This document shows, one piece after another, positions 1-64,000 of a DNA stretch of 64,000 nucleotides. The position numbers and the translations under genes were made by a program. The notes below the pieces were generated by a model, which searched no databases, was not told where the DNA came from, and saw only the letters and a list, made by a program, of their open reading frames with translations. This DNA comes from Bdellovibrionales bacterium (lineage in GTDB: Bacteria; Bdellovibrionota; Bdellovibrionia; Bdellovibrionales; CAYMLA01): NCBI GenBank assembly GCA_965217115.1, contig OZ244239.1:1856001-1920000 (forward strand), in the 5' to 3' direction. Positions within the stretch are counted from its first letter, which is position 1; each line of letters starts with the position of its first letter.

Positions 1-487
1 ACGTGTATTGGTTTTTGCCAAGGGGCCTAAAGAGAGTGAGGCTAAAGAGGCGGGAGCTGATTTTATTGGTGGCGATGATTTGGTTGAGAAGATCAAAGGC
101 GGTTGGCTTGATTTCGATAAAGCGATTGCAACTCCTGATATGATGGCGACGGTGGCTAAGGTGGCAAAGATATTAGGCCCCCGTGGAATGATGCCGAACC
201 CCAAGGTGGGAACAGTGACGATGAATGTAAAGTCGGCTGTGGAAGCTGAGAAAAAGGGTAAGTTGAGTTATCGGGTGGACAAGGCGGGAATTATTCATGC
301 GAGTGTCGGTCGTAAAGAGATGGGAGCCGATAAGTTGAAGGATAATTTTTTGGTTCTTTTAGGTGCAGTGGTGAAGGCGAAACCTTCGGCGAGTAAAGGG
401 GTGTACATTAAGGCGGTGAGTTTATCGTCGACGATGGGCCTTGGAGTGAAATTAGATGTGACTCAGGCTCAGGGACAGTTGTCTTAA
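1..487 (+). CDS. rplA: 50S ribosomal protein L1 (5'-truncated by window)
   Basis: [31 protein letters not shown] and [10 protein letters not shown] motifs; lies upstream of rplJ. Confidence 0.98.
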
Positions 488-512
488 AGATGCAGGAGTT
501 TTTATTAACTTT

Positions 513-572
513 GCGGTCAGAGAAAGTAGGTACTGGTAACAGTTTAAAATACGCCTATCGAGATGGTAGAGG
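513..572 (+). promoter_or_regulatory. L10 leader (r-protein autoregulatory RNA)
   Basis: GGTCAGAGAAAGTAGGT-(ACTGGTAACAGT hairpin)-TTAA...CCTATCGAGA between rplA and rplJ resembles the L10-leader pattern. Confidence 0.7.
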
Positions 573-656
573 TTGGAATATTTTTTTTAAAGAGATTAAA
601 AAAAGTTCTTTCTCCTCAAACATTCTGAACGTAAGAAAAAGTAGAAGGAGTGGCCT

Positions 657-1181
657 ATGATGACTCGAGCAAAAAAAGCCGAGGTTATTGCTGGTCTTTC
701 CGAGCGTTTTGGTAAAGCCAATGCTGCTTTTTTGGCAGATTTTAGAGGAATGGATGTGGATCAGGTCACAAACTTGAGAAAGCAGTTATCTCCTTTGAAA
801 TCTGAAATAAAAGTTGTGCGTAATACTTTAGCTAAGTTGGCTTTATCGGAACATCCGGAAACGAAAGAGGCACTTGAGGATGAATTTGTCGGCAATAATG
901 CTGTCATTTTCGCTTTTGAAGATGTGCCATCAGCAGCAAAGGCGTTGTCTGAATTTAGCAAGACTGTTGAGCATTTTAAAATAAAGTCAGGCTATATGGA
1001 CGGTCAAAAACTTGATCAGAAAGAGATTAAGTATTTGGCAACATTGCCGTCAAAGGACGAATTACGAGGAATGCTATTGGGAACATTGGCAGCACCAGCA
1101 TCTCAGTTTGTGCGTTTGCTTAGTGCAGTACCGAGTGGATTTGTTCGTGTTCTTGCGGCAAAGAAAGAGAGTGAGGAATAA
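657..1181 (+). CDS. rplJ: 50S ribosomal protein L10
   Basis: KVVRNTLAKLA, LATLPSKDEL; synteny. Confidence 0.97.
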   Translation: MMTRAKKAEVIAGLSERFGKANAAFLADFRGMDVDQVTNLRKQLSPLKSEIKVVRNTLAKLALSEHPETKEALEDEFVGNNAVIFAFEDVPSAAKALSEFSKTVEHFKIKSGYMDGQKLDQKEIKYLATLPSKDELRGMLLGTLAAPASQFVRLLSAVPSGFVRVLAAKKESEE

Positions 1182-1239
1182 GTTGAGAGTTAATTTGAGA
1201 AGACTAATTTTAATTTTTTAAAAAAAATGGAGAGGAAAA

Positions 1240-1617
1240 ATGGCAGATTTAAATAAAGAGCAAGTAGTAGAATTTTTATCAGCAATGCCCGTAATGGATT
1301 TAGCTAATTTGATTGGTGAATTAGAGGAAAAATGGGGTGTGAGTGCGGCGGCTCCTGTGGCTGCAGCGGCAGGGCCAGCAGCAGGTGGAGAGGCAGCCGA
1401 GGCTAAAACTGAGTTTGATGTGATTTTGGCTGAAATTGGTGGCAATAAAATCTCAGTGATTAAAGAGGTTCGTGCGATCACAGGTTTGGGTTTGAAAGAG
1501 GCCAAAGATCTTGTTGAGGGTGCTCCGAAGACAGTTAAAGAGGCAGCTCCTAAAGAAGAGTGTGACAAAATCAAGGAAGCTCTAGAAAAAGCGGGAGCAA
1601 AAGTAGAGATTAAGTAA
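1240..1617 (+). CDS. rplL: 50S ribosomal protein L7/L12
   Basis: [28 protein letters not shown]. Confidence 0.98.
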
Positions 1618-1730
1618 TTTTAAAAATAGACCGTATTAGCTCAAGTGGTGGTGAGACTTTTTAGAGTCTCATCGTTGATTTTTTTATCCGTGTTTTTTTT
1701 TATTGAGAGATAACTTTGTAAGGAGAGAGA

Positions 1731-4700
1731 ATGCAAACTCCGGTGACAGCCTCAAATAAGCGTATTCGTTTGAACTACGCTCATACACAGAACTCTATTG
1801 AGATACCTAATTTAATTGCTTTGCAGAAAAAGTCCTATGAAAGGTTTTTGCAGAGAGACGTTGATCCTGATCGTCGTCTAGAAGAGGGAATCCAATCGGT
1901 TTTTAAAGCGGTTTTTCCTATTCATGATTTCAATCAGACGGCAAGTTTAGAGTTTGTGAGTTACATGATGGAATCTCCTAAGTATGACGTGGATGAATGT
2001 CGTCAACGAGGGGTGACTTATGCGGCTCCCGTGAAAGTCACTTTGCGTTTGATTGTTTTTGAAGTGGATGAGGAGACAGATGCTAAAAACATTCGTGATG
2101 TGAAGGAGCAGGAGGTTTATCTTGGTGAAGTTCCTTTGATGACGGCCAATGGGTCTTTTATCGTTAACGGAACTGAGCGTGTGGTTGTGAGTCAATTGCA
2201 TCGTTCTCCAGGTATTTTCTTTGACCATGATAAGGGTAAAAATAACGCCAGTGGTAAGTTGATTTATTCAGCCCGAATGATTCCCTACCGTGGGTCGTGG
2301 TTGGATTTAGAGTTTGATCAGAAAGATATTTTACATATTCGTATTGATCGAAGAAGAAAGTTTCCAGCGACGATTTTATTAAAAGCTCTTGGTTATGATA
2401 GTGAAAAGATTTTAGATTACTATTATGATCTGGATGATGTTAATTACCGAAAAGGAAAATTTTTCCGATCATTGAATATTGATCGTATTGCGGGACAGAG
2501 AGCACCGAGTGATATTGTAAACCCTAAGACGGGTGATGTTTTAGTGAATATTGGTCGCCGCGTGACTCGTTCGATGGTGCAGAAAGTAAAAGATGCTAAA
2601 TTAAAAGAAGTGGAAGTCTCCATCGAAGAGCTAGAGGGTAAGGTTATTGCTCGTCCTCTTATCGATGAGACGACAGGTGAGATCATTGCTGATTGTAACT
2701 CCGAGCTGACTGCTGAAATTTTAGAGCAAGTGGTTGCAGTGGGGATAGATCATTTTAAAATCATCTTCTTTGATGGACTCACTGTTGGTCCGTTTTTGCG
2801 TAACACCCTTTTAGTGGATAAAATTAACACAAAAGACGAAGCTCTTTTGGAAATTTATAAACGCCTGCGTCCAGGTGAACCGCCAACGGTTGAAGCGGCT
2901 GAGAAGTTTTTTGGACGCTTGTTTTTTGATCCTGAAGCTTATGATTTGAGTGAAGTGGGTCGTATTAAAATCAATCATCGCTTTGGTATCTCTATGGAGG
3001 AGTGTCCTCCTGAGCATCGCACACTGACTCACCATGATATTTTATCAACGGTGAAGACGTTGGTGGATTTGAAAAATGGTCAGGGCAAGGTTGATGATAT
3101 TGACCATCTTGGCAATCGTCGTGTGCGTTCGGTGGGCGAATTATTGGAAAATCAATATCGTATTGGTTTAGTGAGAATGGAAAGAGCCATTCGTGAAAGA
3201 ATGAGTTTACAAGATCTTGAGACGATGATGCCCCATGATTTGGTGAATGCAAAACCAGTGAGTGCGGTGGTGAAAGAATTTTTCGGTTCGAGTCAGTTAT
3301 CCCAGTTTATGGATCAGACGAATCCTCTGTCGGAAATCACCCATAAGCGTCGATTGTCGGCATTGGGACCAGGTGGGTTGACACGTGACCGTGCGGGTTT
3401 TGAAGTTCGTGATGTGCATCCGACCCATTATGGGAGAATCTGTCCCATTGAAACTCCTGAGGGACCGAACATTGGGTTGATTGCTTCGTTGGCTACTTAT
3501 GCGCGCATTAATGATTATGGTTTCATTGAAACTCCCTATCAAAATGTGAAAGGTGGTAAAATCTCCAAGGATGTTCGTTATATGTCAGCTCTAGAGGAGC
3601 AGGGTCATTCCATTGCTCAAGCTGGTGATCAGTATGTGACTAAGGGTAAGATCAATCGTGAGACGATGATTTGTCGCATGGATGGAGAGTATCAGATTAC
3701 GGAGACAGAGAAGGTGAGTTTAATGGATGTGTCTCCGAGTCAGTTGGTATCGATTGCAGCGTCGCTGATTCCTTTTCTTGAACACGATGATGCGAACCGT
3801 GCTTTGATGGGATCGAATATGCAGAGACAGGCGGTGCCATTGCTCCGTTCCCGTGCTCCATTAGTGGGGACAGGAGTTGAACGTTTGGTGGCTAAAGACT
3901 CTGGAACGAGTGTTGTTTGTACCAATGATGGTGTGGTTGAGGAAGTGGATGCTTCACGTATAGTGGTTCGTCGTCTAGCTAAGGCTGGTCAATTGGGTGC
4001 GAACGTGGATATTTATAATTTAACAAAATATCAAAGAACGAATCAGAACACTTGTTTTAATCAAAAGCCGATTGTGTCTAAAGGTGATATAATTCATCGC
4101 CACGACGTGATTGCAGATGGCCCCTCTACAGAGTTGGGCGAGTTGGCTTTGGGGCAGAATATTGTGGTCGCCTTTACACCTTGGATGGGCTTCAACTACG
4201 AGGATTCTATTCTGATTTCTGAGCGTTTGATTCGCGATGATGTTTACACTTCTATTCATGTGGAAGAGTTTGAATGTGTGTCTCGTGATACGAAGCTGGG
4301 TAAAGAAGAGGTGTCCCGTGATATAGCTAATGTGGGTGAGGAAGCCTTGAGCGATTTGGACGCATCGGGTGTTATTCGTGTTGGTGCGGAAGTGAATCCA
4401 GGTGAAATTCTTGTAGGTAAAGTAACTCCTAAAGGAGAGACGCAGTTATCTCCTGAGGAAAAACTTTTACGGGCTATTTTTGGTGAAAAAGCTGGAGATG
4501 TGCGTGATACATCTTTGCGCGTGCCATCAGGTGTTTATGGAACAGTGATTGATGCCCAGGTTTACAGTCGTGAAGGTGCTGATCGCGATGAGCGTTTGCA
4601 GGCGATCATTGAAGAGAAAAAACAAAAATTAGAGAAAGATTTAGGAGTCGAAAAGAACGTTATTAGAAACAACGCTGTTGAGAAACTCAAAGGTATTCTT

Positions 4701-6032
4701 GTGGGTAAGGAGACAACGGGTGTTCTTTTGAACGAAGATGGTTCAAAGAAGCTTCTGGATAAAGGACAAACACTGACAGAGGCGGATTTAGAGGCTGTTC
4801 CTTTTGACCTGTTGATGTATGTTCCCGTGTCTTCGGAGCTTGAGAGTTTGGTGTCTAAGGGCATGGACAGTGCGAGAAATCAACTCGAAGCGGTGGATCT
4901 TGTTTTTAACGAGAAGATTGATCGTCTTTACAAGGGTGATGAATTACCTCCTGGTGTGATTAAGATGGTGAAAGTTTACGTGGCTATTAAACGTAAATTG
5001 CAAGTGGGTGATAAATTTGCTGGTCGCCATGGAAACAAGGGTGTGATTTCAAAAGTGTTAGCCCAGGCAGATATGCCTTACCTTGATGATGGCACGCCCG
5101 TAGACATGGTTTTGAATCCTCTGGGTGTTCCTTCACGGATGAACATTGGGCAAATCTTGGAAACTCACTTGGGCTGGGCGGCTTATAATTTAGGGAAACA
5201 ATTGTCTGAGTACATTGATAACTACAAGGAAGAGTCGGTGAGGAAGGCGTTGAAAGCAGCCTATAATTCTCCTGAAATCAGCACTAAAATTGATGGAGCT
5301 GATGATAACTCTCTTCGGAGTATGTTGAATTATGTGAAGCATGGAATCCATGTGGCAACTCCAGTGTTTGATGGGGCCAAAGAATTGGATGTGAAAGAGC
5401 TTCTCTCTCGTGCGGCAGTTTCTGAAAATGGTCGTTCGATTGTTCATGATGGTCGTACGGGTGAACCATTTGGAAACCCTGTGACTGTCGGTGTGATGTA
5501 CATGTTGAAACTTCATCATTTGGTGGAGGAGAAAATTCATGCCCGTTCTATTGGGCCTTACTCTTTGGTTTCTCAGCAACCTCTTGGCGGTAAAGCTCAG
5601 TTTGGTGGACAGAGACTCGGAGAGATGGAAGTTTGGGCTATTGAAGCTTATGGTGCCGCCTATGCTTTGCAAGAGTTCCTAACAGTCAAATCAGATGATG
5701 TGGCTGGAAGAACGAGAATGTATGAGAGCATTGTTAAAGGTGAGAACGTACTTGAACCGGGGCTTCCAGAGTCTTTCAATGTTTTAGTTAAGGAGCTGCA
5801 GGCTCTGGGCTTGAATGTGGAATTGCTGGAATCAGGAGCCTTGGCTCAAGATGATGACGAGCATGCTTCAGGAATTCATGTTGAGGATGAAACGGGGATT
5901 GCAGAAGCTGAGTTTTCAGGGGAGATATCTCTGATTGGTGATGCTAAAAAAACTGCTGCCAACGAGAATTCGAGCGATGAAGAGTCACCTGATGAAAAGT
6001 TATCTAATGATGATAGTGAGACACAACATTAA
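1731..6032 (+). CDS. rpoB: DNA-directed RNA polymerase beta subunit
   Basis: [45 protein letters not shown]; acidic C-terminal tail. Confidence 0.99.
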
Positions 6033-6072
6033 TGCAGATTAAATTTTTTTACTTAACTAGTAGGAGCCAATC

Positions 6073-9000
6073 TTGAGAGACTTGTTGAATTTTTTCGATA
6101 AACCGAAGGATCCTTTGTCATTTAATGCAGTACGAGTTTCGTTAGCTTCACCGGGTATGATCAGAGATTGGTCTTTTGGTGAAGTGAAGAAGCCAGAAAC
6201 GATTAATTATCGAACATTTAAGCCAGAAAAAGACGGACTTTTTTGCGCTAAAATTTTTGGTCCGATTAAAGATTACGAATGTCTGTGTGGTAAGTACAAA
6301 AGGATGAAGTATCGCGGAGTGATTTGTGAGAAGTGTGGAGTCGAGGTGACTCAATCCAAGGTTCGTCGTGAGCGTCTGGGACATATTGAATTGGCCGCTC
6401 CTGTGGCACATATTTGGTTCCTACGTTCTCTACCGAGTCGTATCGGAAATCTTTTAAACTTGGCTCTTAAGGATGTTGAGAGGATTCTCTATTGTGAATC
6501 CTATGTGGTTTGGGACCCGATGGAAACGAGTTTGGAAGAGGGACAGATATTAACTGAAACTGCCTATCAAGAGGCGTTGAGTGAGCATGGTCCAAATTTT
6601 AAAGCGGGAATTGGTGGAGACGCCATTCGTGAGTTGTTAAAGAAGATTGATACAGAGTTTTTGGCTCGTCAGTTACGCGTAGAAATTCGTGAGACAAAAT
6701 CAGAGACTCAGACAAAAAAATTGACAAAACGTTTGAAGGTGGTTGAGGCGTTTAGAGGTTCGATCAATAATCCTGACTGGATGATGTTAGATATTTTACC
6801 AGTGTTGCCCCCTGATCTTCGTCCGTTGGTTCCTTTAGATGGTGGACGTTTTGCGACGTCTGATTTGAATGATCTCTATCGTCGTGTGATCAATCGTAAT
6901 AATCGTTTGAAACGTCTTCAGGAGTTAAATGCTCCAGGAATTATTATTCGTAATGAGAAGAGAATGTTGCAAGAGGCAGTGGATGCTCTCTTGGATAATG
7001 GTCGTCGTGGTAAGACTTTTACGGGTCCTAATAAACGTCCTCTACGTTCATTGAGTGATATGTTGAAAGGGAAGCAAGGCCGTTTTCGTCAAAACCTCTT
7101 GGGGAAACGTGTGGATTATTCAGGCCGTTCAGTTATTACGGTGGGTCCGACGTTGAAACTCCATCAGTGTGGTTTGCCTAAGCAGATGGCGTTGGAATTG
7201 TTTAAACCTTTTGTTTATAACAAACTAGAAGAGGGTGGATTTGCCACAACGATCAAACAAGCCAAGCGTTTGGTGGATCAGAAGAGTGTTGAAATTTGGG
7301 ATATTCTCTCGGATGTGGTGAAAGAGCATCCAGTGATGTTGAACCGTGCGCCGACGCTTCATCGTCTTGGTATTCAGGCGTTTGAACCAGTTTTGCATGA
7401 AGGGAAGGCGATTCAGTTGCACCCTCTTGTCTGTACAGCTTTCAATGCCGATTTTGATGGCGATCAGATGGCTGTGCACGTGCCATTATCAGTAGAGGCT
7501 CAAGTTGAGGCCCGTGTATTGATGATGTCGACCAATAATATTTTAAGTCCAGCCAATGGTAAGCCTATTATTAATCCCACTCAGGATATTGTTTTGGGAA
7601 TGTACTGGATGACTCGTATTCGTCCTGGGGCTGAGGGTTCAGGCCGGGTTTTTTCTAATGTGGAAGAGGCTCTCTATGCCTATGAGACGGGAAAAATTCA
7701 TTTACAGGCTAAGTGCAAGGTTCGCATTCAGGGGAAATTAATTGAGACGAGTATAGGCCGTTCTATTTTGTCTGATATTGTTCCAGAAGAAGTGCCTTTT
7801 GATCATATCAATCGCGTGATGACGAAAAAGGAATTGGCCAATTTAATTGATATTTCTTTTCGTGTTGCGGGGGCGAAGGCAACTTGTATCCTTGCTGATC
7901 GAATTAAGGATTATGGATTTAAATACTCAACAACGGCAGGTATCTCTATTTGTTTAGATGATATGATCATCCCTGAGAGTAAAGGAAAACTTCTCGCCGA
8001 TTCTAAAAGTCAGGTTAAAGAGATTCAAGATCAGTACGATGAAGGTCTGATCACTGATGGTGAACGTTACAATAAAGTTGTGGATATTTGGGCACAAACG
8101 GCTGACAAACTCTCTAAAGAGATGATGGCCGGGTTGGAGACAGAGGAATTTGACCTTGGTGATGGTAAGAGAGAAAAGGCTGATAGTTTTAACTCAGTTT
8201 TTATCATGGCGGATTCGGGAGCGAGGGGTTCGGCGGCGCAGATTCGTCAGTTGGCGGCGATGCGTGGTTTGATGGCGAAACCTTCTGGAGAAATTATTGA
8301 AAATCCGATCATAGCAAACTTTCGGGAAGGCTTGTCGGTTCTTGAGTATTTTATTTCCACCCATGGTGCGCGTAAAGGTTTGGCGGATACGGCTTTGAAA
8401 ACGGCGAACTCGGGTTACTTGACCCGTCGTTTGGTGGATGTGGCTCAGGATGTGGTTGTTTCGGAACTTGATTGTGGAACGGGCAGTGGAATTGAGATCA
8501 CTTCATTGGTAGAAGGGGGAGATATTATTCAATCTCTTGGTGATCGTATTTTAGGTCGAACGCTTCTTGAGGATGTCATAGATCCTTATAGTAAAACGTT
8601 ATTACTTGAGGCAGGAACTGAGATTACAGAAAAACATTTACCGATCATTGACAATGCGGCTATTGATTCTGCTCGTATACGCACGGCTCTGACTTGTGAG
8701 TCTCGTCGTGGTGTTTGTGTGAAGTGTTACGGTCGAGATTTAGCTCGGGGGAACACTGTGAATTTAGGGGAGACTGTGGGAATTATCGCAGCTCAATCTA
8801 TTGGTGAGCCGGGAACACAGTTGACAATGAGAACCTTCCATCTAGGTGGAACAGCTTCTCGTTCGGTGGAGAGTTCAGTTCACTCCACTCGCTTTGATGG
8901 AACAGTGAAATTTGAAAACATTATGTTTGTTAAGAACAAGAACGGCAAGTTGACGGTGATGAATCGTAATGGTGACGTTATGATTCTGGACGAGAGTGGT

Positions 9001-10218
9001 CGTGAGCGTGAGAGATTCAAAATGGTTTATGGTGCTATTTTGATGTTTGAAGAAGGGACTAAGGTTTCAAGGGGTGATACGATTGCTGAGTGGGACCCTT
9101 ATACGAATCCGATTGTGACTGAGGTTTCTGGTCGGGTTAAATATGAGGATATCACTGAGGGTGTGACGATGCAGCGTCAGGTGGATCCAGTGACAGGATT
9201 TTCCACGGCAGTCATCATAGAGTCAAAATCAGCCGATATCAAACCAACTCTCTGGTTGGTGGATGAAAAAGGTGAACCGATTAAGTTACCAGGGCGTGAT
9301 ATTCCGGCTCGTTATATTATTCCTGTGGGCTCGCAATTGTTGCCACAAGATGGGGATGATATTCACTCGGGTGATGTCATCGTGAAGATTCATAAAGAGG
9401 CGAGTAAAACTCGTGATATTACGGGTGGTTTGCCCCGTGTGGCTGAGTTGTTTGAGGCGAGAAAGCCAAAAGACGGCGCGATTATTACTGAGATTGATGG
9501 TTATGTGACTTTTGGTAAAGATGTAAAAGGGAAACAGCGTGTTCTGGTGACACCTGAACTCGGTGAACAGCGTGAGTATTTGATTCCCAAGGGGAAGCAT
9601 GTGGCTGTGAGAGAAGGGGAATTCGTTCGTTCTGGTGAGGCGTTAATGGATGGACCGACGAACCCCCATGATGTGTTAAAAGTTTTGGGTGACGAGGCTC
9701 TGGCGGCTTATATGGTGAATGAGGTTCAGGAAGTTTATCGTCTTCAAGGTGTTGGAATAAATGACAAACACATTGAGGTGATTGTTCGTCAAATGATGAG
9801 AAAGGTGGAGGTTCTGGACCCAGGTGATACGACTTTTCTGGCTGGTGAGCATGTGGAAAAAACGACGTTTGCCGATCAGAATGGGAAGGTCATGGGAGAT
9901 GGAGGTCAGGTGGCCACGTCATATCCCCTTCTCTTGGGTATTACAAAGGTCTCTTTAAGTACGGAATCGTGGATTTCGGCGGCCTCTTTCCAGGAGACGA
10001 CAAAGGTGTTAACTGAGGCGGCGATCAACTCTAAGACGGATTCCCTTCGGGGGCTCAAAGAGAACGTAATTATGGGACGTTTGATTCCTGCGGGAACGGG
10101 TGTTCCGTCCTATAAGAGATGGGATATAAATGTGAAAAACCAGGATCAGGAGGCGCCGTCGAGGGCGTTGCCAGGTATGGGCGGGTCGGCAACAGTGAAT
10201 CCAGCGACTTACCCTTAA
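6073..10218 (+). CDS. rpoC: DNA-directed RNA polymerase beta' subunit (TTG start)
   Basis: [12 protein letters not shown] catalytic motif; N-terminal zinc ribbon. Confidence 0.99.
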
Positions 10219-10269
10219 AAAGGGGTGGGTTTCTTTTTTGAGTGTGTCTTCCCATTTTGAGGGAGTTCC

Positions 10270-10298
10270 TTGACGAAATGTGCTTTTTTGTATAGTTT
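10270..10298 (+). promoter_or_regulatory. putative sigma70 promoter for rpsL-rpsG
   Basis: TTGACG at 10270, followed by TATAGT/TAGTTT at 15-17 nt spacing. Confidence 0.45.
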
Positions 10299-10378
10299 GT
10301 GGAACTCTTTGTTTTTGAGGGATTTTTAGAGTAAATAGGAACTAATTTTATTGAGGATGATTTATATGAGAGGAATGA

Positions 10379-10753
10379 ATGCCAACGATTAACCAATTAA
10401 TCAGACAGGGAAGAGACGTTAAAAAGAGAGCGAACAACTCTGCCGCTTTGAAAGCTTGCCCACAAAAGAGAGGGGTTTGTACCCGTGTTTATACAACAAC
10501 ACCTAAGAAGCCAAATTCAGCTTTGCGTAAGGTCGCCCGTGTGCGTTTGTCCAATGGACTTGAAGTGACGTCTTATATTCCAGGTATTGGTCATAACTTG
10601 CAGGAGCACAGTGTTGTTCTGGTTCGTGGTGGTCGGGTGAAAGATTTACCAGGTGTGCGTTTTCACATAGTGCGTGGTGTTCTTGATCTTCAGGGAGTGA
10701 GTGGTCGTCTTCGTGGACGTTCTAAATATGGTGCTAAGAAGCCTAAAAAATAA
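10379..10753 (+). CDS. rpsL: 30S ribosomal protein S12
   Basis: [20 protein letters not shown]. Confidence 0.99.
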
Positions 10754-10773
10754 AAAGGAATAAGGGATAAACA

Positions 10774-11247
10774 ATGTCTAGACGCAGTGGTGCTTTTAAA
10801 AGAGAAATTACCCCAGACCCTGTTTACAATGATGTAACAGTGTCTAAGTTTATTAATAAAATTATGTTAAGTGGCAAGAAGAGTGTTGCTCAAAGTGTTT
10901 TTTATGACGCTCTAGAGGTCATTCGTGAAAAAACCGCCGATGAAGAACCTTTGGAGGTTTTCAAAAAGGCCGTTGATAACTGTAAACCTTCTTTAGAAGT
11001 TCGTTCCCGTCGTGTAGGTGGTTCCACCTATCAAGTTCCAGTGGATGTTCGTCCCACCCGTCGTTTGACATTGTCCATGCGTTGGTTGGTTGATTTCTCC
11101 CGCAAGCGTGGTGAGAGTGGTATGGCCCAGCGTTTGGCAGGAGAGTTGTTGGATGCGTCTAATAATCGTGGGAATGCGATTAAGAAGAAAGAGGACATTC
11201 ATCGGATGGCTGATGCGAATAAGGCATTCGCCCACTACAACTGGTAA
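10774..11247 (+). CDS. rpsG: 30S ribosomal protein S7
   Basis: [23 protein letters not shown]. Confidence 0.99.
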
Positions 11248-11566
11248 TTTTTCTGCAGATAACCTTCGCATTTCTTCGTTGTTGCGTCGGCGCTGTACGC
11301 TTGTACAGCTTTCTCCTTACGCCTTGAACTGCTCGGTTCTCTTTGAAAAAAACATTATTGTATTGGTTAGTCATTAAATACCTCCTAGGATTATTTTTTA
11401 TGAAAAAAACCATAGCTGGGTCATGACCCAGAAGTTAAAGGGGGATTTGTGAGAGGGGATATATTCACGCTTGGGTGATTCAATTTTGGTTTATAGAATT
11501 GAGATATGAAGCTGAAGGTGTAGAACTCTGGTAGATAATTATATTATTTCTAGAGATATTTTTAAA

Positions 11567-12148
11567 TTAGGACATGCTGCTAAAGATCCATGAAAATAGA
11601 ATGGAAAATTTAACAAAAAGGATACTAATCACAAGTATAATTACCCCAGATGAATAAAGAGTTATAGAGATTAGAGATTTTCCCAAGCTTTTTAGTGCCT
11701 CTAAAATCTTGTTGTCTTTGTCGTCATTATTCTCATTTGTCTCTTCTTCATCTAATTTTAATGCAGCAACTGGAATTATATAGGAGAGATCTATATTTTC
11801 AATATTAAAATTACTGTTATTTTTATCTTTATTCATACTCTGTAAAGCCATAAGAATTATTTGAGAGATATTTTTTCTACTATCGTCATCAATGACTCTA
11901 GTATTTCCCCCCATATAATTAGAATGCTTTTTCAGTTCTTCCACGACCTCTTTACCTATGCTGGTATTTTCAAATTTTAGGAATAAAGAATTTAAAAATA
12001 AGTTTTTATTTTTTTCAAAGAGTTCTTGAGTGTGTTGATTATAAAGTTTTTGCATCTCTTCCAGATTTCTTTCGATTCCCAAGACCGAATAAGCATTCAA
12101 AAAAACGAAAAATTCACTGATGATAGCTGACAGGGTAAAGCAGAACAT
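11567..12148 (-). CDS. hypothetical membrane protein (hydrophobic N- and C-termini)
   Basis: 193-aa AT-rich ORF with a long C-terminal hydrophobic segment; no recognisable motif. Confidence 0.55.
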   Translation of the reverse strand: MFCFTLSAIISEFFVFLNAYSVLGIERNLEEMQKLYNQHTQELFEKNKNLFLNSLFLKFENTSIGKEVVEELKKHSNYMGGNTRVIDDDSRKNISQIILMALQSMNKDKNNSNFNIENIDLSYIIPVAALKLDEEETNENNDDKDNKILEALKSLGKSLISITLYSSGVIILVISILFVKFSILFSWIFSSMS

Positions 12149-12365
12149 CCAAAGAATAGGGCCTTATCCCGAGATGCTTGAGATAGAATTATAATTGATT
12201 AGAAATAGCACCAATGATGTTGAGTAAATTAGTAAGGAATTTTTTGAAAGAGAATAAGATGATTTCGTTATTAAATGGCTAAAGTGGGTTATTATTTCTA
12301 ATGTAAAGATATCTGCATTTATATCAGCAAGGGCAGTGTTAAGGTCGCTCTTTAGGCTCATGCTT

Positions 12366-13313
12366 TCAAACCTCGTTATTGCTTATAAGTTGTATAGCCC
12401 TGTTTTTTAATTCATTAGAGATATTTTTTTTAAGATTAATATATTTTTCTTTCCCTTCAATTTCTCGTGCCACTTGTACTTTCCCCTGTATAGACTTTAA
12501 ACAAGTAGAAGAGAGTTTAGTTAAGTCCTTATTGACAGCCCTTAGGGGGCTAAAAATTTCTTTTTTTAAGCTATGCTTTGTTGAGTGTTTTCCATTGTGA
12601 ATAACATTACCTGTTACAACTTTAGGACTGTTTTCATCAAAGTATCTTGTTTTCTTCTTTTTCACCTTAATCTCATGCTTTTTGAGCACTGTTCGGATTA
12701 AAGAATCAAGTTTTCTATCAATCCGATAACTTTTGGAGAAGGTCATGTCATCGACATAGAGAGTAAACTTCATTCCTTCCTGTTTTGATAAAGATTGTAT
12801 TTCATCGAAAATAGGTTTATGCATCCAAAAAGCCAGTACAGGGCTTACTGGGCTTCCAGTTGGTAGATAGCCATCTTTAAATATCAAGTCACAAAGAAAC
12901 CAAGATGTATCGGCATTAATTTTTAGGTAATGGTGGAAGAACCTGAAGCCGTACTCAGTCTTACAAGTTGGGAAAAAATTATCAATATCCATGTTTATTA
13001 GGTGTTTGGCTTCAAGGTGAAACTGTGCATTTTTTATATAACTTTCCCCTTTACATGATTTCAGGTAATTAGGTGGTTGAATCTGAGAAAGCAAACTTGC
13101 TAGAATATCATGAAGTTTTCTTAACTTTCCTATTGGTACAGTCGTTAGGCGCACTTTGCCTTTTTTGTCCTTGATGGTCCCATTTTTGAAAAGTTTATTT
13201 CTATCTTTCCAAATAGATTCAAGCTCTTTTCTACTCATGCTAAAAATCTTAGCAAGAAGTCCTTTTCCTTTTAAACAGTATAGTCTATGCTTTTCTTTCT
13301 GTACTAGAGTCAT
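12366..13313 (-). CDS. retron-type reverse transcriptase (type VI-like)
   Basis: Retron region X NAQFH (NAxxH), DIDNFF, LPTGSPVSP, catalytic YVDD, region Y VTG; 315 aa with no maturase or other fused domain. Confidence 0.92.
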   Translation of the reverse strand: MTLVQKEKHRLYCLKGKGLLAKIFSMSRKELESIWKDRNKLFKNGTIKDKKGKVRLTTVPIGKLRKLHDILASLLSQIQPPNYLKSCKGESYIKNAQFHLEAKHLINMDIDNFFPTCKTEYGFRFFHHYLKINADTSWFLCDLIFKDGYLPTGSPVSPVLAFWMHKPIFDEIQSLSKQEGMKFTLYVDDMTFSKSYRIDRKLDSLIRTVLKKHEIKVKKKKTRYFDENSPKVVTGNVIHNGKHSTKHSLKKEIFSPLRAVNKDLTKLSSTCLKSIQGKVQVAREIEGKEKYINLKKNISNELKNRAIQLISNNEV

Positions 13314-13599
13314 TAGAGACCTTTTCTACGAATTGGAGAAATTTAAGTATAGATTTACGGAAGAACTCAGGAGTTTTAAATTTTGGATCAGCACTATCAA
13401 GTTGTTCATTAAAAAACATGATAGATGACACCTCGAGGTTAAATATGTTTGCATATTTTTCAATAAGCTTAAGATTTGGCCTTCTTTTATTCGTTTCCAC
13501 TTCAGACAGAAAACCTGGTGAGATTTTTAGTTCTCTGGCCAAGTGGGTTAATTTCTTATCATGATAAACACGAATCAGTCGTAAAGCTTCTCCAATCAT
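13285..13599 (-). CDS. XRE/Cro-C1 HTH protein, retron-associated
   Basis: ALRLIRVYHD...LARELKISPGFLSEVETNKRRP HTH; overlaps the RT start; AGGAG-type RBS. Confidence 0.9.
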   Translation of the reverse strand: MIGEALRLIRVYHDKKLTHLARELKISPGFLSEVETNKRRPNLKLIEKYANIFNLEVSSIMFFNEQLDSADPKFKTPEFFRKSILKFLQFVEKVSNDSSTERKA

Positions 13600-13618
13600 T
13601 TTCCTCTCCTAAAAAAAT

Positions 13619-14030
13619 TAGACTTGGTTAGTCACCTCGACTCCCCCAGAAAAGGTCTATAACGAAAAAAACAACTCTAAGGATTAACTTTCGATACTTC
13701 CTTAAAAATTGTCGTCCTTTCTGGTAGGCACTCGGGGTAACACAAAACTGCGGTATTCTTCTTCTTATCTTCATAAAAAGACCTCTCTTTGTTATGAAGA
13801 GCTTTATTGCTCTCCTCCCTTGAACAAAGAGATCGTTCGCAAATTTGCATCACCAAGTCTACTTTAAGCACGAGAATTCCCTTTCTCGTGCGGCCTTGGG
13901 GAGTATAATGTCTAAGTAGCTTAGTTAATAAATTACTTAGTCACAATAGGTTTGGCCCCAAGAAGCCTAGTGTTTCCACTAGTCACAGGTACACTTTTTG
14001 TGTACCCCCTTTAATAAGGGAATCCCTATT
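13619..14030 (-). ncRNA. putative retron RNA (msr-msd-like 5' domain plus a 3' domain embedding the small ORF)
   Basis: Stems at 13988-14006, 13967-13982 (GAAA tetraloop), 13895-13962, 13868-13891 and 13768-13800; 10-bp inverted repeat 13619-13628/13852-13861. Confidence 0.7.
13628..13774 (-). CDS. small 48-aa cationic/hydrophobic protein, putative retron effector (absent from ORF track)
   Basis: Manual translation MKIRRRIPQFCVTPSAYQKGRQFLRKYRKLILRVVFFVIDLFWGSRGD*; GAGAGG SD 7 nt upstream of ATG; directly upstream of HTH-RT. Confidence 0.72.
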   Translation of the reverse strand: MKIRRRIPQFCVTPSAYQKGRQFLRKYRKLILRVVFFVIDLFWGSRGD

Positions 14031-14371
14031 GAATACATCATTATAATTGCAGGTTTTTATCTAAGCTTCAAGAATAAAATTCACCTATAGAAGAATAATG
14101 CGTTAAGTTATGGGAGAATGGTAATATTGCCTTCTTAATATTCTAAAAGAAGAAATATAATTGGAGTTTTTTTTGGGCGAGGCTTGTTCGGGATAACCCA
14201 AATGATAGTCTCATTTAGAAAATAGATTTTTTTCTTTATAGATTTAATCAAACTTCAAGGAGTCGTTTTAAGTTGGCATTTAGGGCTTAGGCTAATCTTT
14301 CAGCAACAGCCCTGGTGATTTTTCTTGCGCTACTTTCGTATTTAGAGCCTCTCTACCTGTTCTTACTTTTT

Positions 14372-17080
14372 TTAAAATTTGGTAACAAATGACTTAAAAT
14401 GATCAATATTCCGAGAGTCTGTGATTTCATCATGAGGAATTAGAAGGTATGCCCAAGGCTTCTTACCATGCTTTTTAGCAAAATCACTTGCTGCACTACA
14501 ATATTCTTGAGCTGCCCTTGCTTTTTCTATTACGTCAGGGCTTTTAAGTTCATTCTTTGCTTTAATTTCCACGAGATAATGATGGGCTTCCGTTTCAACA
14601 ACAAAATCAGGTTCATACAGCCTTGAGTGGTGATCCCAATAAATATTAAATTGCTTAATTGAGGGTCTAAGCCATTTTAAAACTTTCTCATCTTCATCAA
14701 GAAGTGAAGCAAATGCTTTCTCTGGTAAAGAATCAAATTTATAAATAGTATGGCATGATTTCTTATAAAAATCGAAAACCCTTTTTGTTAGTTCCGCTTT
14801 TGTCGCAACATGATCTCTAGAGTCATAAATTTTATCCTCTTTGAACTTGCTATAGTTATGGTTTTCAATTCTTGTAAATGGCTTAATCTGCGCGTCCTCA
14901 AACTTACCAGTCTTACAATAAAATTTTTCCATCATCTGAGCATAGATAAATTCAGCTATCTTAACTCTATAATACTGAATGACATTATCTATTTCAGAGT
15001 CTTTTGAAAGATAAGATTTAAAATGTGCCAAGGCTTCGTCACTAAGTTGGTAAAGTAAATCTCCATGCTCATCATAATCAATTTCATCATAATTCAATAA
15101 CTCTGACACGATTGTCTTAAGCCAACTTTGCTCACCAGAGGAGCTATCGTTTGTCATAGAGTGGGTAAGTGTCTTTTTTTGATCTTGTAGATAACGCACA
15201 AAAATCTCTTCTTCAATAGGCGGAAACTTTGCCATTGTACTGGTATCGAGGTTGAATTTTTTAAAGCCAAATTCAGTGTCATTTTTTAGTTGAATAGTGA
15301 TTCTTGGTATCTCTATTGTATTTTCAATAATTGATTCAATTATTTTTTTATATTTCTCCTCAAAGACTTCATCTACCTGAACATCTTCGAGGTTAATAGA
15401 TAAAACTCCCTGAGATATTTTCTTTTTTATAGCTTTTTTTAATTTATCTTTAACTTCTGCTTTTGATAAATCTTCAATATTGGTTACATTATCGCTATTG
15501 AAGCAGCTTTCAAATAATTCCTTCTCCACTAAAAGCTTATCTGTTTCAACTTTCTTTTCTAATTCATCGTCGATAGTCTCAATTTCAACGGCTCTTTGAA
15601 TAAATTTCTCCTCTACTGGAGTAACAGCTGGAACAACCTCTTGATTCTTCTTGAAAATGTCATCATCAGAATCAATAAAGTATTGTTTCATTACTATAGA
15701 GTTAGGGTCATTAGCTTTTTTAATCAAGTCTTCAAAACTTTCATGGGCCATAACAGTTAAGGTATCAACCTCTGGAACTCCTGTAATTTCACCATATGGA
15801 AGCCGCAATCCCCTCCCCAGTGTTTGCTCTGTGAGAATATTGGCCGCGAATGAACGAAGAGGAACAATTGTGTAAAGGTTAGTCACGTCCCAGCCTTCTT
15901 TTAGCATATTACAATGAATTACTATTTCAAATTCATTCTTAGGGTCTTCTAGCTCTAAAAGCTTTTGAATATTTTCTTCTTTTTCAGTTCCCCTTTGATT
16001 AGAGTGAATCTCAAAGACCTTAGCCGCATATTGTCCATTACAAAAAGATTCAGATTGAATCAGTGAACGAAGTTCCTCAGCATGCTTAGTATCTTGAGCC
16101 ACAACTAAAACAAAAGGGCGAACTAATGGTTTTTTATGATTTCGAGCGTATATTTCAAGATTTGTTTTTGTTATCTCATGCACATGCATAGCATCTGATA
16201 ACTTCATTTTATCAAGCCCCTCGGGTGACAAATCTTTAAGCTGTTTTTTTGTGAGATTTTTCCTCGTTGCCGCTGCGGGCTCTTTAACAAAGCCATCTTT
16301 AATTGCATGGGCCAGTGTGTACTCATATACAATGTTTTTAAAGGGGACACCTTTGGTTGATGTAGGAGTTGCTGTTAGTTCTAAGCCCAAGATCGGTTTC
16401 AACTCATTTAGAACTTCCATGGCCCTAGATGCTCTATAGTGATGAGACTCATCCATTAACAAAACAAGGTCTTCAGTATTTTGTAAAAATTGAAAATAAG
16501 ACTCTCCAAAGTATTCAGAAATTCTTCTAATCTTTGGAGATTTCCCTCCTCTTGCTTCAGAATTTATTTTTGAGATATTAAAAATATTTATGATGACCTC
16601 ATCTGAAAAAAGGGGGGTTTGACCAAAGCGATCTAGAGAAGTTTTTTTTACCGTATTAGTTCTTAAATAATTATCACCAGTGATAACTTTTGGTTCAATC
16701 TGTATCCCCTTAAAAACATATTTAGGATGGGTGTTTCTACTAAAATCAATAATCAATTTATTATAAATGGTTAAGTTAGGAGCCAAAACTAAAAAATTTC
16801 TCAAGCCTTTTTCTTTATAAAGATAGCTGATAAAAGCTCCCATAAGCCTAGTCTTTCCTACTCCTGTTGCTAGAGCAAAAGCTACTGAAGGAAAGCCACG
16901 TTCAAAATTAATTAGCTTGTCAAACTCTCCACACCTTTTAAATGTTAATAAAGCGTCATCTAATTTTATATTTTTATTTAATTCAATACTTGAAATGAGT
17001 TTTGATAATATTTCAAGACTCTCCCTTTGTGGCTTTCTCAAGCTTAATCTTTGGTTTACATAATTGATATTTGAACTCAT
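14372..17080 (-). CDS. res: type III restriction enzyme Res subunit (SF2 helicase + PD-(D/E)xK nuclease)
   Basis: ATGVGKT, DESHHY, LTATP, LKEGWD, QTLGRGLR; C-terminal YEPDF...VEIK. Confidence 0.88.
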   Translation of the reverse strand: MSSNINYVNQRLSLRKPQRESLEILSKLISSIELNKNIKLDDALLTFKRCGEFDKLINFERGFPSVAFALATGVGKTRLMGAFISYLYKEKGLRNFLVLAPNLTIYNKLIIDFSRNTHPKYVFKGIQIEPKVITGDNYLRTNTVKKTSLDRFGQTPLFSDEVIINIFNISKINSEARGGKSPKIRRISEYFGESYFQFLQNTEDLVLLMDESHHYRASRAMEVLNELKPILGLELTATPTSTKGVPFKNIVYEYTLAHAIKDGFVKEPAAATRKNLTKKQLKDLSPEGLDKMKLSDAMHVHEITKTNLEIYARNHKKPLVRPFVLVVAQDTKHAEELRSLIQSESFCNGQYAAKVFEIHSNQRGTEKEENIQKLLELEDPKNEFEIVIHCNMLKEGWDVTNLYTIVPLRSFAANILTEQTLGRGLRLPYGEITGVPEVDTLTVMAHESFEDLIKKANDPNSIVMKQYFIDSDDDIFKKNQEVVPAVTPVEEKFIQRAVEIETIDDELEKKVETDKLLVEKELFESCFNSDNVTNIEDLSKAEVKDKLKKAIKKKISQGVLSINLEDVQVDEVFEEKYKKIIESIIENTIEIPRITIQLKNDTEFGFKKFNLDTSTMAKFPPIEEEIFVRYLQDQKKTLTHSMTNDSSSGEQSWLKTIVSELLNYDEIDYDEHGDLLYQLSDEALAHFKSYLSKDSEIDNVIQYYRVKIAEFIYAQMMEKFYCKTGKFEDAQIKPFTRIENHNYSKFKEDKIYDSRDHVATKAELTKRVFDFYKKSCHTIYKFDSLPEKAFASLLDEDEKVLKWLRPSIKQFNIYWDHHSRLYEPDFVVETEAHHYLVEIKAKNELKSPDVIEKARAAQEYCSAASDFAKKHGKKPWAYLLIPHDEITDSRNIDHFKSFVTKF

Positions 17081-17107
17081 AATTTACCCTTAAACTTCCG
17101 TCCCCAT

Positions 17108-18766
17108 TTATAAGTCTTCTTGAATTGGCTCTATGATATTGAGGCTATAATCATCTTTTCCAAACTCACAACGACCAAGTAACATTTGTGGAATTTTCTT
17201 AAGAGTTATATTTGGATATTTGTCTTTTTTAACTCTAAAAGCCTTTGCACATATTAAAAGAAATTCATTTTCTGACATTTGGCTATAAATTCTATCTAAA
17301 TGTTCAGAGGTTAAAAATTGAGTAGTAACAAAGATAAAATCTTTTTCAGATGAAAATCCTTGTTTCCAGTAAACAGTTTCATTTGGATAAAACTTAAATT
17401 TTTCATGCTTACATACTGCCTCTGACAACTGTATTGCATTATATTCTTTATTAATAACCCAATTTCCTCGATCATCTTTTTGCAATAAGCTTGGAGCAAG
17501 ATCATAAAATGTAAAACCACTCCCCCCATTCCAGTTCATAATTTTGGTAATTCCACTCGCATCCTTTCCTTTTACAACATTAGACAATCTTTTATGACAA
17601 TGTGAAAATGAATGATCTCTTAATTCTATACCAATCCACTTTCGATTCATCTTGTGAGCAACACTAGCAGTAGTTCCTGATCCTAAAAATGAATCAAGAA
17701 CCCAATCCCCTTCTTCCGTGCTCATATCCAGGCAACGCTTAATTAATAATTCAGGTTTTTTTCCATTAGGAAAGCTAACATCACCTTCTTTGTGTAAATT
17801 GTTTGATAATAAATCATCCCAAATTGTTGATAAAGCTTGTCCTGTTACGTACCTATTATTTATGAACTTAATTTTGCTGCTATAGAAAAGAAGTTGCTCG
17901 CCATTTAAAAAATAGTGATCAGGCTTTCCATCTCGTTCACATCTATAAACCTTATCAGCATTTTTTCTTGATAAGTCTAAAAATTCCCGAGCATCTGAAC
18001 TTACATCCTTATCTTTAATTCTAGCGGTACGAACAACGCGCTGAGGCTCCTTCAACACAAAGTCATTAAACTTATTCTCAAGTTCATCTTCATATTTTTT
18101 CTTAAGCTCTTTCTGTTTGCAGTGTAAATTTTTTGCCAATGCGGATCTTAAAGTGACTAGATTCCAATTTTCAAAGGACTCATCATAATTTTCAATATAC
18201 TTGGAGTAGCGACTGTCCCTATCAGTTTCAGTAAATGTTTTGAATGACTTCCATTTACTTTTATCTTTTGCGTAGACAAGGATATAATTCGCTGTAGATA
18301 CTAGTCCCGGGTTTACTGCTTTTGGCCCAGAAACCGAACTTTGTTTAAAAGTTACCATCGAAACTCTATTTGAACGGCCAAATATTTCATCAGTTAGTAC
18401 ACATAAATATGCAAATTCATTATCATCTATGTGAATAAAGAGAGTCCCTGATTCATGCATTAGGGAATGAATAATCTCCAGACGGGACTTCATCATTGAG
18501 AGCCAAATTGAGTGCTCAACTCCATCATCGTAATGCTCAAAAGCTTGTTGTGTATTAAAAGGAGGGTCTATATACACACATTGAATTTTTTCTTTAAAAC
18601 CGCTCTCTAAAGCTTTCAATGCGAGTAGGTTATCTCCATGAATTAACATATTTTCACTTTTTGTGCCCTCTGATTTCTCATCAATTGGCATAAGTATTCT
18701 TGGCTCCAGAATGGAAGTATCATCTTTCCCAACCCAATCTAACTCTAATCTTTGCTTATAGCTCAT
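17108..18766 (-). CDS. mod: type III R-M DNA methyltransferase Mod subunit
   Basis: IHGDNL, catalytic DPPF, SAM-binding DSFLGSGTT (beta-class order); adjacent to res. Confidence 0.9.
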   Translation of the reverse strand: MSYKQRLELDWVGKDDTSILEPRILMPIDEKSEGTKSENMLIHGDNLLALKALESGFKEKIQCVYIDPPFNTQQAFEHYDDGVEHSIWLSMMKSRLEIIHSLMHESGTLFIHIDDNEFAYLCVLTDEIFGRSNRVSMVTFKQSSVSGPKAVNPGLVSTANYILVYAKDKSKWKSFKTFTETDRDSRYSKYIENYDESFENWNLVTLRSALAKNLHCKQKELKKKYEDELENKFNDFVLKEPQRVVRTARIKDKDVSSDAREFLDLSRKNADKVYRCERDGKPDHYFLNGEQLLFYSSKIKFINNRYVTGQALSTIWDDLLSNNLHKEGDVSFPNGKKPELLIKRCLDMSTEEGDWVLDSFLGSGTTASVAHKMNRKWIGIELRDHSFSHCHKRLSNVVKGKDASGITKIMNWNGGSGFTFYDLAPSLLQKDDRGNWVINKEYNAIQLSEAVCKHEKFKFYPNETVYWKQGFSSEKDFIFVTTQFLTSEHLDRIYSQMSENEFLLICAKAFRVKKDKYPNITLKKIPQMLLGRCEFGKDDYSLNIIEPIQEDL

Positions 18767-18775
18767 AATATCCCC

Positions 18776-21763
18776 TTAAATGATTTTCCACTTTATTTTT
18801 ATTATATTCTTTTCTTTATGTTCTAATTTCATTCGTTTTTCAATATCTTCAATTAAATGTTCTTTTTCTTTTTCAATACGATCTTGTTCTTCAAAAAGCT
18901 TTCTTCTCATGTTATTTCTCTTCTTCTCAAGATTTTTTGCTACTCTCTGCGCCTTAACTTTTTTATCTAAAAGGCTGATATTTTTTGAATCTTTCTTTAT
19001 TTTCTTAATCTCCTTATCAAGTTCTTTAATCTCGATCTCAAGACCCTCTTTAATGTCTTCGCTCCATTTATCTAATTTTTCAGACTCCTCGATAAAGAAT
19101 GAATGATTGCGTTTTTCAATTTCCTTTAAATACAAAGACGTTGTCTGATCTTTAATTTTAAAAAGACTTTGTTCTACCTGTTTAGAAGTTTCGTCATTAC
19201 AAGATGAGACAGAAGCATTAATGTTGAACATTTTTCGAATTACTTCTGCTGGCACGTCATCTCCATCTTTAGTTATACCAACGTATACCATCTCTTCACT
19301 ATGATCTAATGAATTAACATTAAGCAAGCAGATTTCTAGCCAGCCAGATTGACCAATATATTCCTCTAAAGCTGTTATTTTATTTTCATAAGAAGATAAA
19401 TCAAACGTCAGGCTAGCTAATTCGAGCTGGGAAGATTTTGCGTTCTCGATAACTCTCTGGCCAAGCGGATGGTTTAACCTATAGCTATGTGAATCACCCT
19501 CTCTTTCTTGGCCTTTAGAGATCATTTTATATGCCCCAAGCTTGTATTGACCGGGAGAAATCTCTGAAAATGGGGATTTTTTTAACTCAAAAGAATAATT
19601 TGAATCGTCGAAATCAGCATATTCATTTAGCGTGTTCTTTGTCAGGTTCCAAAACATATTAGAGACATTATCCACCCTTTTTTCTGCTTCATCTAACTGC
19701 ATTTTTAATTTTGAATGAACATCTTCATCAAATTTCTTTAAAACAATATTCTTTGTTTTGCTTAATTTTTCTGAAATTTGTTTAGAAGAAGATATTTGTA
19801 GGTTCTCAAAGGCCTCACTAATTTCCTCTTCAGTTCGACAGGACATATATATCTTTAAAATTCTCTTTTCAATATCGTGACCGTCTATAATATCACCAAG
19901 TACTTCGTCACTTGCACCAAATGCTCCACGAAATAAATTGAACTTTTCCTGCAAGAGTTCTAAAATTCTCAAGTCAGCAATGTTTTTGGTATTTACAAAA
20001 TTAACCACTATTACGTCTAATTTTTGACCATACCTATGACAACGACCTATTCGTTGTTCAATCCGTTGTGGGTTCCATGGCAAATCATAGTTAATTAAAA
20101 GGTTACAAAATTGTAAATTAAGCCCTTCCGAGCCAGCTTCAGTTGTGAGAAAAATTTTTTTGACCTCTTTAAACTGCTTAACGAGAAACCTTCTTTCTTC
20201 TGCTCCTCCTGAATCACCATTAAATATTACGACTTCATTCTCTACATCTATTCCCATCTCTGACAGCCTTCTCATAATGTAGCCCTGGGTTGATCTAAAT
20301 TCAGTAAAGATAACGGCTTTTTCTGGCCAACCTTCATGTCGTGCCTTTTCAAATTGTTGGGTTAAAGCATTTACCAAGGCATCGGCTTTTTTATTTTGCT
20401 TGATTTCCAAACTCAGAACAATCATTTTCAAAATAATTTCTGATTCTTCCTGAATCTCTTCAGAACTGAACAGCGTTGTTGCTTCTTCAGGATTCTGAGA
20501 GTTTTCTATATCTTGATCTGAATAATTCTCTTTAACCTCACCTTCTTCTTCAGAAACCTCCTCAACAGGAGTGTTACTTTTAAAAGATTTTTTCAAGCCT
20601 TCATAATTTTTTGAAATAAGGTCAGCAAAGAGTTTTTTCTCAAATTTCTCTAGTGCTTCTGATTTTCTCCCATCATCAAGAGTTAAGCTTTGAGTAATAC
20701 TGTCTAATAAACTATTAAATAGGGTCTCATTGTCAATAGAAACGGTTGCCAAAAGAAGCCTTTTATATAAATTTAAAAGGCTGTTTTTTATCGCAAAGGT
20801 TGAGCTTGCAATAAGTTTTAAGTAAACAAGTGTTAACAATGGAAGGGCCGAGGCAGGAATAGAGATAAGAGTTTCTCTTCTTAGGAAGATTTCAAAGCTG
20901 ATCCTCAGTTCTTCTTCATAGTCTGTAGGGTCATAGGTAAAAGTAACGGTCTTTCTGTTGGTATAATTAATATATTCAAGAACATTTTTTCTAAGTTCTC
21001 TTCTAAAGAAATTTTTCATTCGACTTTGTAGCTCTATCATTTGACCCTCACGAACAGAGTCAGACAAATTACAAAAAAGACTTTGAAAGCTTTCTCTTGT
21101 TCCTAAAATGTATTCATCAACAAAGCTTGTGAGTCCATAAAGCTCCATTAGGTGATTTTGCATAGGAGTCGCGGTTAAAAGTAATTTTTTAAATGGCTGA
21201 AGAGTGTCTTTGATACGTTTAGCACGCTTTGCTTCCTTTTTTCCTTTTTTCCATACATTTCTCAATTTATGAGCTTCATCTATAACAATTAAATCCCATG
21301 CTTCCTTTTTAATAATTTCATGATAGCTATCTACAGAATGTTCATTTGTAATAATTATTTTTTCTTCTCTATTTAGTGGGGTTTCTTTTTCTGGATTATT
21401 TATTTTCTTAAAATCTTGCCCTGCCATGATTTCACTGTCTAAAAAGAAGAGATTTGATAATTCATCTTTCCATTGATGGCGAAGTGACTTAGGAGCGATG
21501 ATTAAAAATGATCTCTTCCCCTCAGCCCATAGCTGTGAAAGAACAAGACCTGCCTCAATTGTTTTTCCAAGGCCAACTTCGTCAGCTAAAATACATCCTT
21601 TACTCAAAGGGTTCTTCAAAGCAAATATTGCTGCATTTATTTGATGAGGATTTAGGTCAATACAGGCATCAAACATTGCCTGAGAAAGACGATTAACTGA
21701 ATCTCCAGCTTGAAGCAGTGATAATTCATGTGCGAATAATTTAGCGTGGTAGTTAGTGTTCAA
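18776..21763 (-). CDS. SNF2-family helicase/ATPase with C-terminal coiled coil
   Basis: LADEVGLGKT, DEAH, TATP, NYDLPWNPQRIEQRIGRCHRYGQ. Confidence 0.9.
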   Translation of the reverse strand: MNTNYHAKLFAHELSLLQAGDSVNRLSQAMFDACIDLNPHQINAAIFALKNPLSKGCILADEVGLGKTIEAGLVLSQLWAEGKRSFLIIAPKSLRHQWKDELSNLFFLDSEIMAGQDFKKINNPEKETPLNREEKIIITNEHSVDSYHEIIKKEAWDLIVIDEAHKLRNVWKKGKKEAKRAKRIKDTLQPFKKLLLTATPMQNHLMELYGLTSFVDEYILGTRESFQSLFCNLSDSVREGQMIELQSRMKNFFRRELRKNVLEYINYTNRKTVTFTYDPTDYEEELRISFEIFLRRETLISIPASALPLLTLVYLKLIASSTFAIKNSLLNLYKRLLLATVSIDNETLFNSLLDSITQSLTLDDGRKSEALEKFEKKLFADLISKNYEGLKKSFKSNTPVEEVSEEEGEVKENYSDQDIENSQNPEEATTLFSSEEIQEESEIILKMIVLSLEIKQNKKADALVNALTQQFEKARHEGWPEKAVIFTEFRSTQGYIMRRLSEMGIDVENEVVIFNGDSGGAEERRFLVKQFKEVKKIFLTTEAGSEGLNLQFCNLLINYDLPWNPQRIEQRIGRCHRYGQKLDVIVVNFVNTKNIADLRILELLQEKFNLFRGAFGASDEVLGDIIDGHDIEKRILKIYMSCRTEEEISEAFENLQISSSKQISEKLSKTKNIVLKKFDEDVHSKLKMQLDEAEKRVDNVSNMFWNLTKNTLNEYADFDDSNYSFELKKSPFSEISPGQYKLGAYKMISKGQEREGDSHSYRLNHPLGQRVIENAKSSQLELASLTFDLSSYENKITALEEYIGQSGWLEICLLNVNSLDHSEEMVYVGITKDGDDVPAEVIRKMFNINASVSSCNDETSKQVEQSLFKIKDQTTSLYLKEIEKRNHSFFIEESEKLDKWSEDIKEGLEIEIKELDKEIKKIKKDSKNISLLDKKVKAQRVAKNLEKKRNNMRRKLFEEQDRIEKEKEHLIEDIEKRMKLEHKEKNIIKIKWKII

Positions 21764-22148
21764 CCTTTACTACCTCGCTCATCGAACTTTCTCCCCTTAA
21801 TTAATTAAATAAAACTTATGCGAATATTCAAACACTGATTGTCTTTTTTGACAAACTATTGCTAAGATAAAAAAATCATTCTCTTGACTAGACGAATTTT
21901 TTAGTGCCAAGACATAAGTTCCCCTCAGATTGCAAGTAACTGAAGTCTTGGCTGCAAAATTTTTGGTATTGGATGTCTTACTCCGAGGCTTGAGTGAGGT
22001 CTAGCGGTGTTATAGTGAACTCCTCAACGTTCAATTAATTTTGTTATCTGAGCGTCTGTGCTTTGGTGTTTCTCTCTCTAAGAAAAAACCTGTTAAGACC
22101 AAAAAATCAAAAAAAACCAAAGAAAAACATAGAGGATTTGGGGTGGGG

Positions 22149-23750
22149 TTATTTTTTGGTGAGGTGGTGGGTGAGGGCTTTTCGGTTGATGCGCCAGTTG
22201 TGGCGGGGGTCTAGGGGGAGGTGGGGGAGTTCTTGTATTTGTAGGTTGGGGAGGTTGAAGGGGAGGTTGTTGGGGTTGAGATTGAGATTGAGATTTTTGG
22301 AGTTGGGGGAATTGGTAGAGGGGTTTTCGATGGTGAGGAGGGGGGTGTTTGTTTGGGGGTGCATGATGAGGGCGACGCGGGTGGGGGGGGATTGGTTTTC
22401 GACTTGGTGTTCAAAGGGGAAGGTTGGGTGGAGGGTGCCGTCGATGTTGATTTGATCTTTGATTCTGCCGACGAGCCAGAGGCGGTCTCTTTGGTCAAAG
22501 AAACCTAAGTCGCCTGTGCGATGCCAGGTTTTGCCTTGGAGATCTTTGGGTTTGGTCTGTCGTGTGGCTTCTGGGTTGGCGATGTAATTTTTTATGACGT
22601 GGGGGCCGCTTAAGAGAATCTCTCCCGTCTGTCCCTGGGGGAGGGGGGTTTCTAGTAATTTGTCTTCGGGGGAGAATAGTTTTATTTTAATTCCCTCAAT
22701 GGGTTTTCCGACGAGGTATCCATGGTCTTTTTCTCCAAGAAATTCTTTTATATTTATTCCCGATATGGGTTCGGCCTCTGTTGAGCCGTAGACAATGTAG
22801 TTTTCTGATTGTTGAAATAGATTTTGAATCCTACAGGCTAACCACTGGGGGACGGCTGCTCCACCAGTGACTGAGCTTTGGAAACTTTTCGGAATACAAT
22901 CAGGAGTGATCTGATTGTTAGTGAGATTATTAAAAACAGCAGGGGAGGCTGACATGCGTGTGACTTGCCAACGGTTGAGCTGTTGAACAAGTTTTTGCGG
23001 ACAGGCCTGGGAGGGATAACGCAAATCCATATCGGGGAGAACCGTGGTGATTCCCCAATTGAGATTCATAAGGACGACGAGGGGAAAACCACAGAGGTCC
23101 ACTTCACTGTCATTTTTAGGCCAGCTTCTATGACTGAAAAATCTTTGGTGGGCAATGATCTGATGTTGCCGATCGGCTCCCTTGGGACGACCTGTTGTGC
23201 CTGTTGTGAAGGAGATAAGGGAGGTGTCCCCAGGGGAGATCGAAACCGTGGGTCTCAATAGATCGGCGGTCTCTCTGTCATTGGAGTTATGAATTAAATC
23301 CTGCCAATTTTTTAGAAACAACCCACTGCCGTCGGTGGAGAAAAGTTTTTTATTCCACAGGGCGGGGAGGTAGAAACGATGGCGCAATAATGTCTCTGTG
23401 CTGATAAGCGCCTTTGCTTTTGATAACCTGATGGAGTGTATTAATTGGGTTGGGGAGAGGGTGGTATCGATGAACACGGGAACAATCCCATTGGAAAAGA
23501 GAGCTGCTAAAAAAGCGTAGAAACTCACCGAGACAGGCATAATGACAAGAAAACGATCCCCGGGCTGCAAGTGGTGGTGATCCAACCCCCGACGGAAACC
23601 CTGGACAAGGCTCGCAAACTCGCCATAGGTCCAGACACGCTCTTCTCCCCCTGTCTTTGGTTCGATAAGAGCGACTTTATCGGGGTGTGCCTTTGCATTT
23701 GCAAAAAAATCATCGGCGAGGTTTAGGGGGATTGAAAATTCATGGGACAT
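22149..23750 (-). CDS. AMP-dependent ligase, OleC-like
   Basis: FTTGTTGRPKG, YGSTEAEP, WHRTGDLG; C-terminal PLDPRHN resembles the OleC PVDxRHN motif. Confidence 0.82.
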   Translation of the reverse strand: MSHEFSIPLNLADDFFANAKAHPDKVALIEPKTGGEERVWTYGEFASLVQGFRRGLDHHHLQPGDRFLVIMPVSVSFYAFLAALFSNGIVPVFIDTTLSPTQLIHSIRLSKAKALISTETLLRHRFYLPALWNKKLFSTDGSGLFLKNWQDLIHNSNDRETADLLRPTVSISPGDTSLISFTTGTTGRPKGADRQHQIIAHQRFFSHRSWPKNDSEVDLCGFPLVVLMNLNWGITTVLPDMDLRYPSQACPQKLVQQLNRWQVTRMSASPAVFNNLTNNQITPDCIPKSFQSSVTGGAAVPQWLACRIQNLFQQSENYIVYGSTEAEPISGINIKEFLGEKDHGYLVGKPIEGIKIKLFSPEDKLLETPLPQGQTGEILLSGPHVIKNYIANPEATRQTKPKDLQGKTWHRTGDLGFFDQRDRLWLVGRIKDQINIDGTLHPTFPFEHQVENQSPPTRVALIMHPQTNTPLLTIENPSTNSPNSKNLNLNLNPNNLPFNLPNLQIQELPHLPLDPRHNWRINRKALTHHLTKK

Positions 23751-23900
23751 GTTTTCATCCTACGAAAGGCAGTCATTTTTTGCTAGAAAATAAGCGGTTT
23801 TTGATAGATTATGAGTGATTTAAGATGAAGTCCTCGCCGGACTTATGAACTCCTTGGGAATTCATAGCAGATTGAACGGAAAATAAAAAAGGATGTTTTA

Positions 23901-24800
23901 ATGGGATCTATGATGGGTGGTTTTTTAGAGTGGTTTAAAGAACGTTTTCCACTGGCAGCTGTGTTCTCTGCTTTTCTGATTTACACATTGGTGGCCTCGC
24001 TGTCCAAGTCTATAGATCAAGTGCTGACTTTGCGGGATGTCATCTCTGCAGTAGCCGTGACCTGTCTTTTTCTCTTACTGAGAATATTAGATGAGCACAA
24101 GGACGATGCCTATGATCAGAGAGTTCATCCTGAACGGGTTTTACAGAGAGGGCTCATAAAACTCTCTGATCTAAGGAAGATGGGATATTTTTCGCTCTTG
24201 TTTATGTTAGCTGTCTCTTGGAACACAGGTCTACCGTCTCTATTGTCTTTGCTTATAATGTTGGTATGGGTGTGGTTGATGTATAAAGAATTTTTTGTTG
24301 AAGATTGGTTAAAAGAACATCTTTTGATTTACGGAATAAGTCATTCTCTGGTTTTATTTTTTTTGAGTTTATGGATTGTGACGTTGTCTGTGCCAGTAGT
24401 GATTTTGAATAATCAATTATTTGCGCTGATGGTCTTTATTTTCCTCTTTGCAATGGGCTATGAACTGACCCGCAAAGCGAAGGGGAGGGATGAAGTGAAG
24501 GCGGGGGAGCAGAGTTATACAGAAGTCATGTCCCCTTCAACAGTGGCGGTGATGATTTTCAGTGTCGCCCTCACGGCTCTGATGTTACATATTTATTTAA
24601 TGCTCGGTCTACAAGGGGAGTACCCTCTCTACGCTTGGGTGATGTCAGGAGCTAACGGAGTGTTTTTATTATTCTCTCTTTTCAAGTACATTCAAAAGAC
24701 GGATTGCAAATCCCGAAAGCTCAATGAGATAGCCATGGCCTCGTTGACTTTTTGGAGTTACGCGACTTTGATTTTTGCAACACATGGTTTGACGCTATAG
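23901..24800 (+). CDS. UbiA-like prenyltransferase family membrane protein
   Basis: Multi-TM; KERFP and RILDEHKDDAYD...HPERVLQRG Asp-rich motif. Confidence 0.7.
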   Translation: MGSMMGGFLEWFKERFPLAAVFSAFLIYTLVASLSKSIDQVLTLRDVISAVAVTCLFLLLRILDEHKDDAYDQRVHPERVLQRGLIKLSDLRKMGYFSLLFMLAVSWNTGLPSLLSLLIMLVWVWLMYKEFFVEDWLKEHLLIYGISHSLVLFFLSLWIVTLSVPVVILNNQLFALMVFIFLFAMGYELTRKAKGRDEVKAGEQSYTEVMSPSTVAVMIFSVALTALMLHIYLMLGLQGEYPLYAWVMSGANGVFLLFSLFKYIQKTDCKSRKLNEIAMASLTFWSYATLIFATHGLTL

Positions 24801-25862
24801 ATGACTTTGATTGAAAGATCACTCTCTCTACTTAAAGTCTTTATCCCTGAGATCCCTGTCTCAGAGGATTTTGTGTCGTTTCGTCATCGGCTTGCTGAGA
24901 GAGAATCTGGCCTCAATAGGGAAGATCAAGACATAACGAGGTTTGTCTTTTCACGGGAAAACCTTATGCGCTGGAGAGTAGAGGTTTTTTGGAGTTGTGA
25001 GAGAGATAAAATACGTCTGGCTGGGTTTGTTCATAAAGGTCTGAAGATAGATGGTTTGCGGGTGGCGTTCTTTGGTTTTTGGGACACCGTGGATGACACT
25101 GAAGTCAACCGTCTCAAATTCGCTGAGTTTGAGAGCTGGGCAAAGTCCTGTAAAGCTCAGGTGATCTATGGTCCGATTAATTTTTCGACAGCCTTTGAGT
25201 ATCGTTTGCAGACGGACTCTTTTGAGAAACCTGTTTTCTGGGGTGAGCCTAAGAACCCCAAGTACTACAATCAGATTTTATCAGATCTCGGTTATGGGCC
25301 GGGGGAGAGTTATGTCTCTTATTTTTGTAAGGACATTGGCGAACTGAGGGAGGAGATCAAAAAAAACGTAGCCCCTTTTATGGGTTCTTTAAGGGAAAAG
25401 TATGGAATTGTGCCCATTGAAAAATCCTCTTGGGAAGAGAGGAAGAATGAGATTTTCAAATTGACTGAAAATATTTTCATGGAAAACTTTGCTTACACCC
25501 GTTTTAGTAAAACAGTGTTCAAGTCTTTTTATGGGCAGAGATTTTTAAATCTAATTTGTCCTAGAACGTCTCTCTTCCTACAAGATAAAAGCACGGGAGA
25601 GTTAGTCGGAATGGCGGTTAATTTTAATGACGGAAACCTCTCATCAGGACGGACGTTGTTATTGAAAACGATCGGAGTTGAAAAAAAACATCGACACATG
25701 GGAGCGACATTCCTACTTATTCTTGATGAGGTTTTAAAACGGGCAACGGATTATGAATCTGCGATGTTTTGTCTGATGAAGGAGGGGAATTTCCCAAGTT
25801 TAATCTCAGAAGAGATGGTGATTCAAAAGAGACAGTACGCTCTTTTTAAAAAAGTTCTCTAG
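24801..25862 (+). CDS. GNAT-fold (YghO-like) protein
   Basis: AFFGFWD, GPINFST...YRL, EPKNPKYY, KTIGVEKKHR. Confidence 0.6.
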   Translation: MTLIERSLSLLKVFIPEIPVSEDFVSFRHRLAERESGLNREDQDITRFVFSRENLMRWRVEVFWSCERDKIRLAGFVHKGLKIDGLRVAFFGFWDTVDDTEVNRLKFAEFESWAKSCKAQVIYGPINFSTAFEYRLQTDSFEKPVFWGEPKNPKYYNQILSDLGYGPGESYVSYFCKDIGELREEIKKNVAPFMGSLREKYGIVPIEKSSWEERKNEIFKLTENIFMENFAYTRFSKTVFKSFYGQRFLNLICPRTSLFLQDKSTGELVGMAVNFNDGNLSSGRTLLLKTIGVEKKHRHMGATFLLILDEVLKRATDYESAMFCLMKEGNFPSLISEEMVIQKRQYALFKKVL

Positions 25863-25910
25863 ATGCTGGAAAAATTGAGAGTCGGTTCTTCTAGAGAGCC
25901 CAATCTCTTG

Positions 25911-28148
25911 TTAGAGAGAGTTTTTAGTTTTGAGTAACCCCTTTAAGAGCCATATATCTCCGAAGGCAGAGAGAAAAACACCTAACATCATGAGTAAACC
26001 CAGAGTTCTCATGGGGTCAAAATAACCAAAGAAGAAAACACCTGTCGCCAAAACAGTCCCGCAAGTCACAAGGAGGGAGGCCGTCCCTATTTTATTAACA
26101 CTGTGGTTGAGAGTGGTGTTTTTTTTGAAGAAGAGTAAAAATTGAATGGCATTATCTCCAGTTAACCCAACTAGGATGGATGCAACCATGCTTAGAATGT
26201 AATAAATAGGGATATTAAAAAAATAAAAGACACACAGAAGAGCGGCAGGGCCCCACATAGCTGAAATAAATAGGGGAAAGAAGCTACTTTTATTAAATGC
26301 TAAACACAGGAAGAGAAGGACCAGGGAGACCAAAACAAGGCTTCCCCCTAAGCTCTTATAGAGGGAGCTTAAAACCCGTTCTCCCAGTTCTCCGTAGGAG
26401 ACAACACTGCCCGCAAGCCAACATTTTTGATTGGGACAGAGGTCGGCGATTTTTTTTCTCATGGGATTGATATTGGAGATATCCAGATCACGCAGGTAGA
26501 GCAAAGAGCGAGAGACACCTCGATCATCAGGGCCGAGGCGATGGCCGAGTGTGTTGTCTTTTATGAGTTCAGTAAAATAAGCTCCCATGCTGGGACTGAG
26601 ATCATTTGTGAGGTAGCTGTTAATAGTGTAGGGGTCTTCAATTTGACTGACAAGGGGCCACGTCTCAACTGTTTTAAGAACTGATTGATTGAACTCTTTG
26701 TTTTCGTGGTCGCTAAACACGAGGCTTGCAGTTCCCTGCCAACCCCTGGTTTTTTTAATCTCTCTGGCTGCTTGCCGCGCGGGATGGTCGGAGCGGAATA
26801 AGCGGATGGGGGAGTCAGAGACGTAGAGTTTTTGTGTTGCCCATAAACCTATGGGAAAAGCCAACAGAGCTAGCCAAGTGACAAGCCTCGGAGCTTTGCG
26901 GTGGTTGAGGTTGAAAAACTTAAAGTGCACAGCTTTTTCAGGTCGTGTCCACTTTTGCAGTCTGGGAATTGCCTTCAGTAATGCGGGTAGAGCAACAAGC
27001 ATAAAAACCCATTCTAATGCCGCCGAAGCTGCTGCCCATAATCCAAAACGCCGTATCATATCAAGATCAGCAAAAGCAAGGGAGCCAAAGCCAATAACAG
27101 TGGTCAGGGAGGTGAAAAAACTGGGGAGAATTAATCTTCTAAACCCCTTGCGCCAGCCGTATTTCTGGGAAAAATACGATAGAAATATAAAGTCCTCTAG
27201 AGAGGAGATAAAAATCATAAGGGATAGAGAGCTAGAGAGAACATCGATGGGGTGATTAGCCAGAGCCATGCCTGCATAGATGGGCAGAGTGATACAAGTG
27301 ACAACAGATAAAAACAAGCCACCACTTAGGAGAGTGCCTAGAAATAAACGGAGAAAAATAATTAAGAGAAAGCCCATGAGCATATTCAGTCCAGGCATCG
27401 TTTCGTAGCCTTTATGGAGGTGGTATTGGAAAATACCATCACCGATCCAGATGGCTTTGAGATGGGGGTGTTTTTGTAGAACAATTTCCTGGAAACTTTT
27501 TTGCAGTTCTTCAACAAGGAGAGGGTTGAAAGTTCCAAGAATGGAGGCTTGCTTCCTAGCATCTGGATAGATGAGAATGGCAAGGTCTGTGCCCTTTTGA
27601 GAAGTGAGTGTTCCTCTCCAAGGAGATTTAGTGATTTGAGCCATTCCAGCAGTGATGACTTCAGATTCAGGCAGGGTGTTCGTGCAATCAATATTGAGCA
27701 TGGGGAGTGTGCGGAATTTTGCATGGGTCTCTGTGGGCCAGCTTAGTCCGAGGGTGGAGACAATGGCATTGAGGTCTGATCGAGTATCAGCTTGTTTTTG
27801 TATCCAATGGAGGAGGCCACACATTTCACTTTTATTGGGGATGAGTCCATCTTTGCGGCTTATGATAATACCTATTTCATCTTGGGAGAGAAAGCGATCT
27901 TTAAGCTCATTTAATTGTTCGTATGTGTGGAAATCAGGGTCAATCAAATCATCGATACTGATGAGCATTTTTAAACTCTTTAGAGGGACAAAAGATGAGA
28001 GCAAGAAGAGACTTAAAAAGATCAGAGTTGTCTTTGGTTTTTTTATGGAAAATCGATGGATCTTAAGCAGGGTAAGATGAAGTCGACGAACTAGACCTAA
28101 AGCTAGGTTTCTCTCTAATATGGGGGGCGATACACGTTTCATTTGCAT
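25911..28148 (-). CDS. MMPL/RND-family lipid transporter-like protein
   Basis: Two TM bundles separated by soluble domains; TSLTTVIGFGSL, GLTGDNAIQF. Confidence 0.75.
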   Translation of the reverse strand: MQMKRVSPPILERNLALGLVRRLHLTLLKIHRFSIKKPKTTLIFLSLFLLSSFVPLKSLKMLISIDDLIDPDFHTYEQLNELKDRFLSQDEIGIIISRKDGLIPNKSEMCGLLHWIQKQADTRSDLNAIVSTLGLSWPTETHAKFRTLPMLNIDCTNTLPESEVITAGMAQITKSPWRGTLTSQKGTDLAILIYPDARKQASILGTFNPLLVEELQKSFQEIVLQKHPHLKAIWIGDGIFQYHLHKGYETMPGLNMLMGFLLIIFLRLFLGTLLSGGLFLSVVTCITLPIYAGMALANHPIDVLSSSLSLMIFISSLEDFIFLSYFSQKYGWRKGFRRLILPSFFTSLTTVIGFGSLAFADLDMIRRFGLWAAASAALEWVFMLVALPALLKAIPRLQKWTRPEKAVHFKFFNLNHRKAPRLVTWLALLAFPIGLWATQKLYVSDSPIRLFRSDHPARQAAREIKKTRGWQGTASLVFSDHENKEFNQSVLKTVETWPLVSQIEDPYTINSYLTNDLSPSMGAYFTELIKDNTLGHRLGPDDRGVSRSLLYLRDLDISNINPMRKKIADLCPNQKCWLAGSVVSYGELGERVLSSLYKSLGGSLVLVSLVLLFLCLAFNKSSFFPLFISAMWGPAALLCVFYFFNIPIYYILSMVASILVGLTGDNAIQFLLFFKKNTTLNHSVNKIGTASLLVTCGTVLATGVFFFGYFDPMRTLGLLMMLGVFLSAFGDIWLLKGLLKTKNSL

Positions 28149-28232
28149 ATGAGAATATGTGGGCTTGTAAAAGAGTGCAATTGAAATATTCTTTTGGAGT
28201 TTGTTTCTATTAATAATTAAGGAGAATCTAGC

Positions 28233-29834
28233 ATGAAAAGAATGGGAATCTTTATCTGGCTCTGTGTGATGTTGTCTTCATCAATGGGGTTTTCAAAGAA
28301 AATGATTATCTACAAAACGCGACCTCTGACTTTGAAAAATGACACCCTCTCATCAGAGGATTTTAAGGAAAAACTAGAGGGGATTCAAAAATTAAAGCGA
28401 CGAAAGATCGCTGCAACGGACACCTTTGACGAGAGTACAGCCTTGTCTGTCTCCTTTAGAAATATCCGGAACCATTTAATTGGTGGGGAGGTTATTTTTG
28501 ATAATGGAAAGAGAGAAACTGTGCCAGGAGCTAAATCGGCTGCCGATATCAATGGACTCCTTTTGAGTTTAGAGAATAATCTTCAAAAGGGTAAATATGA
28601 TCAGCACCCAGATGCAAGACTCTTAGCAGCACAGCTTCTTATGCTAAGGCCTCTAAGGGGATTTATTGCAAGGTCCAAGGGTATTTTTAGTACAAAAGAT
28701 GGTAATGCTCGTACAGCACGTGGCTTAGCGATCACTCTATTAAGATTAACAGCGGCGGGGATTGATACTTATTTACCGACAGAGCAGTGGTCTGCTGCTT
28801 TTGATTATGTGACTCAACCCTTTTACAGAAAAAAGCGATCTGAAAGGTTATGTCAAAAAAAATGGCATGACCAATGTGACATGACAGATGGCCCAGCTTT
28901 ACAGGCATTTTTGATAAATGAAATCTTCCCTAGATTAGAAAATATTAAAGGCGTTCTTGCTGAATTAACGAGTGAGAAATATGAGAAGAGAGTGATCTAT
29001 TGGGACAATAAACTTCTCTTTGGAAGTGCCAATTTTGTATCCCACAAAGATCGTTATTTACGCTTAGGTCAGGCAGAGCGTCTATTGATGTTGTCCGCAA
29101 CCCAAGCAACTCAAAGCTCGATCTTGGGTATGAATGCCTATCATATAAATGGGTTCTTTGAAACTTTTGATACCATAGGTAAGAAATACGGGATAGGAAG
29201 TGTCTTTCAATCTCAATCGGCAACGGCCCAGGGAAGATTTGAAGCATTTAAAAAACCAGCGGATCTCTTCCGCTTTAAGACAGAAAAACTCACTTTATCT
29301 AAATCTTATATGAAAGCGAGTTATGACAGACTTAAAGCATCCATGCAGAATGCCTATTTGGCTTGGCAGATATTGGATGCTGGAGAAAGTAGCCGAAGGT
29401 TACAGAATAATCTTATTGATCCCCGTTTGGTTGTGCCTTTTCGAAGGGTTATGAACAATGCTTGGCCAAATGCATTGGCTTCAGTGGGAATGAATTTAGA
29501 TTTTGAAGAAGTGGAAAAAGGGGAAGTGGTTAGTTCTGTCGTTAATGGAGAGAAGGTCGTGGTGAGTTTAAAGAAATTTTTTGATGACCCCCCAAAATCA
29601 TTAAAAGTTTTTATGCCAACAGGGTTTATACAGGGAGATGAATTTTTGCATAATAACTTTGGTAAGTATCGAAATTATAGAAGAGGCAATCCTAAGCAAT
29701 GGAATGTAGATACCTATGGAAAATACTTTGAGGGAGTGAGAAGCTCTCAGGATGTTAAGCGAATAGCTCGGGTTCTCTCTCAATCTTGGGGTGGTTTCCT
29801 ATTGGGCTTACCGTTAGGCGTTGTTATGATGTAA
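28233..29834 (+). CDS. secreted hypothetical protein
   Basis: 533-aa ORF with AGGAG RBS and N-terminal signal peptide. Confidence 0.7.
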   Translation: MKRMGIFIWLCVMLSSSMGFSKKMIIYKTRPLTLKNDTLSSEDFKEKLEGIQKLKRRKIAATDTFDESTALSVSFRNIRNHLIGGEVIFDNGKRETVPGAKSAADINGLLLSLENNLQKGKYDQHPDARLLAAQLLMLRPLRGFIARSKGIFSTKDGNARTARGLAITLLRLTAAGIDTYLPTEQWSAAFDYVTQPFYRKKRSERLCQKKWHDQCDMTDGPALQAFLINEIFPRLENIKGVLAELTSEKYEKRVIYWDNKLLFGSANFVSHKDRYLRLGQAERLLMLSATQATQSSILGMNAYHINGFFETFDTIGKKYGIGSVFQSQSATAQGRFEAFKKPADLFRFKTEKLTLSKSYMKASYDRLKASMQNAYLAWQILDAGESSRRLQNNLIDPRLVVPFRRVMNNAWPNALASVGMNLDFEEVEKGEVVSSVVNGEKVVVSLKKFFDDPPKSLKVFMPTGFIQGDEFLHNNFGKYRNYRRGNPKQWNVDTYGKYFEGVRSSQDVKRIARVLSQSWGGFLLGLPLGVVMM

Positions 29835-29837
29835 TAT

Positions 29838-30950
29838 TTATTTTTCTAAGACAGTGAAGTTAGAATAGAGCCAAAGTCGATCTTGTTGAGAGAGACTTTG
29901 GCTTTTTCCATTGTTTTTCTTCCATGATTCTCCAGAGTATTCCCGTGGAACAAGAAGAGACCAATAGGCTAATTGACTGTTGGGATGAGATTTCTGTGCG
30001 AGGGATGAGAAGGTTTTTTGGCAGTGTTCTTCCGACATGTACTCGAAGATGTCGGAGAGGTTAAAAAAATCAAAAGCCGGAGTGCCTTCATCAGATAAAT
30101 AGCTTTCCAGATCTGCTTTAAGTGGTTGAAGATTTTGAATTTTACCTTTTATGACCCCATAGGTTTCAGGATTTCTCTCGGGTATATCAAACTGATTAAG
30201 CAAGAAATCTCCTGTGATAAAGTGATAGAGAAAGGGGTTTTGACTAATGAGTTGAGTTTCAATAAGTTTTTCAAATTTCTGCACAAATTTTTGACCAATG
30301 TTTATTTTTTGAACATAAGCAAATTGGGCTGAGTCCCTGGCGACGCCCTCCATTGCCGCTTGACTGAAGAATTCCGCTGCAGAGGTTCGCACTGTTTCAA
30401 TGTGTGAATGCTGCCAGAGATTTATTTGCTCTTCTAAACGTGTGGTGTGACACATTTTTTGGAGATTCTCAGAAGTCCAGAGCTTGTTGAAAACACCCTG
30501 TCTAAATTTTTGAAAATAACTTTCGAGACGACCGTTGTGGGCGATGCCGTTCATAAGAATGTCTCTGTTTTGCCCCCAAAAATCACGGGAGTCACTGTTT
30601 AACGATGCTTGTAGGCCCTGGTAAAGAGTTTGTCTGCGTGAGCTGTGTTGGTAGCCCATGAGTTCACAGTGTTCACTGAAGCTGTGACTTTCAATGGAGG
30701 CTTTCTTGAGTTCAACAAGAGAGATTTGTGCGGGGCTGAGGTCAATAGCGACGACTTTATCAAAGTGAGTGAGCAAGGCTAAGGCGTTATCTCCCGAGCT
30801 AGCGATGGAGAGTGCAATGGACGGTGTTGGAGATTTTTCTTTTTTGGATTGAAGAGAGTTTGACGTGTTCAAGAGAAGTCGTGGGTCCTCCCAAACTAAG
30901 GAGTAACGAATATGATCAAAGGTCATTTTATTTTTTAAATTTGATTCCAT
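29838..30950 (-). CDS. DUF3419/BtaA-like SAM-dependent transferase
   Basis: IRYSLVWEDP, SIASSGDNAL, AIDLSPAQ, FNLSDIFEYM. Confidence 0.8.
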   Translation of the reverse strand: MESNLKNKMTFDHIRYSLVWEDPRLLLNTSNSLQSKKEKSPTPSIALSIASSGDNALALLTHFDKVVAIDLSPAQISLVELKKASIESHSFSEHCELMGYQHSSRRQTLYQGLQASLNSDSRDFWGQNRDILMNGIAHNGRLESYFQKFRQGVFNKLWTSENLQKMCHTTRLEEQINLWQHSHIETVRTSAAEFFSQAAMEGVARDSAQFAYVQKINIGQKFVQKFEKLIETQLISQNPFLYHFITGDFLLNQFDIPERNPETYGVIKGKIQNLQPLKADLESYLSDEGTPAFDFFNLSDIFEYMSEEHCQKTFSSLAQKSHPNSQLAYWSLLVPREYSGESWKKNNGKSQSLSQQDRLWLYSNFTVLEK

Positions 30951-30995
30951 AAAATCGGCCTAGGTTTTAAGTGAAGAAGTTCTAATAGTCAGATT

Positions 30996-31724
30996 CTAAT
31001 AGTCAGATAAGAATGAAGGGCAATAAAAGTTTTCCACATTGCAATATTTCCTGTAGGGGTGAACAGGGTGATTAGAAACCCCTTTCTCTATGATGTGTTT
31101 GATGTTTTCCAGGTTTTTTTTAAAAATTTCACGGGTGTTCTCTTTGGCCAACAGTGTAAAGGATCTCTCCCAAAAGTAATAGGTCAGCCTGGCGAGATGA
31201 TCAGAGGGGTTTTTACTTTGGTTCACACTGAGATCTTTGTATTTAACAGGTGTTGCACGAAACGTGACCATTGTTTTTTTGGGGGAGAGGTATTTGTATT
31301 CCCGTTCGACTTTAATTTCCCAGGATTTCTGGTATCCATCTCCAAGGTATCCATGGAAATTAGAGGCTCGAATGTGTTTGTAATAGAGGTCTTTTTCTTT
31401 TCTTACAGAAATGATCTCTTCATCCCAAAATATGCCAGTTTCATCGGCATTGCGAAAGCCTCTACTTGTATAACCAATATCAACAGCTGACTTTCCTTCG
31501 TTTTGCGGGCAATCAGTCACAGGACATTTTACAATTTTAGAAAAAAACACGGACCAAGAGGCTGCATTTTCGTTGTTACCAATGAAATTCCAAACATCGT
31601 CAATGGAGCTGTTAATGACAATCGAAGCTTCAGCAACCTCTGCGTTATGGCAAAATGCCGGAAATGGAGTTATGGCAATGAGATTAAAGAGAGAAATAAA
31701 TAAGAGAGATTTCATAAATAACAC
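30996..31724 (-). CDS. secreted SRPBCC/START-like lipid-binding protein
   Basis: Signal peptide; ASIVINSSIDDVWNFI...W N-terminal pattern; C-terminal helix NLENIKHIIE. Confidence 0.55.
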   Translation of the reverse strand: MLFMKSLLFISLFNLIAITPFPAFCHNAEVAEASIVINSSIDDVWNFIGNNENAASWSVFFSKIVKCPVTDCPQNEGKSAVDIGYTSRGFRNADETGIFWDEEIISVRKEKDLYYKHIRASNFHGYLGDGYQKSWEIKVEREYKYLSPKKTMVTFRATPVKYKDLSVNQSKNPSDHLARLTYYFWERSFTLLAKENTREIFKKNLENIKHIIEKGVSNHPVHPYRKYCNVENFYCPSFLSDY

Positions 31725-32031
31725 TCCAAAATGGGGTCTGGCTCTATCTCCCCAGGAGATCGATGGCTCATCACTTTATGGCCGTTGGTAAAACCAGCCT
31801 TTTAGAATATATCCTCTGTGTCATTGAGGAGACAACTTAAATATTAAATGATCCCTCTTCGGGGGGGCGAGGTGTCTCTGAGGCTCTGGGTGAATAAGTG
31901 TTTGGAGAGGTTTTTTCGAAGAGGGTTTACCTAGACCTTTGTCTGTAATATAAGAATTGAACTCACCTTTTTGAGAGTGATCAGGGTAGACTTTTGTGTG
32001 GTCAACTCTTGTTAAATAGGGGTACTTTTCC

Positions 32032-34446
32032 GTGGAGACAGACTTAAAATCAGACGCTTCTAAAAATGTGAATGGAGAGGTTAAGAAGCTATCTAAAAGC
32101 AGTCCCGTGCCTCAAAGGGGAGTGTTTACCGAAGAGGCGAGAAAGAAGAGATTGTCTTTTTTAACAAATCAAACAGGCTGTGATTTGAGTTCCCTGGAGG
32201 AGATGAAACTTTTCCCAGAAGATCTTGCGGGAAACATAGAGTGTCTTGCTGGAGCAGTCGAGGTTCCTATTGGTATTGGTGGCCCACTTTTTATCCAGGG
32301 GCAGGGCTGGAATGAAAATATTTATGCCCCTATTGCAACAACAGAAGGTGCCCTTATCTCCTCGGTGAATCGCGGAACAAGAGCTTTGAATATGAGTGGT
32401 GGTGTGACCTCTCGAGTTTTGCGCCGTCGTATGAGTCGAGCACCTATTTTTGATTGTGGCTCTTTTATCCTGGCAATGAAATTAAAATCTTGGTTGCAGG
32501 ATCACTTTGCCCAGTTACAAAATAAAATTAAGGAGTATTCCAATCATGGGACTCTGGTGGAGCTTGAATTTCGCCATGGAGGCCCTTGTCTACACGTTGT
32601 TTTCTTATATGAAACAGGAGATGCGGCTGGGCAGAACATGACGACGGTTTGCACATGGCAGGCGAGTCAATGGATTCTGGCTCGCTACCAAGCTGAGACG
32701 GGTGAGAAAATCATAGATTTTATGCTCGAAGCTAATATGAGTACGGATAAGAAAGCTTCGGTTCACTCCGCCTTGCAAGGCCGTGGGCGTGAAGCTATAG
32801 CGGAGGTCTTAATTCCTGAGAAAGTTTTCTGTAGGGTGTTTCGTACAACTCCTGATCTCATTGTTAAAATGATGGCCCAGGCCCAGGCGGGACAAATATT
32901 TACAGGAATGCAGGGGTTTAATATCAATGTGGCAAATATTATTGCGGGTCTTTTTACATCGACAGGTCAAGATATCGCCTGTGTCCATGAGTCGAGCATT
33001 GGGCAGTTTTATGTTGAAAAGAGAGACGAGGGTATTTATGCCAGTATGCATCTCCCTAATTTGGTGATTGGAACAGTTGGCGGCGGTGTGGGACTTCGGG
33101 TGCAACGGCAGATGCTTGAACTGATGGGTTGCTTTGGAAATGGAGGCGCAGATCGTTTAGCGGAAATTATCGCGAGCTATTGTTTGGCTTTAGACCTCTC
33201 AACGGCGACGTCTCTATTGAACGGACGTTTTGTGGGAGCCCATGAACGCTGGGGAAGGAATCGCACAAAAAATTGGTTGAAGAAATCGGAATTGAACACG
33301 GATTTTTTTAGTAACATTCTAAAATCCTCTTGTCTGGAAAAAGGGCCTGTTAAAAGAGTCACGGAGTTGGAGACAGTCAGTGGTGAGAGTTTTGTGATGA
33401 GTTTATCGACTGAAGTGACGAATCGACTTTGCGGACTTTGGATCTACGGCGTTAAATATGAAAATAATAGTTTTGAAGAACCTATATTTGTTAAATCAAA
33501 AGTGAAGGATGATGAACTTTTGCAGGCAACAGAGATGATGGCCCACCTTTGTGATAATGAGTTAGGAAAAAAAGTTGAGAGATTTCGGGCGTATAATCTC
33601 TTTAATAAATGTCATATTAAAGAATTGGAACTAGCTAGGTACGAGAGTGAATCTCTCAATGGAATTCGCCCTAAGACTTTGGGAGTTGAGTTACAAGAAG
33701 AGCGAGAGACCTATGTGTTAGTTCAAGAAATGATTCAAGGGGCTGAGTTATTAGATTGTGTCGATGAGAGAGAGGCTTGGTTAGAAGAGCACCTTAAAGA
33801 GGCTATTCGAGGAATATCCTGTGTCCATGGTGAGTACTTGGAGGCAACACAGGAGTTCATTACAAAAGAGTGGTTTGGGGTTATTCCATCGCGAGACTCA
33901 ATGGTTGAGATGACTCCCTTGTGGAAGGAACTGATCTCTTATATGAAAGAAGAATTCTGCGATTGGTTATCGCCTGAGATGGCTGTGAAGCATCAAAGCA
34001 TTATTGACTCGATCTCCACTTGGTGGGGAGAAATAGAATCAATGCCTAAGACATTGATTCACCACGATTTTAATTCTCGCAATATCACGTTTCAGCGTCG
34101 AGATGGAAAATTAAATTTATTGGCCTACGACTGGGAGTTGGCAACAGTTCATATCCCCCAAAGGGATGTGGTAGAGCTTCTGTGTTTTACATTGAATGGG
34201 GATTTTGATGTTTCTTTAGTTGATCAATTGATAGAATTTCATCGCCTGAATGTGGAAAGAGAGAGTGGGAAAAAAATCTGTTCTAAAAAATGGAGGCAAG
34301 GTTTTCTCTACTCGGCCTATGATTTTTTAATTTATCGCCTATCTCTTTATAGCATTGCCCATCGACACAGGGCTTGCTCGTTTTTAGAGCCATCTTATTG
34401 TACGACAATGAAATTGATTAACTTTTTGGAAATAGACGTAAAATGA
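32032..34446 (+). CDS. class I HMG-CoA reductase-like domain fused to an APH/choline-kinase-like phosphotransferase
   Basis: PIATTEGAL, TGDAAGQNM, GTVGGG; C-terminal HHDFNSRNI...DWELA. Confidence 0.85.
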   Translation: METDLKSDASKNVNGEVKKLSKSSPVPQRGVFTEEARKKRLSFLTNQTGCDLSSLEEMKLFPEDLAGNIECLAGAVEVPIGIGGPLFIQGQGWNENIYAPIATTEGALISSVNRGTRALNMSGGVTSRVLRRRMSRAPIFDCGSFILAMKLKSWLQDHFAQLQNKIKEYSNHGTLVELEFRHGGPCLHVVFLYETGDAAGQNMTTVCTWQASQWILARYQAETGEKIIDFMLEANMSTDKKASVHSALQGRGREAIAEVLIPEKVFCRVFRTTPDLIVKMMAQAQAGQIFTGMQGFNINVANIIAGLFTSTGQDIACVHESSIGQFYVEKRDEGIYASMHLPNLVIGTVGGGVGLRVQRQMLELMGCFGNGGADRLAEIIASYCLALDLSTATSLLNGRFVGAHERWGRNRTKNWLKKSELNTDFFSNILKSSCLEKGPVKRVTELETVSGESFVMSLSTEVTNRLCGLWIYGVKYENNSFEEPIFVKSKVKDDELLQATEMMAHLCDNELGKKVERFRAYNLFNKCHIKELELARYESESLNGIRPKTLGVELQEERETYVLVQEMIQGAELLDCVDEREAWLEEHLKEAIRGISCVHGEYLEATQEFITKEWFGVIPSRDSMVEMTPLWKELISYMKEEFCDWLSPEMAVKHQSIIDSISTWWGEIESMPKTLIHHDFNSRNITFQRRDGKLNLLAYDWELATVHIPQRDVVELLCFTLNGDFDVSLVDQLIEFHRLNVERESGKKICSKKWRQGFLYSAYDFLIYRLSLYSIAHRHRACSFLEPSYCTTMKLINFLEIDVK

Positions 34447-37064
34447 TTTTACAATCCTACAGAGATAAAGACACAGAGGTTGTAAATGAAGTGGGAGGCA
34501 AGGCAGCTAATTTAGCATGGCTGTCTGCCCGAGGATATCACGTCCCTAAATGGCGAGTGATACCAGCTAATTATTTCTTAGTAGATAAATCGAGCGAGAA
34601 ATCATTGGAGATAAATTCTGAAATTAAGGAATGGATGGATGGCTGTGGGTTGGACTCTATTGCTGTTCGTTCCTCTATGGTGGGAGAGGATAGCCGAGCT
34701 TGCTCTTTTGCGGGGCAGTTGAAATCTTACATGAATCTTAAAAATGCTGAGACCATTGAAAAAAAAATTGATGATTGTTATTTTAGCGCGTTCTCGGATT
34801 TGAATAAAAACTATCTAAAGAGACAGGAAATGAAGTCTGACTCTATTCGCATGTCAGTGATTCTCCAAGAGATGATTGAAGGTGAAAAATCAGGAGTTCT
34901 TTTTACGACAAATCCTGTCAACGGTTGTCGTGCAGAGTATGTGATTTCAGCAGGGTTTGGCTTAGGTGAAGGAATTGTCAGTGGTCAAGTTGATTGTGAT
35001 GAGTGGACTCTAAGCGCCTTAGATGGACAAGTGTTGAAATCAGAAATAACGACTAAGAAAAAAATAGTTAAGGCTGCAAGGGAAGGCATAGAGACAGAAG
35101 ATTTATCGACGGAACAGAGTTTGAGCCATGTTTTAAGCTCAGAGGAATTAGAAAAACTGTACCGCTTGGGAAAGAGTATAACCAAACAGAAGGGATACCC
35201 ACAAGATATCGAGTGGACGATAAAGGGCGAGAACCTGTACGTTTTGCAAACTCGTGATGTCGTGTCTCTAGCTGATGAAACTCCTGTAGGTGAGCCGTAT
35301 GTTTTTAATAACTCAAACATTCAAGAGAGCTTTTGTGGTTTAACGTCTCCGTTGACTTTTAGCTTTGCCCGAGAAGCTTACCATCAGGTGTATTCTCAAT
35401 TGATGGAGATTATGGGTTTTTCTCGTTTACAGGTTATGCAAGAAGATCGTCGCCATAGTCAGATGTTGGCTTTGGTTCGAGGACGGGTGTACTACAATAT
35501 CAATAGCTGGTATCGTGGTTTGTTGCTCTTGCCCTCTTTTGGACGGAATAAGAGAGATATGGAAAAAATGATGGGCATTGAAGAGCCCATTGATTTTGTT
35601 GTGGATTTAGAGTTGGGTTTTCTAGATAAAATCAAAAAAATCCCGCAGGTGCTTTTTTTGCTGATTCGGGTAGGAATCAAAATGGCTTTTATGCCGAAAC
35701 TTTTTTCACGCTTCCGTGCGCGCTTTTACACTGACTTAGAAGCTTTTAAGAAGGGTGGACTTTTTGGCCGCTCGGCAGAAGAGCTACAGGGAATTATAAA
35801 TGAAGCCAAAGAGTCTTTTCTAAAATCATGGGATGCTCCTGTGATTAATGATTTTTGCGTTATGATGTCCAGCGGTAAGGTGAGGCGTGAGTTAGAAAAG
35901 TTAGAGTCTGAAGAGCTCTATGGCGATGTTCTGGCAGGAGAAGATTTAGAGAGTGTAAACCCAACAAAAGAGTTAATTCGTATAAGTGATTATATTAAGT
36001 CAAAACCTGTTGTGAGATCGGCTTACTTAGAAAATGTAGACAATATGAGTGTTTGTCGATTAGAGAGAATAGATAAGAAATTGGCAGAGATGGTGGCGGG
36101 TTATATTGAAAAATATGGTGATCGAGTGATGGGGGAGCTGAAGTTAGAGTCCCTTTCATTACATGAAGACCCTAGTTTTGTTTTTCAGATAATAGGCTCT
36201 TTTTGTCAGGATGAAAAGTTAAACCTAAAAGACTGGCAATCAAGGGAACAGCAGAGAAGGGCGTCTTCGGAAAAACAGATCCGTCAGAAGATCGGTTTTT
36301 TGAAATGGTATTTTTTCAAGAAAAAATTAAATCAGTTAAGGCAGAGTGTTCGTTTTCGAGAGGCGATGCGTTTGGATCGAACACGGTCTTTTGGGTTTTT
36401 CCGTCAGGCTTATCGCGCTATGGGGTACGCTTTATTGAATCGTGGCTGTTTAGAGAAGTTAGAAGATATTTTTTATTTATCCACTGAAGAGATAGAGAGT
36501 TTTCTCTGTGGCCAAGCCTTCTTTGATAATCCAAAGAACTTGGTTCAACTACGAAAAGATCAGTATAAAAAGTGGGAAGAAGAGGATGCCCCCTGTCAGT
36601 TAGAGGGATGGGCGCCATTTTCCATGGAAAACTCTACAGAGAATCCATTGAATCCGTCATTACTGGATTCAGTGGAGTCGGAGGGTTTTCAGGGAGAAAA
36701 TTATTTCAAAGGCCTTGGTTGTTTTCCTGGGGTTGTTGAGGGGGAAGTGGTTGTTGTTCAAAATCCTCAACAGGCTCAAAATTTAAAAGGAAAAATTCTT
36801 TGTGCTGTGAGAACAGATCCAGGATGGACGCCTCTCTTTGTACAGATTAAGGGTCTATTAGTTGAGAGGGGTTCGAGTCTTTCACACTCGGCGATTGTTG
36901 CCCGTGAAATGGGTATCCCGACTGTTGTGGGAATTGCTAATTTAACAAAAATATTAAAGACAGGTGACCGTGTAAAGTTAGACGGTGCCCATGGTTTAGT
37001 TATAAAGGATGAAAGTGATGATGTTAGAACCTCGTCAAATCACAAAAACGAAACCACCCTATGA
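34443..37064 (+). CDS. PEP/pyruvate-binding phosphotransferase (rifampin-phosphotransferase-like architecture)
   Basis: GGKAANL, VRSS..GED...SFAGQ, DIEW, LQTR; C-terminal TDPGWTP...SHSAIVAREMGIP phospho-His domain. Confidence 0.85.
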   Translation: MILQSYRDKDTEVVNEVGGKAANLAWLSARGYHVPKWRVIPANYFLVDKSSEKSLEINSEIKEWMDGCGLDSIAVRSSMVGEDSRACSFAGQLKSYMNLKNAETIEKKIDDCYFSAFSDLNKNYLKRQEMKSDSIRMSVILQEMIEGEKSGVLFTTNPVNGCRAEYVISAGFGLGEGIVSGQVDCDEWTLSALDGQVLKSEITTKKKIVKAAREGIETEDLSTEQSLSHVLSSEELEKLYRLGKSITKQKGYPQDIEWTIKGENLYVLQTRDVVSLADETPVGEPYVFNNSNIQESFCGLTSPLTFSFAREAYHQVYSQLMEIMGFSRLQVMQEDRRHSQMLALVRGRVYYNINSWYRGLLLLPSFGRNKRDMEKMMGIEEPIDFVVDLELGFLDKIKKIPQVLFLLIRVGIKMAFMPKLFSRFRARFYTDLEAFKKGGLFGRSAEELQGIINEAKESFLKSWDAPVINDFCVMMSSGKVRRELEKLESEELYGDVLAGEDLESVNPTKELIRISDYIKSKPVVRSAYLENVDNMSVCRLERIDKKLAEMVAGYIEKYGDRVMGELKLESLSLHEDPSFVFQIIGSFCQDEKLNLKDWQSREQQRRASSEKQIRQKIGFLKWYFFKKKLNQLRQSVRFREAMRLDRTRSFGFFRQAYRAMGYALLNRGCLEKLEDIFYLSTEEIESFLCGQAFFDNPKNLVQLRKDQYKKWEEEDAPCQLEGWAPFSMENSTENPLNPSLLDSVESEGFQGENYFKGLGCFPGVVEGEVVVVQNPQQAQNLKGKILCAVRTDPGWTPLFVQIKGLLVERGSSLSHSAIVAREMGIPTVVGIANLTKILKTGDRVKLDGAHGLVIKDESDDVRTSSNHKNETTL

Positions 37065-39189
37065 GTTTGTAACAGATGAAACAGTTACAAACGGGATTAT
37101 TCCAGAGGAGAGTATTGCCTATCCTCTGTGGAAGGATCGTTTTTCTGAAGAAGATCGATTTTTCTTAGTTGCGGGTGGGCGGAGATCTTTGGCTCTGAGT
37201 CCGAAGCAAATATGGAGAGGAGCTTGCCGTTGGGCACAGCTCTTAGAGGCACAAACAGAGATGGGCGATAGAGTGTTAATTTCATTGGAAAATGGAAGAC
37301 ATTTTATTGAGATTTTCTTTGCATGCGTTCTCTCGGGAAGAATTGCGGTTCCTTTGGTTCATCATTTATTACTGGCAAAAAAAGAGTTCTACGATCTAAT
37401 ATTAGGAGTCCAGGGGGTTGTTGCAGGGAAGTTGATTGTTTCTGATCTATCAGCTTTTGAGTTTATTGATGGGACTCCATTGATTCATGTGGAAAAGCAG
37501 AAGCTCCCCTCTTTTGAAGAGCCCAAACAATGGAGAGGGCAGAACTCGCCTGAGGATCTGGCATTTATTCAATTTTCATCAGGAAGTACGTTACAACCCA
37601 AGGGAGTGATGCTTAGTCATCGAGCGGTTACTGAGAATATTCGACAGATCATAAAGGGGCTAGATGCAAGGCCTGATGATAAACTGGCGACATGGCTTCC
37701 TTTTTACCATGATATGGGGCTTATTGGTGGACTCTTAACTCCTATAACATATGGGAGTCCTGTTTTTCTTGCTGCCCCGACGGAGTTTATTCGATCACCA
37801 GAAGATTGGATGAGGCTAGTGAGTCAGGAGAGATGCACGGTTATCATGGGGCCTGACTTTTATTATCGGCAACTTGTTAAAAGAGTGTCCCAGCATTGCT
37901 TAGATGAAATTGATCTCTCTTGCGTGCGTGTTGCTATGTCAGGTGCTGAGCCTGTGAGTGCAAAGAACTGTCGAAATTTTCTTAGTTATTATTCCAAAAC
38001 AGGGCTAAAGAGTCATGTGATACTTCCTGTTTATGGCTTGGCTGAAAATTGTTTGGCTGTGACTTTTCCGAAGGTTGATGAAGAACTTCGAACCCTTCGC
38101 TTGAGTTCAGAATCCCTTATAAGGGGTCGAGGAACGAATCATTTTGTCGTTTTAAGTTCAGATATGAATAACTCCATTGAGATTGTGTCGTGTGGAAGAC
38201 CATTGCCTGGTGTTGAGGTGAGTATTGTAGATAGGGAAGGTCATTTATTAGTAGAGAGGCAATTAGGGGAAATTGTATTAGATTCTCAGAGCGCTGCCAG
38301 TGGGTATTATGGGCAGTCAATGGAGGGTGAGAGTTCTCTGTGTGATAATAGGATTGTGACAGGTGATCTTGGTTTTATGGACAGAGGAGAGCTTTTCATT
38401 GTCGGTCGAGTTAAAGATCAAATTATTTTAAATGGAAAAAACTTTGCCCCGATAGACTTTGAACGTCACCTTGTCGAATTAGATAAATCAGGATTTGGAA
38501 GAGTGGTTGCTGTGGGTTCTTCTTTGCAGGCAGGTGAAGAAGAGCGGGTAGTGATTCTTGTAGAGATGAAATCTCTTAACCCTTGGTTTCGTTTGCGAAT
38601 GAAGAGAAGGGCTAAAGAGGTCTTGAGAACCGTCGGGAACGGGACTCCCTGTGTGTATATTGTTCCATCAGGGGTGTTGCCGAGAACATCTAGTGGCAAA
38701 ATTAAGAGGTACAAGATTAAGGAGAGCATTCCCAGGGGGACCTATAGGTTTTATGACAGGTTTTTTGTATTAACTTGGTTGTTTACAAAGTTTAATCATT
38801 TGCCAGTGTATTTTCGTGTGTGGCAACGGTTGTCATCTCGACAGAATAGGAAATATTCTATGGAGCACTTAAAAAACTATTTTAAAAAATCAACCCGTGT
38901 AGAAGTAACGGGCAATGTGAACGAAAAAGAAGCTCTAGAGGTTTTTTTCCGCAATGAACTCGCCTCAGTGCTAAAGGTGAGGGCGTCTAAAATTCGACTT
39001 AAGCGTTCTTTTATAGATTATGATTTAGATTCTGTTGATGTTGTGGGCTTGAATGCTCGTTTAAAGGAGACTATTGTGAATATTCCTCTAGCGAGTTTCA
39101 TCCAATTTCAATCAGCAGAGGAGTTAATTAAATACCTGCTGAAGGAGTATAAAGATGAAGTTAGATGTTGGTATCAACGGAGAGCGTAA
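37009..39189 (+). CDS. fatty acyl-AMP ligase with C-terminal acyl carrier domain
   Basis: FIQFSSGSTLQPKGV, WLPFYHDMGLIG, YGLAE, PRTSSGK; ACP-like DYDLDSVDVV. Confidence 0.85.
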   Translation: MKVMMLEPRQITKTKPPYEFVTDETVTNGIIPEESIAYPLWKDRFSEEDRFFLVAGGRRSLALSPKQIWRGACRWAQLLEAQTEMGDRVLISLENGRHFIEIFFACVLSGRIAVPLVHHLLLAKKEFYDLILGVQGVVAGKLIVSDLSAFEFIDGTPLIHVEKQKLPSFEEPKQWRGQNSPEDLAFIQFSSGSTLQPKGVMLSHRAVTENIRQIIKGLDARPDDKLATWLPFYHDMGLIGGLLTPITYGSPVFLAAPTEFIRSPEDWMRLVSQERCTVIMGPDFYYRQLVKRVSQHCLDEIDLSCVRVAMSGAEPVSAKNCRNFLSYYSKTGLKSHVILPVYGLAENCLAVTFPKVDEELRTLRLSSESLIRGRGTNHFVVLSSDMNNSIEIVSCGRPLPGVEVSIVDREGHLLVERQLGEIVLDSQSAASGYYGQSMEGESSLCDNRIVTGDLGFMDRGELFIVGRVKDQIILNGKNFAPIDFERHLVELDKSGFGRVVAVGSSLQAGEEERVVILVEMKSLNPWFRLRMKRRAKEVLRTVGNGTPCVYIVPSGVLPRTSSGKIKRYKIKESIPRGTYRFYDRFFVLTWLFTKFNHLPVYFRVWQRLSSRQNRKYSMEHLKNYFKKSTRVEVTGNVNEKEALEVFFRNELASVLKVRASKIRLKRSFIDYDLDSVDVVGLNARLKETIVNIPLASFIQFQSAEELIKYLLKEYKDEVRCWYQRRA

Positions 39190-40120
39190 GAGAAAAGTTT
39201 TTTCTTTTTCATTAGAAGAACTGAATTATCGATCTGAGCATGAGTCCTTCGATTTAAAGAATATACAGTTTCAAGGAAGACCATCTCCTGATATTCCATG
39301 GATGCCTAATGATATGTTGCCAGTGTCGTATTTACCGGCTTTCAAGTTGTTGTCTGCTGAATTGAAAATGGTGTTTAATCAGGCTTATGCCCAAGCCATT
39401 TGTGAACAGTTTATATGGTTTGAGCAAGTTCTATTATGTAGCATTTTGAAAAAAACTCTTGATAAAAAACAATTACCTGCTGACTTAAGAACGTGTTTAC
39501 AGCATTTTTTTGACGAAGAGGATAAACATTCAGAACTTTTTTGGCGTGTATTAGAGTATTCTAATCCTGAGAGATATTTTGAGAGAAAGTTTTTTTATTA
39601 TCAGGCTAATATTGTGCAGACGAGCTTTATTAAGATGATAGCTAGCTATCCAGATAACTTTTTAGTTTGGATATGGTTGGCTATTTTCTTTGAAGAGAGA
39701 ACCATTGAGTTCAGTCGTAAGTATAAAGCTGTTGAAAAAACATTGGAACCCGTGTTTTCTCGGGCTCATTATTTACATCTCTTGGATGAATCTCGTCATG
39801 TCCAAATTGATCAGTACCTATTGGAGCAATTTTATAACAAAGCCTCTAAAAACAAACGTCGAGTCGCTTCTTGGATGTTAGAGTCAGTTTTAAAAGCCTA
39901 TATTTCTCCCCGGCGGGTGGCTTGCAATATTGTGAAGCACCTATCAACTAGATTTCCTGGGGAAAAGAAGGGGCTTGATAGGCTGGCATTGGAGCTGCCT
40001 CTCTTGCGCACCCATAGGGAATTTCAGTCAGCGACTTTTGGGCCAAGAGCTCTGCCGAGAACACACACTCTTTTGCGTAATTATGAAGAGATGTCTGATG
40101 TTCTTCATCTGCTGACCTGA
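39155..40120 (+). CDS. ferritin-like diiron oxygenase (AurF/CmlI-like)
   Basis: FEQ, DEEDKH, FFEE and HLLDESRH carboxylate/His ligand motifs. Confidence 0.78.
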   Translation: MKLDVGINGERKRKVFSFSLEELNYRSEHESFDLKNIQFQGRPSPDIPWMPNDMLPVSYLPAFKLLSAELKMVFNQAYAQAICEQFIWFEQVLLCSILKKTLDKKQLPADLRTCLQHFFDEEDKHSELFWRVLEYSNPERYFERKFFYYQANIVQTSFIKMIASYPDNFLVWIWLAIFFEERTIEFSRKYKAVEKTLEPVFSRAHYLHLLDESRHVQIDQYLLEQFYNKASKNKRRVASWMLESVLKAYISPRRVACNIVKHLSTRFPGEKKGLDRLALELPLLRTHREFQSATFGPRALPRTHTLLRNYEEMSDVLHLLT

Positions 40121-40128
40121 TGTGCCGT

Positions 40129-40280
40129 TTTTTTTCTAGAGTCTCTCCCAAAAGAATCTAGCCCTTTTCTTGCTCAAACATCCGTTTGTCACCTTCCATT
40201 GCAGAGAAATGCAATGGAAGTCGCCAAGCCAAACTCGCCGAAAAGAACTGGATTCTTTTGGGAGAGACTCTAGAAAAAAA
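40129..40280. repeat. long palindromic element (30-bp perfect outer stem, 11-bp inner stem)
   Basis: T7-CTAGAGTCTCTCCCAAAAGAATC and its exact reverse complement; inner CTTCCATTGCA-gagaaa-TGCAATGGAAG. Confidence 0.9.
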
Positions 40281-40583
40281 GGACGTATTCAATCAATTGA
40301 GTCAATGGATCTATCTCTATGACTGACCTCCATGTATAACAACGCTGTTATCCATGGATCGTTTTAGAAAGAGAGCCCTCAAGATGAGTCTCTTGGGAAC
40401 AGTTCCACTATTTATCACAAAGAACCATACTTTAAGCCAGAAAGTAACCAGCTATTTGAAAGGGTAACCCTCAATATGAGGCAATTCGGCGTCATTATAG
40501 TTTCACGGTGAAAGAATATATTTTTAAAGGAATGCCCCCCATATTCCGATGAGTCATAGAGCCTTTAAGGGGGGTATTTTAAT

Positions 40584-40871
40584 ATGGTTTTACAGGGAAA
40601 TTTACAGAATATGTTTGATGCTCTCTATCTCTTAGGAGCTATAGACCCCGTGTTGCAAATGGATTGGATGGAGGCTCTTGATGAGCTTGAGGAACAGTAT
40701 GAGCAACAGGCCCATGTGGAGGAAGTTATTACGGTGGTTTCCGATCACAATGGAGATGTCAATGAGTTGGCAGAGTCTTTGAAAAAATTTGACGACAGAA
40801 CTCTGGCTTATCTAGCGATGGAAGTCGCCAGGGAGTTTGCTAATTTCCATACGCGTGAGTATGTGCATTAA
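40584..40871 (+). CDS. small acidic hypothetical protein
   Basis: 95-aa ORF with AGGGGG RBS. Confidence 0.7.
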   Translation: MVLQGNLQNMFDALYLLGAIDPVLQMDWMEALDELEEQYEQQAHVEEVITVVSDHNGDVNELAESLKKFDDRTLAYLAMEVAREFANFHTREYVH

Positions 40872-40936
40872 AAGAGAGGATGGCAGCAGGATTTTTTTTT
40901 AATATTAACCAACACCCCATTAAAACTGTGTGAACT

Positions 40937-42055
40937 ATGTCTAAAGATCAATTAGGAATTTACAGAGAAGCCATTAAAAGTTTTCTAGCTCCCGTTTGGG
41001 GTTTCATGGAAGACGATAATGTCTCAGAGATTTTAATCAACGGACCTGGCGAGGTCTTTATTGAGATGAATGGCAAATTGAAGAAAGCGGAGGTTTGTTT
41101 TGAGAGTGAAGATGCTTTACGTGCGGCAGTGAACAATATTGCCCAAAGTGTGAATCGTCGTATAGATGATGACAACCCTCGTCTAGACGCAAGATTGCCC
41201 GATGGGTCAAGAATTTCTGTGGTGATACCTCCCTGTTCTTTACAGGGAACAGTCGTGAGTATTCGTAAATTCACACAGACTGATATTTCTTTCCGCGATT
41301 ATATTAAATCTGGTTCGATCACTCAGGAAGGAGCCCAGTTTTTAGATGTGAGTATGTTTTTGGGAAAAAATATCTTAGTCAGCGGTGGTACGGGGTCAGG
41401 AAAGACAACTTTGTTAAGTCTTTTATGCAACCGTATTCCTAAGGGGCAAAGACTCATTGTGATTGAAGATTCGGCTGAGTTGCAGATCAATTATGAGCAT
41501 GTTTTAAAATTTGAAACGCGCATGGCTGATGAGCTGGGCAAGGGCGCGGTGACGATTCGTGATTTGGTAAAGAGCAGTTTGCGTTTGCGACCAGATCGTA
41601 TCATCGTGGGTGAGGTTCGTAGTGCTGAGGCCTTGGATCTTTTGAATGCGATGAACACGGGTCACAAGGGTTGCATGGGAACAGTTCATGCCAATTCTCC
41701 AGAGGATGCGATTGTGAGGTTGGAGGCTCTGGCTCAGGGCGGAGACTCTCAGATCAGTGAGAAAGCTCTGCGTTATCAGGTGGCAGCAGGAATTGAATTA
41801 ATCGTGCAGGTCTCAAGATATTCAGATGGCTCCCGTCGTATTGCTGCGATATCAGAAGTGTTGGGGTTTAACGATGATGGAAATTACCATGTAGAGCCTA
41901 TTTTTATGATGTCTCATTTGGTGCGCGGGACTGATGGAAAGTTGCAAGGACAATTGGAACCCGTGGGAAGATTGCCTTCGTATATGGATGAAATCGAGGA
42001 TAATCGCCTGCCCTTTGGCAGAGAGCTGCTTCTGAAACCGGAAAAAGCCGCCTAG
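40937..42055 (+). CDS. CpaF/TadA family pilus assembly ATPase
   Basis: SGGTGSGKTT, IEDSAEL, LRLRPDRIIVGEVR, AMNTGH. Confidence 0.92.
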   Translation: MSKDQLGIYREAIKSFLAPVWGFMEDDNVSEILINGPGEVFIEMNGKLKKAEVCFESEDALRAAVNNIAQSVNRRIDDDNPRLDARLPDGSRISVVIPPCSLQGTVVSIRKFTQTDISFRDYIKSGSITQEGAQFLDVSMFLGKNILVSGGTGSGKTTLLSLLCNRIPKGQRLIVIEDSAELQINYEHVLKFETRMADELGKGAVTIRDLVKSSLRLRPDRIIVGEVRSAEALDLLNAMNTGHKGCMGTVHANSPEDAIVRLEALAQGGDSQISEKALRYQVAAGIELIVQVSRYSDGSRRIAAISEVLGFNDDGNYHVEPIFMMSHLVRGTDGKLQGQLEPVGRLPSYMDEIEDNRLPFGRELLLKPEKAA

Positions 42056-42209
42056 TCTCTGGAAGTTTCCTTGGGGGAACAGATTGAAGTGATAACTATC
42101 TGAAATTACTTTAGAAACTCCTTTTACCTGAGACCCCAAGACCCATTTGATGAAAAATGGTTTTCCATAAAAGATTGGAAAGTGTCGGTAAATAGGCTAC
42201 AAGTTTTTT

Positions 42210-43025
42210 GTGTATTTCAGTTGTAAAATCAGCCATTCTATTTTGACTTACCTAGAGCGTGAAGGAAATGACACAGGTTTTATTTATGACCTGGAGGATC
42301 TTCCCCATGAGTTTCTTAGAGATCCCTCCTATTGGTTAGAAGCTGAGGAGATGGAGATTTTCTTGGAAGAAGTGGTTCGTCATTGTGTTGATAACCGTGA
42401 TGAAAACAGAACTTTGGATAGGGTTATTGAAGATGCTGGGCGATATTGTTATGAGCTGAGTACGTGGGGGGTTTTGAACAGTGTTTTAAAAATCATGGAA
42501 AACCCTAGAGACGTTTGGATGCAGCCAGAGAAATTTTTGTCTTATTTCATAGCACCAGGTCCTCCAGTGAATAATTTTATTTCAACAGAGGAGAGTTTCG
42601 AATTTGATGCTCCCGTGAGTTCAGAGCAATTTCCCTATAGTACAAGTTTTCTTGCCTCAGCGTTTGAATCTTTGCCTTTTTACATATGTAAGGATTCAGT
42701 CTCAGTGAGCTGGCAGGGTTGTCACTTGTTTATACGTTGGCAAGATAATCAGAAAAGTCTTTTTCCAGAAGAGAATTCTGCTCGCAATATGAGCCCTGAG
42801 TTAATGCGTTCTATTGTGGCAGAGTTAGAAGCGGGACAAAAAACTTTAGAAAATCGTAATCGAGAGTTACTTGAGAAAAATCAAGAATTACTAGAAGCTA
42901 AAGAACGGTTGGAGAGAATTATTAAAGGCGATGGGAGCGGTGGAGTGATAAATCAAACAAAAAATAAACGGAGAAGAATGGAAAAAAATGAATCTCAAAA
43001 ATCACAAATCGAGTTACCTATTTAA
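42210..43025 (+). CDS. hypothetical protein with C-terminal coiled coil
   Basis: 271-aa ORF; heptad-like LENRNRELLEKNQELLEAKERLE. Confidence 0.7.
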   Translation: MYFSCKISHSILTYLEREGNDTGFIYDLEDLPHEFLRDPSYWLEAEEMEIFLEEVVRHCVDNRDENRTLDRVIEDAGRYCYELSTWGVLNSVLKIMENPRDVWMQPEKFLSYFIAPGPPVNNFISTEESFEFDAPVSSEQFPYSTSFLASAFESLPFYICKDSVSVSWQGCHLFIRWQDNQKSLFPEENSARNMSPELMRSIVAELEAGQKTLENRNRELLEKNQELLEAKERLERIIKGDGSGGVINQTKNKRRRMEKNESQKSQIELPI

Positions 43026-43085
43026 AATTATCAAAACCTAATAAAGAAAATAAATTTTTAAAATTTGATAAATCAGGAGAAGAAT

Positions 43086-44351
43086 GTGTCAGAAATTATT
43101 GATGTTAGAGGGAGAGAGATTTTAGACAGTCGAGGAAATCCTACGGTAGAGGTGGATGTGTACACGTTGGGTGCAATGGGAAGAGCGGCTGTGCCTTCGG
43201 GAGCTTCGACGGGGGCCCATGAAGCCTGTGAATTGCGTGATGGCGATAGTGATCGCTATTTTGGGAAAGGTGTTGAGAAGGCGATTGATAATGTGAACGG
43301 GCCTATTTTTGATGAACTTATTGGAACCGATGTTACAGATCAGGTTTTGATTGATAAAACTTTAAGAGAGCTTGATGGGACAGAGAATAAATCTAAATTG
43401 GGAGCGAATGCTATTTTAGGTGTGTCATTGGCTTGTTCTAAGGCTGGGGCTTTGGAGTCGGAGTTGCCTTTGTATAAATATGTTGGTGGTGCCCATGCCT
43501 GTTGGTTACCAGTGCCTTTGATGAATGTTTTAAATGGCGGGGTCCATGCGGATAATGGCTTAGATGTGCAGGAGTTTATGATTGCTCCTATCTGCGGGGG
43601 GAGTTTTTCGGAAGCTTTGCGTGCAGGGAGTGAAGTCTTTCACACGTTAAAGAAGGTTTTATCAAAAAAGGGGTTCTCAACGAGTGTTGGAGATGAGGGG
43701 GGCTTTGCTCCAGTGTTAAAAAACAATGGGCACGCCTTGGAACTGTTAACTGAAGCGATTGAAAAAGCAGGTTATCATTTGGGAGAGGATATCTCTATTG
43801 CTCTTGATGTGGCGGCGACAGAGATTTTTAAGGACGGGTCTTATGGTTGGGAAGGAGAGAAAATATCTGGTGAAGAGTTAGCGAGTGTTTACGATGGTTG
43901 GAAGAAAAAATTTCCTCTGGTGAGTATTGAAGATGGTTTTTCAGAGGATGATTGGGAGAGTTGGGTGAACTTCACGCAGAAATCAGGAAGTGATTTACAG
44001 GTGGTGGGCGACGATCTCTTTGTCACAAATCCTAAACGCTTAGAGGTGGGGATTGAAAAAGGAGCTGCCAATGCCTTATTAGTTAAGGTGAACCAAATAG
44101 GCACGTTGACGGAGACTTGGAATGCGGTGAATTTAGCTCAGCGTAATCGTATGCGTACAGTGATGTCCCACAGAAGTGGTGAGACTGAAGATAGTATGAT
44201 TGCGGATCTATCGGTAGGCATGGGTTGTCAGCAGATTAAGACAGGGGGGCTGTGTCGAGGTGAGAGAACGGCGAAGTACAATCAGCTTTTACGTATAGAG
44301 GAAGAATTGGGGGAAGTGGCAAATTTTTGGGGAAAATCAGCGTTTCATTAG
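43086..44351 (+). CDS. eno: enolase (GTG start at 43086)
   Basis: [46 protein letters not shown] before the GTG. Confidence 0.98.
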
Positions 44352-44506
44352 ACGACGCTGAAGAATCACAGGGTAAATCAATAAAAAGCGACGAACTTTT
44401 TGACACTATCACGCCTCTACTAGCCCTTAGTGAAAGGGCTTTCAGCGAGTTTTCCTAGATAGATTACCAGATATTTGAGAGAGGGTATCGAGTTGTCATA
44501 AGATTT

Positions 44507-44872
44507 TTGTTACAATTATTAATCTACTTTAACTTTAATTTTATGAAACGATTTGATAATGAGAGTCGAGTGAGGATGGACATTTTTTTTATTTTAGATA
44601 TTTTTAATTCACCCAAGAAAGTATTATTGGTGTGTGGTGTTAGTTTATTTATGGCTTTGGCTGCAAATGGCAGTCTGTTTGAGCTGTGGAAACTGCATGG
44701 AGAGAGAGAGAAGATATTCTTAAAAATAGAAAAGGCAAAACGTCAAATACAGGATTTAAGTCAGGAGTTGCGTCTGGCTCAAGATCCAGAGTTTATTAAA
44801 CGGCAGGCTAGAGATCGTTTTAATATGGTGGGAAAGGATGATTTGTTGTTTCTTTTTCCTTCAGAGAGTTAG
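44507..44872 (+). CDS. septum formation initiator FtsB/DivIC family (true start probably downstream)
   Basis: TM plus coiled coil plus DPEFIKRQARDRFNMV; follows eno. Confidence 0.75.
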   Translation: MLQLLIYFNFNFMKRFDNESRVRMDIFFILDIFNSPKKVLLVCGVSLFMALAANGSLFELWKLHGEREKIFLKIEKAKRQIQDLSQELRLAQDPEFIKRQARDRFNMVGKDDLLFLFPSES

Positions 44873-45014
44873 ATTGGCTTGCACTGGTCAGAGGTGAATT
44901 GTCGATAAGGTCTTATCATCTGACTTATTAGTAATTCATAGGCATTGATTGATACGAATTGATTAATACGCTAATGATTAAAACAGCTAATAAATTGACC
45001 TCAAGATATGAGTT

Positions 45015-45587
45015 TCATTGATTTAAAATACCGTTAATTCTTGATTTAAAATCACTGAGATTACTTGTCGTGTTCAGGCCTTGAGATGGGTTGGGGGAGA
45101 GTTTACTACTTGGGTTTGGGTCATATTCAGCTTCTGAGGTGAGTTTTTCAACTGTTTTACCGCCATTAGCATCGCTCTTAACTAAATAATGCCCCTGATG
45201 CCAGCCGTACAACGGATTAACTAATCTGCGAGTCGTGCTCTCAACAAAATAAACCCCTTCCTCGCCTACTTCGGGCATTTTTAAATCAGAGACTACCATA
45301 GTCCTGTCGTTAATCTTGCCGCCAGAAAAGCCTAACTCTATTGTTTTTGAGGCATACCTGCCTTTTATTAAATCGGTTATGTTAAAAGTGATAAAAGTCA
45401 TCGGTCGCCCATTCGGCAAACTGCGAACGCTCTTAGAGATAGCCTGACCTTGAAAGATAATTTCAGAGGCGTTAACCACAACATCAAAATCCACCTTGAG
45501 AATTGTGCTGGCGACAGATTGCGCACTCACTGCAAGCATTAAGACTGCAAAGGTGAGTTTCATTCTATTCGTACTGGCGTTCTTCAT
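45015..45587 (-). CDS. secreted partner of the metalloprotease (hypothetical)
   Basis: Probable start 45587 after GAGGAAG; signal peptide ending SAQSVA; co-oriented downstream of the protease gene. Confidence 0.65.
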   Translation of the reverse strand: MKNASTNRMKLTFAVLMLAVSAQSVASTILKVDFDVVVNASEIIFQGQAISKSVRSLPNGRPMTFITFNITDLIKGRYASKTIELGFSGGKINDRTMVVSDLKMPEVGEEGVYFVESTTRRLVNPLYGWHQGHYLVKSDANGGKTVEKLTSEAEYDPNPSSKLSPNPSQGLNTTSNLSDFKSRINGILNQ

Positions 45588-45718
45588 CTTACTCTTCCTC
45601 TTGTTTAATCTTACTTTTCGGTTTAAAAACTTATCGGAATTTTTAACTAAGATGTTTAGCAATGTGCAAACAAGGGCAAACAAGGGCAAACAACGGCAAA
45701 TAAGAAAGTAATATTTTT

Positions 45719-48700
45719 TTATCTATATGCATCTAAATAAGTTTTCAGCTCTTTGGTTGTCTTTCTGCCGTCAATCGCACCAGGAGAGATAGTAGTATGT
45801 AAATTGTTAGCATTAGAGTTCAATAAATATTTAAAGATAATCAATCCATCATTAGGGGCAGAGAGAACTCCATCGCCATCAACATCTAAAATATCTATTG
45901 CAGCATCTAAATAAGCTTTCAATTCTTCGCTTGTCTTTCTGTCGTCAGCCGCATCAGCCCTGATAGTAGTATGTAAATTGTTAGCATTAGGATTCGATAA
46001 ATATTTAAAGATAATCAATCCATCATTAGAGGCAGTGAGAACTCCATTGCCATCAACATCTAAGGAAAAAGTTGGAGCAAATGGTGTAGTGATGTCATTA
46101 AACTGATAACCAGAGTCTGTTGGTGCACCACTGCCGCCATGACTAGAACCACCCCAAGCAGTGATTGAGCCATCAGCTTTTAGAGCGGCAAAGGCAGAGA
46201 CAGTTGAATAAATTTCTACATAATCAGAGTCTGTTGGTGCACCACTGCCGCCATGATCAGAGCCACCCCAAGCAGTGATTGAGCCGTCAGTTTTTAGAGC
46301 GGCAAAGGCAGAGGCCGTTGAATAAACCTTTACATAACCAGAGTCTGTTGGTGAACCACTGCCACCATGACCAGAGCCACCCCAAGCATTGATTGAGCCA
46401 TCAGCTTTTAGAGCGGCAAAGGCAGAGGCCGTTGAATAAACCTTTACATAACCAGAGTCTGTTGGCGCACCACTGCCGCCATGATCAGAGCCACCCCAAG
46501 CGGTGATTGAACCATCAGCTTTTAGAGCGGCAAAGGCAGAGGCCGTTGAATGAACCTTTACATAACCAGTGCCTGTTGGTGCGCCACTGCCGCCATGATC
46601 AGAGCCACCCCAAGCAGTGATTGAGCCATCAGCTTTTAGAGCGGCAAAGGCGTTTTCAGTTGAATAAATATTTATATAACCAGAGTCTACCGGAGCACCA
46701 GTGTCGCCCCCGCCCCAAGCAGTGATTGAACCATCAGCTTTTAGAGCTGCAAAGGCTTTGGCAATTGAATAAATTTTTACATAACCAGAGTCTGTTGGTG
46801 CCTCAGTGCCACTAGCAAAAGATCCGCCCCAAGCAGTGATTGAGCCATCAGCTTTTAAAGCGGCAAAGGCAACATCGTTTGAATAAATTTTTACATAACC
46901 AGAGTCTGTTGGTGCACCACTGCCACCATAATCAGTTTCACCCCAAACAGTGATTGAACCATCAGCTTTTAGAGCTGCAAAGGCTTGGACAGTTGAATAA
47001 ATATTTGCATAACCAGAGTCTGTTGGTGCATTGACACTAGAGTCACCCCAAGCAGTGATTGAGCCATCAGCTTTTAGAGCGGCAAAGGCAGAGGAAGAGG
47101 GATGAACCTTTACATAACCAGAGTCTGTTGGCGCATCATCACTAAATTCACCCCAAGCAGTGATTGAGCCATCAGCTTTTAAGGCAGCAAAGGCAGAACT
47201 AGCAGTATTTGGTGCATTAAAAACACCTCCGTATTGGTTATAGATGGTAGAATAATCAATATAAGAATTAGGACTGTCATTGCTATTGTTTAAATTAGTA
47301 CCAGCATTATATTCTTCTAAATTACTAAAGCCATCACCATCTGAATCGCCATTAGCATCAGAGGCATCTAGCGAGTTTAAACCATTATTTGCTTCAAAAC
47401 TATCAGGAATGCCATCGTTATCATCATCAATATCAATAGCATCAGGTGTGCCGTCGGTGTCGGTATCGATCTCGATAAAATGAGCATCGCAAGATTTATC
47501 ACTGTCCATCACAATAGTTAGTGGGTTATCTGAACTTGATGAACAATCACTCCAATGGGTAAAGGTATAACCATCATTTGCGTTGGCGGTGAGTTGGATC
47601 TGGGTGTTTTCATTATAAGATTGGCTACAATCAGTGCCACAGTCGATGCCAGTAGCTGTAACAATGCCATCGCTTGCTGAGGTGCTTAGAGTCCATTTAG
47701 TGACAGCGACTCTGTGGACTGCTGCTGAAGCTTCAGAACAAGTGCTGATATCATTATTGATACAAGCTTTTAGGGTGTAAGAATAGTTAGTACCGCTACT
47801 CAATCCAGTATGACTATAACTTAGGTTACTGCCCCCATAAATCTGTATGCCATCATTATATAAGAGATAATAAGTTGCGACACTAACGCTTGGCCATGAA
47901 AGGTTGATTTGGTTAGCACTTTGGACTGTGGCACTGGGGGCAGCTGGAGCTACAAGAGCACGATACCCTGAATCAGAATAACTATAATCACCACAGCGGT
48001 CAGTGCCACTTGAGTTTTCGCAAGCCTTTACTTTGTATGAATAAATTATACCTTCTGCTGCTGAGCTGTCATCATAAGGTGAAGATGAAGTGCTTGCAAT
48101 TTGTGAGTAAACCCCTTCTGAACCATTGGAACGATAAACTGTATAACTTGAAGCATTGCTAACATCACTCCAAGAGACTTCCACATAGGAGGTATAGCTG
48201 CCATCTGAGGCACTAACCCCAGATGGAGCTGGGATTGTATTAGTAATATCAGCCCTAAGGGTGTAATCGCCCGTTGTGGAGAGAAAATATCCTTTAACGC
48301 GAATATAATAAGTGCCAGCGCTAAGAGTTTGTCTAATGTTAAAATTTCCATTTATTGTAGATATATTATTATGTTCGGCAATAACATTACCAGAACTGTC
48401 TAATAAATAACCATAGGTGTTTGTAATACCTGTGCTATAAATATCCAAATCACCGCCGCCGACAGGCACGTGAATACTAAAATAATCATCATCACCGTCA
48501 CCTCTAATATTACCACTGACATCGGTATTAAAACTAATAGCAGTGGCAGTGCTGGTGTCGTCTCCATGATCGTCTGTTGAGTTATCAAGACCATATATTG
48601 CCCTAATTGCATTTATATCATCTGTTTGCAGTGTTTTTACACTGTTACTATATGTCGGGTTCATTATTGCAGAATTAGTCTCTTCATGGCCTATCCCAAG

Positions 48701-49171
48701 GGTGTGGCCGACTTCGTGCAAGGCAACGCGTTTAAAATCAATTGGAGAGTTGGTGCTATTGTCGTGAATGCCCCATGTTCGTGATGAATTAAAAACAATA
48801 TAAGCTGAAGCTTTGGTAGTGCCAGCACTCCAACCACTGGCTATTGCAAGTGTAGTATCGCCAAAATCTGTACCGCATATGTCACTGCTAAACCTGACAC
48901 TACTGTATAGATCAAGTATATTAATTCCACAGGGGTCTTTATATGCTGAAATAGGGTTATATTGAAAGTTAGAATTATCACCCCAAGAAGTCATTGCATT
49001 ATTTAGGGCTGATTGGTAATCAGCAGCACTGATATTATCCTCGCTGCCACCAAATCCTATATAAAATTCGACATCATTGCTTGTCCAACTACTTGTTAGC
49101 AACTCATAAGCATTGACTGATACGCCAATGACTAAGACAGCTAAGAAACTTATCTTAGAGATGAGTTTCAT
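45719..49171 (-). CDS. secreted multidomain matrixin (M10-like) metalloprotease with PPC, FN3-like, Asp-rich Ca-binding, RCC1-like and duplicated C-terminal dockerin-like modules
   Basis: HEVGHTLGIGH plus Met-turn AIMNP; DTDTDGTPDAID repeats; 10x AFAALKxDGSIxxWG; 2x LDVDGxGVL..NDGLIIFKYL. Confidence 0.85.
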   Translation of the reverse strand: MKLISKISFLAVLVIGVSVNAYELLTSSWTSNDVEFYIGFGGSEDNISAADYQSALNNAMTSWGDNSNFQYNPISAYKDPCGINILDLYSSVRFSSDICGTDFGDTTLAIASGWSAGTTKASAYIVFNSSRTWGIHDNSTNSPIDFKRVALHEVGHTLGIGHEETNSAIMNPTYSNSVKTLQTDDINAIRAIYGLDNSTDDHGDDTSTATAISFNTDVSGNIRGDGDDDYFSIHVPVGGGDLDIYSTGITNTYGYLLDSSGNVIAEHNNISTINGNFNIRQTLSAGTYYIRVKGYFLSTTGDYTLRADITNTIPAPSGVSASDGSYTSYVEVSWSDVSNASSYTVYRSNGSEGVYSQIASTSSSPYDDSSAAEGIIYSYKVKACENSSGTDRCGDYSYSDSGYRALVAPAAPSATVQSANQINLSWPSVSVATYYLLYNDGIQIYGGSNLSYSHTGLSSGTNYSYTLKACINNDISTCSEASAAVHRVAVTKWTLSTSASDGIVTATGIDCGTDCSQSYNENTQIQLTANANDGYTFTHWSDCSSSSDNPLTIVMDSDKSCDAHFIEIDTDTDGTPDAIDIDDDNDGIPDSFEANNGLNSLDASDANGDSDGDGFSNLEEYNAGTNLNNSNDSPNSYIDYSTIYNQYGGVFNAPNTASSAFAALKADGSITAWGEFSDDAPTDSGYVKVHPSSSAFAALKADGSITAWGDSSVNAPTDSGYANIYSTVQAFAALKADGSITVWGETDYGGSGAPTDSGYVKIYSNDVAFAALKADGSITAWGGSFASGTEAPTDSGYVKIYSIAKAFAALKADGSITAWGGGDTGAPVDSGYINIYSTENAFAALKADGSITAWGGSDHGGSGAPTGTGYVKVHSTASAFAALKADGSITAWGGSDHGGSGAPTDSGYVKVYSTASAFAALKADGSINAWGGSGHGGSGSPTDSGYVKVYSTASAFAALKTDGSITAWGGSDHGGSGAPTDSDYVEIYSTVSAFAALKADGSITAWGGSSHGGSGAPTDSGYQFNDITTPFAPTFSLDVDGNGVLTASNDGLIIFKYLSNPNANNLHTTIRADAADDRKTSEELKAYLDAAIDILDVDGDGVLSAPNDGLIIFKYLLNSNANNLHTTISPGAIDGRKTTKELKTYLDAYR
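46105..47200 (-). repeat. ten intragenic ~108-117-bp tandem repeats (RCC1-like propeller blades)
   Basis: Recurrent CCCCAAGCAGTGATTGAGCCATCAGCTTTTAGAGCGGCAAAGGC. Confidence 0.92.
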
Positions 49172-49338
49172 TGATCACCCCAAGCAGTGATTGAGCCGCC
49201 GGCTTTAAATATAGGCGAAAGCGTCACTGGCAGTCTTCTGCTGCTTCTTCTTCTGCTTTTTCTTCTTAGAGCATACGCCATAGCCATGCTAGACATAAAC
49301 AGAGTCGACACTACAGAGAGATTTGATACTTTCTTCAC
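49168..49338 (-). pseudogene. 56-aa relic: signal-peptide-like start plus one degenerate RCC1-like repeat
   Basis: VKKVSNLSVVSTLFMSSMAMAYA...FKAGGSITAWGDQ*; its TGA overlaps the protease ATG. Confidence 0.5.
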
Positions 49339-49732
49339 CGTATTCTTCCTTTTATTTAGTCACAACTATTCATAAGCATGGATGACTGTCTTTTTCAGGT
49401 AGACTCTCCACGCAAAATAAAATTTATTTACACCGTAAGACTCTTGAGGTTTTTGAAATACTGAGATGTTTTGAAACAAAGAAGTGACTACTAGTTAAAC
49501 ACTCGCTCTTACTTTTTAGATTAAAAACTCATCGGACTTTTCAAGTAAAAGATTTAACGGTTTTTTTTTAACAGGCTCTCTTCCAGCTCCTCCGATAAAA
49601 GATGCCTTGAAAATAACTGACCCCCGTGATCACAAAGAACTATAAAGACGGGCAATGAGTTAAAAAATAGTTACACCAAAGCGCCCTTGAATCGACTGTG
49701 AGCGGATTTTTATTTAAGCCCTTGTGAATATC

Positions 49733-49816
49733 TGTCTCATCCATTGTCTCATCCATTGTCTCATCTATTGTCTCATTCATTGTCTCATCTATTGTCTCAT
49801 TCATTGTCTCATTCAT
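49733..49816. repeat. 7 x 12-bp tandem repeat TGTCTCATYYAT
   Basis: Seven consecutive units read directly, upstream of polA. Confidence 0.95.
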
Positions 49817-50021
49817 AGACATGTGTTCACAAGGAAGGCTGGCACAAGGCCATAAATAAGTCTTATACTATAATCTAATTTGTCTGTAGATGGGTTTAAA
49901 ATTTGTCATGGCCCTGTAGCTGTGGTCTACAAAAAACATGGCAGAGTTCACTGGTCATGGGCCTAAATCAAGTACATGTATCACTTGCTTTGGACTGCTT
50001 AGGAAGTGTATATCCATATGT

Positions 50022-52589
50022 ATGAAAAAAAAATTATTCATTGTTGATGTGAGTTCCTGGTTTTTCCGTGCGTTTTATGCCGTTCGCCCTCTGTCGACAG
50101 CCAGTGGTTTGCCGACAAACGCTGTCTATGGTTATTTGCAAATGGTGTCAAAGCTGATTAAAGAAAAAAATCCAGAGTACATTGCTTTTTGCTATGATCG
50201 CAAAGAGCCCTCTTTTCGTAGGGACATAGACCCTAATTACAAGGCAAATCGGGGTGAGATGCCTGAAGAGCTGGTTCCACAAATGCCCTACATAAAAAAA
50301 GTGGCTCCGCTCATGGGAATTGCGTCCTTTGAAAAAAAAGGTTTTGAGGCGGATGACTTGATAGGCACCCTTTGCCATAGAGCTGAGCAGTGGGGGCTAG
50401 ATGTGGTCATTGCAAGCGGCGACAAGGACTTTGGGCAGTTGATTAATAAAAGTGTAACCATGCTCGATACGATGAAGGGTATTTGTTACGATGAAAAAGG
50501 TGTGCTGGAGAAGTGGGGCATTAGACCTGAACAGTTCATCGATTACTTGGCTCTTGTTGGAGATGCTTCAGATAATATTCCTGGGGTTAGGGGAGTTGGC
50601 CCTAAAGGGGCACAGAAACTAATTGTCGAGTATGAAACACTAGATGGTATCTATAAAAATTTAGATAAAATCAAAAGCCAGAGTGTTAGAGATAAATTGA
50701 GCGAAAACAAAGAGAATGCTTATCTCTCGAAGAAATTAGTGACGATTGTGACAGATATTGAATTGAATGTGGAGCTTGATGATTTAAAGAAGCAACCATT
50801 GGATGAGGATGGGTTGCGCTCTTTTCTAAAAGAGTTGGAATTTGAGAAGTTAGAAAAAAATCTTTTAAATCAGAAGAGTGCTGTCAAAGGGGAGAGTAAA
50901 AAAACTAAGGAGACAGCAGTCGTTAATAAACCCCAAGATAAGATTTCATTGATTGAGAGAAAGGTTAATTTGAAGGAGTTAGAGCGCTTAATTGACGCAA
51001 GAGGTGAGTATTGGGTTTTTAATCAAGAAGAAGATTTTGTCGTCGCTTCTGATAAAGAGGTGTTTTTAATAGAAGAGAACTCTACAGAAGTGAAAGGGTT
51101 TTTATCTACACAGAGCTTTGGCTGGAAGGGTTTTGGTTTAAAAGAATTGTGGACTCGATTGGAAATTAAAAAACCAGTGGCAGCTTGGGACAGTCAAGTG
51201 GCGGCCTATGTTGTGAGAGCTGGAAACGTCGGTGATTTTGCTAAAGTTTTTGAGCAGTACACAGGAGGTATCTTGCCAGACGAACAATCAGAGCAAGAAA
51301 TTGGGGGGAGTTCATTAGTGAATCAAGTGAAGAATCATATTCTTCTACAAAATTGTTTACGTGCAGAATTAAAAAAAGTGGGAGGAGATGAAATATTTCA
51401 GGATATGGAGATGCCTTTGATAGAAATCCTCTACCGTATGGAGCGAGCAGGGGTGTCTCTAGATGTGAAAGATTTGAAGGTTTTTAGTGAAGAGTTGGGA
51501 CAGGAGATCGCACGGTCTCAAAAAAAAATATGGGATATTGCGGGAGAAGAGTTTAATGTGGCAAGCCCTAAACAGTTGGCCGTGGTGTTGTTTGACAAAT
51601 TGGGTTTACCACCGAGTAAAAAAACTAAAACAGGGTATTCAACAAAGACGGAAGTTTTAAATAAATTAGCAAAAGAGCATCCCATCTGCGAAAAAGTTTT
51701 GAGCTTTAGGGAAAACTCAAAACTAAAATCTACTTACGTCGATGCTCTCCCTCAATTGGTGGATGGGAAGACGTTAAGATTACACACGACTTATAATCAG
51801 GCTTTGACGACGACGGGTCGTCTATCGAGCCACAACCCCAATTTGCAGAATATCCCCATCCGAACATCGAAGGGGCATCGAGTGCGTCGATCTTTTGTTG
51901 CGGGGAAGGGTCAGCAATTACTTTCAGTGGATTATAGTCAAATTGAGCTGAGAATTTTAGCCCATATAACGGGTGATAAGGGTTTGATTCAGGCTTTTGA
52001 AAATGACTTGGATATTCATGCGGCAACGGCCAGTGAGGTTTTTTCAGTCTCTCTTGATGGGGTGACACCTGATTTGCGACGTAAGGCCAAAGCCATTAAT
52101 TTTGGTATTGCCTATGGGCAGGGAGCTTTTGGCTTGGCGGAGACCCTGGGGGTTTCCCGTGGGGAGTCTAAAGAAATTATTACGAATTATTTTGAGAAAT
52201 TTTCGGGTGTGTCGACTTACATGACTGATATTGTGGAATCAGCTAAAGAGAGGGGTTTTGTAGAAACCTTGTTGGGTCGTCGTCGTTACATTGATGAGTT
52301 AAAATCCAGTAATGGCATGATCCGTAAGTTTGGTGAGAGGGCGGCAATCAATGCGCCTATCCAGGGAACAGCCAGTGATATTATAAAAAAAGCAATGGTG
52401 GAGTTGTCTGACAAGATTTGTTCTAAAATGATTTTGCAGGTTCATGATGAATTGATTTTTGAAGGTTCGAAGGATGAGCTAAAAAAAGATATTCCTATTA
52501 TTAAAGAGATCATGAGCGGGGCTGTTGATTTGAAGGTTCCTTTGAAGGTTAATGTGGGGGTGGGGGGGGATTGGGCCCAAACCCATTAG
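50022..52589 (+). CDS. polA: DNA polymerase I (probable start 50022)
   Basis: 5'-3' exonuclease FEADD and GDASDNIPGV; polymerase TGRLSS, DYSQIELR, KAINFGIAYG, QVHDEL. Confidence 0.97.
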   Translation: MKKKLFIVDVSSWFFRAFYAVRPLSTASGLPTNAVYGYLQMVSKLIKEKNPEYIAFCYDRKEPSFRRDIDPNYKANRGEMPEELVPQMPYIKKVAPLMGIASFEKKGFEADDLIGTLCHRAEQWGLDVVIASGDKDFGQLINKSVTMLDTMKGICYDEKGVLEKWGIRPEQFIDYLALVGDASDNIPGVRGVGPKGAQKLIVEYETLDGIYKNLDKIKSQSVRDKLSENKENAYLSKKLVTIVTDIELNVELDDLKKQPLDEDGLRSFLKELEFEKLEKNLLNQKSAVKGESKKTKETAVVNKPQDKISLIERKVNLKELERLIDARGEYWVFNQEEDFVVASDKEVFLIEENSTEVKGFLSTQSFGWKGFGLKELWTRLEIKKPVAAWDSQVAAYVVRAGNVGDFAKVFEQYTGGILPDEQSEQEIGGSSLVNQVKNHILLQNCLRAELKKVGGDEIFQDMEMPLIEILYRMERAGVSLDVKDLKVFSEELGQEIARSQKKIWDIAGEEFNVASPKQLAVVLFDKLGLPPSKKTKTGYSTKTEVLNKLAKEHPICEKVLSFRENSKLKSTYVDALPQLVDGKTLRLHTTYNQALTTTGRLSSHNPNLQNIPIRTSKGHRVRRSFVAGKGQQLLSVDYSQIELRILAHITGDKGLIQAFENDLDIHAATASEVFSVSLDGVTPDLRRKAKAINFGIAYGQGAFGLAETLGVSRGESKEIITNYFEKFSGVSTYMTDIVESAKERGFVETLLGRRRYIDELKSSNGMIRKFGERAAINAPIQGTASDIIKKAMVELSDKICSKMILQVHDELIFEGSKDELKKDIPIIKEIMSGAVDLKVPLKVNVGVGGDWAQTH

Positions 52590-52600
52590 CTTGATTTTCG

Positions 52601-52736
52601 CGAGTAAGAACTTCTTAGGAAGGTCTTCACCGTAAAGCTCAGACATGCGGTTGGCAGCACGGCTCACTGAAAAGTGAGCAGCGCACCAATCCGAACTCGC
52701 TTTACGGTAAAGACCTTCCTAAGAAGTTCTTACTCG
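52601..52736. repeat. long imperfect palindrome, copy 1
   Basis: CGAGTAAGAACTTCTTAGGAAGGTCTTcACCGTAAAGC pairs with GCTTTACGGTaAAGACCTTCCTAAGAAGTTCTTACTCG; inner GCTCACT-GAAA-AGTGAGC. Confidence 0.92.
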
Positions 52737-52991
52737 AAACCTGCGGCTGGGCTGGGAACAACGGAGGTTGGAGGCAGTGGGCTTTGGGTTTAGACTCGCT
52801 TTACGGTGAATATCTGCCTAAGAAACTCTTATTGAAACCTGCGGCTGGGCTGGGAACAACGGGGGGGGAGTGGTCACGGAGGTTGAGGAGCTTTATTGAA
52901 ATCTGTGATTGAGTCCTATGGTTTTGGTTATTATTCCGAGATAGATGGAAGTGAGTTTGGAGATGGCATTAACTGAGTTCTTGGTTTTGTA

Positions 52992-53124
52992 AATAAGGCG
53001 TTTCTTAGGCAGATCTTCACCGTAAAGCTCAGACATTCGGTTGGCAGCACTGCTCACTGAAAAGTGAGCAGTGCACCAATCCGAACTCGCTTTACGGTGA
53101 AGATCTGCCTAAGAAACTCTTATT
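52992..53124. repeat. long imperfect palindrome, copy 2
   Basis: GTTTCTTAGGCAGATCTTCACCGTAAAGC ... GCTTTACGGTGAAGATCTGCCTAAGAAAC. Confidence 0.92.
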
Positions 53125-53357
53125 GAAACCTGCGATTGGACTGGGAACAGCGGAGATTGGAGGACAACGGAAGGGGCAACGGAAAAGGGGCGACGGAAGG
53201 GGCGACGGAAGGGGTGACGGAAGGGGTGAAGGAGTGGGCTTATAGGTCTAGGACTTATGCTTGAAACTGCTACTATGTCCAGTTTGGACTCTTTTTGAGT
53301 TTTCTTTTCAAAAGGTTAAGTTATGATTTATGTGAAGATAATGCCTATTGGAGGTCG

Positions 53358-54110
53358 ATGATGTTAAAGATTTTTTGTACAGTGTTTATATTTTGTTCCT
53401 CACTTGCAGCTGAAAACAGGTTGGGTATTGGTGGGTCCAAGGGTGTTGATGGGTCCCCGGGTATTGGTGGGTCCCCGGGTATTGGTGGGTCCACGGGTGC
53501 TACATTCCCGGGTAGTGTATTCCCGAGTGGTGCATTTGGGGGTAGTCTATTCGGGGGTAGTCTATTCGGGGGTAGTCTATTCCCGAGTGGTGCATTCGGG
53601 GGTGGTCTATTCATTGCTGGTATGGTCAAGGGATTTTTAGCATCAAACCTTGAGACCTGTTCAGAGAGGCTTATGGATATAAATGGTATGGATGCAGATT
53701 TAAGAATAGCTTATAAGCCTCATACCTACAATCCAGTTCCCATTTTCAAAAAGGTCGCAAATGGTATTGTGACAGTGACAACTCCATCCGGAACAATGAC
53801 AATTACGGGACGAAACTGTCAAACGGCAAAGGAGCCAACAAGTATAAAAGTGATTTCAGATTTGATTTCTGAATTACCTGAAAAAGTTGGTAAACGTCTT
53901 AAAGAGATGATAGCTAGGGATGAACCTTACAAAAAGTTACTAGAAGTATCTAAAGGATATTTAGGATTTTTAAAGGACGAATGCTCGATGACGGGTGTAG
54001 AAGAGATAGATGCCTCTGCTAGGAGAGCTGTAGAAATAATTTCTTCCCGTGGTGGTTTTGGTTCTCATCCTGAATATCATAAACAAGAAAAGGGTGTTAA
54101 CGATGGGTAA
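53358..54110 (+). CDS. secreted protein with Gly-rich N-terminal repeats, paralog A
   Basis: GGAGG RBS before ATG 53358; signal peptide; GIGGSx and FGGSL repeats. Confidence 0.75.
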   Translation: MMLKIFCTVFIFCSSLAAENRLGIGGSKGVDGSPGIGGSPGIGGSTGATFPGSVFPSGAFGGSLFGGSLFGGSLFPSGAFGGGLFIAGMVKGFLASNLETCSERLMDINGMDADLRIAYKPHTYNPVPIFKKVANGIVTVTTPSGTMTITGRNCQTAKEPTSIKVISDLISELPEKVGKRLKEMIARDEPYKKLLEVSKGYLGFLKDECSMTGVEEIDASARRAVEIISSRGGFGSHPEYHKQEKGVNDG

Positions 54111-54259
54111 GGGAAGGGACAACGGAGGTTGAAGGCAGTGGGCTTTGGGTCTAGGGCTTATGGTTGAAGCTGTTATTATGTCCAGTCTTGACTCTTTTTG
54201 AGTTTTTTTTAAAAAGGTTAAGTTATAATTTATGTGAAGATAATGCCTATTGGAGGTCG

Positions 54260-54883
54260 ATGATGTTAAAGGTTTTTTGTACAGTGTTTATATTTTGTTC
54301 CGCACTTGTAGCTGAAAATAATTTGAGTGAACATGGTGGATACGCCGGTGGTGGTGGATTCACGGAAGGTGGATTCACGAAGGGTGCAGGTCAAAAAATA
54401 TCTCTTAGCGATAAAAAGGCTTTAACAGACAACCTTGTAAACTGTATAGGGAGTCTGAAAAAGATCAGTGATATGGGTGATGTCGAGTTAGAAATAGATC
54501 CTAGCTCCAAAGAAGGGGTATGGCCCGTTTTCACAAAGATCCAAAATGATATTGTGACAGTGACAACTCCAAGCGGAACAACGAAAATTACGGGACGAAA
54601 ATGTCAATCGTCAAAGAAGCCAACAAGTATGAAAATGATTTCAGATTTAATTTCTGAATCACCTGAAAATCTTGATCAACATCTTAAGGGAAGTAAGGTA
54701 AGCTCTAACAAAAAAATATCGGGAAAGACTGGAGAATATTTAAAAATTCTAAAGGAACAATGCTCGAAGACGAGTATAAAAGATATAAATAGATCTGCTA
54801 GGATAGCTGTGGAAGAAATTTCTTCCCGTGTTGGTCCTGGTTATCATCCCGTACATAAGAAAAATAGAAGTGTCATTAACTGA
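54260..54883 (+). CDS. secreted protein, paralog B
   Basis: Near-identical upstream region and signal peptide to paralog A; shared IVTVTTPSGT..ITGR.CQ and ISDLISE.PE. Confidence 0.75.
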   Translation: MMLKVFCTVFIFCSALVAENNLSEHGGYAGGGGFTEGGFTKGAGQKISLSDKKALTDNLVNCIGSLKKISDMGDVELEIDPSSKEGVWPVFTKIQNDIVTVTTPSGTTKITGRKCQSSKKPTSMKMISDLISESPENLDQHLKGSKVSSNKKISGKTGEYLKILKEQCSKTSIKDINRSARIAVEEISSRVGPGYHPVHKKNRSVIN

Positions 54884-54898
54884 GTTCTTGGTTTTGTA

Positions 54899-55031
54899 AA
54901 TAAGGCGTTTCTTAGGCAGATCTTCACCGTAAAGCTCAGACATTCGGTTGGCAGCACGGCTCACTGAAAAGTGAGCAGTGCACCAATCCGAACTCGCTTT
55001 ACGGTGAAGATCTGCCTAAGAAACTCTTATT
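54899..55031. repeat. long imperfect palindrome, copy 3
   Basis: Near-identical to copy 2; part of a ~195-bp direct repeat 52967-53164 / 54874-55071. Confidence 0.92.
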
Positions 55032-55239
55032 GAAACCTGCGATTGGACTGGGAACAGCGGAGGTTGGAGGCAGTGGGCTTTGGGTTTGACTCGCTTTAGG
55101 GTGAAGAATTGGCTAAGAGACTCCTATGAAATCTGCGATTGGACTGGGGACAGCGGAAGGTGGAGGCAGTGGGCTTTGGGTTTGACTCGTTTTAGGGTGA
55201 AGAATTGGCTAAGAGACTGTTACCTAGTTCATTCCAAGT

Positions 55240-55920
55240 TTAGTATGGATCAATAAGTACAAAGCCATTTTCCGTGAGTAAAATGTTATCTGGTTTAAAC
55301 ATAATATCTCCCTGAAACTTCTTGACGGTAGTCGCCGTGGAAATAATCTGATACATTCCAGTGGGTACAAGCTTTAAATCTTTATAAGTTTTATATTCTG
55401 ATATGCTAATATCATTCCCATAAGATCTTAAAAAGACAGCAACCTCCTCAACAAGCCTATTATATTTAGAGATGGACTCCGCATCAAGGTGGCCATCGAG
55501 CCATAGTTTCTCTAAGTCTGTACCACGGTGGTATTCGAGATCAACTATAAGGCGCTTCATATGGGGGAACCTTGGATCAGTGACTTGTTTTGTTTGAATT
55601 ACTTTTACAACATTCAAGCCTTCTATGCCTGAAGCCCTAAACATATCGAGTATCTTTAAGTCTTCCAGAGAACGTGCCTTCTGCGGCCATTGGAATTTTT
55701 TAATGTCTGTACTATATATCTTTCTTGCAAAAGGCCCATTGGGGCCATCAACTAAGTATACTGAGGCTCCCCAACCTTTACCTAACAAAACCGCGGACTC
55801 TCCATCTAAAACAGTTAACTTTCCCCCATGAACAAAGAGGGAAGAAAACAAAGATTCACAAGTATTTGCAAAAGAGAATAATGGACAGAAGAAAAAAAAG
55901 ATAAGAAGTTGTTTTTTCAT
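55240..55920 (-). CDS. secreted protein-kinase-like protein
   Basis: Signal peptide; LGKGWGASVY Gly-loop, ARK, KPDNILL, LIDP. Confidence 0.65.
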   Translation of the reverse strand: MKKQLLIFFFFCPLFSFANTCESLFSSLFVHGGKLTVLDGESAVLLGKGWGASVYLVDGPNGPFARKIYSTDIKKFQWPQKARSLEDLKILDMFRASGIEGLNVVKVIQTKQVTDPRFPHMKRLIVDLEYHRGTDLEKLWLDGHLDAESISKYNRLVEEVAVFLRSYGNDISISEYKTYKDLKLVPTGMYQIISTATTVKKFQGDIMFKPDNILLTENGFVLIDPY

Positions 55921-56777
55921 TTATAAACCTACCTTAAGCAAGGTTTCTGTCAGGGTTATCTCTCTATTACGATTCACTAAGTAAAACTTCTGTTTAAGTA
56001 ACCAACACTTTGACAGTTTTGTGAAATTTTTAAAGTAATAGTCTGGTATCGTTCTATTTTCTTGGGAGACCCATTCTCCTGAATCAGATTGAGACCGTTA
56101 GTTTCAAGGGTCTAGAGTACATATTCTATGCCATCGAGAAAACAGTTCAAATATCAGTTTATCAGTGCTTGAGGCTTTTTGAGATGTCTACCCCCTTGCG
56201 TAGATTGTCAGTTTAGAGTTTTAAAAAGAGACTTCTCCTGCGGTAGAGTTTAGTTGCACGGCTTAACTACTGCCACAGGGCACCAATCCGAACTCGCTTT
56301 ACGGTGAAGACCTGCCTAAGAGACTCTTGTGAAATCTGCGATTGGGCTGAGGACAGTGGAGATTGAAGGACAACGGAGGTTGAGGGGTGCTATTGAAACT
56401 TGCGATTGGCTTGGGAAGAGCGGAGGTTGAGGGGCAACGGAGGTTGAAGGAGTGGGCTTTGGGTTTTTTGGGACTTATGGTTGAGACTGTTATTATAGTA
56501 TGGATGCAGATTTAAAAGTAGATTATATGCCTCAGACCAAAGAGGTATGGCCGTTTTCACAAAACCACCTTGTGTTATCCAGTTTCAATGGAATAGTGAT
56601 CAGCAGTCTTTAGAGGTTGGCAGTATTGTCACAAAAGACCGTTTTAAATAGCAAGTTTTCCTGAAAATATAGAAATGGCCTCCGTATGAGGAAACCATTT
56701 TAAATCTCTGAGTTTTGTGATTTTTAATTCGTCTTAGATACTAGAGTTAAAAAAACATATTTACGCAAATGACAAAA

Positions 56778-57539
56778 TCAATGAATTGCTTTTTTTTGTT
56801 GATTTACGCCTTGTGAATGTCCACTCTTCTGTTTGCCTAAACCCAGTGAAACTTGGCACTTATTGCTTAAAACAACACTCTTGTTATTAATCAAACAGCC
56901 ACGGTCATATGTTTTTGAGCAATATTTTTTCATCTCTAATTTACAGTTTTCATGCTCCGATAGGTCAAATTCGTATCTTTCATTAAGGTTTATACACTGA
57001 GCCTTAACAGATGCCTCAATTTTATATGTTTTTTTAACTTTAGGGTCACGTAATGCTCGACTTAACATCAAAGTATTATTTTTTTTGTCATAGATAAAAA
57101 AACCAGACCCACCATTATGTCCCCCTGAAACTTTAATTGTTTGATCAGTCTCTTTAGCTGGAGTCATTGGCCAGTTTCCATAGTCAAGGGCCGCCCCTAC
57201 TCCGACATACAGCTTCCCTTTGTCGCCTTCGACATAACCAAGCAGTTCTATTTCCTTATTCTCATTACTAGATTGATTGCCTGTTTCTGCTCGAAAAATA
57301 CAGACGTCTATCTTCTTGGGGCTTCGAGCGGCAGTTGGATTAACCTTATTAACCTTTAAAACATTACAGGCTGCTACGATATGGGTTGTTCTATAAAAGT
57401 CATTGTGTCTCTTATTGGGGCGAAATTTTTTGCAGCCTTTAATTAACTGTTTCTTCTCTGTGTCCTTTGCAATCGAATGAAAAGGGAGACTAAAAATTAA
57501 AAGCAAACATGATAATCTTGTAAAAATAGACATAATCAA
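56778..57539 (-). CDS. secreted Cys-containing hypothetical protein
   Basis: AGGAG RBS, signal peptide, 253-aa ORF. Confidence 0.7.
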   Translation of the reverse strand: MIMSIFTRLSCLLLIFSLPFHSIAKDTEKKQLIKGCKKFRPNKRHNDFYRTTHIVAACNVLKVNKVNPTAARSPKKIDVCIFRAETGNQSSNENKEIELLGYVEGDKGKLYVGVGAALDYGNWPMTPAKETDQTIKVSGGHNGGSGFFIYDKKNNTLMLSRALRDPKVKKTYKIEASVKAQCINLNERYEFDLSEHENCKLEMKKYCSKTYDRGCLINNKSVVLSNKCQVSLGLGKQKSGHSQGVNQQKKAIH

Positions 57540-57797
57540 AAACTCCTTAGGTTATAATCCCTTATCGGAAAAAATTACTGGTCCTTTAATGTGGGAACAG
57601 CGGAGGTTGGAGGCAGTGAGCTTTGGGTTTGACTCGCTTTACGGTGAAGACCTGCCTAAGAAACTCTTATTGAAACCTGCGATTGGACTGGGAACAGCGG
57701 AGGTTGAAGGGCAGCGGAGGTTGAAGGGCAGCGGAGGTTGAAGGGCAGTGGAGGTTGGGGGGCAAGGGTAAAAGGAGAAGGAGGGGGGGGGGCTTAT

Positions 57798-57812
57798 TGA
57801 TAATGATTATTA
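57798..57812 (+). promoter_or_regulatory. Fur box (7-1-7)
   Basis: TGATAAT-G-ATTATTA, one mismatch from TGATAATnATTATCA, just upstream of fur. Confidence 0.72.
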
Positions 57813-57855
57813 ATTAGCTTGACGGTGGGTGGGGCGAGTTGTTAGACAGGGGGGC

Positions 57856-58344
57856 ATGAACAAAAGAGATTCTATGTTGCCCCGGCAAAATTCTATAGCT
57901 GAGACGATTATTAATCGTGAGAGAATGGAAGAAGAAGATTTTAGGGACATGATTCGTCAGATGGGGTTGAAGGTGACCTATCAGAGGGTGACGATTCTCA
58001 ATGCTCTCTACGTTGGACATAATCATATGACGGCCCAGGAACTTTTTGAAAAGGTGAGGAAGGTTTTTTCAGAGATTGGTTTTGCCACGGTTTATCGTTT
58101 TTTACGTAAATTGACAGATCATCAATTGGTGACAGAAGTTCGTATGGGCGGATTGCCTGCCCGTTATGAATTAACGCCTAAAAATCATCACGATCATTTG
58201 ACTTGTGTGGTGTGTGGTAAAATTTGTGAATTTGAAAATCCAGAGATAGAGAGTCTGCAAGAAGAGGTGGCCAAGTTTTATGGGTTTCAACTCACTCACC
58301 ATGTTTTGGAACTATACGGGCATTGCTCTAATTGTTCTGTTTAA
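57856..58344 (+). CDS. fur: Fur-family transcriptional regulator (probable start 57856 or slightly downstream)
   Basis: GLKVTYQR, ATVYRFL, HHDHLTCVVCG, GHCSNC. Confidence 0.92.
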   Translation: MNKRDSMLPRQNSIAETIINRERMEEEDFRDMIRQMGLKVTYQRVTILNALYVGHNHMTAQELFEKVRKVFSEIGFATVYRFLRKLTDHQLVTEVRMGGLPARYELTPKNHHDHLTCVVCGKICEFENPEIESLQEEVAKFYGFQLTHHVLELYGHCSNCSV

Positions 58345-58368
58345 TTCTTTTTAGGAAAAGGTCTGAGA

Positions 58369-60975
58369 ATGGGAAGAGAGCAAGACGGAATAGTCGTCAA
58401 AGGAGCTTCTGAGAACAATCTCAAATCGGTGGATGTCTTTATTCCTCGCAATAAAGTCACTGTGATCACTGGCCTGAGTGGTAGTGGAAAATCCAGTTTG
58501 GCTTTTGACACCATATATGCCGAAGGCCAACGTCGTTATGTGGAAGGTTTATCAACTTATGCTAGAAATTTTTTGGTGCAACTGGAAAAACCAGATGTCG
58601 AAACGATCACTGGTCTATCTCCTTCAATCGCCATCCATCAGGGTGCGATTTCAACAAATCCACGTTCTACAGTGGGAACGGTGACAGAGGTTTATGATTA
58701 TTTGCGTTTATTATTTGCTAAAGTGGGAGTTCCCCATTGTCCAGTGCATCAGATACCAGTGGAGAGTCAAAAGCCTGAACAAATTATAAAGAGCATTTTA
58801 CAGCATAAAGAAGGGACAAAAATTTATATTTTATCTCCTGTGGCGAGAGAGAAAAAAGGGGAATTTACTAAAGAGTTTCAAAAATGGATGGGACAAGGTT
58901 TTGTTAAAGCTAAAATAGACAGTCGATTGGAGGAGTTGTCAGAAAATAGAAAGCTAGCAAAGACAAAGGCCCATAATATAGATTTAGTTGTCGATCAGAT
59001 TGTAATAAAAAAGGGAATTAAAAATCGCTTGGCCGAAAGCGTGAACCGCGCTCTTATTGTAAGCGGTGGTCGTGTGATAGTAGACTGCCTAGAAAACGGT
59101 GTCGGTGATGAGGGAGGTAGTTACTCAATTCACTCGGCGTGTCCTGTTTGCCAGTTTTCTTTTCCTGAGTTAGATCCCCGTATGTTTAGTTTTAACAATC
59201 CGATGGGAGCTTGTTCGACCTGTCATGGGTTGGGGAGTTTGGATTTTGATGAGATTGAGAATAATGAATCTCAAAATATGAGTGGTAATAAATGGACTTT
59301 CAGAGGTCAGAGCGTCGATGAGCAGGATGATTTTGAAGGGATTGATGAATTAGGTGTGAATATTTGTTCCGACTGTGATGGTTCTAGGTTGCGGTTGGAA
59401 TCAAGAAGTATTCTTGTTGGCGAGAGAAACATTCATCAACTATCAAGTGCTCCGATTGATCAGCTGGTTTCGACTTTGGAGATGTTCGAGTTTCAGAAGA
59501 AGAACAATGTCATCGCTAAGAAGATTTTAGTTCAATTATTCCAGAGGCTTCGTTATCTTCTCAGGGTTGGCGTAGGTTATTTGAGCTTAGATCGTCCAGC
59601 CAGAACTTTATCTGGGGGCGAGGCCCAGAGGATTCGTTTGGCCAGTCAGGTGGGATCGGCGCTCATTGGTGTGCTATATGTTTTAGATGAACCAAGTATT
59701 GGCTTGCATCCGAGGGATCATCATCAGCTATTGGAAATTATTGGTGAGTTGAGGGACAAAGGCAATACGGTGCTTCTCGTTGAACACGATGAGGACACCA
59801 TTCGTTTTGCTGATCACGTGATTGACATGGGACTGCGTGCGGGAAATTTAGGGGGGGAGGTGATCGCCTACGGTTCTCCAGAAGCAGTGGCTAAAAACAA
59901 GCAAAGTCTCACAGGTGCTTATCTATCGGGGAAGAAATTTATTTCTATTCCCTCCCATCGAAGACCGGGGATGGGTCAGCAGATTGAGCTTCAAGGGGCA
60001 ACGGGAAATAATCTTAAGAATGTGGATTTGAAACTCCCCCTTGGAACTCTTATTGGAGTTACGGGTGTTTCAGGCAGTGGAAAAAGCACATTGGTCGTTG
60101 ATACATTTTGTCGTATTATTGCAAAACAGTTCTATCGCTCTAAGAGAATCCCTTATGCTTACAGAAAAATAACGGGACTTGAACACATAGATAAAGTGAT
60201 TCAAATCAATCAGTACCCCATCGGACGAACTTCGAGGTCGACTCCTGGAACTTATGTGGGTTTGCTGCCGTTGATTCGTGAGCTATTCTCACAAACATCC
60301 GAGGCGAGGATGCGTGGTTACAGACCAGGACGTTTTAGTTTCAATGTGCCTGAAGGTCGCTGTGAGGAATGTCGAGGGTTAGGAAGAATCCGTTTGGAGA
60401 TGAATTTTCTTTCCGATGTTTTTGTCTCTTGTGAACAGTGTGGAGGAAGGCGCTATAATAGGGAGACTTTAATTATTAAGTACAGAGACAAAAATATTTC
60501 CGATGTTTTGGAAATGACAGTGCTTGAGGCGTTGGATTTTTTTAAGAATCATAAGACGATTTTTCGTAAATTAGAGACTTTGCATAAAGTCGGTTTAGAT
60601 TATATGACTTTAGGCCAGAGTTCGACGACTCTGTCAGGAGGAGAGGCTCAAAGAGTGAAGTTATCTAAGGAACTATCAAAAAAAAGCACAGGTAAAACTT
60701 TTTATGTTTTGGATGAACCAACAACGGGGTTGCATTTTGAGGATGTCGCTAAACTGGTGGAGCTTTTGCATAGTTTAGTGAATCAATTTAATACAGTTTT
60801 GGTGATTGAACACAATATGGATGTGATAAAAAACTGTGATTATGTTGTTGATTTAGGTCCAGAAGGTGGGGTCGGTGGCGGAGAGGTCATTGCAGAAGGG
60901 ACTCCAGAGGAGATTAAAAAAGTGTCTCAAAGTTATACGGGCTCTTTTTTAAAGCTAGACTCAAAGAGCCTCTAA
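58369..60975 (+). CDS. uvrA: excinuclease ABC subunit A
   Basis: GLSGSGKSSLAFDTIYAEGQRRY; two LSGGEAQR; GVSGSGKST; zinc fingers. Confidence 0.95.
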   Translation: MGREQDGIVVKGASENNLKSVDVFIPRNKVTVITGLSGSGKSSLAFDTIYAEGQRRYVEGLSTYARNFLVQLEKPDVETITGLSPSIAIHQGAISTNPRSTVGTVTEVYDYLRLLFAKVGVPHCPVHQIPVESQKPEQIIKSILQHKEGTKIYILSPVAREKKGEFTKEFQKWMGQGFVKAKIDSRLEELSENRKLAKTKAHNIDLVVDQIVIKKGIKNRLAESVNRALIVSGGRVIVDCLENGVGDEGGSYSIHSACPVCQFSFPELDPRMFSFNNPMGACSTCHGLGSLDFDEIENNESQNMSGNKWTFRGQSVDEQDDFEGIDELGVNICSDCDGSRLRLESRSILVGERNIHQLSSAPIDQLVSTLEMFEFQKKNNVIAKKILVQLFQRLRYLLRVGVGYLSLDRPARTLSGGEAQRIRLASQVGSALIGVLYVLDEPSIGLHPRDHHQLLEIIGELRDKGNTVLLVEHDEDTIRFADHVIDMGLRAGNLGGEVIAYGSPEAVAKNKQSLTGAYLSGKKFISIPSHRRPGMGQQIELQGATGNNLKNVDLKLPLGTLIGVTGVSGSGKSTLVVDTFCRIIAKQFYRSKRIPYAYRKITGLEHIDKVIQINQYPIGRTSRSTPGTYVGLLPLIRELFSQTSEARMRGYRPGRFSFNVPEGRCEECRGLGRIRLEMNFLSDVFVSCEQCGGRRYNRETLIIKYRDKNISDVLEMTVLEALDFFKNHKTIFRKLETLHKVGLDYMTLGQSSTTLSGGEAQRVKLSKELSKKSTGKTFYVLDEPTTGLHFEDVAKLVELLHSLVNQFNTVLVIEHNMDVIKNCDYVVDLGPEGGVGGGEVIAEGTPEEIKKVSQSYTGSFLKLDSKSL

Positions 60976-61050
60976 ATTATTTAAAAAAAAACACCATAAG
61001 CCCGATAGACCGTATGTACTGACTATTTTAGATTGGGAGTGTGCGCATTT

Positions 61051-61692
61051 ATGTGGGGTGATATACCAAATTGGGTGGAGAGTGTCGCTAGAGCATTGAT
61101 GATATCTTTAAGGGTAAAGGACCCGTTGACGTTTGATCACTGTTGTCGAGTGGGTAAGACTTCAAGACTGTTGGCTAAGGCGATGGGCCTTAACGAGTAT
61201 GAGCAGAGAGTCGCTGAGTTTTCAGGTCTATTCCATGACATTGGTAAAATAGGAATTTCCAATGATATTATTTGTAAGCCTGAGAAATTAACAGATGAAG
61301 AGTATCAAGAGATGAAAAAACACCCGTTAAAAAGTGTAGAGATAATATCTTCTGTGGACCATGCTTTTTTTAAAGATCTGCTTCCGGGAGTGCAGCATCA
61401 CCATGAGAGAGTAGATGGTCTGGGTTATCCTTTTAATTTAAAAGGGGATAGTATCCCTCTGATGGCTCGGCTGAATCTTGTTGCTGACACTTATGATGCC
61501 ATGACTGAGAACCGTTCTTATCGTAAGGGCTTGTCAAAAGAAATCGTGTACAAGGAAATAGAGGAACTCTCTGGGCGGCAATTTGATTCTCAAATCGGGA
61601 AGATTTTTATAGAGGCACACCCCCATTGGAAAAGAGAAGAGGGTGAAAGTGAAATAAGTATCATTGAAGGTCTATTTAAAAAAGTCGATTGA
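61051..61692 (+). CDS. HD-GYP domain phosphodiesterase
   Basis: HCCRV, FHDIGK, HHERVDGLGYP, ADTYDAMT; probable start MWGD at 61051. Confidence 0.88.
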   Translation: MWGDIPNWVESVARALMISLRVKDPLTFDHCCRVGKTSRLLAKAMGLNEYEQRVAEFSGLFHDIGKIGISNDIICKPEKLTDEEYQEMKKHPLKSVEIISSVDHAFFKDLLPGVQHHHERVDGLGYPFNLKGDSIPLMARLNLVADTYDAMTENRSYRKGLSKEIVYKEIEELSGRQFDSQIGKIFIEAHPHWKREEGESEISIIEGLFKKVD

Positions 61693-61893
61693 AAAAATGC
61701 CATTGAGGTTGATTATTTAGTGTGATCAATTATCAATAAATTCAGGAATTAAGGTCGTATTTGAAAATTTTACTCGATCTCTGAAGTCTTTTACTTATGC
61801 ATAGGCGTGGGGTATTGAGTGATTGTCCTTGATTTTAATATGGTTTCCATGGGAATTTGACATAGCTTATTGCAGGTTTTTTTGAGGGTGAGA

Positions 61894-62787
61894 ATGAAGT
61901 CGTTATTTAATAAAGATCAAGGACAGTCTTCTCAGTTAGAGTTATCTCTGAAGCGTTCTCAAGAGAAGGATCGCAACCATCATTTAGGTGGGCGAAGTTT
62001 CTATTTTTTTGATTTTGATGATAACCTTGTCTTTTTAAATACACCACTTATTTTATTTCATAAAGAAACTCAGAAGGAGTTGCCTGTTACCAGCGAACAG
62101 TGGGTGATTCATTATCCTGATGTTGGAAAAAGAGGTCCGTATAAGAATTACGAAATGATTGATGACAATGCCGTAGGCACTTTTCGTTATTTCCGTGACC
62201 ATAATATGAGTTGGATAAAAAAAATACTAGGAGGGCAGCAGGCTTTTGTTCGTGATATCATGGCGGCTCTAGGTCGGCCTGATTTTCATTGGAAGGGGCC
62301 TTCGTGGAATTGTTTTTATCATGCGACTTTTAATAAAAGGCCGACGTCTATAATCACTGCTAGGGGGCATAAACCTGATACGGTGAAGGCGGGGATCAGT
62401 CGTTTTGTGAAATCTAGACACTTGCCACATCAACCAAATATTTTGAGCATTTATCCTGTGAGTTATGATAAAACTCGGAGAGAGTTGGGGGATGTAAATT
62501 TGAGTGCCTCTATCCCAGAGCTTAAGAAAAGAGCTATTCGAGCATCGGTGGAAGAGGCGAAGAGAGTTTATGGTGATAGCCCTCACCATCGTTTTGGTAT
62601 GTCAGATGATGATCCAAAAAATATTGAACTGATTATTAATAGTATGAAAGAGCTTAAAGTTGAAAACCCACAAATGTCTTTCTTTGTAGTCGATACCCAT
62701 AAGAGCCAATTTGTAAAGTGGGAGATATTTGAGAATAAGAATAATGTTGAGTATTTTGATAGGCAAGAGCAATTAGTCTTGAGCTAA
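61894..62787 (+). CDS. HAD-like hypothetical protein
   Basis: FFDFDDNL, ITARG and GMSDDD resemble HAD motifs I, II and IV. Confidence 0.6.
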   Translation: MKSLFNKDQGQSSQLELSLKRSQEKDRNHHLGGRSFYFFDFDDNLVFLNTPLILFHKETQKELPVTSEQWVIHYPDVGKRGPYKNYEMIDDNAVGTFRYFRDHNMSWIKKILGGQQAFVRDIMAALGRPDFHWKGPSWNCFYHATFNKRPTSIITARGHKPDTVKAGISRFVKSRHLPHQPNILSIYPVSYDKTRRELGDVNLSASIPELKKRAIRASVEEAKRVYGDSPHHRFGMSDDDPKNIELIINSMKELKVENPQMSFFVVDTHKSQFVKWEIFENKNNVEYFDRQEQLVLS

Positions 62788-62999
62788 ATAACAAAAATCG
62801 CAGCCATTCTCAAGGGTCTTCTTGAGTCTAAAATAATAAGAATCCATAAAAAAAGCCTCTCTTTGCCCAAACATAAGTCTGGTAAAGGGAGGGAACTCAC
62901 TGCGTCTTTATCTTTTATCTCGCCTAATATTTCTAGATTGAACATAATTTAGAGAGGTTGAGTGGAATATGGATAATGGTGAAGAGAGGTTGTGATTTT

Positions 63000-64000
63000 A
63001 TGAGACGTTTATTTATTAAAAAATTATGTTTGTTTATATGTTCAAGTGTCCTATTTTTTCAATCTAGTGCAAAGTCATTGGATAAAAACAAACCTTCTTT
63101 GAACTGCCATTTGGTTTCAGCGATTGAGCAAGGGTATTTACGTCAACACATTATTCATTCATCTATGACAAAAGAAATAAAAAATCGAGCGATACATCAG
63201 TACATTAAACGCTTGGACCCTGCAAAAATTTATTTTGACCAGAAAGATATCAAAACGATCAATGTTTTAATGAATGATTTCTACAAGGTTAGTTCTGGTA
63301 AGAATTGTAATCAGTATGTTGAAAATTGCTCCGATTCAGTGAGAACTTGTGTAGCTCGAAAACAGGCTTGTTTAAGGCCTTTACGCCGCTGCCATGCACT
63401 GGGGAAGATACAAGATATTTATCTCTCTCGTGTTAAGAAGAGAGTTAAAAATGCTAAAATGGTTTTAAATAAGAAGTTTAAGATTAACAAGAAAACATCT
63501 ATACAACTGTCTTCAGATAAAAGGGGATATCCTAAAACTCAAAAAGACGCCGATAGGTTTCAGAATAAATATCTACAGTTTCAAGTCGCTAATTTTGTAG
63601 CTATAGGTAAGAAACTTGAAGAGGCCAAGGAAATGGTTATACGCAGTTACGAGAGAAACTTACGCCGTTTAAAGGACATAAAGACAAATGATATTTTAGC
63701 GTCATATTTGGATGCCTATGCGATGGCATTGGACCCCCATTCACGATTTTTTTCTAGTGATGCTCTAGAGGATTTTGAGATCAGTATGAAACTGTCGTTG
63801 CAAGGTATTGGTGCGACATTGAGTTCCCAAGATGGGTTTACTGTGATTGAACAGCTGATTACGGGGGGGGCGGCTTATAGGAGTGGTCGCTTGCGTGAAA
63901 AGGATAGGATTGTATCTGTAGGGCAGGGTCGATCTGGAAAAATGAAAAATGTGATTGAGATGGATCTACGAGATGTCGTGCGTAAGATTCGCGGTAAAAA
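63000..64000 (+). CDS. prc: tail-specific (S41) carboxy-terminal protease, 3'-truncated by window
   Basis: Manual translation: signal peptide, KRLDPAKIYF, ALDPHSRFFS, LSLQGIGATL, PDZ-like GGAAYRSG...DVVRKIRGK. Confidence 0.88.
   Translation, partial: MRRLFIKKLCLFICSSVLFFQSSAKSLDKNKPSLNCHLVSAIEQGYLRQHIIHSSMTKEIKNRAIHQYIKRLDPAKIYFDQKDIKTINVLMNDFYKVSSGKNCNQYVENCSDSVRTCVARKQACLRPLRRCHALGKIQDIYLSRVKKRVKNAKMVLNKKFKINKKTSIQLSSDKRGYPKTQKDADRFQNKYLQFQVANFVAIGKKLEEAKEMVIRSYERNLRRLKDIKTNDILASYLDAYAMALDPHSRFFSSDALEDFEISMKLSLQGIGATLSSQDGFTVIEQLITGGAAYRSGRLREKDRIVSVGQGRSGKMKNVIEMDLRDVVRKIRGK

Follow-up and report, generated by a model that had tools for sequence, protein, structure and literature searches.

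The locus lies on the minus strand of the window, the whole 64,000-nucleotide stretch of Bdellovibrionales contig OZ244239.1 that was analyzed and within which all positions are numbered. It encodes a small open reading frame (ORF; denoted SP), a Cro/C1-type HTH protein and a reverse transcriptase (RT), in that order (Table 1). The HTH gene is located upstream of the RT gene and overlaps it by 29 nt. In the retron classification of Mestre et al. (2020), as implemented in PADLOC, the RT belongs to Type VI: the match to the RT_VI profile covers amino acids 11-290 of 315, with RT_III-A (4.7e-42) as the runner-up type, and the YVDD motif is invariant in the alignment of the RT with its relatives (alignment A1). 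Judged from these profile matches and from the gene order, the SP-HTH-RT locus is a Type VI retron.

A search with the RT profile yielded 80 loci, 75 of which encode an HTH protein directly upstream of the RT; a candidate small ORF precedes the HTH gene in 72 of these 75. The window RT shows at most 37-38% identity to any relative found, and its nearest relatives come from phyla other than the proteobacterial lineage of the characterized Retron-Sen3. The SP is basic in its N-terminal part and hydrophobic in its C-terminal part. It had no match in Pfam, PADLOC or NCBIfam and could be aligned with equally placed small ORFs in eight relatives, with which it has in common a core resembling RxLWKHRK followed by a hydrophobic stretch. 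By analogy with the SPs of Retron-Vpa2 and Retron-Sen3, it is probably toxic.

Table 1. Genes, RNA elements and repeats of the retron locus (positions within the window; MFE, minimum free energy structure)
Feature	Position	Strand	Description
Retron reverse transcriptase	12366..13313	-	315 aa; YVDD motif; PADLOC RT_VI 1e-71; Pfam RVT_1 2.6e-12
Cro/C1-type HTH protein	13285..13599	-	104 aa; PADLOC HTH_VI 6.9e-28; Pfam HTH_3 1.4e-06
SP, candidate toxic effector	13628..13774	-	48-aa small ORF upstream of the HTH gene
IR2, 3' arm of long-range stem	13619..13628	-	At the SP stop codon; MFE
SL2, UCUUUUUAU-GAAG-AUAAGAAGA	13760..13781	-	Start codon (AUG 13774-13772) inside; pair probabilities 0.76-0.99
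Fold A, alternative 14-bp hairpin	13768..13800	-	SD in loop, AUG in stem
SD core GAGG of SP	13782..13785	-	7 nt before AUG; read from the sequence
SL1 (fold B of the earlier note)	13784..13832	-	Anti-SD arm and inner hairpin; pair probabilities 0.88-1.0
Direct-repeat copy 2, AAGGGA	13816..13821	-	SL1 5' internal loop; overlaps SD-like run GGGAGGAG
IR1, 5' arm of long-range stem closing the SP-containing RNA	13852..13861	-	10 bp with 13628-13619 in the MFE
9-bp hairpin GCACGAGAA/UUCUCGUGC	13868..13891	-	Candidate template for msDNA 5' stem-loop; repeat copy 1 in loop
Direct-repeat copy 1, AAGGGA	13883-13878	-	Loop of hairpin 13868..13891
Long imperfect stem-loop of arm 1, candidate msd	13892..13967	-	MFE of 14040..13600

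The region upstream of the HTH gene (13619-14060) is strongly structured in folding predictions (z-score = -6.5). A search of positions 11000-15000 against Rfam (evalue mode) gave 0 matches, and a promoter and terminator scan of 12300-14400 detected no promoter-like minus-strand site at the threshold of the scan. The long imperfect stem-loop is a candidate template for reverse transcription, in a position analogous to that of the long stem-loop underlying the msDNA in the available description of Vpa2. The small hairpin next to it has a counterpart in the relatives, where it carries a repeat specific to each locus. IR1 and IR2 close the part of the RNA that contains the SP ORF, and this long-range pairing is a property of the family: duplexes between the two arms of the same locus have a mean energy of -24.5 kcal/mol versus -17.8 kcal/mol for arms combined across loci, and 0 of 10,000 permutations reached the observed sum. 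In the predicted MFE, the ribosome-binding site (RBS) region of the HTH gene (13615-13601) additionally pairs with 14022-14008.

An earlier note on this DNA had described a two-state RNA switch over the SD and start codon of SP, in which fold A holds translation off and fold B releases it. The helices of both folds are all present in the sequence at the minus-strand coordinates given there, and the two sets of pairings conflict as claimed. Fold A (UCUUCAUAA/UUAUGAAGA, 13800-13792 with 13776-13768, plus AAAGA/UCUUU) comprises 14 pairs, one bulged C and a GAGG tetraloop, with the SD at the loop and the AUG in the stem, as the note had it; its energy is -12.4 kcal/mol in context and -11.6 kcal/mol isolated. 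Fold B corresponds to SL1. Its outer helix consists of 10 perfect pairs between the anti-SD arm UCUCUUUGUU (13832-13823) and AACAAAGAGA (13793-13784), the latter located beside and within the SD, and its inner hairpin is GGAGAGC-AAUAAA-GCUCUUC (13815-13809 with 13802-13796); together, the two helices amount to -19.1 kcal/mol.

A further stem-loop, SL2, was missing from the note. SL2 coexists with fold B and has codons 2-5 of SP as its 3' arm; the A and U of the AUG are paired, and the G lies in the loop. Fold B therefore does not free the start codon as had been proposed. The note was right that fold B leaves some of the SD paired: 13793-13784 are paired, and two G residues of the SD (13783-13782) are not. 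With these two residues unpaired and the G of the AUG in a loop, the occlusion of SD and AUG is partial. Fold A is incompatible with the SL1 inner hairpin, the SL1 3' arm and SL2.

Both fold A and fold B are more than chance pairings. Across the 64-kb window (both strands), 118 of 18,278 segments of 33 nt are as stable as fold A or better; the corresponding counts are 31 of 11,628 for 49-nt segments compared with fold B and 85 of 7,520 for 81-nt segments compared with the whole element, which has a z-score of -4.4. When base pairs were permuted within the ground-state helices, a hairpin of fold A grade appeared in 0.2% of 5,000 trials.

The predicted occupancies of the two folds, all of which are thermodynamic predictions, are very different. 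Fold B together with SL2 is the predicted ground state, and is the same in 86-nt, 243-nt and 441-nt contexts. Fold A is less stable than the MFE by 5.8 kcal/mol and its pairs have probabilities of 0.0; on growing transcripts its probability never rises above 0.10, with SL1 reaching 0.96 once the transcript ends at 13784. Folding of 13619-13861, the segment singled out in the earlier note, confirmed that it is structured (z-score = -6.7), with fold B as the ground state and fold A at a probability of 0.0. When only the repeat in SL1 is blocked (13822-13814), SL1 and SL2 stay intact in the folding model; when the SL1 5' side is blocked (13832-13814), and only then, a shortened fold A becomes the MFE, with the AUG still buried. 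The folding model thus has no obvious on state.

The relatives show which of these elements is conserved. The counts for 68 loci, from which L023, L026, L037, L071 and L078 were omitted for doubtful start codons, include related loci and automated start-codon calls and so do not represent independent events. By these counts, the SD is paired with upstream sequence (mean probability above 0.5) at 57 of 68 SP starts, compared with 28 of the 68 HTH starts of the same loci and with 17 of 68 SP starts after shuffling of the upstream sequence. The start codon is in or at a local hairpin at 56 SP starts versus 18 HTH starts. RNAalifold, applied to 20 loci from another SP cluster that excludes the window, predicted the upstream hairpin and the outer and inner helices of SL1, with compensatory changes in 17 of the 19 predicted pairs. 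Thus, on comparative sequence grounds, the architecture of fold B plus SL2 is conserved in the family, fold B being the SD-sequestering stem-loop. Of the 68 loci, the window alone has a local hairpin at the SP start with an energy of -12 kcal/mol or lower, and fold A is without a counterpart in the relatives, the closest of which has an RT identity of 37%; conservation in homologous loci, which the earlier note had looked to for both helices, holds for fold B and not for fold A.

Other comparative measures were less sharp. Removal of near-duplicates (more than 90% ungapped identity) left 48 loci and the window. On a 49-sequence MAFFT alignment (A2), positions of the fold A pairs could pair in 36.3% of cases versus 36.2% in shuffles (234 of 500 shuffles as high). 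The ground-state pairs reached 40.5% versus 37.9 +/- 0.8 in shuffles (0 of 500), and since slid controls were equally high (39.5-46.7%), the alignment gives no clear signal for the exact ground-state pairs. A covariance model built from the 20 loci of the other SP cluster (R1) found the window element (13741-13901, minus strand) as its best match within 11000-16000, at a score of only 7.7 bits (E = 0.24). Over the 80 loci, R1 gave 28 matches at E of 0.001 or better, which represent essentially one cluster, and for this reason the search was not iterated.

A true two-state switch, in which fold A is the off state and a trigger leads to fold B with a freed AUG, is very improbable in the light of these data. 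In its favor are the existence of two mutually exclusive folds, the unusual stability of fold A for a hairpin of this size, an arrangement (SD as tetraloop, AUG within the stem) that has the look of design, and the takeover by a shortened fold A once the SL1 5' side is blocked. However, the competing fold B with SL2 is better by 5.8 kcal/mol and forms first during transcription, SL2 holds the AUG that was supposed to be free, and what the family conserves is the SD-sequestering stem-loop, an off-state feature. Two conformers that are both energetically accessible and both conserved or co-varying were not found; fold B alone has these properties. The roles assigned to the two folds are therefore reversed, fold B being the sequestering ground state rather than the released one, and fold A does not appear to be the off state in use. 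Fold A is thus a real alternative hairpin that is thermodynamically disfavored in the folding model and, among the loci compared, peculiar to the window.

Fold A might also have no role at the RNA level, being either a by-product of purine and pyrimidine tracts or, as DNA, a 33-bp palindrome to which the HTH protein would bind as its operator; we consider this improbable. The region is low in complexity (SD, U-rich spacer, Lys and Arg codons), and its U-rich spacer has two alternative partners, codons 2-5 in SL2 and the A-rich flank of the SD in fold A. The pair permutation described above, however, keeps the tract composition and only rarely recreates such a hairpin. For an operator speak the uniqueness of the palindrome in the window (0 expected) and the Cro/C1-type HTH protein encoded next door. 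Against it, half-sites with at most one mismatch are not clearly enriched in the window (44 versus 32.4 +/- 6.2 expected, with 4 of 100 shuffles reaching 44), none is located in 13850-14200, where the promoter would lie, and no comparable palindrome is present at the SP start in the relatives. Furthermore, the Vpa2 HTH protein was pulled down with the RT and the hybrid RNA, and the available account of Vpa2 reports no DNA binding (Zhang et al., bioRxiv 10.1101/2025.10.22.683967).

The two AAGGGA copies form a direct repeat that connects the loop of the template-arm hairpin with the internal loop of SL1. In the window, the second copy lies 62 nt downstream of the first, and the family mode is ~61-63 nt. 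In 48 of 72 loci, a word of at least 7 nt from a hairpin loop is found again 45-85 nt downstream, compared with 18, 8, 5 and 8 of 72 at four control offsets (4 of 76 loci with a short upstream flank were omitted). In the converse comparison, 8 nt at a fixed position at the SL1 internal loop were compared with the sequence 40-100 nt upstream; 19 of 49 loci had a match of 7 or more of the 8 letters, versus 2.7% of cross-locus pairs, and the observed sum was attained in 0 of 10,000 permutations. These loop-restricted and offset-restricted tests replaced an unrestricted search for the longest common word between segments -190..-88 and -88..-8, which was not discriminating (7.0 for the same locus versus 6.3 across loci).

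The word itself varies between loci, with both copies changing together. Examples are CCGGGAG, CUGGGAG, CAGGGAG, CACAGGAG, UGGAUGG, AGGAUGG, UGUGAGAG and AGAGUGA. One cluster contains 16 different repeat words in 20 loci, and in this cluster the longest word common to the two copies of the same locus averages 6.7 nt versus 4.63 nt across loci (0 of 20,000 permutations). The 6-nt repeat of the window, taken alone, does not exceed chance expectation, given that different loci often have words of 6-7 nt in common; the significance of the repeat thus comes from the family and not from the single locus. Only 4 of 28 loci contain a reverse complement of the repeat at another place in the RNA, so that a complement must come from a copy such as cDNA. 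Extended complementarity between a cDNA of 14060-13862 and the riboregulator was no better than in shuffles (87% of 300 do as well).

The organization of the locus is close to that of Retron-Vpa2, a Type VI retron of Vibrio parahaemolyticus. As described in the available text (Zhang et al., bioRxiv 10.1101/2025.10.22.683967), Vpa2 produces a three-armed hybrid RNA (hyRNA) in which two stem-loops contain the RBS and AUG; 7-nt direct repeats, called highly conserved in sequence by the authors, occupy an msd loop and a riboregulator loop. The msDNA derepresses SP translation, for which it is necessary and, in trans, also sufficient; the HTH protein is pulled down with the RT and the hyRNA; and the mechanism by which msDNA releases translation is left open by the authors. 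The window has the same SP-HTH-RT gene order. Its predicted RNA likewise comprises, in one structured molecule closed by inverted repeats, an msr-msd-like arm and the SP ORF, with a riboregulator that holds the RBS and the start codon in two stem-loops and with a short direct repeat between a template-arm loop and a riboregulator loop. In both template arms, a long stem-loop is followed by a small hairpin of ~23-24 nt. Hence three arms with inverted repeats, two stem-loops in the start region and a loop-loop direct repeat, the hallmarks of a hyRNA, are all predicted here.

The two systems differ in the repeat, which has 6 nt in the window and 7 nt in Vpa2 and varies in sequence across the family loci, and in the additional alternative hairpin, fold A, which is present in the window and is not part of the available description of Vpa2. 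The comparison sets a published description of Vpa2 beside a window known from its sequence alone. The general idea of the earlier note, that toxin translation is held off by RNA structure and released by a trigger, agrees with the Vpa2 experiments, where the trigger is RT-made DNA, and fails in the roles given to the folds; overall, that interpretation is partly supported.

Another characterized system, Retron-Sen3, has a similar layout and a different mode of control. According to the available text on Sen3 (Garcia-Rodriguez et al., bioRxiv 10.64898/2026.04.27.721009), this SP-HTH-RT retron of the cl2075 lineage (Beta- and Gammaproteobacteria) has an SP RBS that is predicted to be sequestered and an SP coding region embedded in a conserved RNA framework, and alternative conformations of the RBS region are discussed. 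Nevertheless, SP and ssDNA are constitutive, and the HTH protein neutralizes SP after translation, acting as an antitoxin independently of the RT and the ncRNA; its binding is credited by the authors to an amphipathic C-terminal extension of SP. The window resembles Sen3 in gene layout, in the predicted sequestration of the SP RBS, in the long-range IR1-IR2 stem around the SP ORF and in the predicted pairing of the HTH RBS with a 5' segment. Sen3, from a proteobacterial lineage, combines these features with constitutive ssDNA and SP and with control at the protein level by HTH, whereas the nearest relatives of the window come from other phyla. Because Sen3 runs the same architecture on protein-level control, the sequence as such is compatible with either regime and does not decide for the translational control, as opposed to neutralization of the protein, that the earlier note had proposed.

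By analogy with Sen3, then, the structured RNA of the window could serve mainly as a scaffold for RT and HTH, with SP made constitutively despite the hairpins, neutralized by HTH and released when a phage interferes with a host pathway. We regard this as unlikely, though clearly more probable than the two preceding alternatives. The precedent of Sen3 itself, the partial occlusion of the SD in the window and the lack of a clear on state in the folding model fit such a scheme. The co-varying repeat between hairpin loop and SL1 loop in the relatives argues otherwise, given that post-translational control provides no reason to keep it. Moreover, the window SP continues for only 5 residues beyond its hydrophobic stretch (by eye), in contrast to the C-terminal extension described for Sen3, and the nearest relatives of the window lie outside the Beta- and Gammaproteobacteria to which the Sen3 lineage is assigned. 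A predicted complex of HTH with SP (alignments A6 and A5; score 0.29, mark 0.32) was weighed neither way.

The reading that we favor, and hold to be somewhat probable, is that the region constitutes the translational riboregulator ("arm 2") of a Type VI retron hybrid RNA that is silent at rest and triggered by msDNA. Under this model, one structured minus-strand transcript would extend from ~14030 to 13600 and include an msr-msd-like arm (14022-13868), the riboregulator (13848-13742) and the rest of the 48-aa toxin ORF, closed by the long-range stem of 13861-13852 with 13628-13619. At rest, SL1 would pair most of the SD region with the upstream pyrimidine arm and SL2 would pair the start codon with codons 2-5, keeping the toxin ORF silent. 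The trigger, on the Vpa2 analogy, would be accumulating msDNA, whose 5' hairpin loop would be the complement of AAGGGA at 13883-13878. This loop could base-pair with the identical AAGGGA in the SL1 internal loop (13821-13816) and destabilize SL1, upon which ribosomes would load, the toxin would be made and the infected cell would stop growing. Fold A, if it forms, would be a second off state that re-sequesters the SD and the AUG while the SL1 5' side is occupied, rather than the partner in an on/off pair.

In type I toxin-antitoxin toxin mRNAs and in engineered toehold switches, the SD and AUG, in the former case of a small hydrophobic toxin ORF, are likewise placed in hairpins, long-range pairing between 5' and 3' regions is found, and a short complementary nucleic acid that docks on a loop alters translation. 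The proposed riboregulator would differ from both in that the trans-acting agent is DNA made by the RT from the same RNA. It would further differ from type I toxin-antitoxin systems in that this agent activates translation instead of repressing it, and no antisense RNA gene is evident at the locus.

The window thus appears to represent a distant Type VI member whose toxin mRNA is built like the Vpa2 hybrid RNA, and to this extent the finding is largely explained by two preprints of 2025-2026. What the comparison across the family adds is breadth: it traces the paired repeat, the closing stem and a riboregulator of two hairpins through 49-72 loci of many phyla. On comparative grounds, the co-variation of the repeat speaks for contact by base pairing between msDNA and riboregulator, the release step that the Vpa2 authors left open in the available text. 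Changes that affect both repeat copies together, with no complementary segment in the RNA, are what would be expected if the msDNA loop docks on its own riboregulator.

A more speculative extension, which we put forward tentatively and consider rather doubtful, is that the repeat serves as a locus-specific address code, making the msDNA a private key to its own toxin mRNA, and that fold A adds a double lock in the window. If so, the 5' hairpin loop of each msDNA would pair with, and thereby dock on, the riboregulator of the retron that made it, and opening of the SL1 5' side would let fold A recapture the SD and the AUG. The window lineage would then possess a three-state switch (SL1 with SL2, fold A, open) with a higher activation threshold. 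The window locus is a naturally occurring variant whose SD and AUG can enter one more, statistically unusual hairpin, and it could be used to probe whether such retrons tune their firing threshold.

The order of genes at this locus, with a 48-aa small ORF (SP, the candidate toxin) followed by an HTH gene and a reverse transcriptase (RT), is that of a Type VI retron. The top-ranked PADLOC type for the RT is RT_VI, with 4.7e-42 for the type ranked second, and comparison with NCBIfam yielded only sub-threshold matches to retron RTs. SP has no family match in Pfam, PADLOC, or NCBIfam, Rfam has no match at the locus, and for neither ORF 3' of the RT gene did Pfam or PADLOC give a match with a meaningful E-value. 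Given that the neighboring genes encode a ResIII enzyme, an N6/N4 DNA methylase, and an SNF2 helicase, the retron and these genes comprise a defense island, which is inserted after rpoC, rpsL, and rpsG (6073-11247). By eye, a perfect TATAAT (14040-14045, minus strand) lies about 20 nt 5' of the first hairpins, with TTGAAG (14071-14066, minus strand) 20 nt beyond it; the promoter scan did not call this pair because the spacer falls outside 16-18 nt. If the TATAAT is a promoter element, the RNA would start near 14033.

Features of the retron locus and of its predicted RNA fold (MFE, minimum free energy structure of 14040-13600, minus strand)
Feature	Position	Strand	Remark
ResIII-family enzyme (902 aa), N6/N4 DNA methylase (552 aa), SNF2/helicase (995 aa)	14372-21763	minus	directly upstream of retron
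Structured non-coding stretch	about 14030-13775	minus	first in order, ahead of small ORF
Two small hairpins	within 14040-13600	minus	MFE
Long stem-loop	13967-13892	minus	MFE
9-bp hairpin	13891-13868	minus	MFE
10-bp long-range stem	13861-13852 with 13628-13619	minus	MFE; encloses riboregulator and entire SP ORF
Stem closing riboregulator	13848-13838 with 13752-13742	minus	MFE
Structured SP coding arm	within 14040-13600	minus	MFE
SP, 48-aa ORF	13774-13628	minus	
HTH gene, 104 aa	13599-13285	minus	Pfam HTH_3; PADLOC HTH_VI 6.9e-28
Reverse transcriptase, 315 aa	13313-12366	minus	Pfam RVT_1; PADLOC RT_VI 1e-71
ORF, 65 aa	12361-12164	minus	directly downstream of RT
ORF, 193 aa	12148-11567	minus	second downstream of RT

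The earlier note described two alternative folds over the SP start, and the helices of both are present exactly as written, each being unusual against the background of the window. Fold A (13800-13768, minus strand) consists of 14 pairs and one bulge, with the SD core GAGG as the tetraloop and the AUG within the stem (-11.6 kcal/mol alone, -12.4 in context), and its stability is matched by 118 of 18,278 33-nt windows. Fold B (stem-loop SL1) combines 10 perfect pairs (13832-13823 with 13793-13784) with an inner 7-bp hairpin, and its energy of -19.1 kcal/mol is matched by 31 of 11,628 49-nt windows. The z-scores were -6.7 for 13619-13861 and -4.4 for the 81-nt element. Because permutation of base pairs within the ground-state helices produced an equally good fold A hairpin in only 0.2% of 5,000 trials, fold A is more than a by-product of purine and pyrimidine tracts.

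Fold B had been taken for the on state that frees the AUG, and fold A for the off state. Folding contradicts this reading: the U-rich spacer and the AUG (13774-13772) released by fold B pair with codons 2-5 in a second hairpin, SL2 (13781-13760), which had been missed. Fold B with SL2 is the MFE structure in all contexts tried (86, 243, and 441 nt); pair probabilities are 0.88-1.0 within fold B and 0.76-0.99 within SL2. Structures that include fold A lie at least 5.8 kcal/mol higher, and fold A pairs have a probability of 0.0; in growing transcripts, the outer helix of fold B reaches 0.96 once its 3' arm exists, and fold A peaks at 0.10. With energies, pair probabilities, and growing-transcript folding all favoring fold B and SL2, the thermodynamic model predicts a single dominant state that pairs most of the SD along with the A and U of the AUG. 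The assignment of states was thus wrong, fold B with SL2 being the predicted dominant state and the one kept in the family.

Close relatives of the RT are lacking: once an identical entry is set aside, the top match of 80 among 5.8 billion proteins shares 37% identity. A profile built from 34 RTs retrieved 80 related loci from species-representative genomes (27-38% identity). An HTH gene lies directly upstream of the RT gene in 75 of the 80, and in 72 of these 75, it is immediately preceded by a candidate small ORF whose product is basic toward the N terminus and hydrophobic toward the C terminus. The SP of the window aligns with those of L002, L005, L008, L011, L020, L022, L031, and L042 through a common basic motif and hydrophobic stretch. 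Across the 80 loci, the SPs fall into several unrelated-looking clusters tracking host groups (Lachnospiraceae; Oscillospiraceae and relatives; sphingomonads; and a mixed cluster containing the window), and the RNA design is retained in all.

Hairpins were counted in 68 loci, after five with doubtful starts were dropped, with the HTH starts of the same loci as controls. The SD region is paired with an upstream partner (mean P > 0.5) at 57 of 68 SP starts vs 28 of 68 HTH starts, and in 17 of 68 after shuffling of the upstream 84 nt. A local hairpin contains or adjoins the start codon at 56 of 68 SP starts and 18 of 68 HTH starts. By eye, the same order recurs in unrelated sequences: an anti-SD arm of pyrimidines is followed by an internal loop, an inner hairpin of varying length, the SD arm, and a small AUG hairpin. 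For a well-alignable 20-locus cluster that does not include the window, RNAalifold predicted the upstream hairpin and both SL1 helices, with compensatory change in 17 of 19 predicted pairs. A covariance model of this cluster did not reach other clusters; its top match in 11000-16000 is the element, at an E-value of only 0.24. Of the 68 loci, only the window has a local SD/AUG hairpin that equals fold A in stability, and 8 have one of -8 kcal/mol or better. All these counts take in related loci and automated start calls, and the events are not independent. Projected on the MAFFT alignment, fold A pairs gave a flat profile with no signal, and for the ground-state pairs, slid controls scored equally high. 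Hence, of the proposed helices, the fold B architecture, together with SL2, is conserved in homologous loci, and fold A is not.

The long-range stem enclosing the riboregulator (13848-13742) and SP is a family feature with a locus-specific sequence: duplexes between a locus's own arms average -24.5 kcal/mol vs -17.8 when arms of different loci are combined, and none of 10,000 permutations attained the observed sum. In the MFE, the HTH RBS region (13601-13615) pairs with 14008-14022, close to the 5' end of the structured RNA, which resembles the description of the HTH RBS of Retron-Sen3 (bioRxiv 10.64898/2026.04.27.721009).

For Retron-Vpa2, Zhang et al. (bioRxiv 10.1101/2025.10.22.683967) describe a hybrid RNA (hyRNA) of ~470 nt with three arms and closing inverted repeats, two stem-loops holding the RBS and start codon, and 7-nt direct repeats, one in a loop of msd (the template of the RT-made msDNA) and one in a loop of the riboregulator. 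The 86-nt msDNA, whose 23-nt 5' stem-loop is required, is needed for SP translation and suffices in trans. The window agrees with this account on all structural points testable from sequence. A literature search on hyRNA and retron returned only the preprint of Zhang et al. Retron-Sen3 (Garcia-Rodriguez et al., bioRxiv 10.64898/2026.04.27.721009) has a similar RNA framework with a sequestered RBS, despite which SP is constitutive, and its HTH protein controls SP after translation.

In the window, AAGGGA is common to the loop of the 13891-13868 hairpin (13883-13878) and the 5' internal loop of SL1 (13821-13816), 62 nt apart. Such a six-letter repeat is uninformative in one locus; the signal is its recurrence across loci. 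A hairpin-loop word of at least 7 nt recurs 45-85 nt downstream in 48 of 72 loci (18, 8, 5, and 8 of 72 at four control offsets). A fixed 8-nt window at the SL1 internal loop has a match of 7 or more of its 8 letters 40-100 nt upstream at 19 of 49 loci, mostly at a spacing of 57-66 nt, vs 2.7% of cross-locus pairs (the observed sum was reached in 0 of 10,000 permutations). The 20-locus cluster contains 16 different repeat words, and within a locus, the two copies share a longest word of 6.7 nt on average, vs 4.63 nt across loci (0 of 20,000 permutations). The word varies among loci and is identical in both copies (CCGGGAG, CUGGGAG, CAGGGAG, CACAGGAG, UGGAUGG, AGGAUGG, UGUGAGAG, AGAGUGA), and only 4 of 28 loci have its reverse complement at another place in the RNA. 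Co-variation of a direct repeat whose RNA complement is absent is as expected if the cDNA copy of one site pairs with the other; the alternative is a protein that reads both sites.

Several further observations concern the repeat. It is purine-rich and SD-like (GGGAG, GGAGG) in many relatives too, and in the window an SD-like run, GGGAGGAG (13812-13819, minus strand), overlaps both its second copy and the 5' side of the inner hairpin of SL1; the run is not followed by a start codon and could be a decoy or standby site. A third AAGGG-containing stretch (14021-14004, minus strand) resembles, in direct orientation, the SL1 anti-SD arm with the repeat (13813-13830), and of the 24-nt duplexes that cDNA can form with the riboregulator, the one from this stretch is the best (about -19 kcal/mol). 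In L011 (2290-2520), whose SP is among those most similar to the SP of the window, the SL1-loop word is best matched (~11 of 12 letters, by eye) in a different hairpin ~100 nt upstream, vs the usual ~62 nt.

At rest, SL1 and SL2 would hold SP untranslated, as the folding model and the conserved architecture suggest. By analogy with Retron-Vpa2, pairing of cDNA with the second site could act as the trigger, with msDNA accumulating and the loop of its 5' hairpin docking on the SL1 internal loop. Co-variation of the repeat supports such docking, and extended complementarity does not, overall cDNA-riboregulator complementarity being no higher than in shuffles. The folding model gives no account of how docking would open the RBS: with the repeat alone blocked, SL1 and SL2 stay. 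Because blocking the whole 5' side yields a truncated fold A with the AUG still buried, fold A may serve this lineage as a second lock, or it may have no function. The earlier proposal that toxin translation is controlled at the RNA level, possibly with release by RT-made DNA, holds in spirit with its states reassigned, and protein-level control, which it had set aside, may still apply. The element adds a new, distant member to the kind described in 2025-2026, and among the by-products, co-variation of the direct repeat throughout the family is of most interest.
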